Below are positions 1 through 64,000 of a DNA stretch of 64,000 nt, in pieces. The stretch is from Candidatus Moraniibacteriota bacterium. Lineage in GTDB: Bacteria; Patescibacteriota; Minisyncoccia; Moranbacterales; UBA1568. Where the stretch lies: NCBI GenBank assembly GCA_016699875.1, contig CP064989.1, forward strand, positions 712,788 to 776,787, in the 5' to 3' direction. Every line of letters starts with the position of its first letter. Within the stretch, counting starts at the first letter, position 1. Position numbers and translations under genes: made by a program. A model generated the notes under the pieces. The model saw nothing but the letters and a program-made list of their open reading frames with translations, made no database searches and was not told where the DNA came from.

Positions 1-1287
1 TCGTCCTAATAATATATCCAGATAGCATTGGCAGTTGAGTCGGACGTAATGGGGGAGGAGAAAGTGCGTGCGGACGGATTCTTGCGCGGCACGACCGATA
101 ACTTGTGCTTTCGCTGTGTCGGACAGCGTCTCGACGACGTGCTGCGCGATTGCTTCCGGAGTGTCGGCGAGGTAGCCGTTTTCGCCATGGGTGATTTGGA
201 GTTCGGCTCCGCGAGAGGGGCGGGCGATGACGACACGGGCTTTCCACATAGCTTCTGTGATGGTGAGTCCAAAGCCTTCGCGTCGGCTCATCTGAAGCGT
301 GCACTTGGTGAGTGTATTGACGGCATTGATGAAGAGGGCATTGCTTGTGTCATGCATGAGCTGGGAGAGATCCGAAAATATATGGATATCGGGATCTCTC
401 GATGCCGCAGAAGTGGTCTTGGCAACCCACTCGAGTGCTTCCGGATCATCGGATGCTTCGATGAATCCGGCGAGTATGAGCTGGAGCGTTGGCAAGGATT
501 GTTTTGCAATGCGATAAGTATCGATAGCGCCGAGAGGATCCTTCCATGTGTCGAAGCGGGATATCTGTGTAATGATGGGGCGTGCCGTATCGATACCGTG
601 TTTCTCGAGAATGTTTTGAGCGGAATCTCTATCGAGGGGGGAATTTTTCTCAGCGAGCGGATCGATGGCGGGGCGGATAATGACAGTCTGATCTTTGGAG
701 TATGTATCTATTGCTGAGCGATAATTACCGCTCGAAAGGATGATGCCGGAGGTTTGTTGAAGCATCGGCATGAGGAATTCGGCAATTGGTCTGTAAGGGG
801 TTGAGAGATCGATATGCAGCCGCGAGATAACAGGCGCGTATTGACGCGCTTGAGATATGAGCGGAAGCGGTTGCGGATCATGAAGGACTATGAGATTCGG
901 TTGAAAGTCGCGCGCGATAGTTTCAAATCGTTCATGGAGCGTTGCGGCGATTTCGAGATAGGCTGCTTGTTCAGTGGGAGTAATCATGTGGGCTGCACCC
1001 TGAAGACCATTGTGAATTTTCTTGGTAATGACAAAAAAATCGTGAGCGTCCTCGATAACGACCCGGGAACTCTCAATGCCAAGCGCGCGTTCGAATGCGC
1101 AACCGCTTCTGAGAAGTTCGGCAACGCCGCCGCCTTGCGCTGAGGAGCTGACGTGCAGTATTCGTTTGCCGGCAAGTGATGAAGTAATCTCCTTGAGAGA
1201 GGACGCGTCATCTGGGCTGATGGCGGCATATGTCGTGAGCGCGCTTTGCGTGAAGGAATCCGGAGTGACTGTTTTTAGTGTGGGCAT
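1..1287 (-). CDS. Glycosyltransferase family 4 (GT-B fold), partial; runs off the window start. ATG at 1287-1285.
   Basis: Manual reverse translation in the frame fixed by the ATG at 1287 is open down to position 1. It reads MPTLKTVTPDSF...AQGGGVAELLRS (N-terminal GGG motif)...QPNLIVLHDPQPLP...RPAIDPL...REGFGLTITEAMW (the GT4 E-x7-E/EGFGL region)...LLPHYVRLNCQCYLDILLGR. Frame continuity was spot-checked at 1-60, 220-360, 660-815 and 984-1287, not across the whole gene. The track ORF 28..717(+) is its antisense shadow. Confidence 0.7.
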   Translation of the reverse strand, partial: MPTLKTVTPDSFTQSALTTYAAISPDDASSLKEITSSLAGKRILHVSSSAQGGGVAELLRSGCAFERALGIESSRVVIEDAHDFFVITKKIHNGLQGAAHMITPTEQAAYLEIAATLHERFETIARDFQPNLIVLHDPQPLPLISQARQYAPVISRLHIDLSTPYRPIAEFLMPMLQQTSGIILSSGNYRSAIDTYSKDQTVIIRPAIDPLAEKNSPLDRDSAQNILEKHGIDTARPIITQISRFDTWKDPLGAIDTYRIAKQSLPTLQLILAGFIEASDDPEALEWVAKTTSAASRDPDIHIFSDLSQLMHDTSNALFINAVNTLTKCTLQMSRREGFGLTITEAMWKARVVIARPSRGAELQITHGENGYLADTPEAIAQHVVETLSDTAKAQVIGRAAQESVRTHFLLPHYVRLNCQCYLDILLGR

Positions 1288-1470
1288 ACGAAGAGTATAC
1301 CAACCGAGAAAGAAGCGAACAAATGTTTCTCTCTGTCATTTTGACTGGAGTAACTGGAGGGACAAGGCGGAGGAATTTCCGGACAGGATGTGTAAGAACT
1401 TGAAAAGCGCGGTTCTGCGACTGAGATTCCTCAACTTCGCTCGGAATGACATCAGGGAATAGTTTTCGGA

Positions 1471-1710
1471 TCAATACGACGAGGGCTTTTCTCTTTCGAG
1501 AATCGCATGAACAAGCATTGCCACCGGACAATAACCGGTTATGGCGAAAAACATAAGCATGCTACCGACAAAGAGTGCGGCCCAATGGAATCCCGGATGA
1601 AGGAAGATTCCGAGCAGTGTCAGTATGGCGACCAAGAGTCCGGCAATTAAGAAGATGATTCGATCAACGGTCCAGCGTTTTGTTTCGGCGCGATAGAAAA
1701 GTGGCGGCAT
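1471..1710 (-). CDS. DUF2892 (YgaP-like) small inner-membrane protein
   Basis: 79 aa with a DRIIFLIAGLLV...GYCPV pattern (DRII..G..L, then a hydrophobic helix, then GxCP), typical of DUF2892. It is the last gene of the minus-strand RND operon. Confidence 0.5.
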   Translation of the reverse strand: MPPLFYRAETKRWTVDRIIFLIAGLLVAILTLLGIFLHPGFHWAALFVGSMLMFFAITGYCPVAMLVHAILEREKPSSY

Positions 1711-1740
1711 AGGCTTATTTTTTAGGAATAAACGTGTGGC

Positions 1741-4700
1741 TTAAGAAGCTTTTTCTTCCCAGTGTTTTCGCTCGAAGATGAAATAGAGGAGAGGAAAGAT
1801 AATGAGAGTGAGGAAGGTGGACGCGGAGAGTCCGAAGATAATGGACCAGGCGAGTCCTTCCCAGACAGGATCGCTTACGATAGTGAGCGAACCGAGTATG
1901 GCGGCAAGCGAAGTTAGGACAATGGGGAGCAATCTAATGCGCCCGGCTTCTACAAGCGCTTCCCGCATTGGCATGCCGGCATGTCTGAGTGGCTCGAGGT
2001 ATTCCAAGTAGATGATAGCATTTTTTACGGAGAGCCCGGAAAGCGCGATGACGCCGATCATCGAGGTGGCATTGAAATACGTCCCTTTGACTGCTTGTAA
2101 GAATGCAAACCCGGGAAGTATGCCGATTAGTCCGAGCGGGATGCTTATCATGATGAGACCGGGTATGATGAGCGACTTTGTTCGTGCTGCCAAGACGAAG
2201 AATATGAGAAACAGGACAACTCCCATGACAATGCCCAGGTCACGGAACACTTCGATGGTCAGTTTCCATTCGCCGCCGATTTCTACGCGATACTGTTCGC
2301 CGGTCGATCGATCTTGATAGGTGACGCCGAGTGGCGACCAGGAAATCCTCTCCCCAGCATTGTCCGGGAGATGATAACTGAGAAGTGTGGGGAATATATC
2401 GAGCACGGCATAGACGATGCTTCGATTGCCCATCTCGGCGGATATGAACGTTGTTTCCAGACGATTATCGGAGAGTATGGCTTGCTCTGTCGGGGAGTTG
2501 ACCGGTTCAAGGAGATCGGTAATCGGTATGAGATCGCCGGACTTGCCAGAGATTTTTATACGTGACAGATCTTGTTCTTGCGAGCGATTTTCCGGCGCAA
2601 ACCGTATAACGATGTATCGCGGTTCTTTGGCAGGATTCTCGCGCGTCGTGCTGTGGAAGAGTCCCATGTTTGATCCGGAGAATGCTGTTTGAATTGACAT
2701 CTCAATATCCGGAAGTGAGACGCCAAGACGAGATGCCTTCTCTGTATTTATTCGATAGGTTGGGTTGATACCTCGTTCGGGAATCGAAGTGTCAATGTCG
2801 ACGACGCCATCTATATTTGCGGAAGCATTGGCGAGGTCGCGGGCGATTTGTTCTCGAATTTCGCTATTCGAACCCTTTACTTTCAGAAGAAAGGTTGAGA
2901 GAACTGGTGGCCCGGGTGGATCTTCAATGATGCGCGCGACAGCATCAGGAAATGCTTCGTGGAAATCGGTGAGGCTTTCCCGTACGCGAAAGGCAATTGC
3001 TTCTGATGTGATGCTGCGACTGTTCGATGCTGTGAGGTGAACTACGAGCGTTGCTTGGTTCTCAGTGGTTCTTTGGGAGCTTCCTTTGAAAAGTCCATTG
3101 AAATCAACTACGGGTGCCGTACCAACGAAACTCTCTACTTGGAGAATATCGGAATCTTTGAGAAGGATTGTTTCGATGGCGTGCGTCGCAGCATCGGTTG
3201 TATCGAGTGCTGTGCCGTCCGGAAGGTCGAGGTATACGGAGAAATGATCTTTGTCAGCTTTGGGAAGCATCCGAAAAGGTACGAGTGGCGTCAGGGGGAG
3301 TATAAGCGCGATAATGAGCGCCGCTCCGGTTGTCACGAGCACCAAGACGCGTTTCTTGCGGTGCATGAGAAGTGCGGACAGTGTTTGTTCGTATATCTTT
3401 TCAATTCTTTTGAACGTTCGTACGAAGAGATTGTCTTTCTCTGTATCTGCAAGGATTTTTCTTGGCATGGAAAGGAGGGAGAGAAACGGATTGAGCGTGA
3501 CGGAGATAATGAGTGACGCAAAGAGTGCTGCCGGCACGAAGAAGGGGATCGGTCCCATATAGGGTCCCATCATGCCGCTGACAAATGCCATAGGGAGAAA
3601 AGCGAGTGCCATAGTGAGAGTTGAAAGGGCGAGCGCGCCACCCACTTCGTCCACAGCCTGTACGATAAGCTTGATCCTGTTCTCATTTGGAAAGAGCCGA
3701 AAGGATCGTGCGATATTTTCTACCACGACTATAGCATCGTCAACGAGAAGTCCGAGCGAGAGTATGAGGGCGAAGAGTGTGATGCGATTTATTGTCTGAC
3801 CGGCAAGAAGTCCCATGCCGAAAACAGCAAGAAGCACGAGCGGTATTGATATCGATGCAACAAAGGCATTGCGCAGCCCAAGGAACAGTGCAAGGAGCGC
3901 GCCGACAATGACAATAGATTTAACGAGATCGAAAGAAAGCTTGGAAATTTCTTCGTGTGCTGTTGCGCCCTCATCGCGCAGAATCGATGTTTTGACTGTG
4001 TCCGGTACGAGAGTTTTTTGAAGATCTTCTAATTTTTTGAGTGCCTCGGTCGACACCGTAGTCGCGTTTTCTCCCTTGAGCTTCGAAAGAGTAATATGGA
4101 CTGTTTCACTGGCGTTTTCGTACCGCTCCGATATGCGGACATATTCCCGTATGTCGTCGGGCTCCAGGGAAATATCGGCGATATCTCCGAGTCGGAGTAT
4201 CGAATCACTTGCTTCTCGGATAGAGATATGTGAGAGATCATCGGGGTTCTCTATGATCCCAACAATGCTTATAAATGGATTCTTACCGATATTTTGGAGT
4301 TCGCTTATGGAGAGGGAGCCGTTTGATTTCCTTATGGCGTTCTCAATGTCGGCGATGGTGACATTTCTGGCGGTGAGTGCGTCGGCGTGCAGTGTTATTT
4401 TTAATTGCTCCGTATGTCCGCCGAGAATGTCTGCCGATGATATACCCGGTACCAGTTTGAGTATGTCGGCAATGTCGATGGCAAGTGCGCGTAAGGACGT
4501 CTCTGACAGTGTTGGCGATGTCAGGGCAATGTCGAGGATGGGAACATCGTCGGGACGTATTGATTGCACAAGCGGAGTTGAAGCGCCGAATGGCAGTGTC
4601 GTTTGTATATCTTGAAGCTTCTGATTAATTGCGAGTGTCGCGCTTTCTTCGGAATATCCGACGAGAAATTTCACGACGACAACGCTTTTCCCTCCGGCAA

Positions 4701-4998
4701 TTGATTGTGAGGAAATATCGTCTACTTTCGGCACTCCCGACACAGCGTCTCCCACTCGTTTTGTGAGAAGAGTGCTGACCTCTTCGGCTGAGGTGCCGGG
4801 AAGTTCGGTTGTTATGGTAAACGCAGGCGCGACAATCTCCGGGTTGTACTGCTTTGGCATGAGTGCAAACGAAAGCGTTCCCCAAACGATGAGTATGCCG
4901 ATAGTGAGCAGGGAAATTTTTTGGTTGGAGAGAAAAATTCGCGTAGCTCTTCCGGCAAATCCGACAGGCACATCAGTGGTTTCGAAAGGATGTTTCAT
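1741..4998 (-). CDS. RND efflux transporter permease (AcrB/HAE-type, 12-TM with large periplasmic loops)
   Basis: 1085 aa with a TM helix right after the N-terminus, periplasmic porter-domain-like segments, and C-terminal TM bundles (IISVTLNPFL, GLLVDDAIVVVENI). Length and organisation match AcrB/CzcA-family pumps. The HAE versus HME subfamily is not resolved. Confidence 0.9.
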   Translation of the reverse strand: MKHPFETTDVPVGFAGRATRIFLSNQKISLLTIGILIVWGTLSFALMPKQYNPEIVAPAFTITTELPGTSAEEVSTLLTKRVGDAVSGVPKVDDISSQSIAGGKSVVVVKFLVGYSEESATLAINQKLQDIQTTLPFGASTPLVQSIRPDDVPILDIALTSPTLSETSLRALAIDIADILKLVPGISSADILGGHTEQLKITLHADALTARNVTIADIENAIRKSNGSLSISELQNIGKNPFISIVGIIENPDDLSHISIREASDSILRLGDIADISLEPDDIREYVRISERYENASETVHITLSKLKGENATTVSTEALKKLEDLQKTLVPDTVKTSILRDEGATAHEEISKLSFDLVKSIVIVGALLALFLGLRNAFVASISIPLVLLAVFGMGLLAGQTINRITLFALILSLGLLVDDAIVVVENIARSFRLFPNENRIKLIVQAVDEVGGALALSTLTMALAFLPMAFVSGMMGPYMGPIPFFVPAALFASLIISVTLNPFLSLLSMPRKILADTEKDNLFVRTFKRIEKIYEQTLSALLMHRKKRVLVLVTTGAALIIALILPLTPLVPFRMLPKADKDHFSVYLDLPDGTALDTTDAATHAIETILLKDSDILQVESFVGTAPVVDFNGLFKGSSQRTTENQATLVVHLTASNSRSITSEAIAFRVRESLTDFHEAFPDAVARIIEDPPGPPVLSTFLLKVKGSNSEIREQIARDLANASANIDGVVDIDTSIPERGINPTYRINTEKASRLGVSLPDIEMSIQTAFSGSNMGLFHSTTRENPAKEPRYIVIRFAPENRSQEQDLSRIKISGKSGDLIPITDLLEPVNSPTEQAILSDNRLETTFISAEMGNRSIVYAVLDIFPTLLSYHLPDNAGERISWSPLGVTYQDRSTGEQYRVEIGGEWKLTIEVFRDLGIVMGVVLFLIFFVLAARTKSLIIPGLIMISIPLGLIGILPGFAFLQAVKGTYFNATSMIGVIALSGLSVKNAIIYLEYLEPLRHAGMPMREALVEAGRIRLLPIVLTSLAAILGSLTIVSDPVWEGLAWSIIFGLSASTFLTLIIFPLLYFIFERKHWEEKAS

Positions 4999-5013
4999 AG
5001 TGATAGTGTCGGA

Positions 5014-6195
5014 CTATTCGTGATGAACGGCATATACAGACATCCCTTCTTGCAGGGAGTGCAAGCCTTCAGTAATGACTGTGTCGCTGATGTCGAGTCC
5101 GTTGAGTATTTCTCTCGAGTCCCCGTATTGGTTTCCGGCGACAACCGGTTGCTTATGTGTCTTTGAATCAGTAACAGTAAAAACGAATGTTTCGCCATAC
5201 TGTCGGATCAGCGCCGAATCCGGAATGAGCAGTGTATCTCTCGATGGTTCGGTTGGGAGTTCAACCGAAGCGTATTGTCCGGGGAATATTGTCGAAGATG
5301 GGTCGTCATGTGCGAGTAGTCGTATGATGGCGATGGTTTCGCCGGTTGACGGATTGGCAACGGGTGCAATGGAAAATACTTCGCCGTCGATAGATTGATT
5401 TGAATGTTCCGGTAGTATAGAGACACTCGATCCTTTCTGGATTGACGCGGCAAGACGGATTGGTACGGAGACGGGAATTTCAATGTCATTGGGTGAGACG
5501 AGGGAATAGAGAACGCTATTTGGACTTGCGAATGAACCGACAGATGTTTGTTTGGTCGCGACAATTCCTGAGAATGGCGCTCGGACGAAGCGGTTTTCGA
5601 GAGCGGCTCTTGATATTGTTTCAGAACCCTGGAGAGCAGCAACGGAAGCGGCTGCTTGGGCGTTTTCGGTGTCACGCAATTTCTTGGCGGTTCGAACGGC
5701 ATCCTCGGCGACACGGACGTCTTTGTCGGTTGCTATTCCGCGCTTTCGATCATCCTTTGTTTTCGAGAGGGCCGTCTCTGCGGCATCGACCTGTTGCTTT
5801 GTATACTTCTCCATCCGGTCAAGTGAGGTGAGAGCAGCTGAAAGTGAGAGCGAAGCGCTTTGATTTCCAGCTATGAGCTCATTTCCATCGAGTATTGCAA
5901 GAAGGTCCCCGGATTGAACAGAATCCCCGGGTTCTTTGAGGAGCGCTATGACAGATCCCGATACTTTCGGACTGATATCCGCATGGCGAATGCCACGAGC
6001 AAATCCGGAGAAGGTTTCAGTTGGCTGAATCTGCGAACGGGAAACAGACACGGTCTGTACGGGCATCGATACTGTTGCCAATTCATGCTGGACTTCCGGG
6101 TCAGCGGAGGCGTTCCAAGAAATGACTGCCCCGAGAGTACCCGCGAGAAAGAGGAGAAGGAGCTTCATGTGCTTTCGTTCGGAAATGATTTGCAT
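5014..6195 (-). CDS. RND efflux periplasmic adaptor (membrane-fusion protein, HlyD/AcrA family)
   Basis: 393 aa with a signal/TM anchor (MKLLLLFLAGTLGAVISW), a coiled-coil hairpin (LDRMEKYTKQQVDAAETAL...AEDAVRTAKKL), a lipoyl-like segment (GDSVQSGDLLAILD) and a beta-barrel. It lies immediately upstream of the RND permease on the same strand. Confidence 0.8.
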   Translation of the reverse strand: MQIISERKHMKLLLLFLAGTLGAVISWNASADPEVQHELATVSMPVQTVSVSRSQIQPTETFSGFARGIRHADISPKVSGSVIALLKEPGDSVQSGDLLAILDGNELIAGNQSASLSLSAALTSLDRMEKYTKQQVDAAETALSKTKDDRKRGIATDKDVRVAEDAVRTAKKLRDTENAQAAASVAALQGSETISRAALENRFVRAPFSGIVATKQTSVGSFASPNSVLYSLVSPNDIEIPVSVPIRLAASIQKGSSVSILPEHSNQSIDGEVFSIAPVANPSTGETIAIIRLLAHDDPSSTIFPGQYASVELPTEPSRDTLLIPDSALIRQYGETFVFTVTDSKTHKQPVVAGNQYGDSREILNGLDISDTVITEGLHSLQEGMSVYAVHHE

Positions 6196-6251
6196 AAAGG
6201 TTGTTGTGAGTCGGAATTGCTTTGATGCTGAGAGTGATTACTTGAACCCGG

Positions 6252-6524
6252 TTACTTGTTCTGTGCTATATTGACGATTTTGAGGAGCTCTTTGTGGAGT
6301 GTTCGGATCTGCTTTGCTTGAGCGCCTGAAAGACTCTGCGCGGTATGTTCCATGTGACTCTCGAGCATGAGAAGATTGGCTGATTTGAGGAGTCCGATAA
6401 CGGAGAGGTTTTGCTGTATGACCGGGAAACAGTCAACATTTTGCGACTCGATAACAAAGAGAATTTTCTCGAGGCTGGTCTTGGCCTTCTTGAGAGCGAT
6501 AGCGATTTTATCTTTTCGTTCCAT
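6252..6524 (-). CDS. CsoR/RcnR/FrmR-family (DUF156) metal- or persulfide-sensing transcriptional repressor
   Basis: A 90-aa all-helical protein: KDKIAIALKKAKTSLEKILFVIESQNVDCFPVIQQNLSVIGLLKSANLLMLESHMEH. A conserved Cys sits in the second helix and a His pair (H-x2-H) near the C-terminal helix, as in W-X-Y-Z sensor positions. It is the first gene of the RND operon. Confidence 0.6.
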   Translation of the reverse strand: MERKDKIAIALKKAKTSLEKILFVIESQNVDCFPVIQQNLSVIGLLKSANLLMLESHMEHTAQSLSGAQAKQIRTLHKELLKIVNIAQNK

Positions 6525-6550
6525 AAGGCTTCCGCGTGAAGTATTATCCT

Positions 6551-6569
6551 ATACCTATGGTGTAGGTAT
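6551..6569. promoter_or_regulatory. Perfect 7-5-7 inverted repeat ATACCTA-tggtg-TAGGTAT between the repressor gene and the divergent gene; candidate operator
   Basis: Read directly from the sequence at 6551-6569, 27 bp upstream of the repressor start codon at 6524. CsoR-family operators are pseudo-palindromes of similar length. Confidence 0.4.
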
Positions 6570-6691
6570 ACATGAAGAGCATCGGCGTGTCAAATGGGGT
6601 AGTTCGGATGCAAATCACGATATACGAGGATAGCTTTGTCAGAAACTTTGTTTTATGTCAGAATAGCGCCGTAAGAGTATCTTCCAGCGAT

Positions 6692-7192
6692 ATGAATGAG
6701 AAATACAAAAAGTCTATGATATTCGTGCTCTTTGTTCTGGTTGTTGTGGCATCCCTCGGTATATTCGTTCTCTTTGCGCGGTTTTTGGGATTTGGCGGCG
6801 GAATAGACTCCGCTATAACAGTCCCGATTTCCGGACCGGTAACCGTAGGAGAGGATGGCGTGACGTTTACTCCGGACGAATCTCTTCGGATCACTCGGAC
6901 ATCGGGAAAAGTGTTGTTGCGATCTCAGCTGATCAGCGATGCGAACCTTGTTCAAGGGACGCTACTCTTGAAAGATGGCTCGACACGGAAGGTGTCTATC
7001 TCATTGGAAGATGCGTCCGGAAGAGAATATGTGCTCATTCTTACGAGTGTCGGTTCTGCGGTAGGTTTCGGATTTTCGGAAGACGATCTTTCGAGCATTG
7101 ATAAAAATATAAGTTTTCGCTCGGTGCGTATTCGATCAGATAAGCCGGTTGCAATCGATGCTCTCGAATGGTACTCATGGACGGGGAAATGA
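6692..7192 (+). CDS. Hypothetical membrane-anchored protein (track ORF 6572..7192; likely start at ATG 6692)
   Basis: MNEKYKKSMIFVLFVLVVVASLGIFVLF is a TM anchor, followed by a ~130-aa beta-rich extracytoplasmic segment. No family was recognised. Confidence 0.45.
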   Translation: MNEKYKKSMIFVLFVLVVVASLGIFVLFARFLGFGGGIDSAITVPISGPVTVGEDGVTFTPDESLRITRTSGKVLLRSQLISDANLVQGTLLLKDGSTRKVSISLEDASGREYVLILTSVGSAVGFGFSEDDLSSIDKNISFRSVRIRSDKPVAIDALEWYSWTGK

Positions 7193-7219
7193 TAGAAAGT
7201 TTCAGGAGAGTCTAAATTT

Positions 7220-7714
7220 TTGAGAGAAAATGAAGATATGAATATGATATTTGCTGTCGTGATGGGGTTGGCGGTATTGGGAGTCGGGATGTTGTTCTAT
7301 CGGTCATCGGATGCACAGGGAAGACAAAACGTTAATAAGATAACAGAGAACGCTATGATGTCAGATGAGTCAGCTACAGGGAAAGACTCGGGATTGAAAA
7401 TCGAAACGACGCAAGAGGGAACCGGTGATCAGGTAGTAAAATCTGGCGATACAATCACTGTTCATTATACGGGGCGACTGATGGATGGAACGAAGTTCGA
7501 CTCAAGCGTCGATCGCGGAACACCATTTACTTTTACCATTGGCGCGGGTCAAGTTATCAAGGGCTGGGATGAGGGACTCCTTGGCATGAAGGTGGGGGAG
7601 AAGCGGACGCTTACTATTCCGGCAGACAAAGGCTATGGCGCAACCGGAGCTGGCGGCGTTATCCCGCCCAATGCGACGCTTATATTCGATACTGAGCTCA
7701 TTTCTATCAAGTAG
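7220..7714 (+). CDS. FKBP-type peptidyl-prolyl cis-trans isomerase, membrane-anchored or secreted
   Basis: [89 protein letters not shown] is a canonical FKBP domain. The N-terminal hydrophobic segment is [18 protein letters not shown]. Confidence 0.9.
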
Positions 7715-7752
7715 GGAAATAGGGAGAAAATAGATCTTGTACACAACAAAAA

Positions 7753-7778
7753 CTCCCGCGACATTGCGGGAGTTTTTG
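7753..7778. terminator. Rho-independent terminator (bidirectional) between the convergent FKBP gene and the CpxP-like gene
   Basis: Stem CTCCCGC-gacatt-GCGGGAG is followed by TTTTTGTTGTTTT and preceded by an A-run. Confidence 0.6.
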
Positions 7779-7814
7779 TTGTTTTGTTGACTCTGTCTAT
7801 GATCTGCGTGTGAC

Positions 7815-8390
7815 CTACTCTTCGCGGCGACCCATCCCATCTCCGGGACCGTGCATGCCACCATCCATGCCAGGACCAACGAACTCATCGGGAATGTTAT
7901 TTGCTTCCGCCCAGGTTTTCATTTCCTCCCGATGTTTTTCGGCGTCTGCGCGGCGTTCTTCCGGTGTCATATCTTTGCGCGATTCAAAATTCGCTTCACG
8001 TTCTTTCTGAAGTTCCTCGTGCTTTGCGAGAATAAGAGCTTTTTGTTCTTCGGTAACTGTGCCGTTTGCGACGGCTTCGGAGAGTCTCTCTTCGAATCGC
8101 TGTTCCATTTCTGCTTGGTGCTCCTTCCGATCTTCGTCAAAGACGCTTTGTACGTCACTGGTGCTCAGATTGAATCGGCTGGCGATTCGTTCGATGAGGG
8201 ATGTCCTCGGAGCATTCCCTTCCGCCGAGGCATTGCCTATGAGGAAAAATCCTCCTGCGGCAAGCGTTCCAAATGCAATAACGAGTGCTGCGAGTATTCG
8301 TATTGAAATCATAAGAATTTTGTTAGCGATTATATCGGTCGTGTGCGCCACGCATTCCTTTATACGATTCATTTGGAAATGAGTTTGCAT
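7815..8390 (-). CDS. CpxP/Spy-family (LTXXQ-motif) periplasmic stress protein; likely start at an internal Met (~8312 or 8372)
   Basis: VTEEQKALILAKHEELQKER closely parallels E. coli CpxP [20 protein letters not shown]. A second LTxxQ-like motif is LSTSDVQ. An N-terminal signal/TM sequence is MISIRILAALVIAFGTLAAG. The protein is Glu/Arg-rich and helical. Confidence 0.5.
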   Translation of the reverse strand: MQTHFQMNRIKECVAHTTDIIANKILMISIRILAALVIAFGTLAAGGFFLIGNASAEGNAPRTSLIERIASRFNLSTSDVQSVFDEDRKEHQAEMEQRFEERLSEAVANGTVTEEQKALILAKHEELQKEREANFESRKDMTPEERRADAEKHREEMKTWAEANNIPDEFVGPGMDGGMHGPGDGMGRREE

Positions 8391-9147
8391 TCGGTTCTTG
8401 CCTATCGTTCAAGTTTTCTCTGAGCGGTCGGATGAAGAGTGCTTGAATAGTGTTGTTCTTTCCTGGTGTTCCGAGCACGAGTACATCCTCACCTGATTGA
8501 ATGCGCGCTCTCGGGCTTATGCGAGTGTTGCCATTCACCTGTATGGTCCAGGCTTCAGTATTTGGTGTTTGCAAGAGAAACGAGTCTGACTGTACGTCTG
8601 TTATCTTCCCGGCGAGGGCGCCGTCTTGCGGAGATGACCATCGAGATGCTCTTGGAGGGAGGATTCCGCGGAACATTTCCGGAGTCCTGTTTTCAAATGC
8701 TCGATCTATTCGCTCATCGATTTTGGTAAAATGTGCGAGAAGTGTCGCCGTGAGAATGGTGAGCGTGATGAGGCTGCCAACAAAAATTGTCCGATAGCGA
8801 TATCCTCGCTTGGTATTTCGGAATGTGAGAATGCCGAAGAGAACGGCAATGCCGAAAAGACTGATCCAAATAATCGGCGTGGAAAAAAAGAGAAAGAGTG
8901 GCGGATGCTGAAGTCCGAAAGAGCGGAATATTTCCGGTCCGATATCGAGAATATCAATCAATCCCAGAGAGAGAAATATTACGCCAATAATCCCCATGCT
9001 TCCGAGGAGTATCCAAAAAGCTGCGTTCTTGGCAAGAATAACCCACCGTGGCGTCGGTGTGATGCGTTTTTTCTTTATAGTTTCAACGATATCGGTGATG
9101 GAGTGTTGATTCATACGGAGAGGGAGAAATAGGGGTGATAATTTCAT
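8323..9147 (-). CDS. Polytopic membrane protein immediately downstream of the ECF sigma factor (candidate anti-sigma factor)
   Basis: 274 aa with 3-4 TM helices (FWILLGSMGIIGVIFLSLGL, LFLFFSTPIIWISLFGIAVLFGIL, IFVGSLITLTILTATLL) and a C-terminal soluble segment. The anti-sigma assignment rests on operon position only. Confidence 0.4.
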   Translation of the reverse strand: MKLSPLFLPLRMNQHSITDIVETIKKKRITPTPRWVILAKNAAFWILLGSMGIIGVIFLSLGLIDILDIGPEIFRSFGLQHPPLFLFFSTPIIWISLFGIAVLFGILTFRNTKRGYRYRTIFVGSLITLTILTATLLAHFTKIDERIDRAFENRTPEMFRGILPPRASRWSSPQDGALAGKITDVQSDSFLLQTPNTEAWTIQVNGNTRISPRARIQSGEDVLVLGTPGKNNTIQALFIRPLRENLNDRQEPNANSFPNESYKGMRGAHDRYNR

Positions 9148-9166
9148 GTGCGACGACAGGCAAGTG

Positions 9167-9784
9167 CTAGGGCGTATCGTCAGTGAGGCGGCTGTAAATT
9201 CCCTGTTTTTCTGCCTGCTCTTTGAGCAGCTTTCGTCCTCTGTTTATGAGGGAGGCGACAGTTCCTTTCGGTTTTTCGACGATGTCCATAATCTCCTCAT
9301 AACTTTTCTCTTCGAGGAATTTCAGGATGAGCACTTCCCGATAGATGAGTGGAAGCGATTCTATTATGGCGGAGATTTTCCGGAGTTGGTTTTTGATATC
9401 TATGGTGTGCGTGATATTTTCCGGATCTTGAAAGAGATGGGAAAAATCCTCCGTATCGAGACCGATTGTCTTTGGTCGGGAGGATTTCTTTCGTATCGAA
9501 TCAATGATGGTGTTTCGGCAGATATGGTAGATCCATGTAGAGAATGCGAGGTCGTCATCGAATGCGTTGAGATTCTTATAAACTTTGATAAATGTTTCTT
9601 GCAGAATATCTTCCACGTCTTCATCGGAGGAGAATGATATTCGGCGGACATATCGAAACAACCGGTCCCAGTATCGTTCGACGATACCCGAAAAAGCATC
9701 CGGATTAGCAACTGAAGCAATTACGATATCGCTGTCGCTCAGCTCGTGATGCTGGCTCTCTTGGAGATTCTCTTTGATTACCAT
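9167..9784 (-). CDS. RNA polymerase sigma-70 factor, ECF subfamily
   Basis: Region 2 (FSTWIYHICRNTIIDSIRK) and a region 4 HTH (LPLIYREVLILKFLEEKSYEEIMDIVEKPKGTVASLINRGRKLLKE). 205 aa. Confidence 0.9.
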   Translation of the reverse strand: MVIKENLQESQHHELSDSDIVIASVANPDAFSGIVERYWDRLFRYVRRISFSSDEDVEDILQETFIKVYKNLNAFDDDLAFSTWIYHICRNTIIDSIRKKSSRPKTIGLDTEDFSHLFQDPENITHTIDIKNQLRKISAIIESLPLIYREVLILKFLEEKSYEEIMDIVEKPKGTVASLINRGRKLLKEQAEKQGIYSRLTDDTP

Positions 9785-9811
9785 GAATGAGGTCTGTTTG
9801 ATCGATCTCTT

Positions 9812-9840
9812 ATTATACGAACCGGCATATCTAAGTTTGC
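9812..9840 (-). promoter_or_regulatory. Candidate sigma-70-type promoter for the ECF sigma operon: TGCAAA-18 nt-TATAAT on the minus strand
   Basis: Reverse complement of 9812-9840. The -10 TATAAT lies ~28 nt upstream of the start codon at 9784. Confidence 0.3.
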
Positions 9841-9965
9841 ATTCTTTTCAAAGTATACCGAAATAGAAGTCTAATTCAAGAATAGAGTTCTGATATGAAC
9901 AAAGAGCATTTTGAGGGTATTTTGCGACGTGGTATCGTGAGAGTGTCGTTTTTCTAAAAGTTCTT

Positions 9966-10646
9966 ATGGCGAGTTTCCGAACACACATTTCGTGGGGAAT
10001 AGCTTGCGGTGTCCTCGGTGTGTTCTTGTTGGTAATCTCTATGCTTGTGCCACAGTCGTGGAGTCTCTTTGTGCTCCTGTGGCTCATGGTAACCATCGGC
10101 GCCATTTTGCCGGATATGGACAGTGATTCAGGGATACCGTTCCATGTAACATTCGGAGCGCTGTCGATTATTGCTGGCGGATTGGCGTTTCTTGTGGCAT
10201 ACAAATACGTCCCGCAAAACCCTCTACGTATTGCGGAATGGACTATTGGATCGGCAATTTTTATGTGGGGGATTGTTGGGACACTTTTTCGGAGGTTTAC
10301 AAAGCATCGCGGCATGGCGCATTCGATTCCGAGCGCTGTGCTTGTCGGACTCTGTGTCTTTTCACTCGCTTCTTATTGGAGATTTGACGAATGGCAGTCA
10401 TTTCTCTTGGGAGTTGCGATGACATTTGGATATATTGTGCACTTAGTGCTTGATGAGGTTTATGCGGCTGTGAACTTTCACGGCGTGCCCTTTGTACCAA
10501 ACAAAGCATTGGGGAGTGCGCTCAAATTCTACTCAAAGAGCTGGCGAATCAATATGCTGGTTTATGGGAGCATTACTTTGCTGATTGTGCGAAGTAATGG
10601 AGAGATATTTCGTCTCGGGAAACATCTGGTGAATGCGTTGCACTAA
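9966..10646 (+). CDS. YdjM-like membrane-bound metal-dependent hydrolase (DUF457)
   Basis: FRTHISWGIA at the N-terminus, ILPDMDSDSG (LPDIDH-like) and HRGMAHSIPSA (HRGxxHS) match YdjM/DUF457 signature positions. The protein is polytopic. Confidence 0.7.
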   Translation: MASFRTHISWGIACGVLGVFLLVISMLVPQSWSLFVLLWLMVTIGAILPDMDSDSGIPFHVTFGALSIIAGGLAFLVAYKYVPQNPLRIAEWTIGSAIFMWGIVGTLFRRFTKHRGMAHSIPSAVLVGLCVFSLASYWRFDEWQSFLLGVAMTFGYIVHLVLDEVYAAVNFHGVPFVPNKALGSALKFYSKSWRINMLVYGSITLLIVRSNGEIFRLGKHLVNALH

Positions 10647-10780
10647 ATTTTTCCCATCAAATCTCCAGAGTTTATCTCGAAAAATTTTCAAAATCGCTCC
10701 GAAATTATTCTTGAGATGAGTTTTCCATGTCCGCTCCTCCGGCATTTCATGATGCGATAGGGAACACTCGAAAAATTTCT

Positions 10781-11434
10781 ATGATGGATATAAAAAAACG
10801 GGCAAGAGAAATACTGAATCGATTGAAAAAGATATATCCGAAACCGGGACCGTTTGTCGAATGGTCAAGTCCGCTCGAATTGGTAGTGGGAACCGTGCTT
10901 TCGGCGCAGTGCACGGATGAACGAGTGAATCGCGTAACAAAGAATCTGTTCAAGAAATACAGGACGGCGAAGGACTATATGGATGCTGATCCGATAGAAT
11001 TGGAACAAGATATCTATCAAACCGGATTCTATAAATCAAAAGCGAAATATCTCCGGGCTATCGGAGCGATACTTGTCGAGAAATTTGGCGGAGAGGTGCC
11101 AGGTGACTTTACATCACTCCTTACCTTTCCTGGCGTTGCACGGAAGACGGCGCATATCGTGATGGCGAAAGCGTTTGGGAAATACACGGGCGTTGCTGTT
11201 GATACACATGTGATGCGTATGGCGCCCCGGCTCGGGCTGACAAAGCACTCTGAACAAGAGAAGATCGCGAAAGATCTCGAAGGCTTGTTTCCAACGAATG
11301 AGTATCTCCACGTCAATGAGTACTTTATTACGCACGGTCGCGCTATTTGTACTCCGAGAAGACCAAAATGCGGAGAGTGTGCATTGTTGGAGCTCTGTCC
11401 ATCTGGAAGGGAATCGATAGGCAATCTGCCATGA
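10781..11434 (+). CDS. nth: Endonuclease III (DNA glycosylase / AP lyase), 4Fe-4S cluster loop present
   Basis: HhH-GPD region (LLTFPGVARKTAHIVMAKAFG), catalytic Lys-containing helix, and a C-terminal C-x6-C-x2-C-x5-C motif (CTPRRPKCGECALLELC). The track ORF starts at 10727; the likely start is MMDIKK at 10781. Confidence 0.9.
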   Translation: MMDIKKRAREILNRLKKIYPKPGPFVEWSSPLELVVGTVLSAQCTDERVNRVTKNLFKKYRTAKDYMDADPIELEQDIYQTGFYKSKAKYLRAIGAILVEKFGGEVPGDFTSLLTFPGVARKTAHIVMAKAFGKYTGVAVDTHVMRMAPRLGLTKHSEQEKIAKDLEGLFPTNEYLHVNEYFITHGRAICTPRRPKCGECALLELCPSGRESIGNLP

Positions 11435-11546
11435 TCATGACAGAGGGGGTGAAGAAGAGGAAATTAAGCACAAGGCTGGAATCGGGAAAGAAGCAAGCTT
11501 TGTTTCGGACTAGTGCTCGCCCTCATTTCCTCTACTTACTCCCATT

Positions 11547-14500
11547 TTAGTAGTTTGCCGTTACGATATATACGGAGGATGTTTGGTAGGTGGCTGCTGG
11601 CTGAGCGTTTGAAACCGAGACTTTGTAGGTAACTGTGAACTGCTCATTTGAAACGGCGCCAGTTGAACCATCTATGGCACTGGTGTGATCAGCAACCACA
11701 TCACCAGGGGAGGATTGTGTAAATGCCGCATACTTCGTCCCGCCTCCAAAGCGATTTGATCCTTGGACGTCTGTGTCGCTTGAGGTGTAGCCGAATCCAT
11801 ACGTGCCGCCACTCCAGGTAAGCGGTGTCGACCAATTTCCGGAGAAGTTGCCCACGGTATCGCTTGGATTTTCGAGTGAGGTGAGATTGGCAGTATTGTA
11901 AGCCTTCACCGTATATCCGCTTGATGCATTGGTTGAAGTGGTGACGGTAAGCGTTTTGGTGTCGGTGTAGCTGTTGCCATTATTGAGATTGCTGAACGTG
12001 ATGGTATTGGTGCTCAACGAGAAAGAGAGTGTTGGTAAGACCTGCTCCCCATTTGAATTAACGGCGGTGCCAACATTGCCAGCATTGTCCGTTGCCCGGA
12101 CACTTGTGTAGTACGTTGTGCCGGTTGCAAGGTTGAGGCTCGACTGAGTGTAGGAAGTGCTCGTTGAATTATCGCACCAGTTGGCACTTGCCTGCCAGCT
12201 TCCTGCACCGGAGCAGACGCTCCAGTAGTAGTCGTCTGATGCGCGGCGAATAGCATATTCGTATGTATTGAGACCGGAGACATTTGCATCAAACCCGCTC
12301 CAATTGCTAGAGAGGGAAGTGAGTGTGCCATTGTTCCAGTTTTCGTCACCGCTTGTGCCATCGTTTACCGTTCCGCCAGTTGGCGCGGTTGCATCTACTT
12401 TGAAATCCATCGTTCCCGCGACGCCGAATTCCACGTAGGCGGACTCGGCGCTATTGCTATCGATAGCTTTGACGCGCCACCAATAGCCAGTTGCGCTGTC
12501 GGAGAGTGTCGATGGGCATGTGCCAGAGCAGGATCCGCTGCCGTATGTGCCAACAATAAATTCGAATGTTGTACCGGAAGCTGAGAAGGATCCATGTGTG
12601 TAATCAAGGACAAGTGCGGAAAATCCGGAATCCGTTGCGACTTGTACTTCATACTTCACGGTGTCGGTATCTGGGTCGGTGATAGTGAAGCCGAGTTTCG
12701 GTGTGTTTGTTGTGGTCCACGCGGATTCACTAATAGAGGCATTGCTTGAGTTCTTCTGGGTGAGCGAAGTCGGCGCATCTGGATTCGCATTTCCACCGCA
12801 CGCACCTCCGTTTATGGTCCAGTTAGTATTGTTGTCGTTGTCGGCAGTTGAATTGCTTGCGGTGATTGCTGTGGTGACGGCGTTGCCATCGTGCACATCG
12901 GCATAACTCACGCTGACAGTTGCTCCAGTTACGGTGATATCCCATTGATTGCCGTTGGTGACAGATTTCAGAAAGACACGTCCGGTTGTGCAGCCAGATC
13001 CAGTGACAGTGAATGCATGTGTTACGATAGTGCCTTGACTCTCATCGAACTCGACTGTTTTCCCGCCGGTCGTGATGGATAAATTGTAAAAAGTTGTGTT
13101 GGCGGAATAGTTCAAGCTGGATATTTTCGTATTGTCATTAAAAACTACCGTGCCGTTGTTGTGAGTAAAGGTTCCATTATTCGTGAAGTCATCGCCGATT
13201 GTGAAGCTGTTCGATGCGTTTGCTTGAAGGGTGGTATTGGCAGAAATAGAGACGCTTCCTGCCACAGTTAGTGTTGTTGAGGCATTGTTAGCATTTACGA
13301 CAACGCTCGTGTTTGTGCCGTTCCCGATAGTGAGATCACCGTTTACCGTGACGGTTCCCGCAGCGAAGTTGGTGGTGATGCTATTGGCTGATGGCTCTAC
13401 TTGCAAGTTGTTGTAAGTAAAATCAGCATTTACGGTTTGCGCCGAGCTTCCGTTGAAGTTTACCGTTGATCCAGTGATGGTGTAAGAATTGCTTCCCGGT
13501 GTGAAGGTGCTCGCAATGCCGATAGTCCCGGAGTTTGCAAGAACGCGCACACCAGTGGATGAACTAGTGAGGTTATTATAGTTCAGCGCTGGAATGGTTT
13601 GTGATCCCGCACCATTGAAATCTACTGTCGAAATGTTTGCATTAAATGTTCCGCTTGAAGTAAGTGAACTGGAAACGTAGAGTGTATTGCCGTCGAGAGT
13701 GAGTGCTCCGGAATTCGAGAGGTTTTCTGCGGTGATGTTTCCAGAGCTTCCGCTATCGGAGCGATAGGTATTTCCTGAGAGAACGGAAAGCGTACAGCTG
13801 GTTGAGCCGGATGCAGAACAAGCTGTGAGGTCGTCATTACCGTCTACGTCATAAAAAATATCCTCATTGCCACTGACGCTGTTGTCATATTGGGAAATGT
13901 TGGTATTGGAAATAGTTTGATTGTCACTGCTGCCGAGTGAAAATGTAAGGGCGTTTAAGACCATGCCGGTAATATTGGATCCGGCATATTTTGTGACGCC
14001 GATTGCTTCGGCGCTGTCGCTTACACTATCAATCCAAACCGTAACTACGTCTCCCGAAGTTGGTTCGCTCACACCGGAAATGCTCCATGTGCCTGATGAG
14101 ATGGTTCCGGTCTGTGCTTTGAGAGTTCCATTAATGGCGACTTTGACAGTTGAACCATTTGAACCATTGGCGCTTCCGGTGATGCTAATTGTGGCACCGA
14201 TGATGGTAAGCTGGGGTGTGACAGAATAGGTGTATATTGGTGTGCCGTTTCTGGTAATGCGGAATTGGTACACGTCGCCGACGATAGCGGTATCGGTTGC
14301 CTTTAATGACCATTCCATTTCGGTGTAGAAATTGTTGGCGATGTCGACAGAATTACTTGGATTGGTGTCGTCTTGGATATAGCCAGCGGTAAAGTTGGAA
14401 GTGGTCTTGCCGCTTGGCGCAGTGAGTTGTGCGGTTGTGTTCGTGCCTCCGCCTGCCGAGATGTAGCTGGAGTCGCCAAGGAGAATAGGCTGAGAAACGG

Positions 14501-16139
14501 CAACAACTTTGAAAGCGGCGACCACCATGGCATAGTCGTCCGAGGCGATTGTCCAACTGATTGTTTGTGATCCGGTTCCAGCCTTGATGTAGTATTGGTG
14601 ATTGTCTGAATAGGCGCCATCATCCACTTCGGCAAGTGCAGTTCCGGTTCTGGCGGTTGGTGCAGTGGCGAGTCCGTCACCGAGGACAGCAACATATACA
14701 TCGCCAGCAACAGAGGCTGAAACGCTTGCGGATGGGTTTGCACCTGCGGTCGATTCACTGAAGCCGGAAGCATCAAAGGCGGAAGTGTATCCGTCACCTG
14801 CGCTGTAAGAAGAGGCGGTGGCATAGAGGGTGATGGCGCCGGTATTTGGGACACTGATCGTGTTTGCTCCGGATGGCGGATCAATCAAATACCAGAGTTC
14901 TGCGGATGTTTCATAGCCTGTAGCACCACCACGGGTCTGATCTGCCTGAGTCATGGAAACGCCGTTATAGGTGGGGGCGCCGCCAGCCCTTTGTATTGTG
15001 CCAGTACCAACAATGGTGAGGACAAGCAATGTTGCATCTGTGCCGCAGTCGAATGCACGGGCAGAGGGCGATCCGTTTCCTTTCCATCGTTTTGAATTGA
15101 CGAAAGCATGTGTGGATGAACCGCTCTCACTCGCCAGTACCTTTTTGTAGACGCTCTCGGTCGATTTTTTGTATTCGAGTCGAAATGGAATGGAAATCGG
15201 ATCGGATGGCGTATCAAGGAGCATACGAAGACGAACATTCGTATTTTTATATTGGCTGGCGTTGGTATCCTGATTTTGCATCCATGTAGCAGCTGACTCA
15301 CTGCCATCGTCATTTCTGAATCGGAAGCCTTCTTGTTCGATTGGGGAAATTTCTGTGAATGCCGCTTCGACAACTGACCAGTCGTCAGACGTGCCAAATG
15401 TCCACCCCATAGCCGTGTCGGACGAATCTGTTTTGATGAGGTATTGTGCACCGTCGCCATAGGAGCCATCGTCTACGTCATAGAGTTGGGTGCCGGTGCG
15501 TGCTGAGGGCGCCCAAGTAGTGGCGCCGCTTCCTACAACGGCGACGAGTACGTCGCCTGATACGAGCCCGGTAAGTGATGGTCCGGTTGGGTTAACTGAT
15601 GTGTTTCCATTGTCATCATCAGTTTTCAGCACAGTCTTATAGCCGGATGTTGCTTTGTAAGAAGATGCATCAGCGGTCAAATAGACATTATTGCTATCGG
15701 GAATATTTATCTGGTAGGCACTGCCGGTTCCTGGATTGAGAAGATACCAAAGTTCAACGATGGTTTCTGCGCCGGATGGCGCCTGACCATTCTGATCTGC
15801 CTGAGTCATGGAAACGCCGTTATAGGTGGGGGCGCCGCCAGTGCGTGCGGTAGTGCCACCGACGACAATGGTGAGTGTGAGAAGTGTTGTTCCTGATCCG
15901 CACGTATGGTTAAAAGTGACGCCACTGGTATTTCGTGTGCGTGTTTGGTGACTACTGGCATCAAAAGTGTGCGCCTCGGCTTTTGGGACGAAGGCGGTTC
16001 CGGAGAATACTGCGAGGAATAACACAAAACAACCGAAGAAAACGTTTCGTCGGGAAAAAAATACGGGAACGCGGAGCGCTTCGGCATGATGGCAATAATG
16101 CGCCATAATGTGCTCGGTTCGCAATGAAAAAGAAAGCAT
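11547..16139 (-). CDS. Giant secreted surface protein (1530 aa) with a Thr/Ser/Gly/Asn-rich beta structure, two tandem ~190-aa N-terminal domain repeats, FN3-like modules and a ~165-aa C-terminal module shared with the 402-aa protein at 17686..18894
   Basis: Signal peptide (FGCFVLFLAVFSGTAFVPKAEA). Two N-terminal repeats (TLLTLTIVVGGTTARTGGAPTYNGVSMTQADQ... and TLLVLTIVGTGTIQRAGGAPTYNGVSMTQADQ...). The C-terminus ...FTVTYKVSVSNAQPAATYQTSSVYIVTANY is paralogous to the C-terminus of the 402-aa neighbour. Confidence 0.8.
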   Translation of the reverse strand: MLSFSLRTEHIMAHYCHHAEALRVPVFFSRRNVFFGCFVLFLAVFSGTAFVPKAEAHTFDASSHQTRTRNTSGVTFNHTCGSGTTLLTLTIVVGGTTARTGGAPTYNGVSMTQADQNGQAPSGAETIVELWYLLNPGTGSAYQINIPDSNNVYLTADASSYKATSGYKTVLKTDDDNGNTSVNPTGPSLTGLVSGDVLVAVVGSGATTWAPSARTGTQLYDVDDGSYGDGAQYLIKTDSSDTAMGWTFGTSDDWSVVEAAFTEISPIEQEGFRFRNDDGSESAATWMQNQDTNASQYKNTNVRLRMLLDTPSDPISIPFRLEYKKSTESVYKKVLASESGSSTHAFVNSKRWKGNGSPSARAFDCGTDATLLVLTIVGTGTIQRAGGAPTYNGVSMTQADQTRGGATGYETSAELWYLIDPPSGANTISVPNTGAITLYATASSYSAGDGYTSAFDASGFSESTAGANPSASVSASVAGDVYVAVLGDGLATAPTARTGTALAEVDDGAYSDNHQYYIKAGTGSQTISWTIASDDYAMVVAAFKVVAVSQPILLGDSSYISAGGGTNTTAQLTAPSGKTTSNFTAGYIQDDTNPSNSVDIANNFYTEMEWSLKATDTAIVGDVYQFRITRNGTPIYTYSVTPQLTIIGATISITGSANGSNGSTVKVAINGTLKAQTGTISSGTWSISGVSEPTSGDVVTVWIDSVSDSAEAIGVTKYAGSNITGMVLNALTFSLGSSDNQTISNTNISQYDNSVSGNEDIFYDVDGNDDLTACSASGSTSCTLSVLSGNTYRSDSGSSGNITAENLSNSGALTLDGNTLYVSSSLTSSGTFNANISTVDFNGAGSQTIPALNYNNLTSSSTGVRVLANSGTIGIASTFTPGSNSYTITGSTVNFNGSSAQTVNADFTYNNLQVEPSANSITTNFAAGTVTVNGDLTIGNGTNTSVVVNANNASTTLTVAGSVSISANTTLQANASNSFTIGDDFTNNGTFTHNNGTVVFNDNTKISSLNYSANTTFYNLSITTGGKTVEFDESQGTIVTHAFTVTGSGCTTGRVFLKSVTNGNQWDITVTGATVSVSYADVHDGNAVTTAITASNSTADNDNNTNWTINGGACGGNANPDAPTSLTQKNSSNASISESAWTTTNTPKLGFTITDPDTDTVKYEVQVATDSGFSALVLDYTHGSFSASGTTFEFIVGTYGSGSCSGTCPSTLSDSATGYWWRVKAIDSNSAESAYVEFGVAGTMDFKVDATAPTGGTVNDGTSGDENWNNGTLTSLSSNWSGFDANVSGLNTYEYAIRRASDDYYWSVCSGAGSWQASANWCDNSTSTSYTQSSLNLATGTTYYTSVRATDNAGNVGTAVNSNGEQVLPTLSFSLSTNTITFSNLNNGNSYTDTKTLTVTTSTNASSGYTVKAYNTANLTSLENPSDTVGNFSGNWSTPLTWSGGTYGFGYTSSDTDVQGSNRFGGGTKYAAFTQSSPGDVVADHTSAIDGSTGAVSNEQFTVTYKVSVSNAQPAATYQTSSVYIVTANY

Positions 16140-16272
16140 TTTTGCTTTCCTATTATACCACTCTTATGGATGGGAGGTTGGAAATAAGAAGTTGGAGGTG
16201 TGATGTGGCGAGGTGATTAACAAGGGGCAAGGAGTTAAGAAATGGGGAATAAAGTATGGGAAATAGACAGGG

Positions 16273-17595
16273 CTAAACCATGCGCTTCTTTCTATTCCGT
16301 GGAGGAATTTTCGAGTTTTCCTGCATAGGGCGGGGCGTTTGATTTCCTTGGAATTGTTTTGGCTGCTCATGTGACTCTCGGATTCTATGTAGACCGGAAG
16401 AATTGTGTTGTTGTGCTGAGAATCCGGTTTCTTCAAAGGGCGTTTCTTTTGATTGGTGTAGAGGAATGGTTTTTTGGCTTCTTTCCGATTCCCGGCCTTG
16501 TGTTTCTAGCTCCCAATTTCTTCCTATTGATCGATAATTGTTTTCCGATGGTTTCTTTTGAGAATCAAAATGAGCTTTTTGACTGAATGCTGGAAAAAAA
16601 CCGCTGTTGTTTCTCTGTAACATCTGTTTTTTTCGTCTCTTTCGTATGATGAAGAATGTGATGAAGATTATGAGAAAGAGAACAAAGAAACCGAGAGCAA
16701 TAATGATCCACCAAGGAATTATCCAGAAGGCGATGCTTCTTTCAAGCGTGTGATGTTCTTCACCATAGACGGCTTTCAAATTTGCGTGAAACTTGCCGAT
16801 GGGGATATTCCAGAAGAATGATGTGTCGGGATTCCATGAGACATTGAATTCGCGACGGCTGTCTGGAAGCACACTTCCTTTCATGCTGTTTATCTCGAGC
16901 CGTTCTCGTGTATGGCCACGCCAGTCAGTTATGACAACATCGCCTGTTGGGCGTGTGTGCACGTTACCCGTATTACGGAGGAGAAGGGTAAAATCAACTG
17001 GTGGTGCAAAGAAAAACCAGGGCGCCGAGAATTCATCCACATCGAGCGATTCACGGACGTCGCCAGGCACACGTACCAGGAGGAGGCTGCCGACCATAGT
17101 GGAAAGCGCCACTTGGGAAGCTTGTTCTTTATCGGCAGGCGGTTTAGTTCCGAGAAAAACCACACCATAGTGTCCGCCCGGCTCGGCATCTCGCGGTACT
17201 TTGATGCGGAAGCGGAATTCCACGACTTGCTCGGGAAGAATGGCGACTTTCGGATCAAAGAAGCTTACCCAACTTGCGATAGAGTAGCGAGAGTCATTCT
17301 CAATAGCCTTGTCGCCAATCTCGTATTTCGGTTCGCCACCCTCGCCACCTGCCGAGAAATTTCCGGCAGAAGGGTAAAGTTCAACAAGGTTCTTTGTTGG
17401 ATTGGTAATGCGTATAGTATAGGCAGTTTCCGTGCCAGGATCGAGCGTCATCTCAAAAGACGGCGGGGAAAGTGTCATGCCCTCGGCGTCGTTTTTGAAG
17501 GGGGCGGATTGAGCCTCAGCGTATTCCGTATATCCAAAAAATGCCGCGAGGGCGGCAATGGAAAGGATGAATTTTTGAAGAAAGAAGCGATACAT
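16273..17595 (-). CDS. Surface protein with DUF916/DUF3324 (WxL-interacting protein, WxLIP)-like architecture: signal peptide, two beta-sandwich domains, one C-terminal TM helix, basic cytoplasmic tail
   Basis: Signal peptide MYRFFLQKFILSIAALAAFFG; domain segments TLDPGTETAYTIRITNPTKNLVELYP and GHYGVVFL; C-terminal TM FWIIPWWIIIALGFFVLFLIIFITFFII followed by RKRRKK. The architecture matches WxLIP proteins. The family assignment is from pattern, not a search. Confidence 0.55.
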   Translation of the reverse strand: MYRFFLQKFILSIAALAAFFGYTEYAEAQSAPFKNDAEGMTLSPPSFEMTLDPGTETAYTIRITNPTKNLVELYPSAGNFSAGGEGGEPKYEIGDKAIENDSRYSIASWVSFFDPKVAILPEQVVEFRFRIKVPRDAEPGGHYGVVFLGTKPPADKEQASQVALSTMVGSLLLVRVPGDVRESLDVDEFSAPWFFFAPPVDFTLLLRNTGNVHTRPTGDVVITDWRGHTRERLEINSMKGSVLPDSRREFNVSWNPDTSFFWNIPIGKFHANLKAVYGEEHHTLERSIAFWIIPWWIIIALGFFVLFLIIFITFFIIRKRRKKQMLQRNNSGFFPAFSQKAHFDSQKKPSENNYRSIGRNWELETQGRESERSQKTIPLHQSKETPFEETGFSAQQHNSSGLHRIRESHEQPKQFQGNQTPRPMQENSKIPPRNRKKRMV

Positions 17596-17685
17596 ACCGG
17601 CAATAGGGGTGACTGATGTAGAAACGAGAAATCCCGCGTCTCTACATGATATGTAAGAGTGGAATTATTGTACATCTAAAATTTT

Positions 17686-18894
17686 TCAGAAATTCCCCGT
17701 GGCAATGTACGTGATAGTCGTTGAATAGCTACCAGCCTCGGTGGTAGCGGCGACGTTGACAATGTAGGAAACGGTATAAGTAGTGCTGGCTGAAGCAGCG
17801 GATGCGCTTGCAAGCGTGGTCGTAGTATTAGTGATGTATCGGAATTGGTCGGCAGTATTGTAGTCGCTTGCTGCTGCACCAGATCCGCCGGAAGGATCGG
17901 TACCGGTATTTGGTGTTGCATTATCTTTCAGGTTGATACCAAACTGCTCCGTGCCGGTCGATGACGTTGTTTTTGTGCCCATAGCGCTGATTGTATTGGC
18001 GCCGCTTGTCAGGGTATCGCCGTAGTAGGTGATGGTGTAACCGCTTGTTGCATTGGTAGCGGCGGCGAGTGTGTTGGCGGTTCCATTATTAAAGCCAGTA
18101 TTTGATGAATCAGGGTTTCCTCCGCCAGATTTGGTGAGAGAGACTGTATTCTGCGAAATTGCAAAAGTGAGGTAGGGATCAATAGTAGTTGAAACGACTA
18201 CTTGATCGTCATCTACGATAGCGGTTGCCACCTGACCTGTATCTGAAGCGGTTGCAATGCCGATAATATATGTTCCAGCCGTTGTTGGATTTACGACTTG
18301 GTGAGTTCCTGTTCCTCCTGTTGTAGCATTCGTTCCTACCTCAATGATGACTTTCCAACCAGCGGTAATGGCGGTGCCGCCACTTGTCGGATAAGTGAGA
18401 GTGAGTGTTCGATTGCCGGTGCCACCAAAAGCCGCTCCCCATGTTGACGCTCCGGCGGTTCCGGCAAGTGTCTGGTCGTTTTCTGTGCCGCCAGCTCCGT
18501 AGGAAAGGTCTATGTCACTAAAGACAACGCCAGTCGTAACATAATCGGAGGGAAGTGTAACGACAATAGTGCCACTCGACATGGCCGATGTCGAAGTGAA
18601 GAGAAGTGTGTGGTTGGCCGCGGTGTTTTTCTTGATGCGACTCTGGGTATCGGAGAGCGCGGTGAGCGAGGCGGCGGATGTGGTTTGTACGTATGCGGCT
18701 GAAAGTAAAGAAAAAGAGAGGATAATGACAAGCCCCCCGGTTACAATACTTTTATTTATCCGCGCTCGAATATTTCTTTGAATGTGCACTCCGAACGACA
18801 TATTTTTGGTTTTGCAGTGAGGCACTTTCCAAACAACACACAACGAGTGCTTCTCGCGTGACATAAGTATAGAGCTTTTCTGTTTTTTCGACAA
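17686..18894 (-). CDS. Secreted Thr/Gly/Ser-rich surface protein (402 aa in the track ORF; likely start at Met ~18801) carrying the same C-terminal module as the 1530-aa protein (WxL-like or spore-coat-U/Csu-pilin-like)
   Basis: Signal peptide (IVTGGLVIILSFSLLSAAYV). C-terminal DPYLTFAISQNTVSL...TYTVSYIVNVAATTEAGSYSTTITYIATGNF aligns with PTLSFSLSTNTITFSNL...FTVTYKVSVSNAQPAATYQTSSVYIVTANY of the giant neighbour. Confidence 0.65.
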   Translation of the reverse strand: MSKKQKSSILMSREKHSLCVVWKVPHCKTKNMSFGVHIQRNIRARINKSIVTGGLVIILSFSLLSAAYVQTTSAASLTALSDTQSRIKKNTAANHTLLFTSTSAMSSGTIVVTLPSDYVTTGVVFSDIDLSYGAGGTENDQTLAGTAGASTWGAAFGGTGNRTLTLTYPTSGGTAITAGWKVIIEVGTNATTGGTGTHQVVNPTTAGTYIIGIATASDTGQVATAIVDDDQVVVSTTIDPYLTFAISQNTVSLTKSGGGNPDSSNTGFNNGTANTLAAATNATSGYTITYYGDTLTSGANTISAMGTKTTSSTGTEQFGINLKDNATPNTGTDPSGGSGAAASDYNTADQFRYITNTTTTLASASAASASTTYTVSYIVNVAATTEAGSYSTTITYIATGNF

Positions 18895-18966
18895 AGGAAC
18901 AAATGCTGCGTGTCAAGAGGCTGCCTACCCTTCACTTTTCTTGGGCGCTCCGCTAGGATAGGGAGT

Positions 18967-20616
18967 ATGAAGAAAATATTGCAGCAGGCTCTACGAGAGG
19001 CATTCCAATCGCTGTGTCGCGAAGGTGTCTTTTTGATTTCACAAGAACAGCGGGAGGGACTGATATTTGAGGTGACGGTTCCGAAAGATGATTTGCATGG
19101 GGATTACACATCGAGTGTTGCACTGTCTCTGGCTGGTCGTCTGAAGCAGTTGCCGATTGATATCGCGCATACCTTAAAAGAGAAACTCTCGCAGAACGAG
19201 CGATTGAGCCAATTTTCGGTCGAAGTCGTTGCGCCTGGTTATGTCAATTTCTCTCTTACTCCAGAAGCATTGTCGGATATGGTGGCTGATATCTGCAGAC
19301 AAGGGAGGACATATGGATCTCGTGCCGACGATAAGCAACGGAAGATCCTTTTGGAGTTTGTGTCTGCCAATCCGACCGGGCCGCTCCATATGGGGAATAC
19401 GCGGGGAGGTTTTTTCGGGGAGACGCTCGCGCGGGTTTTGAGGAAGTGTGGCGCCAATATTGCCACGGAATATTATGTGAATGATGCCGGGGAACAGGTG
19501 GACAAGCTGGGACACAGTGTGCTTCGAGATGCTGACGCGGTATATGCAGGTGATTATATAGACCGTCTTGCTGAGAGATGGTCACGAGAGGGCGAAGGTT
19601 TTCGTGGGACTGATCCGCGATCGATCGGAGAATGGGCGGGGAGCATTATTCTCGAAGAATATATCAAGCCAACACTTCGTGAGAAAATGGGTATAGCTTT
19701 CGATGTGTTCATTTCCGAGAGAGATGACATTATCCGGTCAGGTTTTGTTGATAAAGCAATTTCACTGCTTGCGGAGAAAGGATTGACGTATGAGGAATCG
19801 GGTGCACTGTGGCTTCGGACGACCCAGTATGGTGACGACAAGGATCGCGTGCTTGTGAAGGCGAATGGGATCAAAACCTATTTCGCATCGGATTGCGGAT
19901 ATCTGCTCCACAAACGAGAACGCGATTTCGAAGAAATTTACGAAGTGTGGGGCGCGGATCACCACGGATATGTGGCGAGGTTCCTCGCGGCAGCGGAGGC
20001 GCTTGGATTCTCTCGGGATCAGGTGAAATTCACATTGGTTCAAATGGTGCGGCTCGTGAAGGATGGCAAGGAAGTCCGCATGTCCAAGCGCGCCGGGAAC
20101 GTCGTGACGGTAGATGAGTTGCTCGGTCGAATCGATGCGGAAGTTGTAAGATTCTTTTTCCTTATGTATTCTCCCGATACGCACATGAACTTTGACATGG
20201 GACTCGCTGAGGAACAAAGTAAGAAGAACCCGGTCTTCTACGTGCAATATGCGCATGCTCGTATGGCGAGTATTTTCCGAAAAGCAGAAGAGGAACTTGA
20301 TCTAGATTCGAGTCAATATTCTGCTAAAGAGAGTGGAACACATTTGCGAAATTCGAAAGAAATTCTTCTGGCGCGGCATCTGGCGAAGTTTCCGGACATG
20401 CTCTGCCTGATTGCTGAAACATCCGCTGTGCATCAGTTGCCGCAATATGCCATTCGATTGGCGGATCTTTTCCACTCGTTTTATGGTGAATGCACCGTGA
20501 TCGATACGGAAGATATGAATACGACTCGGTTGCGCCTGGCGCTTGTGGGCGCGACAAAGAATGTGCTTGCCGAGACACTTCGGTTGATCGGCGTATCGGC
20601 ACCGGAGAAAATGTAG
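18967..20616 (+). CDS. argS: Arginyl-tRNA synthetase
   Basis: Class I HIGH-type motif (PTGPLHMGNTRG), MSKRAGN (KMSK), and an anticodon-binding DALR-type C-terminal domain. The track ORF starts at 18910; MKKILQQ at 18967 is the likely start. Confidence 0.95.
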   Translation: MKKILQQALREAFQSLCREGVFLISQEQREGLIFEVTVPKDDLHGDYTSSVALSLAGRLKQLPIDIAHTLKEKLSQNERLSQFSVEVVAPGYVNFSLTPEALSDMVADICRQGRTYGSRADDKQRKILLEFVSANPTGPLHMGNTRGGFFGETLARVLRKCGANIATEYYVNDAGEQVDKLGHSVLRDADAVYAGDYIDRLAERWSREGEGFRGTDPRSIGEWAGSIILEEYIKPTLREKMGIAFDVFISERDDIIRSGFVDKAISLLAEKGLTYEESGALWLRTTQYGDDKDRVLVKANGIKTYFASDCGYLLHKRERDFEEIYEVWGADHHGYVARFLAAAEALGFSRDQVKFTLVQMVRLVKDGKEVRMSKRAGNVVTVDELLGRIDAEVVRFFFLMYSPDTHMNFDMGLAEEQSKKNPVFYVQYAHARMASIFRKAEEELDLDSSQYSAKESGTHLRNSKEILLARHLAKFPDMLCLIAETSAVHQLPQYAIRLADLFHSFYGECTVIDTEDMNTTRLRLALVGATKNVLAETLRLIGVSAPEKM

Positions 20617-20667
20617 ATTTCTTACCGAAAGGGCGCGTGCCTTTGACAGTGATTGACACCTTGTTAT

Positions 20668-20695
20668 GCTGACCAAAGTGTCAGCTTTTCTTTTC
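20668..20695 (+). terminator. Rho-independent terminator after argS
   Basis: GCTGAC-caaagt-GTCAGC followed by TTTTCTTTT. Confidence 0.45.
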
Positions 20696-20747
20696 GAATC
20701 TCATTTGGGAATCGTGCAAAGAGGAGTCTTTTATACTTCTTCGTGCT

Positions 20748-22592
20748 ATGTCGACGCCGCTTCATATATTGAAAACACAATTCGGATTCGAATCGTTCCG
20801 AGAACATCAGGAAGCGATTATCGAAGCGGTACTCGCAGGGAAAGATGCGTTCGTCCTTATGCCGACCGGAGGAGGAAAGTCTCTCTGCTATCAAATCCCG
20901 GCGCTTTTATTGCCTCACGTCACTGTGGTAGTGTCACCACTCATTGCGCTTATGAAGGATCAGGTGGAGGTGCTTCGGGTGGCGGGTGTTGCGGCGGAAT
21001 ATCTCAATTCCTCGCTTTCGATGGATGAGCAAGATCGTGTACTTGCTTCGCTTGCGCGCGGGAAGACGAAACTTCTCTATATCGCTCCCGAGCGGCTCTT
21101 TGGCGCGTCATCACTTGTGCCGTTTTTGCAAGAAGTGGGCGTGTCGCTCTTTGCGGTTGATGAGGCGCATTGTATTTCGTCATGGGGACATGATTTCCGT
21201 CCGGAATACCGATTTCTCTCCGATCTCAAAAAATTTTTCTCTGGAACGCCGACTCTCGCGCTCACGGCTACAGCAGACAATCTCACGAGTCGAGATATCA
21301 TTGAGCGGTTGGCGCTCCGGTCGCCCGTCTGCTTTCAGTCGAGCTTTGATCGTCCGAATATCCGCTACGCTATCGAACCAAAAGCGAAGAGCTTCGATCG
21401 TCTGCTCCGCTATCTCTCTGCTCGGCGCGGTGACTCCGGCATCATCTACACGCTTTCGAGAAAGTCGGCTGACAGTGTGGCGAAGCGCTTGGCTGATGCG
21501 GGGTTCTCGGCGCTTCCGTATCATGCAGGGCTCGATGCGGCCGTGCGCGACCGTCATCAACAGAAGTTCTTGCGCGACGAGACCAAGATTGTCGTGGCAA
21601 CTATCGCTTTTGGTATGGGGATAAATAAATCCAATGTGCGCTTTGTGGTGCATATGGATCTCCCCAAGAATATCGAAAGTTACTATCAGGAAACGGGCCG
21701 GGCAGGCCGGGATGGATTGCCGAGCGAGGCGCTTCTTTTTTACTCTCCGGCGGATGTGCGGAAGCTCGCGCGATTTGCAAAAGTTGATGGAAACGAGGAG
21801 CAATCGGCGGTGATGCTTCGTAAACTCAAACAGCTGGCGGATTTATGCGAGGCGTCCGTCTGTCGTCGTCACCTCCTTCTGCGGTATTTCGGCGAATCAT
21901 CTCCTCAGTCATGCGACGCTTGCGATGTATGCCTTTCTGAACAGACGACTTTTGACGGTACGCTCATTGCGCAAAAACTACTCTCGGCGGTGTTTCGTCT
22001 TCATGAGCGGTTCGGCTTGGGCTATACGATCGATGTGCTTCGCGGTTCGAAGTCTGAGAAGATTCGTCCTGAACATCGTGTCCTGAAGACATTTGGTGCG
22101 GGCGCTGATATCTCTCGCGAGCTTTGGTTCCGATATGCGAAGGATCTTATCGCGCTTGGGTTCCTCAGGCAAGCGGGCGAGCCATATCCGACACTTTCTC
22201 TTACCGAGAAGAGCGCGGCCGTGCTTCGTGGCGAGATACGAGTGATGCTTACTGCATTGGCTGATAATACAAAGAGGGAGGTGAAATCGGAGGCTCCTGA
22301 GTATGAAGCGACATTATTCGATCAGCTCAAAGCGCTTCGCACGGAATATGCTCGCAAGGAAAATGTCCCACCCTATATCATTTTCTCTGACGCAACGCTT
22401 CTCGAATTGGCGACTTTTCTTCCGACAAATATATCGGAACTGCCTCGCATTTCAGGTTTTGGCGAAGTAAAAACGCGTCGATATGGAAAAGCATTTCTCA
22501 ACGTTGTTGCGAAGTATTGCGCAGAACACAACCTTTTATCAAGGATGTCGGAGAAGGTATCTGCTCGCTCGCGTCGAAGTCGAAGAAGATAG
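20748..22592 (+). CDS. recQ: ATP-dependent DNA helicase RecQ (helicase core, RQC and HRDC domains)
   Basis: FRE(H)Q, Walker A (PTGGGKS), DEAH box (FAVDEAHCISSWGHDFRPEY), a Zn-binding Cys cluster (CRRHLLLRYFGE...CDACDVC) and a C-terminal HRDC region. 614 aa. Confidence 0.95.
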   Translation: MSTPLHILKTQFGFESFREHQEAIIEAVLAGKDAFVLMPTGGGKSLCYQIPALLLPHVTVVVSPLIALMKDQVEVLRVAGVAAEYLNSSLSMDEQDRVLASLARGKTKLLYIAPERLFGASSLVPFLQEVGVSLFAVDEAHCISSWGHDFRPEYRFLSDLKKFFSGTPTLALTATADNLTSRDIIERLALRSPVCFQSSFDRPNIRYAIEPKAKSFDRLLRYLSARRGDSGIIYTLSRKSADSVAKRLADAGFSALPYHAGLDAAVRDRHQQKFLRDETKIVVATIAFGMGINKSNVRFVVHMDLPKNIESYYQETGRAGRDGLPSEALLFYSPADVRKLARFAKVDGNEEQSAVMLRKLKQLADLCEASVCRRHLLLRYFGESSPQSCDACDVCLSEQTTFDGTLIAQKLLSAVFRLHERFGLGYTIDVLRGSKSEKIRPEHRVLKTFGAGADISRELWFRYAKDLIALGFLRQAGEPYPTLSLTEKSAAVLRGEIRVMLTALADNTKREVKSEAPEYEATLFDQLKALRTEYARKENVPPYIIFSDATLLELATFLPTNISELPRISGFGEVKTRRYGKAFLNVVAKYCAEHNLLSRMSEKVSARSRRSRRR

Positions 22593-22594
22593 CG

Positions 22595-22670
22595 TGGGCG
22601 CCGACTCCTCTTTTCTTGCGTCATCTCAATCCACGATCGGAACAGGGCACCTACAAGGGGCGCCCTACCC
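22595..22670. repeat. REP-like GC-rich palindromic repeats (GTGGGCGCC; CTACAAGGGGCGCCC) downstream of recQ
   Basis: Copies of the CAAGGGGCGCC core, containing the GGCGCC palindrome, at 22595-22607 and 22647-22670. They match the copies at 22957-23009. Confidence 0.5.
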
Positions 22671-23021
22671 ATACAATTCATCCCCCTTCCACATTTCCGG
22701 ATTCTTTTCGATATATTTCACAATCAAGTTCCATTCTCGATCATTCCGAATAATGTGTTCGTAATAATTCCGTTGCCATATTGATTTTTCAAATCGCGGG
22801 AATTCTTTGGTTTTAACGTGTTGAATGTATTCATTTGCGGTCAACGATTTAAAGGCACCAATAATATTTCCAAGGGTTGTGCCGATCGGGATCGGTAGGG
22901 GCGACGGCTTGTCCTCGCCATGTTCCCGATTGTCTGTTTGCGAATAATGTAGATGGGACACCCACAAGGGGCGCCATGCAAAAGGGCGCCCACAAGGGGC
23001 GCCCCTACCATTCAGAAACAT
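22665..23021 (-). pseudogene. Truncated REP-associated tyrosine transposase (RAYT / IS200-like Y1 transposase) remnant
   Basis: The C-terminal 75 aa (GNIIGAFKSLTANEYIQHVK...SIWQRNYYEHIIRNDREWNLIVKYIEKNPEMW) match the FKS and WQRxYYDHIIR...NP motifs of the RAYT/IS200 TnpA C-terminus. A possible HuH (SHLHY) is present, but the N-terminal ~50 aa are missing. The ORF N-terminus is a translation of REP-like repeats. Confidence 0.6.
22957..23009. repeat. Two adjacent REP-like repeats (CCCACAAGGGGCGCC ... GGGCGCCCACAAGGGGCGCCCC, including a 10-bp perfect palindrome GGGGCGCCCC) upstream of the RAYT remnant
   Basis: Read directly from the sequence. Same core as the copies at 22595-22670. Confidence 0.55.
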
Positions 23022-23063
23022 GATACAATGTTTCTATGTTCTCTTTCTCTCCCGCTTTCTCCT

Positions 23064-24491
23064 ATGAAACTCTCCTGGACACGCGCCATTCAATGGGTTG
23101 GCATTCTTGCGGTGTTGGTTTTTGTTGTGGCTCTTCGATATGAGGCACCGTCAGAGGCGGGCATGCAAATGAATGCCTCTCCGGACTCACCCTTCTCCCA
23201 ATCCCTCCGCGGCTACTGGAAACTCGACGACGGCACTGGCACCAACGCCACGGACTCAAGTGGCAATGGGAACACTCTTGCCATGACTGGATCCCCAAGT
23301 TGGGTGACCGGACAAATTGGTCCCTCCGCCCTCGACTTCTCCGGAAGTGGACAGTATCTCTCCATCGCCTCTCCCTCAAGCGCTCTCGACTTTACCGATG
23401 GAGCGAGCTTTACATTGACCGGCTGGTTCAATAGAGACACATTTGCCAATGATCACACCATCCTCTCCACCAAGAGCGGACAGTCTACTGAAAGTGATGG
23501 CTACATCGCATATATTGACGATGCAACGGATCAGCTTATCATTCGCTTTGATGAAAATGGATCAACCGATGCAAGAACGTTTACATCCACATCCACCTTT
23601 ACGGCTACCGGTTGGCATAGCTTTGCTCTCTCTTGGAATGAAAGCGCTCCCGATGCCGTTCTCTATATCGATGGTAAACCCGATGGGTCAGGAAGCGGAA
23701 CCGTCTTTGCCAGTATGGGAGATCTTTCCAACTCAAATGCTTTCTACATTGGTGCTGAAACCGATGCTGGGAATCCTTTCGATGGCAAACTCGATGATAT
23801 CCGTATCTATGGTTATGCCCTCAGTGCTGAGCAGGTGAAGAAACTGTACAACACCACCGCTCCCACCCAACCCGTTGATACAAGCTTAGTAGGACACTGG
23901 ACCTTTGATGGGACGGATATACAGGGGACCACCGCAATTGATAGAAGCAGCTTTGGGAATAACGGGACGATAACGGGAGCAACGAAGACTATTGGGAAGT
24001 TGGGTCAGGCACTCAGTTTTAATGGGACGAGTGATTATGTGGATGTAGGAACAGCGCTAGATTGTAGCGGCACCAAAACAGTCAGTCTTTGGTTTAAAGA
24101 ACTTGGCAATGAAGATACGCTCTTTTTCTCATCGACAGGTGGAACGAGCGACTATATTTTAATTGAGTTCTATAATTCAGATAGGATAGCAGTCGAGGTG
24201 GAAGATACATATCCAAGTTCAAAAAGCAGGCAAGTGAGTGGATTTAATACGGATGAATGGTATCATCTCGTTGTAACCAAAACAGCAGGAGGTGTTACTG
24301 GTATTTATGTTAATGGTTTTGATGAAGCTGGATCTGGAGGTAATTTCTCACCGTTTGGAGGAACGAACAAAACATATATCGGCAGACATCCAAGCGGAGG
24401 ATATTTTGAAGGATCAATTGACGATGTACGCATCTACAATCGCACGCTTTCCACAACGGAAATCACAAATTTGTATAATTTGGGGAAATAG
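23064..24491 (+). CDS. Secreted protein with two tandem LamG-like (concanavalin A-like lectin/glucanase) domains
   Basis: LRGYWKLDDGTGTNATDSSGNGNTLAMTGSPSWVTGQIGPSALDFSGSGQYLS...LTGWFNRD...FDGKLDDIRIYGYALSAEQVKKLYN, then a second copy LVGHWTFDG...FEGSIDDVRIYNRTLSTTEITNLYN. The track ORF begins at 22953 inside the REP repeats; the TM/signal start MKLSWTRAIQWVGILAVLVFVV at 23064 is more likely. Confidence 0.8.
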   Translation: MKLSWTRAIQWVGILAVLVFVVALRYEAPSEAGMQMNASPDSPFSQSLRGYWKLDDGTGTNATDSSGNGNTLAMTGSPSWVTGQIGPSALDFSGSGQYLSIASPSSALDFTDGASFTLTGWFNRDTFANDHTILSTKSGQSTESDGYIAYIDDATDQLIIRFDENGSTDARTFTSTSTFTATGWHSFALSWNESAPDAVLYIDGKPDGSGSGTVFASMGDLSNSNAFYIGAETDAGNPFDGKLDDIRIYGYALSAEQVKKLYNTTAPTQPVDTSLVGHWTFDGTDIQGTTAIDRSSFGNNGTITGATKTIGKLGQALSFNGTSDYVDVGTALDCSGTKTVSLWFKELGNEDTLFFSSTGGTSDYILIEFYNSDRIAVEVEDTYPSSKSRQVSGFNTDEWYHLVVTKTAGGVTGIYVNGFDEAGSGGNFSPFGGTNKTYIGRHPSGGYFEGSIDDVRIYNRTLSTTEITNLYNLGK

Positions 24492-24508
24492 GGAATAACG
24501 AAAAAACT

Positions 24509-27500
24509 ATGAGGAGGAAAGTATTTTTGAGTTCAATGGGAGTTTTAATGAGTTTCTTCTTGGTGCAGGAAGCAACTGCATCGCCTTCGATTTCTTCTGT
24601 TTCTGGCACATGGAATCACAAGTCCACGATCACAGTGAGTGGTTTAGGATTTGGTACGAAGGCTACCGTGGCGCCGATAGTGTGGGATGATGCATCGGGG
24701 AGTAACATTTTGAATAACTGGAGTGGCGCATGGCCGACGTCAGCGGCGGGGTCGTCGCAAATGAATTATTATTTACCAATGCGCGGAGTCGCTCTACCTC
24801 ACAACAACATTACAAAATATATAGCAGGTTGTATAAGCGGTGGTGGTGCTGATACTGGCAATAATGCAGATTTATTTAAAACAATTTCAAATGTACAATT
24901 CCCGTCTTATATGTATGTTTCTTGGTATCATAGAGCTGATCCGGCATGGGTATTTACAGGAAGTGAACACAACTACAAATTGTTTGATTGGTCTATTGGA
25001 ACCGAGCCGATGGGTAGTGACAACTGGTATTTCGAATATAATCCGCCGCCTTTAAACAATACACCTACCGGTTCGGATCCATTCAATGATCCGAACTATC
25101 ATACCAATAACAATGGTGGTATGGGAATGTTCAGTACATGGGGTGATTATGCCTATAAACCAATGAATGGATGGGTCAAACTCGAACTTGAGATAAGATT
25201 CGACAGAACAGCATCAGGATATGTAAAAGCTTGGGAAAATGGGAAACAAGTTTTTAATAATAGTGGCGTAACAGATGCTACATCTGGATCGCAGAGAACG
25301 GTTACTGTGGGCGGATATACAATGCCGAGAAGTAGTAACCAATGGATGTATTTTGCTGACGTCTATATTGATACTGCCCGCCAGCGTATTGTCCTTGCTA
25401 ACAACCCCAATATCAACAACGCCACCATTAAAGAAGTCCAGATCCCGAGCGCATGGAACGATACGTCAATCAGCCTCTCTTCCAATCTTGGTAAGTTCAC
25501 GAGCGGTCAAACCGCATACCTCTTTGTCTATGACTCGACCGGCACACCAAATACAACTGGTTATCCGGTGACGATCGGCGGCGGAGGTGGTGGTGACACC
25601 ACTCCTCCCACTTCTCCCACCAACCTTGTCGCAAATGCCACCAGCCAATCAAGCATTACCGTCTCTTGGACTGCTGCTACTGACAACATCGGAGTAGCAG
25701 GCTACCAAGTGGAACATTGTTCTCCTTCTGGTTGCTCCACATTTACCCAAGTAGGAACTCCAACATCTTCTCCTTTTATTGATTCAGGATTAACAGCAAA
25801 TGCCTTCTACAACTACCACGTCCGTGCCGTCGATGCTGCCGGCAATACTTCAGGCTGGAGCAATGTTGTGGGAGCAACTACTCAAGCCGCTTCACAAACG
25901 CCCACCATCTCCCTCTCTGCAAACCCGACGAGTATCACCTCCGGACAATCCAGTACTCTTACTTGGAGTTCCACTAACGCCACTAGCTGTACGGCTTCCG
26001 GAAGTTGGTCTGGTACCAAAGCCACAAGCGGCACCCAGTCTGTTTCTCCCGCCACAACGAGTACCTACACCCTCACCTGTACCGGTACGGGAGGAGCGAC
26101 CAATCAGAGCGCGACGGTAACGGTGGGGAGTGGAGGAAGTAATGTTTCTATGAATGAGTGCTCAACAATGCAAAATGGTTGGATTTTCTGCAATGACTTC
26201 GATACCAATGTCACCACTGATACGCAACGAAGAGCACAGTGGGATGATTATGACGGCGCGACCGACGTCAACTTCCCACAGGACAATGGACCATCGCAGA
26301 ATTCCAGCAACCATGTTGCCCAATTCCTCATTCCACAGAATGCGTCTGCCGGTGCCGATCTTGTCAAAGTTTTTGGCAGTTCCTATCAGAAACTCTATCT
26401 GCGCTACTACACCAAATACGCTACTGGTTTTCCATTTACCATGGGGAATCATGGAGGAGGCTTAACCGCAGGTGATCGAGCACATCTCGCTACCTCTGGC
26501 TATCGACCTGGTGATCCAGCAACGCCAAGTGGTTCCGACGAATGGGCGGACTTTCGAGTGCAGTACAATAAGGGATCGAATCCGATTCCCTACGCTTACT
26601 CATACAATGTTGGCATGTATCAAGACTGTCCAAGCTCTGGAAGCTGCTTTGGAGATTCTTACCCGTGCGTCTATGACAGCGGCCAATCCTACTGTACAAA
26701 AGCTGTTGATCGACCAACAGCCACTATGCCGACTATTACAGCTGGTAACTGGCATTGTGTCGAGGAAACGGTTGATATGGGAACAGCGGGACAGTCAAAT
26801 GGAACATTTCAGCTTACATGGGATGGCGCCTATGCAGGCAATCTGGTCAATATGCATTTCCGAAACAATGCAAACAATTTGTTACACAATCTCTACTTAT
26901 CGCTCTACAGTGGTGATGCGACGCATGCTCTAGCTGATCAGCGACTCGACAATATCGTTGTCTCCACACAGCCCATTGGGTGTGGGAACACCTCCACCCC
27001 CGACACCACCCCTCCCACCAGTCCAACCAACCTCGCTGCCAATGCCACCAGTGAGTCCAGCATCACCGTCTCTTGGGACCCAGCAACCGACAACATTGGA
27101 GTCACTGGCTACCAAGTCGAACGCTGTCTTGGTCTCTCATGCTCCAACTTTACTCAAGTCGGAACTACCACAAGCTCTCCCCTTACAGACTCCAACCTGA
27201 CCGCTTCTACCGGCTACTCCTACCATGTAAGAGCTGTCGATGCCGCAGGGAACACCAGTGACTGGTCTAATGTCGTCGGTACAACGACTCAAGGTACACC
27301 CACCCCCACCTCCTGCTCCACCGTCACCCCCACCAACTTCACCACCTCAACCTACACCGGCTACGGTGCTCCCTATGACGTCTTTGTGAGTAACACTCCT
27401 CTTATCTCCACCACCTGTACCAGCAGCGATACCCACACGATAAACGCTACCCTCGGTATTACCGGAGACACTACCCGTATCGTCTACACCAAAGGCTACT

Positions 27501-27748
27501 ACTATGATCCCGGTATATCTGACTGGACCTCCTTCACCGGAACCTGTACCGGAGCCTTGAATGGAGACTGGTGCCAAGGAAGTGTCTCTGCCACTCTCAC
27601 CGATACCGATATCTCTACAGCAAGCGCTTCCGATCCCGCCTACCTGGTCGGTATGACCTGTAGCATACAGGGAGGTACGTGGAAGTGCGGATGCAGAGAC
27701 ACAACGTGTTCTACGTTCTACTGGCAGGTGCAGGGGGCGGGACTCTGA
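24509..27748 (+). CDS. Large secreted protein (1079 aa) built from two units, each a beta-jelly-roll domain (polysaccharide-lyase/glucanase-like, assignment uncertain) plus an FN3 domain, and a Cys/Thr-rich C-terminus
   Basis: Signal peptide. FN3 repeats TPPTSPTNLVANATSQSSITVSWTAATDNIGVAGYQVEHC...YHVRAVDAAGNTSGWSNV and TPPTSPTNLAANATSESSITVSWDPATDNIGVTGYQVERC...YHVRAVDAAGNTSDWSNV. Confidence 0.75.
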   Translation: MRRKVFLSSMGVLMSFFLVQEATASPSISSVSGTWNHKSTITVSGLGFGTKATVAPIVWDDASGSNILNNWSGAWPTSAAGSSQMNYYLPMRGVALPHNNITKYIAGCISGGGADTGNNADLFKTISNVQFPSYMYVSWYHRADPAWVFTGSEHNYKLFDWSIGTEPMGSDNWYFEYNPPPLNNTPTGSDPFNDPNYHTNNNGGMGMFSTWGDYAYKPMNGWVKLELEIRFDRTASGYVKAWENGKQVFNNSGVTDATSGSQRTVTVGGYTMPRSSNQWMYFADVYIDTARQRIVLANNPNINNATIKEVQIPSAWNDTSISLSSNLGKFTSGQTAYLFVYDSTGTPNTTGYPVTIGGGGGGDTTPPTSPTNLVANATSQSSITVSWTAATDNIGVAGYQVEHCSPSGCSTFTQVGTPTSSPFIDSGLTANAFYNYHVRAVDAAGNTSGWSNVVGATTQAASQTPTISLSANPTSITSGQSSTLTWSSTNATSCTASGSWSGTKATSGTQSVSPATTSTYTLTCTGTGGATNQSATVTVGSGGSNVSMNECSTMQNGWIFCNDFDTNVTTDTQRRAQWDDYDGATDVNFPQDNGPSQNSSNHVAQFLIPQNASAGADLVKVFGSSYQKLYLRYYTKYATGFPFTMGNHGGGLTAGDRAHLATSGYRPGDPATPSGSDEWADFRVQYNKGSNPIPYAYSYNVGMYQDCPSSGSCFGDSYPCVYDSGQSYCTKAVDRPTATMPTITAGNWHCVEETVDMGTAGQSNGTFQLTWDGAYAGNLVNMHFRNNANNLLHNLYLSLYSGDATHALADQRLDNIVVSTQPIGCGNTSTPDTTPPTSPTNLAANATSESSITVSWDPATDNIGVTGYQVERCLGLSCSNFTQVGTTTSSPLTDSNLTASTGYSYHVRAVDAAGNTSDWSNVVGTTTQGTPTPTSCSTVTPTNFTTSTYTGYGAPYDVFVSNTPLISTTCTSSDTHTINATLGITGDTTRIVYTKGYYYDPGISDWTSFTGTCTGALNGDWCQGSVSATLTDTDISTASASDPAYLVGMTCSIQGGTWKCGCRDTTCSTFYWQVQGAGL

Positions 27749-27920
27749 AATCGGAGAGGGAAAAGGGAAATGCGACAACACAGAGGCGAGAGTCTCTTGT
27801 GGTGTTGTTTTGGGCGGGGTTAGGTGCTTTTTCTGTTGCCTTGTCTTTCTCTGCTGACCTATTTCTTTGGTTAAAGATATCCATGGTACAATAAAGACAT
27901 ATATTTTTTGTGATGCGCCT

Positions 27921-29084
27921 ATGCCGCAGCCACACGGACTCGGGAGGGGGTTGTCTTCGCTTATTCCGCAAAATCAGAAGAAGTCGGAAGTATCAACTGG
28001 GGACAGTCCCCAGCCTGTTTCATCGGCAGCTACCGCTCAAAAGGCGAGTCCATTTGGTGTGAAGATGGCGCCGCTTCAGAAGCTGCCGCCTGTGCCTTCT
28101 GAAACAAGAGAGAAAAGTGTGAAATCGGCTGATCAAACTATCGCATCGGGCGCCTCCTCGGGTGTATCACAAAAACAGCAGGGTCTGTCCTCTCCAGTGT
28201 TTGATATTCCGGCGGTGCAGGTGGAAAATCCGAGCAGTCCTACGGAAATGTCATCAAGTTCTGTTGAAAATCCGCCGGTATCGACGGGAGAGGGGGTGGC
28301 ACTGTCAGTGCCTATTGGGAACGTGATACCAAATCCGCATCAGCCACGCATACAATTCAGCGAAGAAAAGCTCATGGAGCTCGCGCAATCAATCAAAGAG
28401 CATGGCATTCTCCAGCCGCTCATTGTGACGCGCTCAGGGGGTAATTTTGAGCTTATAGCGGGGGAACGCCGATTGCAGGCGGCGCGAATTGTCGGTCTTT
28501 CGGAAGTGCCGGTTATTGTGCGCGAGGCGGAGAATCAGGAAAAATTTGAGCTGGCTATTATTGAGAACATTCAGAGACACGATCTCAATCCGATCGAGGA
28601 AGCAAGAGCGTATGATCGGCTCTCGAAAGAATTTCAATTGTCGCAAGAATCCATAGCGAAGAAAATGGGGAGAAGCCGGAGTGCTATTGCCAATACGATG
28701 CGGCTTTTGCAGCTGCCGGTCGATATACAGCGCGCCGTTGCTGATGATAAGATTTCCGAAGGGCACGCAAAGGCATTGCTTGCTATCGATAATGCTGAGA
28801 AGCAGCGCGCGCTTTTTGAGATGATCGTGCAGCAGAGTCTCACTGTGCGTGAAGCGGAAGCAAAGTCTCGAGGTGTTTCGACTCGACCTCCGAAGAGAGT
28901 ATCGAAGGATCCGGAAATCGAAGGTCGGGAGAATACTTTGTCAGAAATATTTGGCACAAAAGTTCGCATCGCCAAGACAGCTTCCGGCGGAACAATTCGC
29001 ATCGAGTATTTCTCCGATGAAGAGTTTAAAAATATCTTCTCGAAACTTTCCGGAAAACATGAAGACGGAACCGGCAGTATGTGA
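27921..29084 (+). CDS. parB: ParB/Spo0J-family chromosome partitioning protein with an inserted ~120-aa low-complexity segment after the N-terminal GLGRGL motif; no adjacent parA
   Basis: MPQPHGLGRGLSSLIP ... IPNPHQPRIQFSEEKLMELAQSIKEHGILQPLIVT...ELIAGERRLQAARIVGL...VIVRE (ParB box and HTH) ... EGHAKALLAI. Confidence 0.9.
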   Translation: MPQPHGLGRGLSSLIPQNQKKSEVSTGDSPQPVSSAATAQKASPFGVKMAPLQKLPPVPSETREKSVKSADQTIASGASSGVSQKQQGLSSPVFDIPAVQVENPSSPTEMSSSSVENPPVSTGEGVALSVPIGNVIPNPHQPRIQFSEEKLMELAQSIKEHGILQPLIVTRSGGNFELIAGERRLQAARIVGLSEVPVIVREAENQEKFELAIIENIQRHDLNPIEEARAYDRLSKEFQLSQESIAKKMGRSRSAIANTMRLLQLPVDIQRAVADDKISEGHAKALLAIDNAEKQRALFEMIVQQSLTVREAEAKSRGVSTRPPKRVSKDPEIEGRENTLSEIFGTKVRIAKTASGGTIRIEYFSDEEFKNIFSKLSGKHEDGTGSM

Positions 29085-29140
29085 TCGCCTTTTTTGACGC
29101 TGCTTTCTGCTTTTGAGCGTCGCAGTCTCTCTTGGTCTGC

Positions 29141-30265
29141 TCAAAGGTAATTATCGCCTTTTTCTTGCCGTATCTTTTCCAAGAGTGTCTTCATTTCGGA
29201 AACCTTGTCTTTGCTGGCGACTAAAATACAGTCGTCTGTTTCGACGACAACGACGTTTTCGAGTCCGATTGTGGCAATGAGCTTTTTGTCTGAGAGAATG
29301 AGGCATTTCTCACTTCCCACATCGATATGATTTCCGCGTGCGATGATGGAGACTTCATGCCGCTTCTCGAGAAGATCAAAGAGCGCAGACCAGTTGCCGA
29401 CATCGCTCCATTCGAGTGGTGCCGGTATGACAGCTCGTTTTTCCGGGGGGAGTTTTTCAATAATGGCGGGTTCTATCGGATCATTCGGCAGTTCTTCAAA
29501 AAGCTTCTGTGTTTCTTGGGGATTATCTCTGGTGTTTCTCATGCGTTCGAGTGTCTGTGAGAGTTCCGGGGTGAAGACTCTTATTTGGGCCAAAAAAGCG
29601 CGTGCTGAGAAAATGAAATACCCGGCATTCCAGAGGTATTCCCAGTTTTTCAGATACTCCTCAGCGGTTTCTCGATCGGGCTTCTCTTTGAAGGAGTCGA
29701 TTGAAAAGACTCGGTGGTCGTGAACAACGCCGAGATCCTCACCCATTTTTATGTATCCAAAACCAGTGTCCGGAGCCGTGGGATTGATGCCTATAGTGAC
29801 TATTTTGTCATTGAATTTTGACGCAGTTTCGAATGCGGAAAGAAGTGCCGGAGAGAATGCATCGCCATTGGTGATAACGTGATCGGAAGCGATGGTGGCG
29901 ACGATGGCGTCGGGATCGCGATCAAATATTTCCTGTGCTGCCAGAGCGATAGCGGCGGCGGTACCGCGGGGAGCTGGCTCGATAATGAGATGATCGGCTT
30001 CGATTTCCGGGAGAAGATCGAGAACTTTCCGGCGATATCGGTCGCTCGTACCCACGAATATATTGCCGGTACCGGCGAGTGTCTTCCGAAGCCGTTCCCA
30101 GGTGTCTTCCAGGAGGGTCGATCCGCTTTCCGACAAGAAATTATGGAATTGTTTCGGTTTGGATTTTCTAGAGAGCGGCCAGAGTCGAGTGCCGCTCCCG
30201 CCCGCCATGATGACAGCGTAGAAGTGTGGATACTGAATAGGCTGTTCGCAAGTGTCTTCCGGCAT
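29141..30265 (-). CDS. Mannose-1-phosphate guanylyltransferase (GDP-mannose pyrophosphorylase)-like nucleotidyltransferase
   Basis: N-terminal AVIMAGGSGTRLWPLSRKSKPKQF (G-x-G-T-R-L nucleotide-binding motif), then a left-handed beta-helix-less NTP-transferase core. 374 aa. Confidence 0.8.
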   Translation of the reverse strand: MPEDTCEQPIQYPHFYAVIMAGGSGTRLWPLSRKSKPKQFHNFLSESGSTLLEDTWERLRKTLAGTGNIFVGTSDRYRRKVLDLLPEIEADHLIIEPAPRGTAAAIALAAQEIFDRDPDAIVATIASDHVITNGDAFSPALLSAFETASKFNDKIVTIGINPTAPDTGFGYIKMGEDLGVVHDHRVFSIDSFKEKPDRETAEEYLKNWEYLWNAGYFIFSARAFLAQIRVFTPELSQTLERMRNTRDNPQETQKLFEELPNDPIEPAIIEKLPPEKRAVIPAPLEWSDVGNWSALFDLLEKRHEVSIIARGNHIDVGSEKCLILSDKKLIATIGLENVVVVETDDCILVASKDKVSEMKTLLEKIRQEKGDNYL

Positions 30266-30412
30266 AGGACTTTTCGAAGTTATGTGCGATATGACAGGTT
30301 AAACGATGAGATAAAACAAACGGCGTATCCTCGAGAAGATCGTCTTCTTAAGGGGATTGAATTTCGTCCAAAGCTTTCCCTGATATTCGCACCATAGCGC
30401 GTTTTCTGTTTT

Positions 30413-31201
30413 TTGCAAGGGTTTTGCTATAATGCCAACATGATTGAGAAATTGAAATCTCCTTGGCGCCGGAGAGATGATCAATGGAACGATGATCGGG
30501 AGATCCCCTCGAAGATGTCGGGAAAGTTTCGTCGTGTTGTGAGGAGTGTTGCGATTCTTCTTGGGGTGGCGGTGATTGGCGGGTCAATAGCGGGCGGGGT
30601 CAACATGTGGCTTGCTCGTCGATCGGAACAATCGAAGCTACTGGCGGTTGAGAATGGAAAATCACAGGAGAGCGCTTTAAATGCCATAGAAGGTTCGCCG
30701 GTTGAATCGAATCCGGTGGCGGAAGTGCTGGGAGAGAATGATTTGGGAAGTATCGGCGTGCTTTCAAGTGAGAATTACCGTGTCGGGCAAATTGTACTTG
30801 GAGGCGATGTGGGATTGCTCTCGCAGGGTGATGAGCTGACTGAGCTTGGCATAAACGATATTCGCGGCGAAACATTGAGCAGTAAAAACCAAAATGAGGG
30901 TCGCGCGCTTATTACCTGGAGAACCAGTAAGGCAGCAAAGTCGACCCTGACTTATAGTAAAACGGCTGGCGGAAGCGAAAAGTCCATTGACGAGGATGGA
31001 TTCGGTATGTCACATAGCGCCGTTCTTTCCAACCTGGATCTTTCTTCGACGTATCTCTATACGGTGACGGTCCGTGATCGCTATGGAAATGAGGTGACGA
31101 GTGATCCGCATGCGGTATATACGGGGACTCGCGTCGTATCGCTTTTCGAGCTTATTACCAATGCGTTGCAAGAGGTCTTCGGGTGGGCAGTAAAGAAATA
31201 A
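30413..31201 (+). CDS. Hypothetical single-pass membrane protein with a C-terminal FN3/Ig-like beta domain
   Basis: TM AILLGVAVIGGSIAGGVNMWLA. C-terminal LITWRTSKAAKSTLTYSKTAGG...YLYTVTVRDRYGNEVTS is FN3-like. Confidence 0.5.
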   Translation: MQGFCYNANMIEKLKSPWRRRDDQWNDDREIPSKMSGKFRRVVRSVAILLGVAVIGGSIAGGVNMWLARRSEQSKLLAVENGKSQESALNAIEGSPVESNPVAEVLGENDLGSIGVLSSENYRVGQIVLGGDVGLLSQGDELTELGINDIRGETLSSKNQNEGRALITWRTSKAAKSTLTYSKTAGGSEKSIDEDGFGMSHSAVLSNLDLSSTYLYTVTVRDRYGNEVTSDPHAVYTGTRVVSLFELITNALQEVFGWAVKK

Positions 31202-31220
31202 CAAGTATCAAATTCTCTGT

Positions 31221-31238
31221 GGGAACCGCGCGGTTCCC
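31221..31238 (+). terminator. 18-bp perfect palindrome GGGAACCGCGCGGTTCCC after the preceding gene (terminator-like hairpin, weak T-tract)
   Basis: Read directly from the sequence. Followed by TTGGG. Confidence 0.35.
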
Positions 31239-31519
31239 TTGGGTCATTGAGTACGTGGATCATTCGAGGTGATTTTGACACGAAGAAGCTGAAGAATAGC
31301 AACGGATCATTTGGTTCGAACGCCGAGAACGGAATCTGTTTTGCGTAGTGGAGAAAGGATTTTATCTCTCTTGACAGAGCTCGGACGAGCTTTGTTTTTT
31401 TATCAATTTTGTAGTACTATTATGACTAAGCACATGGGTGCATTTTCTTAATTCAGATGCTCTCGACTGAAGTGGCGAGGAGAACACGCTTTTGTTCTCC
31501 CGAAGCACTTCGATCCTGA

Positions 31520-34500
31520 ATGCATTTCTTCAATCAAAACAAAAAGAGGAGCCTCTTCACTTTGATTCGTTCGGTGTTGCAGGCAGAAGAGCATTTCATT
31601 GTACTTCTTTCGGTAGGAATACTGGCGGGAGTTTGTCTCTGGGGAATGGCTTCTCAGTCTGTTTTTGCGCAGGCAATTCCCGGCACGGCACAGGTGCTGG
31701 GGAGTGAGAAGCAAATCAGTGCTTCGGCAATACTTCTGGATGGCAAAGGATCGCCAGTGCCAAATGGCGAGTATGAAGTGCGGTTTAGTATCTACCGTGC
31801 CGACCGGACAACGAGCGATCCGTATCCATCTGACACGGATGCCCCGCTTCGTGTGTGGGAGGAAACGCAAACAGCGACCGTGAAGAATGGCATCATGAAT
31901 GCCTATCTCGGTGTCACGACGCCTTTCCCTGGAAATCTTACTTTCGAAGGCGGGGAATACTTTCTTGGGGTTCGCGTGGGAACGGATTCGGAAATGATTC
32001 CGCGGAAGAAGTTCGGCACTTTCACCAATGCGATTAATTCGCAGTTTTTGCGTGGTCGGACATTTGGCACAAATGCGGGAGATATTGCGACCTATGGCAC
32101 CAATGGGAAATTTGATATCAAGCAGCTTCCGACGGGAACGAGCGGGAATAAGTTGCTTCTTGCAAACAATAAGGATTTTACGGGAGTGCTCGATGATGTA
32201 TCGGGTCTCTTGGATGATGTCTCAACGCTTCAGAACGACAGTCATGCGCAGAATACCGATACGGGGACAGACTCCCTGACATTCAATGTAGGATCCGATA
32301 CGGCAGTCGGCTCATCAAACTTTGGTTTTACTGTTTCGAGCGCTGGCACGAAACCGGAGCTCCGATATAACAGCTCTTTGAGTCAGTGGGAATTCTCCGA
32401 TGACGGTTCGGTCTTTACGGCACTCAATGCTGGTTCTGGAGGTGGCGTGAATGGATCGGGCACGAGCGGACAGATTGCCTACTGGACAGGGACAAGCACG
32501 CTTGGATCGGAAGCACATCTCTCAGCTTCGCGTGGTGGAACGGGTATCGACACATCAAGCTCGACGGGTGTGCCAGTTGTTTCGTCCGGCACATGGAGCA
32601 TTGCCTCGGCACTTGGCGTGTCGCAGGGCGGCACAGGACTTTCCTCAACACCAGCGAATGGGGAATTGCTTATCGGGAATGGATCCGGGTTTGCACTTGC
32701 GACGCTTTCGACTGGAAGTGGTCTTGCGCTTTCGAATGGGGCAGGATCAATTAACTTGGCACTTGACGTGACGACGACAGGCACAACTGCTACAACGCAG
32801 TCGAATTCTGGACTTGAGCTGGTTGCATCGGGACTTCGGCTTCTTGGCGGATGCTCCGATGGGGAAATACTTAAATGGGACAGTGGAAGCTCGGTGTGGG
32901 CATGTTCGAGTGATCTTGGTGGTGCAACGGCGATTATCAATGTGAATGAAGGGTCGACAGCCTATACTGGCATTGATACGCTTACATTTGACGCGGATGA
33001 CTTCAGTATTTCCCAACTCGGAAGCGAAGCAACAGTGACGATTGATTATGCAAATTCCGGTATCGCTCGGCTTGGTCAGGATGAAACCGTGACGGGGGCT
33101 TGGGACTTTTCCGGAAATACTACTTTTGGCACGATTGTTGGTGGTGTCTGGAATGGTACAGCGATCGGTGCGACCTATGGTGGCACTGGCATTAATACCT
33201 CCGGCTCAACTGGCGTACCGTATATAACGGGTGGCACATGGAGCGTTGATGCGACGGCGCTCTCGGTTGCACATGGAGGAACGGGTGCGACGAGTCTTGC
33301 AAACTTGATTGCCCTCACCACCGACACCACCGGCAACTACGTCCAATCCATTACCAATGGCAACGGTATCACTGGTGGAAACGGAGGATCTGAAGGAGCA
33401 ACTCTCACCCTCTCCCTCAACCTCCTCACCTCCGCAGACGGCACCGGCTCCACCTCCTCCAACTCCGGCCTCGAATTCCAAGGCACCAGCTCCAATGAAC
33501 TCTCTCTCCTCCAAGGATGTGCTAACAACGAAGTCCTTTCTTGGAACGACTCTACAAATGTCTGGCAATGTGCCAGCGTCTCCGGAGTAGGCGGTGTTAC
33601 CGGAAGCGCCACCAGCGGACAGGTTGCCTATTGGACCGGAACCTCAACGCTCTCCGGAGAAGATCAGGTAACTGTTGCCCAAGGGGGAACGGGAATCGGA
33701 AGCTATACCACCGGAGACATTCTCTATGCGTCAGGAGCCACAACTCTTGCCAAACTTGCTGATGTTGCAACCGGAAATGTTCTTATCTCCGGAGGGGTGG
33801 GAGTGCAACCGCAGTGGGGGAAGGTGGCGCTCGGAAGTGCTGTGAGTGGGACTCTTCCGGTAGCGAATGGAGGAACGGGGGCGACTACGCTCACGGCCAA
33901 CGGAGTCATTTATGGAAACGGTACTGGCGCCATTCAAGCGACTTCTGCCGGAACCGACGCTCAAATACTCATAGCCAATGCTTCCGGTGTGCCTACGTTC
34001 GTTACTCTGGGCGGCGACGCTACGGTCAACAATTCCGGATCTCTCACCATTGCTGCCAACAGTGTTGCCCTCACCACCGACACCACCGGCAACTACGTCC
34101 AATCCATTACCAATGGCAACGGTATCACTGGTGGAAACGGAGGATCTGAAGGAGCAACTCTCACCCTCTCCCTCAACCTCCTCACCTCCGCAGACGGCAC
34201 CGGCTCCACCTCCTCCAACTCCGGCCTCGAATTCCAAGGCACCAGCTCCAATGAACTCTCTCTCCTCCAAGGATGTGCTAACAACGAAGTCCTTTCTTGG
34301 AACGACTCTACAAATGTCTGGCAATGTGCCAGCGTCTCCGGAGTAGGCGGTGTTACCGGAAGCGCCACCAGCGGACAGGTTGCCTATTGGACCGGAACCT
34401 CAACGCTCTCCGGAGAAGATCAGGTAACTGTTGCCCAAGGGGGAACGGGAATCGGAAGCTACACCACCGGAGACATTCTCTATGCGTCAGGAGCCACGAC

Positions 34501-37500
34501 TCTCGCTAAACTTGCTGATGTCGCAACCGGAAATGTTCTTATCTCCGGAGGGGTGGGAGTGCAACCGCAGTGGGGGAAGGTGGCTTTGGGCACATATACC
34601 TCAGGGAATTACGTGGCGAATGCGAGTACGTCGACACTTACAGGGTTGACTGGCGGGTCCGGCGGATCGGTGGGCGCGTCGCTCTCGCTCGCTTTTGACT
34701 ACACGACTCCGCTTACGGGTGACCCGGCGCTTTCGGCAAACAATGCTATCTTTGGAACCAACGGACTCATCTTCGAAGGGGCGACCGCGAATACATTTGA
34801 GACCTATGTCACTTTGACTGACCCAACGGCAGATCGAACGCTGACGCTTCCCAATGTGACTGGAACGATTGCAACGCTGAATGGCGGTCAAATATTTACT
34901 TCCGCCACATGGAACGGCACGGCGATCGGCGCGACCTATGGCGGTACAGGCATCAATACGATTGGTTCAACCGGTGTGCCATATATAAATGGCGGGGCAT
35001 GGAGCGTCGACTCAGCGGCGCTTGCCGTGGCGCATGGTGGGACGGGACTTACGACTTTTGGCGGGACAAATACGCTTCTTTATACGACAACTGCTAATAC
35101 GCTCGCGTCTATTTCGGCTGCGGCAAATAGTATTCTGGTGACGAACGGGTCGAATGTTCCTTCGCTTTCGACCGATATCCCGACGGCGGTTACTATTGGT
35201 TCCGCCTATATCTACCGTGTGGGCGGTACTGATGTGTCGCTCGCCGACGGCGGCACCGGCTCCTCTCTCTCCGACCCCAATGCCGACCGCATCCTCTTCT
35301 GGGACGACTCCGCCGGAGCTGTCACCTGGCTTTCTCCTTCTTCCAACCTCTCTATTAGTACAACCACTCTTGATCTCGCCTCTTCCATAAACATCAATAC
35401 GCTCCAACTCGGCACCGACGGCACCGACGGTTCTTTCATCATCTACTCCGAACAAGGGGCAACTGACTATACCACTACCTTCCAACCGGGAGCACAGTCA
35501 CAAAACATTACCTATACGCTTCCGAATGATGATGGAACAAGCGGACAGGTGCTTATTACGGATGGGACGGGAGCACTCTCGTGGTCGAGTGTTTCCGGTG
35601 CGGGCGGTGTGACAGGGACAAGCACGAGCGGGTATGCAGTCTATTGGGATAGTACGAACTCGATTGCTGGCGAGCCATACCTCTCCTTAACTCGCGGTGG
35701 AACAGGAACAACGCTTTCCGATCCGGGAGCCGATCGCATTCTCTTCTGGGACGATTCGGTCGGTGCGATTGATTGGCTTTCTGCCGGATCAAATCTTTCT
35801 ATTAGTGGAACGACCATTAACCTCGCGTCGAGCATACAACTCGGATCGGACGGATCGGACGGAGTGCTTACCATTTATTCCGAGCAGGGTGCAACCGATT
35901 ATACCTCGACTTTCCAGCCGGGAACGCAGACGCAGAATATCACTTATACGCTGCCGGCGGATGATGGTGCTGCGAGTCAGGTACTCGTCACTGATGGGAC
36001 CGGGAACCTTTCGTGGCAATCGGTGTCTGGCGTTGGCGCGCTCGATGGATCAGGTTTAACTGATGCTGTTGCCTACTGGGTGGATAGCAACACGCTTACC
36101 TATGAAACAGCGCTCGCCCTTTCCCGTGGCGGCACCGGCTCCTCTCTCTCCGACCCCAATGCTGACCGCATCCTCTTCTGGGACGACTCTGCTGGAGCGG
36201 TCACTTGGCTTTCTCCTTCTTCCAACCTCTCTATTAGTACAACCACTCTTGACCTCGCTTCTTCTGTAAACGTCAATACTCTCCAACTCGGTACCGACGG
36301 CACCGACGGTTCTTTCATCATCTACTCCGAACAAGGGGCAACTGACTATACCACTACCTTCCAACCGGGAGCACAGTCACAGAACATCACCTATACGCTT
36401 CCGAATGATGATGGAACAAGCGGACAGGTGCTCATCACGGATGGATCAGGCATACTCTCCTGGACATCCGCTGGCTCTGGCGGTATCGGTGACATTACCG
36501 CGATCGGAGATGTAGCGAGTGGGGATGCCTTTACGGCAAGTGGTACCCAGGGAACCAGTCTCTACTTCTATGATGTGGATGGAAGGGGACAACTCACGAT
36601 TGCCAATCTCACGGCTGCTCGGATGTATACGCTTCCAGATGCCACTGGAACTATTATCACTACGGGCAATCTCACCGGTATTACCGCAACAGGCACGATT
36701 GCGAGTGGGACGTGGAATGGGACAGCGATCGGTGCAGCGTATGGCGGAACCGGACTTGATACATCCGGTGGTTCGACGACTGGAGTGCCTACTATTAGTA
36801 GTGGGGTGTGGAGTGTCTCGAGTTCGCTTGATGTGACGCTTGGTGGTACCGGCACGAGCGCACTTTCCTCCGGCGGTCTTCTCTATGGTAATGGCACTTC
36901 GGCAATCGGCGCTTTGAGCGTGATGACGAATGGCCAACTCCTTATCGGCGATGGCACGGGCGTGCCGACACTTGCGACGCTTTCGGAAGGGGATGGGGTT
37001 ACGGTGACAAATGGCGCCGGTTCCATCACCCTCTCCCTCAACCTCCTCACCTCCGCAGACGGTACCGGCTCCACCTCCTCCAACTCCGGCCTCGAATTCC
37101 AAGGCACCAGCTCCAATGAACTCTCTCTCCTCCAAGGATGTGCTAACAACGAAGTCCTTTCTTGGAACGACTCTACAAATGTCTGGCAATGTGCCAGCGT
37201 CTCCGGAGTAGGCGGTGTTACCGGAAGCGCCACCAGCGGACAGGTTGCCTATTGGACCGGAACCTCAACGCTCTCCGGAGAAGATCAGGTAACTGTTGCC
37301 CAAGGGGAACGGGAATCGGAAGCTATACCACCGGAGACATTCTCTATGCGTCAGGAGCCACAACTCTTGCCAAACTTGCTGATGTCGCAACCGGAAATGT
37401 TCTTATCTCCGGAGGGGTGGGAGTGGCACCGAGCTGGGGGAAGGTGGCATTGGGTACGCATACCTCGGGGAATTATGTTGCAAATGCGAGCACGTCGACC

Positions 37501-40500
37501 TTGACCGGTCTTACGGGCGGATCCGGCGGATCGGCGGGCGCGTCGCTCTCGCTCGCTTTTGACTACACGACTCCGCTTACGGGTGATCCGGCGCTTTCGG
37601 CAAATAATACAATCTTTGGAACAAACGGCCTTATATTTGAAGGGGCGACCGCGAATACATTTGAGACCTATGTCACTTTGACTGACCCAACGGCAGATCG
37701 AACACTGACACTTCCCAATGTGACCGGAACGATTGCAACGCTGAATGGCGGTCAAACATTTACTTCCGCCACATGGAACGGCACGGCGATCGGTGCGACC
37801 TATGGCGGTACAGGTATCAATACGATTGGTTCAACCGGTGTGCCATATATAAATGGCGGGGCGTGGAGCGTCGACTCAACAGCGCTTGCCGTGGCACATG
37901 GTGGCACGGGACTTACGACTTTTGGCGGGACAAATACGCTTCTTTATACGACAACTGCTAATACGCTCGCGTCTATTTCAGCTGCGGCAAATAGTATTCT
38001 GGTGACGAACGGGTCGAATGTTCCTTCGCTTGCAACTGATATCCCGACGGCGGTTACTATTGGTTCTGCCTATATCTACCGTGTGGGCGGTACTGATATA
38101 TCGCTCGCCGACGGCGGCACCGGCTCCTCTCTCTCCGACCCCAATGCTGACCGCATCCTTTTCTGGGACGACTCTGCCGGAGCGGTCACCTGGCTTTCTC
38201 CTTCTTCCAACCTCTCTATTAGTACAACCACTCTTGACCTCGCTTCTTCCGTAAACATCAATACTCTCCAACTCGGCACCGACGGCTCCGACGGCTCCTT
38301 CATCATCTACTCCGAACAAGGGGCAACTGACTATACCACTACCTTCCAACCGGGAGCACAGTCACAAAACATTACCTATACGCTTCCGAATGATGATGGA
38401 ACAAGCGGACAGGTGCTTATTACGGATGGGACGGGAGCACTCTCGTGGTCGAGTGTTTCCGGTGCGGGCGGTGTGACAGGGACAAGCACGAGCGGGTATG
38501 CAGTCTATTGGGATAGTACGAACTCGATTGCTGGCGAGCCATACCTCTCCTTAACTCGCGGTGGAACAGGAACAACGCTCTCCGACCCCAATGCTGACCG
38601 CATCCTTTTCTGGGACGACTCTGCCGGAGCGGTCACCTGGCTTTCTCCTTCTTCCAACCTCTCTATTAGTACAACCACTCTTGACCTCGCTTCTTCCGTA
38701 AACATCAATACTCTCCAACTCGGCACCGACGGCTCCGACGGCTCCTTCATCATCTACTCCGAACAAGGGGCAACTGACTATACCACTACCTTCCAACCGG
38801 GAGCACAGTCACAAAACATTACCTATACGCTTCCGAATGATGATGGAACAAGCGGACAGGTGCTTATTACGGATGGGACGGGAGCACTCTCGTGGTCGAG
38901 TGTTTCCGGTGCGGGCGGTGTGACAGGGACAAGCACGAGCGGGTATGCAGTCTATTGGGATAGTACGAACTCGATTGCTGGCGAGCCATACCTCTCCTTA
39001 ACTCGCGGTGGAACAGGAACAACGCTCTCCGACCCCAATGCTGACCGCATCCTTTTCTGGGACGACTCTGCCGGAGCGGTCACCTGGCTTTCTCCTTCTT
39101 CCAACTCTCTCTATTAGTACAACCACTCTTGACCTCGCTTCTTCCGTAAACATCAATACTCTCCAACTCGGCACCGACGGCTCCGACGGCTCCTTCATCA
39201 TCTACTCCGAACAAGGGGCAACTGACTATACCACTACCTTCCAACCGGGAGCACAGTCACAAAACATTACCTATACGCTTCCGAATGATGATGGAACAAG
39301 CGGACAGGTGCTTATTACGGATGGGACGGGCATACTCTCCTGGACATCCGCTGGCTCTGGCGGCATCGGTGACATTACCGCGATCGGAGATGTAGCGAGT
39401 GGGGATGCCTTTACGGCAAGTGGTACCCAGGGAACCAGTCTCTACTTCTATGATGCGGACGGCAGAGGACAACTCACGATTGCCAATCTTTCTGCGGCAC
39501 GGACGTATACGTTGCCGGATGTGAGTGGCACAATTGCAACACTGAATGGCGGACAGACCTTTACGAGTGCTACGTGGAACGGATCGACAGTCGGAGTGGC
39601 GTATGGCGGAACAGGCGTTACTACCTTTGGCGGGACGAATACGCTCCTCTATACGACTTCCGCCAATACACTGACATCACTCGCTACGGCAAACAGCTCG
39701 ATTCTTATTACGAATGGCTCCGGTGTTCCATCCATTGCAACCGATATCCCGACAGCAGTTACTATCGGCTCTTCCTATATCTATCGTGCGGGCGGGACTG
39801 ATGTGTCGGTTGCGGATGGTGGTACGGGCTTGAGTTCCTATACTGCTGGCGATCTTCTCTATGCTTCCAATACAACAACGCTCGCCGGGCTCGCCGATAT
39901 TGCCACCGGAAACGTGCTCCTCTCGGGTGGCGTTAGTTCGTCGCCATTGTGGGGAAAGGTAGTGCTTGGGACGCATACGACCGGGAACTATGTCGCATCG
40001 GCAACGGCGAGTGGGGGACTCACGATGACCGGGACGGCTGGAGGAAGTCTCGGCATTCTTCTTCAGCCTTCGACGGACGCGCTCTCCTCGACCACGAGCT
40101 CCGGATCAGGCATGGAACTTCTCTCGACTGGACTCTCACTTTTACAGGGTTGTTCAAATGAACAAGTGCTTTCTTGGAACGAAGCATCCGATGTGTGGGA
40201 ATGTTCGGACAAAACTGCTGGCACGAGCGACTGGACAGCAGTGATTGGGACGCCGAATTTCTCCTATCTCACTGATACGAGTGCACATTTGGTGGTAGGT
40301 GGATCGACGGAAGCGGCTGGTGCTTTTGATTTTGATGTGACTACCACAAAGCTCAATATTGGCGCGGCGGCAAGTTTTGACACATTCATTATTGCTCCGG
40401 TTACGAAGGGAACAACGTCCCATTCTGGGACATTGACTACTGCCGATCTTACAACAGCAAGTCGCACATGGACCCTCCCCGACGAAACTGGCACCATCTG

Positions 40501-43500
40501 TACCACTGGCAGCGTCTGCTCCGGCTACCAAGCTGCCGGCTCCTACCTCACCACTTCTACTTCCTTTGCCGGCGGAGACATTGCTTCCGGAACCTACAAT
40601 ACTCTCTCTCTTGCTTCCAGTATCACTCGCGATACCGAATGGGATACCGCTGCCGAGATCAATGCGGCTACAACAGACACCGACTTCGCTTACGCCGCCC
40701 TCTCCAACCTCGCCTCCGTCGCCATCAACACGAGCCTCATCTCCGATACGGACAATACCGATGATCTCGGTTCTGCTGCTATTGGCTGGAAAGATATTTA
40801 CTCCCGCACCCTCAAGCTTGATGGATCTACCTCTGGCACGATTACTCTCCAAGCAGCTGCTACTGCAGGTACCAATACTATCACCCTTCCGGCAAGCACG
40901 GGGACAGTAGCGCTTACGAGCGATCTTCACTCCGCTGTCACATTCGGAGTCTCATCTTACGACTATCTCACCCTTTCCGGACAAGAAATCACTCTTGGAC
41001 AAATTGATCTCACAACCGATGTGACAGGAACGCTGCCGGTGGGGAATGGGGGGACGGGCGTAGCGACCTTCGGCGGGACGAATACACTTCTCTATACTTC
41101 TTCTGCTAATACGCTTGCATCGATTGCGACTGCAAATTCTTCATTCTTGACCACGAACGGTTCTGGTGTGCCGAGCTTTGCCGCGCTTTCTGCAGACACA
41201 TTTACTCAGTATGCACTTCTTGCCGGAAGAAGCGGAGGGCAGACCATTATTGGCGGAACAGGTGCGGGCGATGACCTCACATTCCAGACAACCTCCAATG
41301 GTACCAAAGGCTCATATATCTTCTCCGAACTCGGAAGTGGACTGGTGCTTTCAACATCGGGAACGCTTTCAGTGGTTACAAATACGCTTCATACACAGAA
41401 TACGGACACAGGAACAGATGGCACGACATTCACGGTTGGGGATGGCACTACGGTATTTACGGTTGATACCAGCGCGACCAACGATACTATTATTATCGAG
41501 CAGGGAACATACGATTCTATACTCTCTTTCACTCAACCGGGTGCTGCTGACCAAACCTATACGTTCGCAACAGGAGGAACAGTTTGTACCACTGGCAGCG
41601 TCTGCTCCGGCTACCAAGCCGCCGGCTCCTACCTCACCACTTCTACTTCCTTTGCCGGCGGAGATATCGCTTCCGGAACCTACAATACTCTCTCTCTTGC
41701 TTCCAGTATCACTCGCGATACCGAATGGGATACCGCTGCCGAGATCAATGCGGCTACAACAGACACCGACTTCGCTTACGCCGCCCTCTCTAATCTCTCC
41801 TCCGTCGCCATCAACACGAGCCTTATCTCCGATACGGACAATACCGATGATCTCGGTTCTGCTGCTATTGGCTGGAAAGATATTTACTCCCGCACCCTCA
41901 AGCTTGATGGATCTACCTCTGGCACGATTACTCTCCAAGCAGCCGCTACTGCAGGTACCAACACCATCACCCTTCCGGCAAGTACAGGGACAGTAGCGCT
42001 CACCAGTGATCTTCACTCTGCGGTTACCCTCTCTGGATCCTACGACTACATCACCCTCTCTGGACAAGACATCGTCCGAGGACAAATCGACCTTACGACC
42101 GATGTGACAGGGACACTGCCGGTGGGGAATGGGGGGACGGGCGCGATTACATTTACCACGAATGGTATTCTCTATGGCAATGGTACGAGTGCTATTGCGG
42201 TAACAGCAGCTGGAACAGATACGCAAATACTTTCCAATTCATCGGGCACGCCGGGATGGATCAATCAGTCCTCTATTAGTGCGGGCACACTCGACGGTAT
42301 CGATTCGCTCTCATTCCTCCGATCCGACACGAGTGACTCTTTCACGAGCGGCACGCTTTCATTTTCCGACGGAACACTGCTCGATCTCTCATCAATTGCT
42401 CATGATGACTCGGCTCCACAAGGTTTGAAACTCCCACAGAACACAACGCTCACAAATATCGTTGGCGGTGGGGCAGGGTATATCGCGTATGATACGACGG
42501 CGAATACGGTAAAGATGTTTAATGGCACCTCTTGGCTGAGCATTGGTGGTGCTTCAACTACACTTCAAGATGCGTACAGTAATGATGTTGATGGATCTGA
42601 CGCAACGATTTCTCTCACAACCGCCGATGATTCACTTATCTTTACCAATCCATCTTCAAGCGGGACGGACTCCGCGTTTTTGCTCCAGCTTAATCAGGCT
42701 AATACGACCGCTGGTGTTGTTGCGCTTGACATTATTCAGTCATCAAACAATGCGAATGCTGTCAACATCACTGCCAACTCAATCGATACGGAGACAGGAC
42801 TCTCTGTTACGGCGAATGCGCTTACAACTGGAACGGGTTTAAGCGTTACACATACTACAAGTGTCATTGCTAATGGTGGATCGCTTTTGCGTCTTTCTTC
42901 AAGTTCGGTTGATACCAGTACGACAACGGGGACACTTCTCGATCTTTCTTCCACCGGATCAACTGCCGGAACGATTGCGCTTATTACCAACAACACGGCT
43001 TCATTCACAGGAATTACTCAAAGCATCGTAGCGAACGGTATTTCGTCGGGTACCGGTCTTGCTATTGCCTCTTCCTCTGCCGCTATGACCGGTTCTCTCC
43101 AGTCCATCACGCTTTCCGGAAGCAATGCTTCAAACACAGGCAATCTTCTCTATCTCAATAGTTCCGGTGCGAACAGTGTTGCGAAAGCTTTGAACGTTGC
43201 TATTGCCTCGACCGGGAACTTCTCGACAACCGGAGGTGTGAACTTTACCTTTAGTGGAGCACACACGGGGACAGGATTTGCCGTAAGCGATGCAACGGCA
43301 ACCGGGACAGCAGTCTCTATCACGGCAAACAGTATCTCGACCGGCACGGGTGTGAGTATTGCTTCGACGTCGACCGCTGGCGGTGCGAGTGGATCTTCCT
43401 ATCTCCTCAATCTCTCCCGAAGCGGTGCGAATTCCAATTCGAGCCATACAGCATACGGCATATATTCCTCAGTGACGAATACCGGTACCTCGGCAGTCAA

Positions 43501-45298
43501 TTACGCGGGATATTTCAGTTCGACCACTTCCGGAACAACCTCAACAGCTGTTGGTGGCTACTTCAGTGCTAGTGGTGGAACGACAGCAAATTACGGACTC
43601 CTTGTTGCGGCAGGAAGTGTTGGTATTGGTACGACAGCGCCGGTCTCCGGTCTCGAGCTCTATTCTTCCGCCGCAAGCGACGACATTTTTACACTGACAT
43701 CCGCTACAGCCACGAATGATCCACTCCTCAAATTCCGTACTGGTACAACACCAGCTGTTCAATTCTCGCTCGGTGTCGACACGAGTGATTCCAATACGTT
43801 CAAGATTGACTCCAATGATGGACTTTCTACCTCGCCAGACTTCAAGATCGACTCGACCGGACAAACTACGATTGCGAATGCCGTCTTGGGTGCACAGAGT
43901 TTTCCGGAGGATGCGGGTATCGTGAGCTGGGTGGATATGAGCGTGACCAGCTCTTCGGCTGATAATACGGTTGAGAGCTATTCGGCGCAGATTGATAGTA
44001 ATCCGATTCTCACAATTTATGCGCTTTCTGATGGAGCAGGGAGTATCGATAACAAAGGTGTCGGCATTGGTACGACAGCGCCGTCTTATATGCTTGATGT
44101 GTATGACGATACGGCATCAGACTATGCGGCACGGTTCTTTAATGATGGAAACAATGCAAATCGATATGGCATTGTGATTCAGGCGGGAGCTGATGATGCA
44201 AGTGGTACCACTTATTATTTAAATGCTCTTGATGGTGATGGCGGGCAAGTTGGATATATTGCCAATACATCTGGAACTTTCGCACTTACTGATGTTTCTG
44301 ATGTTCGAACAAAGACAAATATAGAGAGTACCACTTTTGAAGGGCTTGATATAATTAATGCTCTTCGAGTTGTTGATTTTAATCGTTTGAGCAATCCTGA
44401 TGGACCAGAAATTACAGGATTTATTGCGCAAGAGGTATTATCGGTATATCCGAAAGCAGTAACTATCAGTTCGAGCGGATACTTTGGTATTGCAAAGAGC
44501 GAATTTATTCCAGTTATTGTAAAAGCACTCCAAGAAGAAGACTCTCGTGTTAATAGTATTGAAACAAAGGTGGACACCCTATTTCAAGGGAATGCGAGCA
44601 AATTGACGAGTCTTGTGCTTGAAACAAATAGTCAAGCAACAACACTTTCTGGACTGAAAATATCAGTAGATGAGCAGTTCGCGCTTGCGGCAGCACAGCT
44701 CAATGCGATGAGTGCGCGCCTCTCAACACTCGAGACGGCGAGCACTGACTACGAAGCGCGCCTCGCAGCAAATGAGACGGCGATTACCGGATTTGAATCG
44801 CGTCTCGCGACACTTGAAGAAACAAATGATGCGCTTCTCGATTTCTACAATGCATTCGAGCTTGGGAATGTGCTTGCCAAGGATACGGAAGGCAATCTGG
44901 ATCTTTTGAACGGACGGCTCCGCGCAAAGACAGTACGGACCGGTGCACTCGAAATCGAGATTGTAGACAGTGCCAATCCCACCATTGGCACGCTCGAAAT
45001 TCTACCAGTCGCCAAAGACGAAGACGGCGACGGAATCGATGATTGGTCGAAGCTCGCTCTGGACGATCCGGAAGTGGTAGCGCGCGATGGAAAGACGGCA
45101 AAGGTGTTGACGGGCGCAGTTACAAATCTTTCTCGCGTCTTCGTGAACTTTGTAGATAATCCCGGCTCCACTTCATGGCGCGAGCGTTCTCGCGGTGGGG
45201 ATGGGGAATATGACGGCTTCCTGATTCATCTGGCTGAGCCGGTTTCGGCGCCGGTCCGGGCGGACTGGTTCCTGGTGGAGGAGCGTGATGTTGAATAA
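31520..45298 (+). CDS. Giant (~4590 codons if repaired) phage tail-fibre-like repetitive surface protein. It appears as three ORFs (31520..37504, 37162..39117, 39008..45298) because of two frameshifts inside repeat copies. Either a pseudogene, phase-variable, or an assembly artefact.
   Basis: N-terminal signal anchor (FIVLLSVGILAGVCLWGMASQSVFAQA). Many GGTG-containing ~159-aa repeats (LSRGGTGSSLSDPNADRILFWDDSAGAVTWLSPSSNLSISTTTLDLASS...). Near-identical DNA repeats throughout. A C-terminal intramolecular-chaperone (S74-like) domain. Protein sequence on each side of both frame breaks continues the same repeat unit. Confidence 0.8.
33309..34590 (+). repeat. Two near-identical direct copies (~520 bp each, period 756 bp) of repeat family A inside the giant gene
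   Basis: 33309-33830 versus 34065-34590 (ccctcaccaccgacaccaccggcaactacgtccaatcc ... ggggtgggagtgcaaccgcagtgggggaaggtggc). They are almost identical at the DNA level. Confidence 0.85.
37027..38580 (+). repeat. ~1.55-kb segmental duplicate of 34065..35710 (repeat families A+C+B in the same order), carrying the G5-to-G4 frameshift
   Basis: 37027-37445 matches 34175-34590; 37445-38105 matches 34590-35255; 38105-38580 matches 35255-35710. All are near-identical DNA. Confidence 0.8.
38105..39300 (+). repeat. Tandem array of ~2.5 near-identical copies of the 477-bp (159-aa) B repeat
   Basis: The unit starting ctctccgaccccaatgctgaccgcatcc recurs at 38105, 38582 and 39059. Further copies lie at 35255 and 36125. 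The second frameshift lies in the third tandem copy. Confidence 0.85.
40499..42145 (+). repeat. Two copies of repeat family D (~390 bp near-identical, ~560 bp homologous; period 1086 bp)
   Basis: 40499-40890 versus 41585-41975 (tgtaccactggcagcgtctgctccggctaccaagc ... ccggcaag). Divergent but homologous to ~41060 and ~42145. Confidence 0.8.
44290..44580 (+). other. Intramolecular chaperone auto-processing domain (peptidase S74 / chaperone of endosialidase-like) near the C-terminus of the giant protein
   Basis: DVSDVRTKTNIESTTFEGLDIINALRVVDFNRLSNPDGPEITGFIAQEVLSVYPKAVTISSSGYFGIAKSEFIPVIVKALQEE. It matches the S-D-x-R-x-K ... GFIAQEV ... P-x-AV ... GY ... L-IP-L-EA-K pattern of phage tail-fibre/tailspike C-terminal chaperone domains. 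A further ~240-aa coiled-coil-rich tail follows. Confidence 0.7.
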
Positions 45299-45383
45299 GT
45301 GATTGATTGATAGAGGAAACCTTATTCCGTAAAACGGCACTTCACAGTATGCGATCAAGAAAAAGACAAAATCGGTTTGTACA

Positions 45384-45938
45384 ATGGTTCTTCATTGCTC
45401 TCTTCCTCATCCTTGGCGTTGGGGGTATTTTTGGTACCAGTCGAAAGCGGGTATTACTACAAATGTGAACGATAGCTACAACGAAACTGTAACCAGCGGC
45501 CTTGCCGGACAGTGGACATTCGATGCGGCTGATATGGATTGGAGCACAGCGAATGAAGTGGTTGATAGAACAGCCAATAGCAATGATGGAGATGTCGGCT
45601 CCGCAATCGATACGAGCAACATGACAGGTGGAAAGATAGGGCAGGCGATGAAGTTCAATGGAGTCGACGAATACGTCTCTATTGCCGACAATGCAACACT
45701 CGATGTCGATGCTTCGAGCGATATCACGCTCTCAGGCTGGTTCAATCGGGTGCCATCTTGGGGGACATCGTATGATTCTCCGGCATCAAACGTGTTTTCT
45801 CTCGCCACTGATTCCACCAACCACTCTACCAATAATGTCATTTATGCCAGTAGCGGGAGTGCGGGCATCATCTACCGTTGCGATATCGCCGCCACCAACT
45901 GCGACGCCGGTAGCGATTGGACCGAATGGGATGGATAA
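45384..45938 (+). CDS. Small LamG-like (jelly-roll lectin) domain protein. A TM anchor is encoded in a different frame just upstream (ATG 45349); probable frameshift at a G5/T5 tract.
   Basis: LAGQWTFDAADMDWSTANEVVDRTANSNDGDVGSAI...GQAMKFNGVDEYVSIADNATLDV...ITLSGWFNRV is a LamG signature. Frame +1 from ATG 45349 encodes MRSRKRQNRFVQWFFIALFLILGVGGIFG..., which stops at 45464-45466. Confidence 0.6.
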   Translation: MVLHCSLPHPWRWGYFWYQSKAGITTNVNDSYNETVTSGLAGQWTFDAADMDWSTANEVVDRTANSNDGDVGSAIDTSNMTGGKIGQAMKFNGVDEYVSIADNATLDVDASSDITLSGWFNRVPSWGTSYDSPASNVFSLATDSTNHSTNNVIYASSGSAGIIYRCDIAATNCDAGSDWTEWDG

Positions 45939-46022
45939 AATGTGAAATGGGGGCGTTTCTGTGGCTTGTGTCTGTTCTCTTTGAGAAGACACGTGTCAGC
46001 CTGTTTCTCAATGGTAGTCTTA

Positions 46023-46051
46023 TTGACTTTCCCGCTATTTTCGAAGATACT
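46023..46051 (+). promoter_or_regulatory. Candidate sigma-70 promoter for the atp operon (TTGACT-17 nt-GATACT)
   Basis: Hexamers at 46023-46028 and 46046-46051, ~60 nt upstream of atpB. Confidence 0.3.
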
Positions 46052-46110
46052 GGAAGCAAGGGAAGGTTTGAATTTTATCTGCTTTTGAGCAGAATGTTTT
46101 TGTTTGTGGT

Positions 46111-46857
46111 ATGAATATATCCATTGCGGCGGAAACACTCTTTCATTTGTGGGGGTTTCCGGTCACAAATACCATTATTCTGACACTGATAATCAGTGTC
46201 ACACTTATGTTGTTTTCGGCGCTTTTTTTTAAGAAGCTTTCCCTGGTGCCAGGCCGAGTGCAAGCGGGGGTTGAAGCGGTATTTGAAGCACTCTGGAATC
46301 TTGTGGCAGATGTTGCCGGGAATGAGCGATTGGCACGGAAATTTTTCCCGATAGTGGCGACCATTTTTCTTTTTGTGCTCTTTTCGAACTGGATCGAATT
46401 GGTGCCAGGCCTCGGTACGATTGGTCTTCGCGAGGGACATGAGGTGATTCCATTTTTGCGGAGCGCGTCTGCGGACCTTAATATGACGCTTGCGATCTCT
46501 CTCGTAGTAGTTTTTTCGGTGCAATTCATCGGAATTGCCACGATCGGTACGGCGAAATATGCGAGTAAGTTCTTGGTAAGTCCGTTTCGGAAACCCTATG
46601 GCGTCGGGACATTTATGGGAATTCTGGAGCTTATGGGCGAAGCGACACGTGTTATCTCGTTCTCTTTTCGTCTTTTCGGGAATATTTTCGCGGGCGAAGT
46701 GCTCCTCATTGTCGTGTTAAACTTAGTTCCGTATTTTGTGCCGCTTCCTTTTCTCTTCCTCGAGCTCTTTGTGGGCGTGGTGCAGGCGGCTGTCTTTTCT
46801 ATTTTGACGCTGGTTTTCCTCAAGATGGCAACTCTCGAACCGGAGCATGCTCATTGA
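46111..46857 (+). CDS. atpB: F0F1 ATP synthase subunit a
   Basis: Polytopic membrane protein with the RLFGNIFAGEVLL motif containing the essential Arg. Confidence 0.95.
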   Translation: MNISIAAETLFHLWGFPVTNTIILTLIISVTLMLFSALFFKKLSLVPGRVQAGVEAVFEALWNLVADVAGNERLARKFFPIVATIFLFVLFSNWIELVPGLGTIGLREGHEVIPFLRSASADLNMTLAISLVVVFSVQFIGIATIGTAKYASKFLVSPFRKPYGVGTFMGILELMGEATRVISFSFRLFGNIFAGEVLLIVVLNLVPYFVPLPFLFLELFVGVVQAAVFSILTLVFLKMATLEPEHAH

Positions 46858-46879
46858 GGAATGTTTATTAACTGTTTAA

Positions 46880-47161
46880 GTGGTAATCAATACGTTTATG
46901 GAAGAAGCAAAGATGGCGGCGGAGACGCTCGCGGGGAATTCGGAAGGGCTGAAGTATATCGGCGCGGCACTGGCAATTGGATTGGGCGCGCTTGGGACAG
47001 GGCTTGGTATGGGCCTTTTCTTTAGCAAGGTGATGGAATCCTTGGGGCGAAACCCGGAGGCGAGTTCGAAGATGCAAATCCCGATGTTTTTGGGTGTTGC
47101 GTTTACCGAGGCGATCGCTATCTATTCGCTCGTGGTGGCGCTTATCATACTTTTTAGCTAG
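46880..47161 (+). CDS. atpE: F0F1 ATP synthase subunit c
   Basis: Hairpin proteolipid: GLGALGTGLGMGLFFSKVMESLGRNPEASSKMQIPMFLGVAFTEAIAIYSLVVALIILF, with the carboxylate Glu in helix 2. The likely start is the internal Met at ~46898. Confidence 0.9.
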   Translation: MVINTFMEEAKMAAETLAGNSEGLKYIGAALAIGLGALGTGLGMGLFFSKVMESLGRNPEASSKMQIPMFLGVAFTEAIAIYSLVVALIILFS

Positions 47162-47226
47162 TTTTCCGGTAAGTAAGGAGACGATGGGCTACGAGATATA
47201 AGTAGAGCTGGTTTTCTCTTGTTGTT

Positions 47227-47718
47227 ATGGATGTATTGTCCAAACTCGGCATTGATTGGAAGTTGCTTGTCGCGCAAGTGATAAACTTTTTGGTGCTCCT
47301 ATGGGTGCTGCGGAAGTTTGCCTATCGCCCCATGTTGGAATTTCTTGAGAAGCGGGCAAAACACATAGAATCCGGACTTCGCGATGCCAAGCGCGCGACG
47401 GAGAAACTCTCCGAAATCGAAGCGAAGGAGCGCGAAGTGCTCGAAGAGGCGCGCAAGGAATCGGCGGCAATCGTGGCTCGTGCTCGGGAATCGGCGGAAA
47501 AGATAGCAGACAAGGTTATGGCTGAATCGCGCGAAGAATCCGAACGGATCCTTGTTGAAACACGCAAGAAGTTGGAAGCAGAGCGCGAGAGTGTGCGAGT
47601 GGAGATGAAGCGCGAGCTTGTCGGACTGGTGCTCTTGGCAACAGAGAAAGTGCTGGCCGAGAAACTCAACAGAGCGGATGATGAAGTTTTGATACGGAAA
47701 GCTGTTGAAAAGCTTTAA
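47227..47718 (+). CDS. atpF: F0F1 ATP synthase subunit b
   Basis: N-terminal TM (LLVAQVINFLVLLWVL) followed by a long Glu/Arg/Lys/Ala-rich helix. 163 aa. Confidence 0.85.
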   Translation: MDVLSKLGIDWKLLVAQVINFLVLLWVLRKFAYRPMLEFLEKRAKHIESGLRDAKRATEKLSEIEAKEREVLEEARKESAAIVARARESAEKIADKVMAESREESERILVETRKKLEAERESVRVEMKRELVGLVLLATEKVLAEKLNRADDEVLIRKAVEKL

Positions 47719-47721
47719 TCT

Positions 47722-48132
47722 ATGCGTATCACGCCGAGACAATATGCGGAGGGATTATATGAGGCAATGAGACATGTCGGTGATTCCGATCGTCGGACGA
47801 AACTCATTGACCGGTTTCTCTTGATGCTTGTGCGCGATCGCCGTCGGAGCGACATCCCGCTTGTTCTCCGCCACCTTGATCGGATAGCCGAGCGGGAAAC
47901 GGGCGTGAAGTTTGTTGAAGCTGTGTCTGCAAAGCCGCTTCATGCCACATCGAAAACATCACTGGAACGAGTTGGGGAAAAACTATTCGGCGGAAAAGAG
48001 GTACGTTTGCGGCAAAAGGTGAGTGCGACGCTCCTTGGTGGAGCGCTGCTTCAGACAGAAGACGAATCAGTCGATATGAGCATTGGCGGGCGGTTTGGGC
48101 AGTTGGCACGGTTTATACAGGGCAGTTTGTAA
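47722..48132 (+). CDS. atpH: F0F1 ATP synthase subunit delta (OSCP), short form
   Basis: Position in the operon between b and alpha. The C-terminal LLGGALLQTEDESVDMSIGGRFGQLARFI resembles the delta-subunit C-terminal motif. Only 136 aa. Confidence 0.7.
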   Translation: MRITPRQYAEGLYEAMRHVGDSDRRTKLIDRFLLMLVRDRRRSDIPLVLRHLDRIAERETGVKFVEAVSAKPLHATSKTSLERVGEKLFGGKEVRLRQKVSATLLGGALLQTEDESVDMSIGGRFGQLARFIQGSL

Positions 48133-48149
48133 AATATATACTCTCGGCC

Positions 48150-48557
48150 ATGAAAAGTCTTGATTTGGTTATTCTTGTCGATGCGGTTCATACCTTCATT
48201 ATTGAAGACAATGAGAATTTTTCTGTTTCAGAAGAAATGTTTGCACTTTTGGAGAAATTTCCGCAGAGAAAGATTCTTCTTACGGGAGCGGATGACAATC
48301 AGTATAAGAAATTCGGATTGGATGCTGTTCCCTACGAAGTTTTTACAATGAAACATCATCCGGAAAAAACCGATCCGACGTATTTCCATACATTCCTGGA
48401 GACATTTGGTTTGAAACCGGATCAAGTTATCTATTTTGAACACGATAAGGAGGCGGTAAAAAGTGCGGAATCTGTTGGAATTAAAACGTACTTCTATAAT
48501 TCTAAAGAACGTGATTTGAAATCATTGGAGGAATTCTTGCGAGCGCATCTCAAATAG
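48150..48557 (+). CDS. Small HAD-like hydrolase-fold protein inserted between atpH and atpA (motif I degenerate: DAV instead of DxD)
   Basis: LVILVDAVHTF (motif I-like), KILLTGA (motif II Thr), KKFG (motif III Lys), VIYFEHDKEAVKSAESVGI (motif IV). 135 aa. Confidence 0.45.
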   Translation: MKSLDLVILVDAVHTFIIEDNENFSVSEEMFALLEKFPQRKILLTGADDNQYKKFGLDAVPYEVFTMKHHPEKTDPTYFHTFLETFGLKPDQVIYFEHDKEAVKSAESVGIKTYFYNSKERDLKSLEEFLRAHLK

Positions 48558-48575
48558 CTTATCTAGCGATATCTT

Positions 48576-50078
48576 ATGACACAGAATTCAATCGTGGAGG
48601 AGATTCGGAAGCGAATAGAACAATTTGAGTCGACAGTGAAACGCGAAGAGACGGGCGCCGTGCTCGAAGTGGGCGATGGCGTAGCACGCGTCTCGGGACT
48701 TGCGAATGTTGCCGCGGGAGAGATGGTGGAGTTTGAAAATGGCGTTTTAGGAATGGCGCTCAATCTTGAGGAAGATATGGCGGGGGTTATCCTCTTGGGT
48801 GAGGCGGGCGATCTTCGAGAGGGAAGCCGTGTCAAATCAACGGGAAAAATTCTCTCGGTGCCGGTCGGGAAGAATGTGATCGGGCGCGTAGTGAATGCTC
48901 TGGGTGTTCCGATTGATGGCAGGGGCGAGATGGTGCCCGATGCGTTCCGTTCGGTTGAGCGGGTAGCGCCCGGCGTGATGGCGCGCGAGTCAGTGAAGCA
49001 GCCTTTGCAGACCGGTATCAAGGCGATCGATGCGCTCATCCCGGTCGGGCGCGGTCAGCGCGAACTCATCATTGGTGACCGACAGACCGGGAAAACCGCA
49101 GTTGCAATTGATACAATCCTGAATCAAAAGGGTCAAAACGTTCTCTGCTTCTACATTGCAATCGGACAGAAAGAATCCAAAGTAGCGCGCATTGTGTCTG
49201 AGTTGGAAAAAGGTGGCGCCATGGAATATACGACGGTGGTCGTTGCTGGTGTATCGGAGCCGGCGGCGCTCTCATTTCTCTCGCCCTATGCGGGGTGCGC
49301 GATGGGTGAGTACTTCATGGAGCAGGGAAAGGACGTACTTGTTGTTTACGACGATCTCTCGAAACATGCCGCTGCTTACCGACAAATCTCGCTCATCCTT
49401 CGTCGGCCGCCGGGGCGCGAGGCATACCCGGGCGATGTGTTTTATTTGCACTCGCGACTTCTCGAGCGAAGTGCGAAACTTTCCAAAGATATGGGGAGCG
49501 GATCCATTACGGCACTTCCTATTATTGAGACGCAGGCGGGTGATGTGTCGGCGTATATCCCGACCAATGTTATCTCGATTACCGACGGACAGATTTACCT
49601 CGAGGCCGACCTGTTCTACAAAGGTATTCGTCCGGCTTTGAATGTGGGACTCTCCGTGTCGCGTGTCGGGAGTTCGGCTCAGATCAAAGCGATGAAGCAG
49701 GTCGCGGGGACACTCCGGTTGGATTTGGCGCAGTTCCGCGAGCTTGAAGCCTTTGCGCAGTTCGGTTCCGATCTCGATGAGAAGACGAAAGAACAGATCG
49801 AACGCGGCAAGCGCGGTGTCGAGGTGCTCAAACAGAAACAGTACTCGCCGCTTTCGGTTGAGCAGGAAGTTGCTGTGCTTTACGCGCTCACACGCGGACA
49901 TCTCGACAAGGTGCCGGTTGAGAGGATGGGCGAATGGGAAGAGAAATTTCTCGAGTATCTCGAGACGGATGGCGATGATTTTCTCGGAGCGCTTGGGAGC
50001 AAGAAATCGCTCGATGAAGAAACGGAAGAAATGCTCAAGAGACATATCGAGACATTTCAAAAGAGCTTTTCGATGTGA
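48576..50078 (+). CDS. atpA: F0F1 ATP synthase subunit alpha
   Basis: Walker A GDRQTGKT, alpha-specific regions, 500 aa. Confidence 0.95.
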
Positions 50079-50089
50079 TATTTTTTTGT

Positions 50090-50218
50090 TCGTCATTCCC
50101 GTGAAAACGGGAATCCAGTTGCGACTCGTTCAGGATTGCATTCTGTGAATGAAACTTGCAACGATATTTGTTGAGGGTGAGTGGAACCTGGTTCCCCGCC
50201 TTCGCGGGGATGACGAGT
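50090..50218 (+). repeat. 129-bp hairpin-rich palindromic repeat element in the atpA-atpG intergenic region; same family as the in-frame copy in leuS
   Basis: Terminal inverted repeats CGTCATTCCCG / CGGGGATGACG. 5' hairpin ATTCCCGT-gaaa-ACGGGAAT (GNRA loop). 3' hairpin TCCCCGC-cttc-GCGGGGA. A central stem GTTGC...GCAAC. The 5' 27 nt and 3' ~25 nt are homologous to 56395-56467. Confidence 0.6.
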
Positions 50219-50241
50219 GTGGATAAAATCTATTTTGCTTT

Positions 50242-51156
50242 ATGGCTGGGACACGTGAAATCAGGCGGCGGATCAAGAGTGTGAAAAACACGGGGAAGAT
50301 AACCCGTGCCATGGAAATGATCTCGTCGGTCAAAATGCGCAAGGCGGCGGCAAGTGTCGCGGCGCTCCGGCCGTATGCGAAGAGTGCGTGGGATGTGCTC
50401 TCTGTGGTATCGCGTGCGCGCGATGTGCGGGAATCAATGCCGCTTCTTGAAGAGCGCTCGGTGAGGAGACAGCTTTTCGTCGTGGTGACATCGAATCGCG
50501 GTTTGTGCGGATCGTTCAATACGCAGGTGTTTCGCCAGCTTCGGGCGGAAATAGCCTTGACTCGGGAGCGTTATGCGGGAGCGGGGATCGATTTTGTGTC
50601 GCTTGGGCGGAAGGGTGACGCGGGGTTGAAATTTCTGAACGGAGAGATTGTCGCGTCTTTTCCGGAGGTGATCGCGGATCCGTCCGCTTCGGAAATCCGT
50701 TCGATCACGAAGTTTCTCTTTGAAGGATTTGAATCCGAACGATGGGATCGCGTTTCACTGGTGTATACCGACTTTGTTTCGGCGCTTGTGCAAACGGTGC
50801 GTGTCCATCAGGTGTTGCCGCTCTTCGAGCGTGACGCCGAGGAGCAGATCGCCGAGATGGGCGGTGAGGAACCGACTGGAGCGGCGGATGTTCTTAAAGC
50901 CGAGTATGCGATAGAGCCGGCGCCTGAGTCAGTGCTTCACGCACTTCTCTTCCGCTTGGTTGAGATGCAGGTGCTTCATGCCGTACTGGAGTCGAACGCT
51001 TCGCAAGAAGCGGCGCGCATGACCGCGATGCGCAATGCGAGCGACGCCGCAAAGGATATGACTGAGAGCTTCACACTTCTCTACAACCAACTCCGCCAGG
51101 CAAAAGTGACGCAAGAAATCGCCGAACTCTCGGCGGGTATGGCGGCAGTGTCATAG
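50242..51156 (+). CDS. atpG: F0F1 ATP synthase subunit gamma
   Basis: N-terminal EIRRRIKSVKNTGKITRAMEMISSVKMRKA and C-terminal KVTQEIAELSAGMAAV helices typical of gamma. Confidence 0.9.
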   Translation: MAGTREIRRRIKSVKNTGKITRAMEMISSVKMRKAAASVAALRPYAKSAWDVLSVVSRARDVRESMPLLEERSVRRQLFVVVTSNRGLCGSFNTQVFRQLRAEIALTRERYAGAGIDFVSLGRKGDAGLKFLNGEIVASFPEVIADPSASEIRSITKFLFEGFESERWDRVSLVYTDFVSALVQTVRVHQVLPLFERDAEEQIAEMGGEEPTGAADVLKAEYAIEPAPESVLHALLFRLVEMQVLHAVLESNASQEAARMTAMRNASDAAKDMTESFTLLYNQLRQAKVTQEIAELSAGMAAVS

Positions 51157-51366
51157 ATGGGAAAGAAGGAGAGGGAGAAGAAATTGGGAATAAATTGGTG
51201 GAGAGGTGTGAGAGAAATATACTTTCAAAGGTTGACTCAAAACCATCATTCGGGATTTTAGGAGAGCTTTCTGAAATTTCGAACCGTTGTTTTGAGAATC
51301 TGGGGAAAGTAAAAACCCCATCAATTTGAATGATGAGGTTTCTTTCGGAGCGTGTGTGTCTGGTGT

Positions 51367-51729
51367 CTACCAGACCGACATGTGCCACAACTTGTAAATG
51401 CCGTAAGTTACGACACCTATTCCCACAAGGAGCGCTGCATGGGTTGCGAATACGGCTACATACCCTAGCCACGCCTTTAGAAGGACAGGTAGGAAATATT
51501 CTAGACGATCTTCTTGGAAGCTGAGTCGTACTTTTTCGGTGGGAGTTTCACCTGATAGGCTATCCTTGTTGTAGAAAAAGTTCCAGTTATGGTCTTTTGA
51601 CCACGTAAAAAGTCGCAGGAGTATTCCCATGAGCAGTATACTGATTGACACTAGTATGAGCGATATTAGCGTCAAAATAGCATATGATGGTAGTTCATTT
51701 ACTACTACGACTTCGATCATCTCAATCAT
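51367..51729 (-). CDS. Hypothetical 2-TM membrane protein encoded antisense within the atp operon, between atpG and atpD
   Basis: 120 aa with two clear hydrophobic helices (AILTLISLILVSISILLMGILLRLF and LGYVAVFATHAALLVGIGVVTYGI). The overlapping plus-strand ORF is not protein-like. It is flanked by unusually long (150-210 bp) non-coding spacers. Confidence 0.45.
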   Translation of the reverse strand: MIEMIEVVVVNELPSYAILTLISLILVSISILLMGILLRLFTWSKDHNWNFFYNKDSLSGETPTEKVRLSFQEDRLEYFLPVLLKAWLGYVAVFATHAALLVGIGVVTYGIYKLWHMSVW

Positions 51730-51845
51730 CTCGGTACTCCTTTCTTGGGGCTGTAGTTGAAAGCAGGGTTGTTCAAGAGCGATTTGTATTTATAGCATGT
51801 TACAAAAAGTTTGTCAATATACATTGATTGTTTATACTCATTTAA

Positions 51846-53258
<1,413 letters not shown>

Positions 53259-53263
53259 TTATT

Positions 53264-53710
53264 ATGACATCTTTTACCCTTTCACTCGTGACGCCGGAAC
53301 GGAAACTGCTTGAAGAAGCGGTGGCGCAAGTGACGCTGCCGACGGAAACGGGCGAGGTGACGATATTGCCGGATCATATTCCATATATCGCAACGCTCAA
53401 GCCGGGTGAGGCTCGCGTTGAGACGGCGCGTGGCGAGGTGCAGAGCTTCGCAGTCTTAGGTGGATTCGTCGAGTTTCATGACAACAAGCTCTCGGTTCTG
53501 GCGGATGCAGCGGAGCGAGCGGATGAGATCGATGTGGAACGGGCGGAGCGCGCCGAAGAGCGTGCACGGGAACTTCGCGAGAAGCACATCGATGTATCTG
53601 CCGAGGAACATGAAATGCATGTTGCAGCGCTTGAGCGCGCGTGGGCGCGGCTTCATGTTGGGAAGAAACACCGAAGCCACCGCGATTCGAATCCGGAGAC
53701 AGCTATGTAA
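53264..53710 (+). CDS. atpC: F0F1 ATP synthase subunit epsilon
   Basis: N-terminal beta-sandwich (LSLVTPERKLLEEAVAQVTLPTETGEVTILPDHIPYI) and a C-terminal helical hairpin. 148 aa. Confidence 0.9.
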   Translation: MTSFTLSLVTPERKLLEEAVAQVTLPTETGEVTILPDHIPYIATLKPGEARVETARGEVQSFAVLGGFVEFHDNKLSVLADAAERADEIDVERAERAEERARELREKHIDVSAEEHEMHVAALERAWARLHVGKKHRSHRDSNPETAM

Positions 53711-53726
53711 AACCTCTGCGTATCTT

Positions 53727-53768
53727 GAAATTCCCGTCTGCGAAATGCGCGGGAATTTTCTTTGTTAC
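53727..53768 (+). terminator. Rho-independent terminator of the atp operon
   Basis: AAATTCCCG-tctgcgaaatgcg-CGGGAATTT hairpin followed by TTCTTTGTT. Confidence 0.6.
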
Positions 53769-53811
53769 TCTCCCGGGTGTATACTTGAGAAGTACATCCT
53801 AAATAATATCT

Positions 53812-54918
53812 ATGAATCAAGAGGTTTTTGTGAAAATAACCCGATGGTTAGCGTATGCGGCGATTGGGGTATTGTTGGTTGCAATATTCATTGTCTTTTT
53901 CGGGAAGGGAATCAACCGCGGAACGTCGTACCAACAGAATGGGCTGGGAGTTTCCGGCGAGGCATCGTCTTGGCGGGGGATGAGCAATATGATGGGGGGA
54001 GATGCTGATGAATCTGGGGTTACGACAGAATCGTCGGTTCCGGTTGCGGCAGATGCGGCTGGATCGGGGTATGCCGGGAAAATGATGGCAGCGGGAAACC
54101 CCGACTTCTCGACGGTCGCGCCGGATATGATGGAGGGGAATAGTGCTGTAGCTGAAACGGAAAAACGCGTGGTGCGGAACGGAGATCTATCAATTCGCGT
54201 CGAAGACGCCGAATGGTCAGCGGACGAAATCGATCGCATCGCGACGCGGCTCGGCGGGTTTACGGCATCTCGGTCGATCAGTAGCAGCATGCCGGGGTAT
54301 CCGATGCCGATGGTGCAGGATGAATCAATGGGATACGGTATTTAAAAACAGTCGTCGAACGCTCCGCAAACCGGAGTGGTGACAATCAAAATTCCTTCTG
54401 ACAAGTTTGCCGAAGCAAATGCGGCGATTCGTAGCATCGCGAGTGTTGTATTGAATGAATCGTCGTCGGCGAGCGATGTGACAGCACAGTTTGCCGATCT
54501 TGAGGCACGTATCAAGAATAAGTATGCCGAGGAAGAAGCGTTTACCAAGATTCTTAATACGACATCGGGGAAGGTGGCGGATATTTTGCAGGTGACGCGC
54601 GAGCTTTCACGGGTTCGCAGTGAGATCGAACAGCTCGAAACACAGAAAAAGTATATGGAGTCGCAGACCGACATGGCGTCGATCTCGGTTTCTCTGAGTG
54701 AAGATGTGAAGGTGGGCACGACGACAAATTCCTGGCGGCCATGGCAAACCGTGAAGTCGGCTGTGAATGCTCTGATCTCCCAATGTCGAAATTTCATCGA
54801 CGGCGCGATCTATTTCGTGGTCTCGGTGGTTCCGGTGTTTCTGCTGTACCTTTTGGGAGTGTACGTGGTATACAAAGCTGGGAAAGGAATATATCGGAGA
54901 TTGTATCCAAGAGTTTAG
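53812..54918 (+). CDS. DUF4349-family membrane-anchored protein interrupted by an in-frame TAA (54343-54345). The track shows two same-frame ORFs, 53812..54345 and 54376..54918.
   Basis: N-terminal TM (LAYAAIGVLLVAIFIVFF). The DUF4349 core begins KRVVRNGDLSIRVEDAEWSADEIDRIATRLGGF before the stop and continues VTIKIPSDKFAEA...SSSASDVTAQFADLEARIKNK...LSRVRSEIEQLETQKKYMESQTDMASISVSL after it. A C-terminal TM follows. Both parts are in the same frame. Confidence 0.6.
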
Positions 54919-54957
54919 TTCATTGGCACGTTTTTTGACGGTAGGTAAAACTGTGGA

Positions 54958-55428
54958 GTGTTCAAGATGCCAAGTTCGTTCTCCGTTTATTTGCGGCGAG
55001 GCAATGCCTTGTTCGTGTTGTTGTTCTTACTGGCAGACAAGAATATAGGGCTTCTCAAGGATGCCTATGTGCAAGGAGATGCGCACATATTCATTCGCCA
55101 ATGTAGATCTTTCAGATGTCCAATTGTGGATCCATGGGCTGCAAACATCCTTGCAGTCGCTTTGCTTGTCGGGTTGGACGGAATATCCGATGAGAACGAT
55201 GAGGAGGCAATTTCTTTATTGCGCAAAGTAACATCTATCGGGGGTTGTCCATCGGCATGGCATTCTCTCGGAGTGTGTTACTTGCACGGTATAGGGATGT
55301 CTCCGGATAGAAACGAAGCAACGCGGTGTTTCTTGGAGGGGGCAAAACGAGGATGCCTTCTTTGCCGTAGTAACTTTCACGATATCCCACTCCCGCATAA
55401 TTCAGGGAAGGTGATATCTCAACTGTAG
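54958..55428 (+). CDS. Sel1-like repeat (TPR-like) protein
   Basis: [33 protein letters not shown] fits the Sel1 repeat consensus. N-terminal hydrophobic segment. Confidence 0.5.
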
Positions 55429-55526
55429 TGAAAGGAGCTGTGTCAGTTTTGGCCAGCTCCTCATTTATTATCTTGAAAAACCCCCTTCTTCGGGCTAGGA
55501 TGGAGCTACTTGTTAAACTGTGGCCT

Positions 55527-58500
55527 ATGAAACATGCTTCATATGATCCGAAAGAAATAGAGCCGAAGTGGCAGAAATATTGGGAGGAGCAGGGGCTTTT
55601 TCATGCGAAGACCGGATCGAAAAAGAAGAAATTTTACGGGTTGGTCGAGTTTCCATACCCGTCTGGAGACGGGCTTCATACCGGGCATGTGCGCGGGTAT
55701 ACGGCGATGGATGTGATCGCACGGAAGCGGCGGCACGAAGGATTTGAAGTACTTTATCCGATCGGATGGGATGCGTTTGGACTCCCGACCGAGAATTTTG
55801 CTATCAAGCACGGCGTGCGTCCGGAAGTGGTGACGAAGAAAAACACGGATAATTTCCGGCGACAGATGCAGTCGCTCGGGTTTTCGTTTGACTGGTCGCG
55901 GGAAATAAATACGACCGATCCAGAATACTATAAGTGGACGCAGTGGATATTTCTTCAGCTTTTCAAAAAAGGGTTGGCATATAAACAGAAAATGGAAATC
56001 AACTGGTGTCCGTCATGCAAGATCGGTCTTGCGAATGAAGAAGCGCAGGGCGGCGTGTGCGAACGGTGTGGTGGTCCAACGGAAAAAAAAGAGAAAGAGC
56101 AGTGGATGTTGGCGATTACAAAATACGCCGATCGGTTGGACAAGGATTTGGACAGTGTTAACTATCTCGACAAGATAAAAGTTCAACAAAGAAACTGGAT
56201 CGGGAGGTCGGAGGGAGCGCTGGTGAAATTTAAAATTTCTTCCTCCTCCCACCCTCATCAAGATGAGAGTTCTTCTCGGTTAGAGGATCGGGAACGATAT
56301 ATCGAGGTATTCACGACGCGAGTGGATACGATTTTCGGGTGCACATATGTGGTGGTGGCGCCGGAGCACCACATTATTGCACATCTTTTGCAATGTCATT
56401 CCCGCGAAGGCGGGAATCCAGGCTCTGCGAACATTCTGGATCCCCGGGTCAAGCCCGAGGATGACAGCTTACTTTTGGTTGAGAATGCAGAGAAGATTCG
56501 AGAGTATATAGAAGAGGTGAAAAAGAAATCCGAGGAAGATCGGCTCGATGCGACGAAAGAAAAAACCGGCGTAAAGCTCGAAGGGATTGAGGCAGTGAAT
56601 CCGTTTACCGGTGAAAGTGTGCCGGTATTCGTTGCTGACTATGTATTGGGAAATTATGGCACGGGTGCGGTGATGGCAGTCCCGGCGCATGACGAACGGG
56701 ATTGGGAATTTGCGAAGAAGTACCGACTTCCCTTGAAATCGGTAGTTATTCCGAGTGTTGTAAATCAGAAGAATCTCCCGGTTCCAGGAAAATCAGTCGT
56801 GTTTCGAGAGACTATCAGTGCCATCGTGTATGACCCGAAGAAAAATAAGTATCTTGCTCTGAAGTGGAAAAAAAATGATTGGACTACATTCGTGATTGGC
56901 GGGGTGGAACAAGGGGAGGATGTTATTGATGCGGCAAAGCGAGAAGTTCGAGAGGAAACAGGCTATACCGATCTCAAATATATTCGGACTTTGGGCGGAC
57001 CGGTAGAGGCGAAATATTTCGTGTCACATAAAGACGAAAATCGCATGGCACATATACATGCCGTGTTGTTTGAATTGGAGAGTGAAGACAGAATATCTGT
57101 TTCAGAAGAGGAGAAAGAAAAACATCCGACAATATGGATTGAGGAATCGTCTCTTAGTCCGGATGTAATGTTTGATGTCGATGCTCCATTCTGGTTTGCT
57201 CGCCTAAAGTCTGAGGAAAATGAGGTTGTTACTGAAAGCGGCGTCCTCATTGAATCTGGAGAATTCTCCGGTCTGAAATCCGAAGAAGCGCGGGAGAAAA
57301 TGATCCAATGGCTGGAGGAAAAAGGACTCGGGAAGAAGCAGACGAATTACAAACTTCGAGACTGGGTATTTTCTCGGCAGCGATATTGGGGCGAGCCGAT
57401 TCCCTTGGTGAAATGTGATGCGTGCGGATGGGTACCGGTTTCCGAAGACGAGCTTCCTGTCGAATTGCCAAGAGTCGAGTCGTATACACCGACGGACACG
57501 GGGGAGTCGCCCCTCTCGGCGATGGAGGAATGGGTCGCGACGAAGTGTCCGAAGTGCGGCGGACCGGCACAGCGCGAGACGGACACGATGCCTAACTGGG
57601 CGGGATCGAGCTGGTACTTTCTTCGATACGCCGATCCGGAAAATACGAAAGCACTTGCATCAAAGAGCGCGCTCGAATATTGGACGCCCGTCGATTGGTA
57701 CAATGGCGGCATGGAGCACACGACGCTTCACCTCTTGTATTCTCGTTTTTGGCACAAGTTTCTCTATGATATCGGCGTAGTGCCGACCTCCGAGCCGTAT
57801 CAGAAGCGCACCTCGCATGGGCTTATCCTTGCCGAGGGCGGCGTCAAGATGAGCAAGTCGAAAGGGAATGTGGTGAATCCGGATGATATTGTGCGGCGGT
57901 TCGGCGCGGATACGCTTCGGGTGTACGAAATGTTCATGGGACCATTCGATCAAAATGTCGCCTGGAGTACGGAGAGTATTGCCGGGTCAAGACGGTTTTT
58001 GGAGAAAGTGTGGAAATTGGGTATTGGAATGAAGAATCAGGAAACGGGAAGAAAGAAGGAAGATGCTCACGCGGGAAATGTTTCCGTGAAAACTCTGCTG
58101 CATAAAACGATCAAAAAAGTGTCTGAGGATATCGAGGCGATGCGGTTTAATACGGCGATTAGCGCGCTCATGATTTTGGTGAATGAGATGGAGAAAACAG
58201 AGTCGATGTCGCGAGAAGATTTTGAAACGCTGCTCGTATTACTTTCTCCGTTTGCACCGCATGTTGCGGAAGAGCTCTGGAGTCTTGTCGGGAATGCGGG
58301 GTCAATTCTCTCGACCAAGTGGCCGGAAGCAAACCCGAAGTATCTCGTGGCAGATGAAGTGGAAGTGGTAGTGCAAGTCAACGGAAAACTTCGCGCGCGG
58401 CTTCGTATTGTCTCCGGATCGACGAGAGAAGAAGTGGAGAGCGCGGCACGTGCTGATCTTCTTGTGTCGAAGCATCTCGATGGAAAAGAAGTTCGAAAGA

Positions 58501-58544
58501 CCGTCTTTGTCCAAGACCGCCTGGTGAATTTCGTGGTGGGTTGA
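55527..58544 (+). CDS. leuS: Leucyl-tRNA synthetase carrying (i) a 24-aa insertion in the editing domain encoded by a repeat element and (ii) an embedded Nudix hydrolase domain
   Basis: HIGH-type HTGH, KMSKS (VKMSKSKGN), the LeuRS zinc knuckle ([12 protein letters not shown]...CERCGG), editing-domain markers ([19 protein letters not shown] ... [22 protein letters not shown]) and the C-terminal [11 protein letters not shown] domain. The track ORF starts at 55428; [21 protein letters not shown] at 55527 is the typical LeuRS start. Confidence 0.95.
56395..56467 (+). repeat. ~72-bp copy of the hairpin repeat element inserted in-frame in the leuS editing domain
   Basis: GTCATTCCCGCGAAGGCGGGAATCCAGG...CTGGATCCCCGGGTCAAGCCCGAGGATGACAG. 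Its ends are homologous to the atp-operon element at 50090-50218, including compensatory stem changes. It is translated as [25 protein letters not shown]. Confidence 0.55.
56755..57235 (+). other. Nudix hydrolase domain embedded in LeuRS, between the editing domain and the return to the catalytic core
   Basis: [51 protein letters not shown] contains a complete Nudix box (G-x5-E-x7-R-E-U-x-E-E-x-G-U). E. coli LeuRS has ~25 aa at this position versus ~165 aa here. Confidence 0.7.
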
Positions 58545-59039
58545 AGTTGACAGGCGTCCGGGAATTTGGCTAGGATAGCGGTGAGCTTTGCGAAACCGCA
58601 AGGCGGGGCAGTTGATTTACCAATTTGTTGAGGAGATTCGAGATGATCAAGAAACCAGTCATTTTCCCGATTGATGGACAAACGACATATACGAATGTGA
58701 TAGATTCGTTTTTCAATCTATTCCAACATGATGCGGCAAGAGAAATGGTTGGGATGGTTAAGTTTAACGATGCGTTGCACATCTCTCCTGGTGGAGGCAA
58801 GGAACTTATCACTGGAATTCGAGATGTTTCGAGAGAGAATGGATGGAGTATGGCGGAAATTTTCCTTGATCTGAAATTATTCGATGTCTCGGGGACGATT
58901 AGTAATATGCTAAAACAGTATGCTGAAATGTCCCCAGCAGTTATTACGGTGTCATCGGAGGTTTCATGCCAATCGCTCCTTAGAACCTGTTTACAATCTT
59001 CTGGTACACTGAGGACATAATCCTCAAACCAAAAGAACC

Positions 59040-59486
59040 ATGTATCCAAGCGACATAACCCGAGAACAATTCGAACACATCAGACCATTTCTCGAATCAA
59101 CCAGGAAGAGAACCAAACCAAAGACACTTGATTCCTATGACGTATTCAACGCTCTGCTCTACATTCTGGTCACGGGTTGCCAATGGAGGGCACTTCCCAA
59201 GGATTATCCAAAATGGCAGAGTGTCTATCGACACTTCCTTGTCTGGAAGGAACGAAAAAACAAACAGACAGAGAGTATGCTTGAGCAAGTCTTAAAAAAA
59301 TTGGTCGAACAAGAACGTATGAAAAATGGCAAACAATGCAAAACCAGTTTCTGCATCGTTGATGCTCAAAGTGTCAAGAATACAGATACGGCTCGAGAAA
59401 AAGGTTATGATGCAGGAAAAAAGTTTCCGGTATCAAGCGACATATTCTCGTTGACACCAACGGATTGCCGCATGCGTTCACGGTAA
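59040..59486 (+). CDS. IS5-family transposase OrfA (N-terminal HTH / DUF4096-like part)
   Basis: YDVFNALLYILVTGCQWRALPKDYPKWQSVYRHFLVWKE is typical of IS5/IS1031 transposase N-termini. Slippery heptamer A-AAA-AAG at ~59419-59425. Confidence 0.8.
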   Translation: MYPSDITREQFEHIRPFLESTRKRTKPKTLDSYDVFNALLYILVTGCQWRALPKDYPKWQSVYRHFLVWKERKNKQTESMLEQVLKKLVEQERMKNGKQCKTSFCIVDAQSVKNTDTAREKGYDAGKKFPVSSDIFSLTPTDCRMRSR

Positions 59487-59821
59487 CCACTGCTAACGTC
59501 ACTGATCGAAATGGAGCTATCCAAGCCGTCAAGGCAAACAAAAAACACCTTTCACGGGTGGAGAAACTCTTGACTGATGGTAGTTATACCGGAGAAAACT
59601 TCGCCAAAGCGATCAAAGCATGTATCGGTGCGGAAGTGGGAGTAGCTAAACGAAACGAATTGCATACGTTTGCCGTTCTTCCTCAGCGCTGGGTGGTCGA
59701 GAGAAGCTTCTCCTGGCTGGAGAAATGCCGAAGGCTCTGGAAGAATTGCGAACGGACACTGGATTCGAGCTTACAGATGATGGTTTTAAGTTTTGCTCGA
59801 TTGTTGTTGAAAAGATTGTAA
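59420..59821 (+). CDS. IS5-family transposase OrfB (DDE catalytic part), probably expressed as an OrfAB fusion by -1 frameshifting
   Basis: The -1 frame continues KVSGIKRHILVDTNGLPHAFTVTTANVTDRN...LTDGSYTGENF...PQRWVVERSFSWLEKCRRL (DDE_Tnp_1-like). The track ORF is 59465..59821. Confidence 0.75.
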   Translation, partial: KVSGIKRHILVDTNGLPHAFTVTTANVTDRNGAIQAVKANKKHLSRVEKLLTDGSYTGENFAKAIKACIGAEVGVAKRNELHTFAVLPQRWVVERSFSWLEKCRRLWKNCERTLDSSLQMMVLSFARLLLKRL

Positions 59822-60482
59822 ACAGGTTCTTAGGATACGTGAAATATTTCCGAGTGCACTCATTGCCTTGGTTGGAGCTCTTACGGATATCTCGGAGGAT
59901 GAATTCAGGAGGAAGCATGGAATGACTCCTGCAGAATATATCGCAGAAATGCTCCTGTTCTTCGAAGATGAAATTGGTGAGGAGAATCCGATAGGTGCTT
60001 TTGTATGTAGTCCGCTCGAAGTACGGTGTCTCAAGGATGAATTTGGTGACCGATTCAAGGCAATTGTCCCCGGAGTTCGGAGTTTATTCATGGAGCCGGA
60101 TCATCAGAAACGGGTGGCGAGTCCATACGACGCACTTCTGGCTGGTGCGGAATATTTGGTTATCGGTTCGCAGCTCAAGGAGGGTTTGAAAGCGGGGCTT
60201 TTTCAGGAAGATCGGGTGAATCGCACGAACGCAGAGATTAAACGTGCTTATACGCAGCTTGTTCACTGATAGCTAGCGAGTTTTAGGTGTCGAGAGAGCA
60301 TCAGAGACACTCTCTCACTTTCTAAAGTGGAGGAAATAGCTGGTACCCCGGTTCATGCGGTCTCAACATGTTCCGGACTTTTGCAGATGTTGGATGACCT
60401 CGGAATGAATCGAGAGGCAGATGCAATTCGATCATATCGAGAACAATATGGATTCTTCTAAAAGACGAAAAAGCCTGTTTAT

Positions 60483-60518
60483 CGGGACAGTCATCAAGCG
60501 CTGCCCCGATTTTTTTTG
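60483..60518 (+). terminator. Rho-independent terminator-like hairpin plus T8, 215 nt downstream of pyrF with no long ORF in between
   Basis: CGGGACAG-tcatcaagcg-CTGCCCCG followed by ATTTTTTTTG. Confidence 0.45.
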
Positions 60519-60576
60519 TGACGGGAGCGGTAATATGTGATACCATTTGACAAGTATTTTTCTTTTTTTCTCGCAT

Positions 60577-61233
60577 ATGCGTTCTACAATTCCCGATCTT
60601 CTTCCACTTGAACGGCCGCTGGTGGTGTTTGACCTTGAAACGACCGGGCTTACGCCGGGAGAAGACAAGACAGTCGAGATTGCGTATCAGAAGATTATGC
60701 CGAGCGGGGAGGTGATTGCAGCGGTGCAGCGGCTCAATCCGTTGCGGCCGATCCCGAAGGATTCGACAGCCGTGCATGGTATCACCGACGAAGACGTTGC
60801 CAATGCGCCGTCTTTTGCCAAGCTCTGCTATGAGCTCTGGAGTATTTTCGAAGGAGTGGATGTTGGCGGGTTCAATGTGTACGGGTACGATCTTCCTTTC
60901 TTGCGGGCGGAATTCGCCACAGTGGGAAAAAACTTTGATTATTCGAACCGGAAAATTCTCGATGCGAAATTTATTTTCCACAAATTTGCACCGCGAGATA
61001 TGGTATCTCGGCGGGATTTGTCGGCGGCTACCAAGGAATACTGTGGCGAGACGCATACAAGTGCACACACAGCCGAAGGTGATGTGGCTGTGACGGTCAA
61101 GGTGCTCGAGAAACAATTGGAACGGTACCCGGAATTTCGAAACTGGGATGCGGTGATGGATCTCCTTGGGCGGCGTAAGTCGGTTGAAGTGGAATCGGCA
61201 GCTCCTCAAGTGCCGCGTGGGACTCTGTTTTAG
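60577..61233 (+). CDS. DnaQ-like 3'-5' exonuclease (DEDDh family; DNA polymerase III epsilon-like)
   Basis: Exo I VVFDLETTGL, Exo II AVHGITDEDV, Exo III HTAEGDVAVT. The track ORF starts at 60547. Confidence 0.8.
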   Translation: MRSTIPDLLPLERPLVVFDLETTGLTPGEDKTVEIAYQKIMPSGEVIAAVQRLNPLRPIPKDSTAVHGITDEDVANAPSFAKLCYELWSIFEGVDVGGFNVYGYDLPFLRAEFATVGKNFDYSNRKILDAKFIFHKFAPRDMVSRRDLSAATKEYCGETHTSAHTAEGDVAVTVKVLEKQLERYPEFRNWDAVMDLLGRRKSVEVESAAPQVPRGTLF

Positions 61234-61312
61234 TTTCATGTCTCTCATCATTCTCCTCTGAAGAGAGCCGATGTGATATACTGAACACGTCGGCTTTCTT
61301 GTTTTTCTTCCC

Positions 61313-62458
61313 ATGACCGCGTCTTCTCAGCATATTGCGTGCGATCTTGCCGGCAAGGACCGATGGATGATTGAAGCATTCGAGTCAGTCGGCGATGCGA
61401 TCTTCGTGACAGATGTTCACGGAGTGATTTCATTTGTGAATCCGAAAGCCGTTGCGCTTTCCGGATGGAGCGCTGAGGAGGCTATTGGGCAGCCGGTTGG
61501 ATCGGTCGTGAAGTTTTCTATCGATGATGATTTGCAAACGGTGCTTTCCTCGTCACCCTATGCGCCTTCGGAGTCGCCGCAGGAGTTTACCGGGAGGATT
61601 TCTTTGGTAAAGAAAGATGGTCATTCAAAGAGTCCGGTAAAAGGACGAGCAGTGCCGTTTTCTGATGAAGAAGGAAATCGACAAGGGACAATTATTCTCT
61701 TGGGGGATGCAACGATCGAGCACCGGTTGATCCAGGCGAAAGATCATTTCCTCTCCATAGTGGCGCATCAGTTGCGGACGCCCTTGGGGAGCGCTCGATG
61801 GTGTATGGATATGCTTCTGTCGGGGGATCTGGGCGCTCTGCCGGAAGAAGCTCGACGAGCAATAATCAGTCTCTACGCGAGTAATCAGCAGATGATCGAG
61901 CTGGTAAACGATCTGCTTGATATGGCAAAATTCAACCGGACAAACGGTGTTGAAGAATCTGTGCCGGTTGATGTGGCGGAGGTAGTCGAGAGTATTTTCC
62001 GGTTTCTTGAACTCGATGCGCAGCGTCGCCGCGTAGTATTCGGTCTGAAAGGTGACACGGGCGTTCCAAAGATTCTCTTGCCCAGGAGGCGATTTTACGA
62101 AGTGATACGGAATCTTCTTTCGAACGCGGTAAAATACAGTAAACCCGGAGGGCATGTCTTGGTGGGAATTGCAAAAGCTGGCGATGAGTGTCTTATCTCG
62201 GTCAAAGACGATGGAATCGGCATTCCGATTGATGAGCAACAGAATATCTTCTCGAAATTTTTCCGGGCAAGCAACGCAGTTCATTCGCAAACGGAAGGGT
62301 CGGGACTTGGTCTTGCTGTCGTGAAAATGTTTATTGAATCATGGGGAGGGGCTGCATCCTTTAAGAGCACCGAAGGGAAGGGAACGACATTCTTTATCAA
62401 GCTTCCTATCAATCGGAAAATCGAGAAATCATCGGATGCTGATTCGAAGTCGAGCTAA
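61313..62458 (+). CDS. Sensor histidine kinase with an N-terminal PAS domain (cytoplasmic)
   Basis: PAS-like region (VTDVHGVISFVNPKAVALSGWSAEEAIGQPV). HisKA H-box (VAHQLRTPLGSARW). HATPase_c N/G boxes (LSNAVKYS...VKDDGIGIP...GSGLGLAVVK). Confidence 0.85.
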   Translation: MTASSQHIACDLAGKDRWMIEAFESVGDAIFVTDVHGVISFVNPKAVALSGWSAEEAIGQPVGSVVKFSIDDDLQTVLSSSPYAPSESPQEFTGRISLVKKDGHSKSPVKGRAVPFSDEEGNRQGTIILLGDATIEHRLIQAKDHFLSIVAHQLRTPLGSARWCMDMLLSGDLGALPEEARRAIISLYASNQQMIELVNDLLDMAKFNRTNGVEESVPVDVAEVVESIFRFLELDAQRRRVVFGLKGDTGVPKILLPRRRFYEVIRNLLSNAVKYSKPGGHVLVGIAKAGDECLISVKDDGIGIPIDEQQNIFSKFFRASNAVHSQTEGSGLGLAVVKMFIESWGGAASFKSTEGKGTTFFIKLPINRKIEKSSDADSKSS

Positions 62459-62476
62459 TCTTTAACGCGTACGCGT

Positions 62477-62938
62477 ATGACAGAAGACATGGTTGGAACC
62501 GCACCGCAAGGAAACGGTACGGCAGAGAATGCGGAGAGAACAGCACTTCTCTTGGTAGCGGAAGATGATCAGTTTTATGCCAATCTCTATCGGACGAAAC
62601 TTGAGAAAGAAGGGTTTGGCGTAGTGACTGCTGCCAATGGCAAGGAGACGTTGGAACTTCTAAAACAGCACCATCCGAATTTGATTATTCTTGATCTCGT
62701 GATGCCGGAGATGGACGGCTTCGAGGTATTGAAGAAAATCAAAGAAGATAATGCTCTGCGAGATGTTCCGGTTATCATCCTGTCGAATCTCGGACAGCAG
62801 GAGGATATTGAACGAGCTCAATCGCTTGGTGTTTTCAAATATATCATCAAGTCGAACGTTTCCATTCATCAGATGGTGGAGAGTGTTGAAGAGGCGCTTT
62901 CATCTGCTGCTGATCAGGCTCGGCAGGCATCGAAGTAG
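62477..62938 (+). CDS. Single-domain response regulator (CheY-like receiver)
   Basis: LLVAEDD, a phospho-acceptor Asp in LIILDLVMPEMDG, and a conserved Lys near IIKSN. 153 aa with no output domain. Confidence 0.9.
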   Translation: MTEDMVGTAPQGNGTAENAERTALLLVAEDDQFYANLYRTKLEKEGFGVVTAANGKETLELLKQHHPNLIILDLVMPEMDGFEVLKKIKEDNALRDVPVIILSNLGQQEDIERAQSLGVFKYIIKSNVSIHQMVESVEEALSSAADQARQASK

Positions 62939-62971
62939 CTTTCCGGAAGTTCCAGAGAATTTTCTGTCTCT

Positions 62972-64000
62972 ATGATTATCGATGAATCAGCTCTTGTACG
63001 GCTCATTGCGGAGATGCATCTGGTATCGGATGAGGCATTGAAGGATGCGCAGAAGGCGGCGGCAACAAACAAAGTGCCACTCCTGTCTCTCTTGGTGTCC
63101 GATGGGCACATGAGCGAACGAGAGGCGGCGGAAATGGTCGGCGATATTCTGGGAGTCTCTGTTGTCCGTATTTCGGATATTGCGATTCCCGATCATGTGC
63201 TTCGGATGATTCCGATCGTTGTGGCGCGCGCCCAGCGCATCATCGCCATATCATGTGACGAACGAGGACTTGCTGTTGCCATGGAAGACCCGACCAATTT
63301 GCAGGTATGCGATTTCTTGGTGAAGAAAACCGGTATGCCACTCCGTGTTTTTCTGGCTACGGCATCCGATATTGACCTGGGACTGAGTCTCTATACCAAA
63401 GATATCGGCAAAACGTTCGATGAGATGATGACGGCGCATGTTGCGACGGCGGAAGAACGTTCCGGAAAGAGCGGGGAAGTGCCGGATGCGCCGATTATCC
63501 GTATTGTGGATACGTTATTCTTGTATGCTTATCAGAATAAGGCGTCGGATATTCATATCGAACCTCGTGCAGAGATAGCGATTGTCCGCTTTCGCATAGA
63601 CGGCATTCTTTATGATGTCCTTTCTTTTTCCCGGAAGATACACGAACAAGTGGTTGCTCGACTCAAAGTGCTCTCAAAACTTCGAACTGACGAGCATCAA
63701 GTGCCGCAGGACGGGAAAATTCGAGCATCTCTTGAAGGAAGCGAATCACCTATAGATATTCGACTCTCCGTCGTGCCGACGACAGACGGCGAAAAAATAG
63801 TCTTGCGGCTCCTGGCGGAGCATGTTCGGCAGTTCTCGCTCTCGACGCTTGGACTTTCCGCATCGGATCTTGGGAAAATGGCCGATGCCTATCGAAAACC
63901 TCACGGAATGATATTGTCGACGGGTCCGACGGGAAGCGGAAAGACAACGACACTCTACGCCATACTGAAAATATTGAACAAGCCGAATATAAATATCATG
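62972..64000 (+). CDS. PilB/GspE-family secretion ATPase (type IV pilus assembly / T2SS ATPase), 5' part; continues beyond the window end
   Basis: Manual translation from ATG 62972 gives an N-terminal GSPII_E-N-like domain, then the ATPase core ending with Walker A (GPTGSGKTTTLYAIL) at the window edge. It is absent from the ORF track because it is open at the 3' end. Confidence 0.85.
   Translation, partial: MIIDESALVRLIAEMHLVSDEALKDAQKAAATNKVPLLSLLVSDGHMSEREAAEMVGDILGVSVVRISDIAIPDHVLRMIPIVVARAQRIIAISCDERGLAVAMEDPTNLQVCDFLVKKTGMPLRVFLATASDIDLGLSLYTKDIGKTFDEMMTAHVATAEERSGKSGEVPDAPIIRIVDTLFLYAYQNKASDIHIEPRAEIAIVRFRIDGILYDVLSFSRKIHEQVVARLKVLSKLRTDEHQVPQDGKIRASLEGSESPIDIRLSVVPTTDGEKIVLRLLAEHVRQFSLSTLGLSASDLGKMADAYRKPHGMILSTGPTGSGKTTTLYAILKILNKPNINIM

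What the first reader, a model, noticed from the sequence alone, without database searches (positions are those of the whole stretch)
56755..57235. Leucyl-tRNA synthetase with an embedded, apparently intact Nudix hydrolase domain
LeuRS here is ~1006 aa from its likely start, against ~800-880 aa in most bacteria. The extra sequence sits exactly between the end of the CP1 editing domain ([22 protein letters not shown]...KSVV) and the strand that returns to the catalytic core ([10 protein letters not shown]...[19 protein letters not shown]). About 165 residues occupy a position where E. coli has about 25. This insertion contains a full Nudix box, [23 protein letters not shown], flanked by the beta strands expected of a Nudix fold (ISAIVYD..., TFVIGG..., HIHAVLFEL). 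I am not aware of a Nudix hydrolase fused inside an aminoacyl-tRNA synthetase. Two functions are conceivable. One is hydrolysis of Ap4A/Np4N, which synthetases generate as side products. The other is hydrolysis of adenylate or other nucleotide by-products next to the editing site. The editing domain itself is unusually short.
Basis: partly seen in the sequence, partly recalled or inferred. Interest (0 to 1): 0.8.

Follow-up and report, generated by a model that had tools for sequence, protein, structure and literature searches.

The report
Nudix hydrolase domain inside leucyl-tRNA synthetase
The leucyl-tRNA synthetase of this tiny-genome (Patescibacteria/CPR) bacterium carries a complete, strongly conserved Nudix nucleotide-pyrophosphatase domain spliced into a loop of its proofreading domain; hundreds of related lineages share the arrangement, and I found no paper describing it.

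Summary
The gene at 55527-58544 (+) encodes a 1005-aa bacterial-type LeuRS, identical to an NCBI protein from a Candidatus Moraniibacteriota MAG. Its residues 408-567 (nt 56748-57227) replace a 14-aa loop of T. thermophilus LeuRS.

It is not a misassembly. About 114 of the 120 closest LeuRS relatives carry a Nudix domain, most at the same site, as do 41 of 45 matching GTDB species genomes across Patescibacteria. Some relatives have two or three copies flanking the editing domain.

Its dN/dS is 0.055-0.074, against 0.10-0.13 for the LeuRS core.

The site behaves as a swappable cassette. LeuRSs with 87% identical cores carry Nudix domains that are 35% identical, with sharp breakpoints. Others carry none, or a nucleotidyltransferase instead.

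Function is inferred only. The most likely role is an Mg-dependent pyrophosphohydrolase acting on Ap4A-type by-products. No literature describing this was found. I rate it a new variant of a known kind.

The parts
55527..58544 (+). leuS, leucyl-tRNA synthetase, 1005 aa plus stop codon
   Evidence: TIGR00396 scores 995 bits against a cut-off of 548. Best solved relative is 1h3n, E 1.4e-219. The protein is identical to NCBI protein P0005. HIGH-type HTGH lies at nt 55677 and KMSKS at nt 57846.
56202..56747 (+). CP1 editing domain, part before the insertion (aa 226-407). It includes TTRVDT (aa 263-268, nt 56313-56330) and [12 protein letters not shown] (nt 56658-56693).
   Evidence: Pfam PF13603 scores 187.5 bits. 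T263, T264, R265, D267, T268, G378, T379, G380, H388, D389, R391 and D392 are invariant in 91 LeuRSs.
56395..56466 (+). 72-nt palindromic repeat element translated in frame inside CP1 (aa 290-313); a side feature, not part of the Nudix insertion
   Evidence: Inverted repeats were found. Related copies lie at 50092-50214. The stretch is absent from P0006 and P0008. pLDDT is below 50 for aa 291-313.
56748..57227 (+). 160-aa insertion (aa 408-567) carrying the Nudix domain
   Evidence: It is unaligned against Tth LeuRS and replaces a 14-aa loop. Relatives without the insertion have 10-25 aa here.
56805..57155 (+). Nudix fold proper (aa 427-543)
56898..56966 (+). Nudix box [23 protein letters not shown] (aa 458-480)
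   Evidence: Located. G458, G459, E464, R472, E473, E476, E477 and G479 are at least 90% conserved. A strict box is present in 101 of 110 relatives.
57027..57044 (+). Subfamily motif H-K-x-x-N-R (aa 501-506), preceded by an aromatic pair Y497-F498
   Evidence: H501, K502, N505 and R506 are at least 90% conserved. K502 and N505 are invariant also in the standalone relatives.
57111..57113 (+). E529, a conserved acidic residue about 50 aa after the box; candidate extra metal ligand or catalytic base
   Evidence: At least 90% conserved. The role is inferred by analogy with E103 of C. elegans Ap4A hydrolase and E120 of E. coli RppH, which I recall from my own knowledge.
57228..57350 (+). C-terminal strand and helix of CP1 (aa 568-608, [13 protein letters not shown]...[10 protein letters not shown]) before the return to the catalytic core at YKLRDW
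   Evidence: Aligns to Tth 377-417. Covered by PF13603 profile positions up to 185/185 once the insertion is removed.

Best explanation
This is a functional bacterial-type LeuRS with an autonomous Nudix pyrophosphohydrolase module inserted into a surface hairpin loop near the C-terminal end of its CP1 editing domain. The synthetic site, the zinc cysteines and the editing site are all intact; the leucine-specific domain is absent.

The module belongs to a Nudix subfamily found almost only inside the LeuRS of Patescibacteria. It is kept by purifying selection at least as strong as that on the synthetase. It is nonetheless accessory and exchangeable, because orthologous, syntenic leuS genes carry divergent Nudix alleles, no insert, or a nucleotidyltransferase at the same site.

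Most likely mechanism (inferred): the Nudix box glutamates hold Mg2+. The conserved basic residues R427 and H501-K502-x-x-N505-R506 bind a polyphosphate chain, and the aromatic pair Y497-F498 stacks a base. The module would then cleave dinucleoside polyphosphates (Ap4A, Ap3A, Ap4N), or an equivalent 5'-polyphosphate-linked nucleotide, to ATP and AMP. Synthetases make these compounds when the aminoacyl-adenylate reacts with ATP or another NTP. Tethering the hydrolase to LeuRS would clear and recycle them at the source.

Shown: the fold, the motifs, the insertion point, conservation, selection, distribution and cassette exchange. Inferred: catalysis, the substrate, and functional coupling to LeuRS.
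For: - Catalytic residues are kept. R472, E473, E476, E477 and E464 are at least 90% conserved in 87 cassettes, and a strict box is present in 101/110.
- Selection: dN/dS is 0.055-0.074 in the Nudix region, against 0.10-0.13 in the core and 0.11-0.16 in CP1. dN is 0.06-0.11 against 0.14-0.18.
- LeuRS specificity: of the 149 best 50%-identity clusters, 107 are LeuRS-linked by blastp, 4 more by Pfam, and no other host protein was seen. All nine multi-domain hits tested are LeuRS with 2-3 Nudix copies.
- Placement is always internal, at the two edges of CP1, never terminal.
- An aromatic residue lies 17 aa after the box. Dunn et al. 1999 proposed this spacing as a mark of ApnA hydrolases (my own knowledge).
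- Synthetases are the main source of Ap4A and Nudix enzymes degrade it (PMC10148737).
- A standalone relative sits in a gmk-adk-nudix-ndk nucleotide-kinase cluster.
Against: - No biochemical data exist for any member.
- Sequence identity to characterised Nudix enzymes is only 13-27%. The best structural match (2azw) is itself uncharacterised, and all NCBIfam equivalog scores are far below their cut-offs. The substrate class is therefore open.
- To my knowledge LeuRS is not among the strongest Ap4A producers in E. coli.
- I could not obtain model coordinates, so the position of the Nudix active site relative to the synthetic or editing site is unknown.
- Two or three copies per protein, degenerate middle copies, cassette swapping, and replacement by an unrelated nucleotidyltransferase are not obviously predicted by a simple by-product-clearing role.
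- Close relatives do without the domain, and no Nudix gene lies next to their leuS.
Confidence: 0.5

Rival explanations
1. Hitch-hiking housecleaning enzyme. The Nudix domain is an ordinary nucleotide-sanitising or salvage hydrolase that is merely co-expressed with an essential, constitutively made protein in a genome with little regulatory capacity. It has no mechanistic link to leucylation.
For: - The domain is dispensable. Syntenic orthologues lack it.
- The cassettes recombine freely.
- Other unrelated hydrolase or transferase domains (alpha/beta hydrolase, HAD, nucleotidyltransferase) occupy the same or the neighbouring loop.
- A standalone relative sits among nucleotide kinases.
Against: - This Nudix subfamily is found almost exclusively in LeuRS. 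No other host was seen among 149 clusters.
- It is always in internal CP1 loops rather than at a terminus, which would be the easy way to fuse.
- It is retained across several Patescibacteria classes.
Confidence: 0.2
2. RNA-end enzyme. The domain acts on the tRNA or another RNA bound to LeuRS, in the manner of RppH, DCP2 or AvrM14. It would remove a 5' polyphosphate or an Np4A/NAD-type cap, or repair a chemically modified acceptor end (for example a pyrophosphorylated 3' CCA). It may be part of a conflict or repair toolkit together with the alternative cassettes.
For: - The domain sits on CP1, the domain that binds the tRNA 3' end (established LeuRS knowledge).
- Cassette turnover, and alternative nucleotidyltransferase, esterase-like and phosphatase-like cargo, resemble variable conflict loci.
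- One standalone relative lies next to thrS and miaA.
Against: - RppH equivalog models score 16-25 bits against cut-offs of 116-259.
- No RNA-binding extension is evident.
- There is no direct evidence that tRNA-Leu in these organisms carries such ends.
- The proximity of the Nudix cleft to the acceptor end could not be tested.
Confidence: 0.15
3. Adenylate-directed hydrolase. The domain destroys non-cognate aminoacyl-adenylates, acting as an extra pre-transfer editing site, or it destroys adenylate-mimicking LeuRS inhibitors.
For: - The domain is located on the proofreading domain of a synthetase whose accuracy depends on editing.
- NCBI curates an IleRS family with an embedded acetyltransferase domain (NF040702, listed). 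That shows enzymatic add-ons do occur in class Ia synthetases.
Against: - Nudix enzymes attack a pyrophosphate linkage held by metals on two phosphates. An acyl-phosphate with a single phosphate is not a typical substrate (my own knowledge).
- The CP1 hydrolytic site is fully intact, so there is no evident need for this.
- To my knowledge, the enzymes known to hydrolyse aminoacyl-adenylates belong to the HIT family.
Confidence: 0.07
4. Non-catalytic module. The Nudix fold serves as a nucleotide sensor or as a structural or interaction domain.
For: - In LeuRSs with two or three copies, the middle copy often has a degenerate box, with Q in place of E and A in place of R.
Against: - In the window protein and in 101/110 relatives the full catalytic box is intact. 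The metal-binding glutamates are among the most conserved positions of the cassette.
- dN/dS is very low.
Confidence: 0.05
5. Assembly chimera or mis-join.
For: GC content is somewhat lower across the insert (0.44-0.46) than just downstream (0.51-0.58).
Against: - The reading frame is continuous.
- A separate 952-nt contig from run SRR11673978 spans both junctions and differs only by homopolymer indels.
- More than 100 homologues from independent assemblies share the architecture and insertion point.
- The predicted N- and C-termini of the insert pair as neighbouring strands.
Confidence: 0.01

Closest known systems
Bacterial LeuRS (T. thermophilus 1h3n/2byt; E. coli 4aq7/3zgz)
   Same: Full collinear alignment, E 1e-219 and 1e-193. 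Shares HIGH, KMSKS, the zinc cysteines, and CP1 inserted after the Zn-1 module with its threonine-rich and GTG/AHD editing motifs.
   Different: A 160-aa Nudix domain replaces a 14-aa CP1 loop. There is also a 24-aa repeat-derived loop and a 15-aa low-complexity loop in CP1. The leucine-specific domain (Tth 595-636) is missing.
Nudix dinucleoside-polyphosphate hydrolases (lupin Ap4A hydrolase 1f3y/1jkn, A. aeolicus aq_158 3i7u, C. elegans 1ktg, M. tuberculosis Rv2985 9cxx, T. thermophilus Ndx1 1vc8)
   Different: Only 17-22% identity. Those enzymes are free-standing. The H-K-x-x-N-R motif, R427 and W537 are specific to this subfamily. No activity data exist.
RNA 5'-end Nudix hydrolases (E. coli RppH 4s2x/7sp3, DCP2, flax-rust AvrM14-A/B 8dp8)
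   Different: RppH equivalog models score far below their cut-offs. No RNA substrate is known here, and the domain is embedded in a synthetase.
E. faecalis MutT/Nudix family protein 2azw
   Different: 14-15% identity. It is a structural-genomics entry with no assigned substrate, so it does not help to name the function.
Other enzymes of the HIGH-motif nucleotidyltransferase superfamily fused to a Nudix domain (NadM-Nudix type NMN adenylyltransferases)
   Same: An adenylate-forming Rossmann-like HIGH enzyme is joined in one chain to a Nudix hydrolase that degrades a product-related dinucleotide (described in PMC7824862).
   Different: That case is a terminal fusion, not an insertion into an editing domain. 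The host enzyme and substrate differ (NAD, ADP-ribose).
IleRS with embedded N-acetyltransferase domain (NCBIfam NF040702 'ileS_w_GNAT')
   Same: A class Ia synthetase carrying an extra small-molecule-modifying enzyme domain, curated as an exception family (listed).
   Different: Different synthetase and different added fold. The window protein scores only 76 bits against a cut-off of 1999. No comparable curated model exists for LeuRS with Nudix.

Membership tests
Bacterial-type leucyl-tRNA synthetase (TIGR00396 leuS_bact) | Whole-protein score above the curated equivalog cut-off | tested here: met
   995.1 bits against a cut-off of 548.4, matched in 4 stretches because of the insertions.
Bacterial-type leucyl-tRNA synthetase (TIGR00396 leuS_bact) | Class I signature motifs HIGH and KMSKS | tested here: met
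   HTGH at aa 51-54 and KMSKS at aa 774-778. H51, G53, H54, K774, M775, S776 and K777 are invariant in 91 sequences.
Bacterial-type leucyl-tRNA synthetase (TIGR00396 leuS_bact) | CP1 editing domain with the threonine-rich motif and the catalytic Asp of GTG...AHD | tested here: met
   PF13603 scores 187.5 bits and covers the profile to 185/185 once the insertion is removed. TTRVDT and PAHD are invariant.
Bacterial-type leucyl-tRNA synthetase (TIGR00396 leuS_bact) | Leucine-specific domain before KMSKS (present in T. thermophilus and E. coli; not universal) | tested here: not met
   Tth residues 595-636 have no counterpart; the query runs straight from aa 773 to aa 774. To my knowledge this domain is known to be dispensable in some bacteria, so its absence does not exclude membership.
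Bacterial-type leucyl-tRNA synthetase (TIGR00396 leuS_bact) | Leucylation of tRNA-Leu and hydrolysis of mischarged tRNA | not testable with these tools
   Needs enzyme assays.
Nudix hydrolase superfamily (PF00293) | Score above the Pfam gathering threshold | tested here: met
   48.0 bits in the whole protein and 51.6 bits for the segment, against 21.1.
Nudix hydrolase superfamily (PF00293) | Nudix box GX5EX7REUXEEXGU | tested here: met
   [23 protein letters not shown] fits the pattern, with Y at the last U. The box is conserved at 90% or more across the family.
Nudix hydrolase superfamily (PF00293) | Alpha/beta/alpha sandwich fold with the box on a loop-helix-loop | tested here: met
Nudix hydrolase superfamily (PF00293) | Divalent-cation-dependent hydrolysis of a nucleoside diphosphate linked to X | not testable with these tools
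   Inferred only, from conserved catalytic residues and a dN/dS of 0.055-0.074.
Nudix ApnA (dinucleoside polyphosphate) hydrolase subgroup | Aromatic residue (Tyr) 16-18 residues after the box (Dunn et al. 1999, my own knowledge) | tested here: inconclusive
   Y497 lies 17 residues after Y480, and an aromatic pair [YF][FY] is kept in all 17 cassettes aligned. However, this mark alone is not diagnostic.
Nudix ApnA (dinucleoside polyphosphate) hydrolase subgroup | Closest characterised relatives are ApnA hydrolases | tested here: inconclusive
   The best profile hit is 1f3y Ap4A hydrolase at E 1.8e-8. Decapping enzymes, DHNTP pyrophosphatase and ADP-ribose pyrophosphatases follow within 1-2 orders of magnitude.
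RNA pyrophosphohydrolase RppH (NCBIfam PRK00714 equivalogs) | Score above the equivalog cut-off | tested here: not met
   16-25 bits against cut-offs of 116-259. Structural similarity only.

The most novel reading that the evidence does not exclude
The two edges of the CP1 editing domain of Patescibacteria LeuRS form a recombination-driven cassette platform. Interchangeable small enzymes are plugged in next to the site that handles the tRNA 3' end: one to three Nudix domains, a pol-beta-type nucleotidyltransferase, alpha/beta hydrolases, and HAD phosphatases. They would work on the acceptor end of tRNA-Leu or on nucleotide-like molecules bound to the synthetase. Their tasks could be repairing toxin-modified or damaged tRNA ends, or destroying adenylate-mimicking inhibitors. 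That would make an essential synthetase a modular repair and defence hub, a role not described for any aminoacyl-tRNA synthetase.
Probability: 0.15. Interest if true: 0.9.

Novelty: new variant of a known kind. Interest (0 to 1): 0.7.

Why it matters
Aminoacyl-tRNA synthetases are among the best-studied enzymes, and new catalytic domains inside their cores are rare.

This finding shows a second, unrelated hydrolase wired into the proofreading domain of LeuRS. It is conserved across a large part of the bacterial tree (the Patescibacteria) and is under selection as strong as that on the synthetase itself.

If the domain removes Ap4A-type products at their source, it would be the first case of a synthetase carrying its own alarmone or by-product eraser. 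That is relevant to how ultra-small, nucleotide-auxotrophic cells control dinucleotide signals and recycle ATP.

If it acts on RNA ends or inhibitors, it opens a new class of synthetase-borne repair or resistance functions.

The sharp cassette exchange at a fixed site in an essential gene is also a clean natural example of domain shuffling by homologous recombination.

The hypotheses are directly testable, because the 160-aa domain is predicted to fold on its own.

Tried and rejected
- Misassembly: rejected.
- Identity with the known leucine-specific domain: rejected, because that domain lies elsewhere and is absent here.
- 'Short editing domain': rejected.
- Rosetta-stone test: I looked for a separate Nudix gene next to leuS in syntenic relatives whose LeuRS lacks the insert. 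None was present within 6-8 kb either side.
- Other Nudix boxes in the 64-kb window: none.
- Assigning a substrate class from curated models: all NCBIfam Nudix equivalogs score far below their cut-offs. The PDB sequence search with the single sequence gave only E about 0.003-0.01. The best fold match is uncharacterised.
- Literature: seven full-text searches combining LeuRS or leucyl-tRNA synthetase, Nudix, CPR/Patescibacteria/Parcubacteria, fusion and Ap4A found no description of this architecture. Three candidate papers read by keyword were irrelevant.
- AFDB50 fold search: the library was not available.
- Spatial relation of the Nudix cleft to the LeuRS sites: model coordinates and PAE are not exposed, so I could not measure it.
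The 45 loci are therefore a lower bound.
Full report
**1. The observation**

The window carries one long ORF at 55428-58544 (+).
- Its likely start is the Met at nt 55527, giving 1005 aa. This sequence is 100% identical to an NCBI protein named 'class I tRNA ligase family protein' from a Candidatus Moraniibacteriota MAG, on a 1,088,644-bp contig.
- It is a bacterial-type LeuRS. TIGR00396 scores 995 bits against a cut-off of 548. The best solved relatives are T. thermophilus and E. coli LeuRS, at E 1e-219 and 1e-193.

In the alignment with T. thermophilus LeuRS, query residues 408-567 have no partner and replace Tth residues 363-376.

The segment is a Nudix domain by several measures.
- Pfam NUDIX scores 48.0 bits in context and 51.6 bits alone; the gathering score is 21.1.
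- It contains a complete Nudix box, [23 protein letters not shown].
- AlphaFold2 with a 91-sequence alignment gave a confident full-length model (pLDDT 86.7, pTM 0.78), in which the insertion is as well defined as the core.
- The segment modelled alone reached pLDDT 93.4, and its first and last strands pair with each other, as expected for a domain plugged into a hairpin.
- Foldseek found 557 PDB matches at E<=1e-3, and all 50 listed are Nudix-family proteins.

**2.

The insertion is not between the editing domain and the return strand. It lies inside the editing domain.
- With residues 408-567 deleted in silico, the Pfam LeuRS editing-domain model aligns without a break to its last position, 185/185, through [13 protein letters not shown]...WLEE.
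- In the native protein, the aligned stretch stops at profile position 144.

The editing domain is not short.
- The threonine-rich TTRVDT and the GTG...PAHD motif, with its catalytic Asp, are invariant in 91 aligned LeuRSs.
- The domain even holds two additional loops.

What is missing is the leucine-specific domain upstream of KMSKS.

**3. Not an artefact, and not rare**

- A separate 952-nt contig from run SRR11673978 covers both junctions. It differs from the window only by homopolymer indels.
- Of the 120 best LeuRS relatives (50-76% identity), 113 carry a precomputed PF00293 hit, and one more has the box by pattern.
- The distance between the PAHD motif and YKLRDW is 208-221 aa in nearly all of them. 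It is 68-84 aa in the few relatives without an insert.
- A full-library search with the 177-aa segment found 501 clusters (at 50% identity) with E<=1e-3, and 225 with E<=1e-10.
- Of the best 149 clusters, 107 contain LeuRS sequence by blastp and four more by Pfam. A further 34 are short (up to 260 aa). No other host protein appeared.
- All nine multi-copy hits I scanned are LeuRSs with two or three Nudix domains, before and/or after CP1. Where CP1 is visible, 79 have the domain after CP1, 5 before, and 8 both.
- In multi-copy proteins, the middle copy often has a degenerate box.
- In GTDB species representatives, at least 45 loci matched. Of these, 36 show the order N-core, CP1, Nudix, C-core on one strand, and five more carry a Nudix domain within leuS: four upstream of CP1 and one at a contig end.
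- Their labels include Moranii-, Taylor-, Magasanik-, Parcu-, Gracili- and Saccharibacteria.

**4. Evidence that the domain is functional**

Conserved positions across 87 cassettes are the following.
- The metal-binding and catalytic positions of the box (E464, R472, E473, E476, E477) are at least 90% conserved.
- So are a set of subfamily-specific residues: R427, W452, H501, K502, N505, R506, F515, L517, E529 and W537.
- K502 and N505, R427 and W537 are invariant even when divergent cassettes and standalone relatives are added.
- A strict box is present in 101 of 110 relatives.

I ran Nei-Gojobori estimates between the window gene and its two closest relatives.
- dN/dS is 0.055-0.074 for the Nudix region, 0.10-0.13 for the LeuRS core, and 0.11-0.16 for CP1.
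- dN is 0.06-0.11 for the Nudix region, against 0.14-0.18 for the core.
- Synonymous sites are near saturation, and one comparison was not computable. The ratios are therefore rough, but the direction is clear.

The Nudix domain is at least as constrained as the essential enzyme around it.

**5. The site is an exchangeable cassette**

- Identity to the window protein in the core and in the Nudix region is uncorrelated (r = 0.07).
- Within a single LeuRS clade (core identity at least 67%), I found three divergent Nudix types, no insert at all, and a different domain. The different domain is a pol-beta-type nucleotidyltransferase: PF10706, 37.8 bits against a cut-off of 21.
- P0008 and P0011 are 90-100% identical in protein and 82-98% in DNA on both sides. 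Across aa 361-558, protein identity falls to 5-60% (nucleotide identity 28-70%), with sharp edges. This is the signature of replacement by homologous recombination through the conserved flanks.
- Gene order (atp operon, DUF4349, Sel1, leuS, OMP-decarboxylase-like, RNase T) is the same in relatives with the domain and without it. These are therefore orthologues, and the domain is accessory.
- Further relatives add alpha/beta-hydrolase or HAD domains in front of CP1.

**6. What it probably does**

No curated Nudix subfamily model comes near its cut-off. The best fold match is uncharacterised.

A profile of 17 cassettes finds the following among solved structures:
- first, lupin Ap4A hydrolase (E 1.8e-8);
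- next, the decapping effectors AvrM14-A/B, which align over the whole domain including the K..R of the subfamily motif;
- then a DHNTP pyrophosphatase, ADP-ribose pyrophosphatases, the Aquifex Ap4A hydrolase, DCP2 and RppH.

Structural neighbours include RppH, mycobacterial MutT1/Rv2985 (ApnA hydrolases) and Ndx1.

Three features point to a nucleotide joined to a polyphosphate chain, that is, the Ap4A, cap or 5'-triphosphate group of substrates:
- three conserved basic residues and a histidine outside the box;
- an aromatic pair 17-18 residues after the box;
- a conserved Glu about 50 residues after the box.

Synthetases are the main cellular source of Ap4A, and Nudix enzymes such as RppH degrade it to ATP and AMP (PMC10148737).

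My best explanation is therefore a tethered dinucleoside-polyphosphate hydrolase that clears and recycles by-products of the adenylate intermediate. Its exclusive association with LeuRS and its strictly internal placement argue against mere co-expression. By contrast, several observations are not predicted by this simple model and keep the RNA-end and conflict reading alive: multiple copies, cassette turnover, replacement by a nucleotidyltransferase, and loss of the domain in close relatives.

I could not measure where the Nudix cleft points, because model coordinates are not exposed.

**7. Novelty**

The sequences are in public databases with automatic Pfam labels. NCBI names the protein only 'class I tRNA ligase family protein'. 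No NCBIfam model for this architecture appeared among the hits, although one exists for an IleRS with a GNAT domain.

Seven full-text searches found no paper that describes a Nudix domain in LeuRS or in any synthetase of the CPR. The library lacks most subscription journals, so absence is not proof.

I rate this a new variant of a known kind: a known enzyme with an undescribed, conserved, apparently catalytic insertion, and an unexpected cassette behaviour.

**8. Verdict**

- Interest is 0.7.
- Confidence is about 0.8 that the module is a catalytically competent Nudix hydrolase kept for a function.
- Confidence is about 0.35 that its substrate is of the Ap4A type.

Noticed in passing
window 56395-56466 (leuS aa 290-313); related copies at window 50092-50118 (+) and 50188-50214 (-): A 72-nt palindromic element (GTCATTCCCGCGAAGGCGGGAATCCAG...CTGGATCCCCGGGTCAAGCCCGAGGATGAC) is translated in frame inside the CP1 editing domain as [25 protein letters not shown]. 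The model shows it as a disordered loop (pLDDT below 50). It is absent from the two closest LeuRSs, yet a nearly identical peptide ([23 protein letters not shown]) sits in the same loop of a LeuRS whose core is only 65% identical (P0039). A longer copy (~123 nt) with the same terminal inverted repeats lies in the atpA-atpG intergenic spacer. It looks like a MITE-like repeat that can insert into coding sequence, as Rickettsia palindromic elements do.
   Followed up: partly
window 58625-60269: An IS5-family insertion sequence at 59040-59821 has two overlapping transposase ORFs (DUF4096, then DDE_Tnp_1). It splits an OMP-decarboxylase-like gene into an N-terminal ORF (58625-59020) and a C-terminal ORF (59868-60269; PF00215, 23 bits). 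Relatives have one intact gene of 243-252 aa at this position, directly after leuS.
   Followed up: partly
window 53812-54918: The DUF4349 gene upstream of leuS is broken into two ORFs: 53812-54345 and 54376-54918 (PF14257 profile positions 2-40 and 51-212). Syntenic relatives have a single protein of 342-372 aa. This is either a pseudogene or a sequencing error.
   Followed up: no
window about 57840-57850 (leuS aa 773-774): This LeuRS has no leucine-specific domain. T. thermophilus residues 595-636, just before KMSKS, have no counterpart.
   Followed up: partly
related proteins P0018, P0027, P0036; P0129, P0030, P0046, P0049, P0097, P0103, P0114; P0034, P0041: Other enzyme domains occupy the same or the neighbouring CP1 loop in related LeuRSs. 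A pol-beta-type nucleotidyltransferase (PF10706/PF14907) sits exactly at the Nudix site. Alpha/beta-hydrolase domains (PF06821, PF00561, PF12697, PF12146) and HAD domains (PF13419, PF00702) sit in front of CP1. One protein reaches 1722 aa.
   Followed up: partly
related proteins P0125, P0127, P0128, P0129, P0143, P0159: LeuRSs with two or three Nudix domains exist. In several of them the middle copy has lost key box residues (for example GGPENGQTPEEGAIAEIMEETG), suggesting an inactive copy retained for another role.
   Followed up: partly
L053 6001-8883 versus L054 1440-4376 (P0008 versus P0011): Besides the Nudix cassette, the C-terminal part of these two otherwise near-identical leuS genes (about aa 785-900, the anticodon-binding region) also drops to 20-50% identity. 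P0011 additionally has a 14-aa insert, PPARNASASADAGG. The leuS genes of this clade are therefore recombination mosaics in more than one place.
   Followed up: no
L047 1170-5356 and L049 1830-5083: Standalone relatives of the cassette (P0003, P0004) lie in two kinds of neighbourhood. One is a cluster of guanylate kinase, adenylate kinase, Met aminopeptidase, a second Nudix gene and NDP kinase. The other is directly upstream of thrS and miaA.
   Followed up: no
window 56750-57350: GC content is 0.44-0.46 across the Nudix insert, against 0.51-0.58 in the leuS sequence just downstream. This is compatible with a separate origin for the cassette or with its Lys/Glu-rich composition.
   Followed up: no

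Follow-up and report, generated by a model that had tools for sequence, protein, structure and literature searches.

We found that the leuS gene of a Candidatus Moraniibacteriota bacterium very probably harbors a heterodimer of CGTC-tagged REPs, that is, a non-autonomous palindromic element that would have landed within the coding sequence, adding a loop, predicted to be disordered, to the editing domain of the encoded LeuRS. The DNA analyzed here, hereafter called the window, is a stretch of 64 kb from a 1.09-Mb genome, and all element counts refer to this window. The original prediction of a repeat element with hairpin-bearing inverted ends inside leuS was borne out by both the sequence and the folding z-scores.

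The element in leuS is 72 nt long, corresponding to 24 codons, and consists of two inverted units (Table 1). The left unit has an 8-bp stem (ATTCCCGC/GCGGGAAT), and the right unit has a 9-bp stem (ATCCTCGGG/CCCGGGGAT) with one mismatch and a 5-nt loop. Read on the plus strand, the right unit is CTGG ATCCCCGGG TCAAG CCCGAGGAT GACA, and it encodes the peptide DPRVKPEDD. A unit near-identical to it was present in a locus of another organism, and the spacer had 10 of 14 positions in common with that of a second leuS copy (locus L001). The leuS copy folded better than shuffled sequences both as RNA and as ssDNA (z = -3.2 in each case), and its predicted ssDNA fold was a three-hairpin junction; in the predicted ssDNA folds, the outer tags were closed and two unit hairpins and a central stem were formed. 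Three of the six reading frames were open across the element, and the frame used contained no stop codon. Flanking direct repeats (target-site duplication) were sought at the leuS and atp copies and none was found at either. A CTTTTG hexamer occurs on either side of the leuS copy, at a distance of 10 nt (upstream) and 7 nt (downstream); it was considered as a target-site duplication and treated as chance, because it is not adjacent to the element and not common to the other filled leuS alleles. On its right, the element is followed by three extra codons that all four filled leuS alleles share; these codons were not regarded as part of it, because intergenic copies do not have them.

Table 1. 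Positions of the leuS-borne element, its host gene and related features within the window
Feature	Position	Strand	Description	Evidence
Second REP dimer, intergenic atpA/atpG, 125 nt	50091..50215	+	two CGTC-1 units, tags outward	sequence, 27-mer match, detector, ssDNA fold
leuS coding sequence, host of the element	55527..58544	+	1005-aa LeuRS with internal NUDIX domain	Pfam
REP dimer in leuS	56394..56466	+	inverted, tags outward, in-frame	sequence, unit detector, translation, ssDNA fold
leuS left unit, CGTC-1 type	56394..56421	+	TGTC, ATTCCCGC, GAAG, GCGGGAAT, CCAG	sequence
leuS spacer, 14 nt	56422..56435	+	GCTCTGCGAACATT, between both units	sequence
leuS right unit	56436..56466	-	TGTC, ATCCTCGGG, CTTGA, CCCGGGGAT, CCAG	sequence, unit detector
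IS5-family element, 24-nt inverted repeats	58977-59835		0.5 kb downstream of leuS	

The second dimer of the window was located between atpA and atpG. Its left unit is composed of CGTC, ATTCCCGT, GAAA, ACGGGAAT and CCAG, and its right unit, read as the reverse complement, of CGTC, ATCCCCGC, GAAG, GCGGGGAA and CCAG (plus strand, CTGG TTCCCCGC CTTC GCGGGGAT GACG), with a spacer of 69 nt in between. As ssDNA, this copy also folded better than shuffles (z = -4.2). When the 27-mer of the leuS left unit (GTCATTCCCGCGAAGGCGGGAATCCAG) was searched with up to three mismatches, three window sites were matched (56395+, 50092+ and 50188-), compared with an expectation of 0.00 in 100 dinucleotide shuffles. 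The two copies had been claimed to share both ends. This held for the left 27-mer, whereas the right ends had only the tail and tag in common (CTGGNTCCCCG...GGATGAC), and the leuS right unit, with its longer stem and loop (9-bp and 5-nt, respectively), belongs to a different subtype from the atp right unit. The proposed compensatory change between the left units is real: the last stem pair is C-G in leuS and T-A in atp. Both the unit detector and the 27-mer search indicated that the 64-kb window holds two elements, or four units, only. The orthologous atpA-atpG spacer of a relative (L127) is only 12 nt long, and Rfam at gathering thresholds revealed nothing in the window.

CGTC-tagged REPs were defined by Di Nocera, De Gregorio & Rocco (2013, BMC Genomics 14:522; PMC3733652). 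According to this definition, the units have a terminal CGTC, often TGTC (variants TGTC and CCTC), and a CCA tail; their stems are of 8 bp in families 1 and 2 and of 9 bp in families 3 and 4, with A-T and T-A as the first two pairs, and their loops are of 4 nt in family 1 and of 5 nt in families 2-4 (PMC3733652). Most of them occur as inverted dimers with spacers of 20-100 bp and without an associated transposase (PMC3733652). All four window units agree with this description in every structural respect. Both units of the leuS dimer have the tag TGTC, and both of the atp dimer have CGTC; three stems are of 8 bp (ATTCCCGC, ATTCCCGT and ATCCCCGC) and one is of 9 bp with one mismatch (ATCCTCGGG); three loops have 4 nt (GAAG, GAAA and GAAG) and one has 5 nt (CTTGA); and CCAG ends all four units. 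Both dimers found in the 64 kb are inverted. They also have the structure of REPINs, i.e., two inverted REPs with a short spacer that can be folded as one hairpin in the predicted ssDNA folds. Moreover, CGTC-1 corresponds to the Neisseria dRS3 repeats and to RPE-6 of R. conorii, and CGTC-4 to RPE-4 (PMC3733652). The suggested similarity to Rickettsia palindromic elements is therefore probably more than an analogy, since RPE-6 is classed in CGTC-1 and the window units have the same structural features.

To describe the distribution of this family, we scanned one genome per species with the exact pattern GTCATTCCCGNGAANNCGGGAATCC. The 25-nt core of the leuS left unit was found in at least 120 loci of many phyla, both in isolates and in MAGs. 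The matches listed include Alpha-, Beta- and Gammaproteobacteria, Deltaproteobacteria (Thermodesulfobacteriota) and Magnetococcales, as well as Bacteroidota, Chloroflexota, Planctomycetota, Nitrospirota, Acidobacteriota, Gemmatimonadota, Zixibacteria, Omnitrophota, Poribacteria and Vampirovibrionales; four CPR lineages (Paceibacteria, Parcubacteria, Saccharibacteria and Peribacteria) are also among them. With a detector that required a GTC tag, a 7-10 bp stem starting with A[T/C], a 3-7 nt loop and a CC tail, 253 units were counted in the window and the loci, compared with one in reversed-sequence controls. Within the 120 scan loci, 67 of 85 neighboring unit pairs had their tags outward, and total dimer lengths ranged from 55 to 200 nt (scan loci, window and locus L003). 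Among the partner units that were free of the pattern constraint (n = 64), the tag was CGTC in 47 and TGTC in 16, and the tails were CCAG or CCAT. Double changes were observed at stem pairs 2, 3 and 6 of the partner units, although they are illustrative only, because the detector itself demanded pairing.

In the 120 scan loci, 25 of 158 element clusters fell within an open frame that extended for 60 or more codons in both directions, and Pfam identified real host genes for 4 of 10 clusters tested. These Pfam-verified in-frame dimers were located in a Mur ligase (Massilia), a queuine tRNA-ribosyltransferase (TGT; CPR Parcubacteria MAG), UvrA and TruB. When the 31-aa insert was compared by phmmer with 1.84 billion representatives, only 14 weak matches resulted, mostly to short proteins containing multiple stretches, which is little informative on hosts, and a 51-aa query composed of two insert peptides had no word-sharing candidates.

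The LeuRS encoded in the window and the NCBI protein P0001, which belongs to a Candidatus Moraniibacteriota MAG, have 100% identity. Pfam revealed catalytic, editing and anticodon-binding domains in addition to the internal NUDIX domain. Despite the element, leuS is full-length and open and all LeuRS domains could be detected; the element occupies codons 290-313 (residues C290-D313 of the 1005-aa protein) and leaves the frame intact, in agreement with the predicted in-frame location. The phmmer alignment to Thermus thermophilus LeuRS (1H3N) is broken at query residues 293-318. In an AlphaFold2 model built on 46 sequences (mean pLDDT 83.9), pLDDT fell below 50 at residues 290-314, matching the insert, which is flanked by the editing-domain helices 282-288 and 321-331. 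Outside the insert the model is confident, and only two other short segments are equally poor. Judging from this model, the insert is probably a hydrophilic, disordered loop at the periphery of the CP1 editing domain, which corresponds to the editing-domain surface loop that had been expected.

We then considered the occurrence of the insert among LeuRS orthologues. The 120 best orthologues were taken, about 117 of which were aligned. The insert was present in 3 of these and missing from about 114; besides the window protein, only P0016 and P0035 had a related insert. All of the closest proteins (P0002-P0011, 64-76% identical) are without it, and the expectation that the insert is lineage-specific was thus confirmed. 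From the APEH motif to a conserved N, the loop comprises 11 residues in P0002-P0011 and 8 + 24 + 6 residues in the window protein. The prediction that the element adds 24 residues agrees with its 72 nt (24 codons), but the peptide quoted for it has 25 residues, and the loop of the window LeuRS is 27 residues longer than that of the empty orthologues. The hosting loop varies in length among LeuRS orthologues.

Four filled leuS alleles were available in total: that of the window, L001 (encoding P0035), L003 (encoding P0016) and L128, a JGI contig found by a leuS-plus-tag pattern. Related dimers in leuS were seen in independent ENA, NCBI and JGI assemblies. The dimer lies at the same site in all four LeuRS, with eight residues between it and APEH and six between it and the conserved N, and the element lengths (72, 72, 66 and 78 nt) are all multiples of three. 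The four proteins are deeply diverged (52-66% identity); the right unit is 87-97% identical among these lineages, compared with 58-74% for the 120-nt coding flanks. In a neighbor-joining tree, the three full-length carriers did not form a clade. P0001 grouped as sister with P0004, and P0016 with P0013, both of these partners being empty, and the nearest relatives of each carrier are without the insert. No REP units were detected in L125-L127, the closest empty-site relatives (48 kb in total).

The individual copies differed from each other in several respects. In L003, a compensatory change from C-G to T-A perfected the pairing of the right stem and changed two amino acids, and the left unit is of another subtype and identical to an intergenic unit of the same contig. 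The left unit of L128 has a 16-nt palindrome nested within its loop. In the L001 copy the tag is mutated and the stems are mismatched, and it folded no better than shuffles (z = -1.2). In a further clade, the same LeuRS loop contains a different palindromic tandem repeat.

The data of the four alleles fit either recurrent insertion at a preferred site, or conversion there from the repeats of the same genome, or one old insertion followed by several precise losses and structure-preserving evolution. We consider it unlikely, on the whole, that the Moraniibacteriota-type LeuRS loop is a recurrent and specific target of REP dimers or carries an ancient insertion kept at the nucleotide level. The left units of the dimers match the repeats of their own genomes. 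If site-directed insertion or a functional hairpin were true, these 1-Mb genomes would provide a compact system for finding the enzyme or host factor that maintains CGTC REPs across phyla.

It seems improbable that the host has taken over the element, such that the leuS DNA or mRNA hairpin, or the peptide in the editing domain, is functional and kept by selection in the carriers. The presence of a REP dimer at exactly one place in four LeuRS genes of only 52-62% identity, the higher identity of the right unit than of its flanks, and the change in L003 that preserves the right stem despite two altered amino acids are all in favor of such a role. However, the nearest relatives of each carrier lack the insert, the copy of L001 has decayed in tag, stems and folding, and AlphaFold2 predicts no structure for the insert peptide. 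In addition, intergenic CGTC units show the same degree of conservation across phyla, so that a role specific to leuS is not required to account for the conserved right unit.

We also considered whether the element might be a conventional MITE, i.e., a deletion derivative of an IS moved by a DDE transposase, for example that of the neighboring IS5-family element. Within the window region examined, this IS5-family DDE enzyme is the sole transposase, and the leuS element shares with a MITE the possession of inverted ends. Nevertheless, each of these "inverted repeats" is itself a tagged hairpin of the REP type and not an IS end, and direct repeats flank neither the leuS nor the atp copy. The neighboring element was rejected as the parent IS, because its ends (TCCTTAGAACCTGTTTACAATCTT) are unrelated to the element ends (GTCATTCCCGCGAAGGCGGGAATCC). 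A MITE origin is thus very improbable, and "REP dimer" (REPIN-like) is a more fitting description of the leuS segment than "IS-derived MITE", because there is neither a target-site duplication nor a matching transposase. A tblastn search with three RAYT/TIRYT sequences from the 2013 supplement (E <= 0.1) against the window and 128 loci (~1.0 Mb) gave nothing, which agrees with the 2013 statement that CGTC REPs have no dedicated transposase (PMC3733652). Finally, there is hardly any chance that the resemblance is accidental or results from misassembly, with a loop that would be native to LeuRS: the window contains only two elements, but the three matches were observed against none expected, the same 25-mer recurs in isolates and MAGs alike (at least 120 loci), independent assemblies have related leuS dimers, and the residues are missing from most orthologues.

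With regard to the preferred reading, a CGTC REP heterodimer within leuS, a CGTC-1 unit (RPE-6/dRS3 type) on the left and the unit with the longer stem (9 bp) and loop (5 nt) on the right form a tags-outward, REPIN-like pair, and this non-autonomous palindromic DNA would have been inserted within leuS. By analogy, an ssDNA hairpin might have been moved in trans by an HUH/Y1 (RAYT-like) or other enzyme; the analogy rests on GTAG REPs and the Neisseria REPIN. The element would then be transcribed and translated within LeuRS, adding 24 hydrophilic residues that may form a disordered loop, with a helix on either side, in the outer part of the CP1 editing domain. Such an insert could be near-neutral for the enzyme. 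The element may persist in an essential gene because its length is a multiple of three, its frame is free of stop codons and its site is a length-variable loop. Against this reading, no transposase candidate for the element was found in the window or in ~1 Mb of REP-bearing loci, and occupancy of the same codon in four LeuRS lineages together with a right unit conserved at the nucleotide level is not predicted by simple neutral junk.

The in-frame occupation of genes by this family has precedents. In the part of Additional file 3 of the 2013 study considered here (PMC3733652), the R. conorii copies include CHSRESGDP (UvrC), VIPAKAGI (several proteins) and DSRFRGND (biotin-protein ligase), and RYSRAGGNP is given for a Coxiella protein. 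The file also contains in-frame dimers of 20-30 aa in IleRS, GlyRS-beta and TruB; the one in E. litoralis isoleucyl-tRNA synthetase reads VTPAEAGVSPGHEQIPASAGMT, and one from a TruB reads RHPREGGDPANLGDHDESQLDPRLRGG. The in-frame CGTC-1 peptides of that paper include CHSRE(S/G)... and WIPAFAGMT (PMC3733652). The listed peptides are translations of the leuS-type unit in the same frames, and therefore in-frame colonization of housekeeping genes by the CGTC REP family was already published in 2013 (PMC3733652). For this reason, the leuS finding is less notable than originally assumed, although both the lineage and the gene are new. What is new here is the host lineage (CPR), the host gene leuS and the repeated use of one LeuRS loop.

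Our results extend a known class of palindromic repeats, and its in-frame habit, to reduced CPR genomes and to LeuRS. For annotation, they imply that odd inserts of 20-30 residues in CPR proteins that read, for example, DPRVKPEDD are repeat-derived and not lineage-specific domains. Moreover, the 25-nt core is near-identical across more than 10 phyla without a linked transposase, and the reoccupied LeuRS loop provides a concrete test case.

Several known systems can be compared with the window elements. First, GTAG REPs and REPINs of E. coli and Pseudomonas resemble them in that a short hairpin carries a tag, doublets are inverted and spread is non-autonomous, but the gammaproteobacterial GTAG REPs have another tag (GTAG) and a well-supported link to RAYTs, whereas the window elements are without a RAYT link. 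Second, the Neisseria REP ATTCCCGCGCAGGCGGGAATC and the leuS left unit ATTCCCGCGAAGGCGGGAATC differ by one loop base, and inverted doublets occur both in the Neisseria REPINs and in the window (bioRxiv 10.1101/2021.07.10.451892). A cognate Group 2 RAYT was reported for Neisseria (Bertels & Rainey, bioRxiv 10.1101/2021.07.10.451892), in contrast with none in the window and the ~1 Mb of REP-bearing loci, and the copies in Neisseria, unlike that in leuS, were reported to be extragenic and frequently found in clusters. Third, RPE-6 and RPE-4 of Rickettsia are, like the leuS element, palindromic repeats located in-frame in genes for functional proteins. The R. conorii peptides in the part of the list considered match the translation of the leuS left unit, and a kinship is suggested by these peptides and by the equation of RPEs with CGTC families in that paper (PMC3733652). 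R. conorii differs from the window host in phylum and lifestyle, and the classic RPE-1 is a longer and different element than the leuS dimer. Finally, the CGTC-1 family has the same tag (CGTC or TGTC), 8-bp stem starting with AT, 4-nt loop and CCA tail as the window elements; it occurs mostly as inverted dimers with variable spacers and without a linked transposase, and the two dimers of the 64-kb window are likewise inverted. The leuS dimer is unlike CGTC-1 in that it combines a CGTC-1 unit with one whose stem is of 9 bp and whose loop is of 5 nt. It resides in a genome of about 1.1 Mb from the CPR/Patescibacteria, and CPR was not among the five phyla of the 2013 survey (PMC3733652); similarly, leuS is not among the in-frame hosts in the part of the 2013 list considered (PMC3733652). 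On the other hand, both the in-frame CGTC-1 dimers in that part of the list (PMC3733652) and the leuS dimer add 20-30 residues to their host proteins, aminoacyl-tRNA synthetases included.

The length-variable loop in the LeuRS editing domain accommodates more than the CGTC-tagged REP dimer carried by the window copy. In the Moraniibacteriota clade represented by the orthologues P0017 and P0012, an in-frame insertion unlike the REP dimer, but located in the same loop, consists of tandem repeats with a unit of 81 nt (27 codons), which translate to FSHPSVLNTGQLPSGRGAG-type repeats and contain hairpins of their own (GCTCCCCTCGGGCAGGGGAGC; GTCCTGAATACAGGAC). On the JGI contig (L128), the loop holds a REP dimer of 78 nt that keeps the LeuRS frame, and a perfect 16-nt palindrome, TCCGCCAGCTGGCGGA, lies inside the loop of its left unit. 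The atpA-atpG spacer also varied among relatives. That of the P0035-encoding relative contains, at the position of the window's CGTC REP dimer, a different element with inverted repeats CCAAACTCCCGCATTTGGC ... GCCAAATGCGGGAGTTTGG, and in another relative (L127) the spacer is only 12 nt long. Coordinates of these and other features are listed below.

Features in the window and in loci of relatives
Feature	Locus	Position	Remarks
Inverted-repeat element, atpA-atpG spacer	L001	2497-2695	P0035-encoding relative
Tandem-repeat insertion, leuS of P0017	L129	1487-1800	also in P0012
leuS REP dimer, JGI contig	L128	4533-4610	minus strand of locus
NUDIX hydrolase domain, internal	window	56805-57155	LeuRS residues 427-543; Pfam E = 1.6e-12
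IS5-family insertion sequence	window	58977-59835	just 3' of leuS
Long diverged direct repeats, large region	window	33000-42200	
DUF4349 gene, two ORFs	window	53812-54918	53812-54345 and 54376-54918

The window LeuRS also contains a NUDIX domain on the C-terminal side of the editing domain. This domain is common to nearly all of the 120 best LeuRS orthologues. Most of these are metagenomic proteins without a name, and those with a name come chiefly from Moraniibacteriota. Proteins lacking the domain include P0016, P0024, P0092 and the LeuRS of L128. Alpha/beta-hydrolase or HAD domains are extra in other orthologues.

Elsewhere in the window, the direct-repeat region comprises several copies of 300-nt units (73-100% identity) and probably encodes a giant repeat protein. 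The DUF4349 gene is divided by a stop at 54343-54345; it is a single, undivided gene (~370 aa) in the relatives L001, L126 and L127. The split gene may be a pseudogene; alternatively, the split may be a matter of sequencing or of recoding. Finally, the IS5-family element, bounded by 24-nt inverted repeats (TCCTTAGAACCTGTTTACAATCTT), appears to have broken a gene beginning near 58644. Its two ORFs, with DUF4096 and DDE_Tnp_1 domains, overlap, an arrangement like that of frameshift-expressed transposases.
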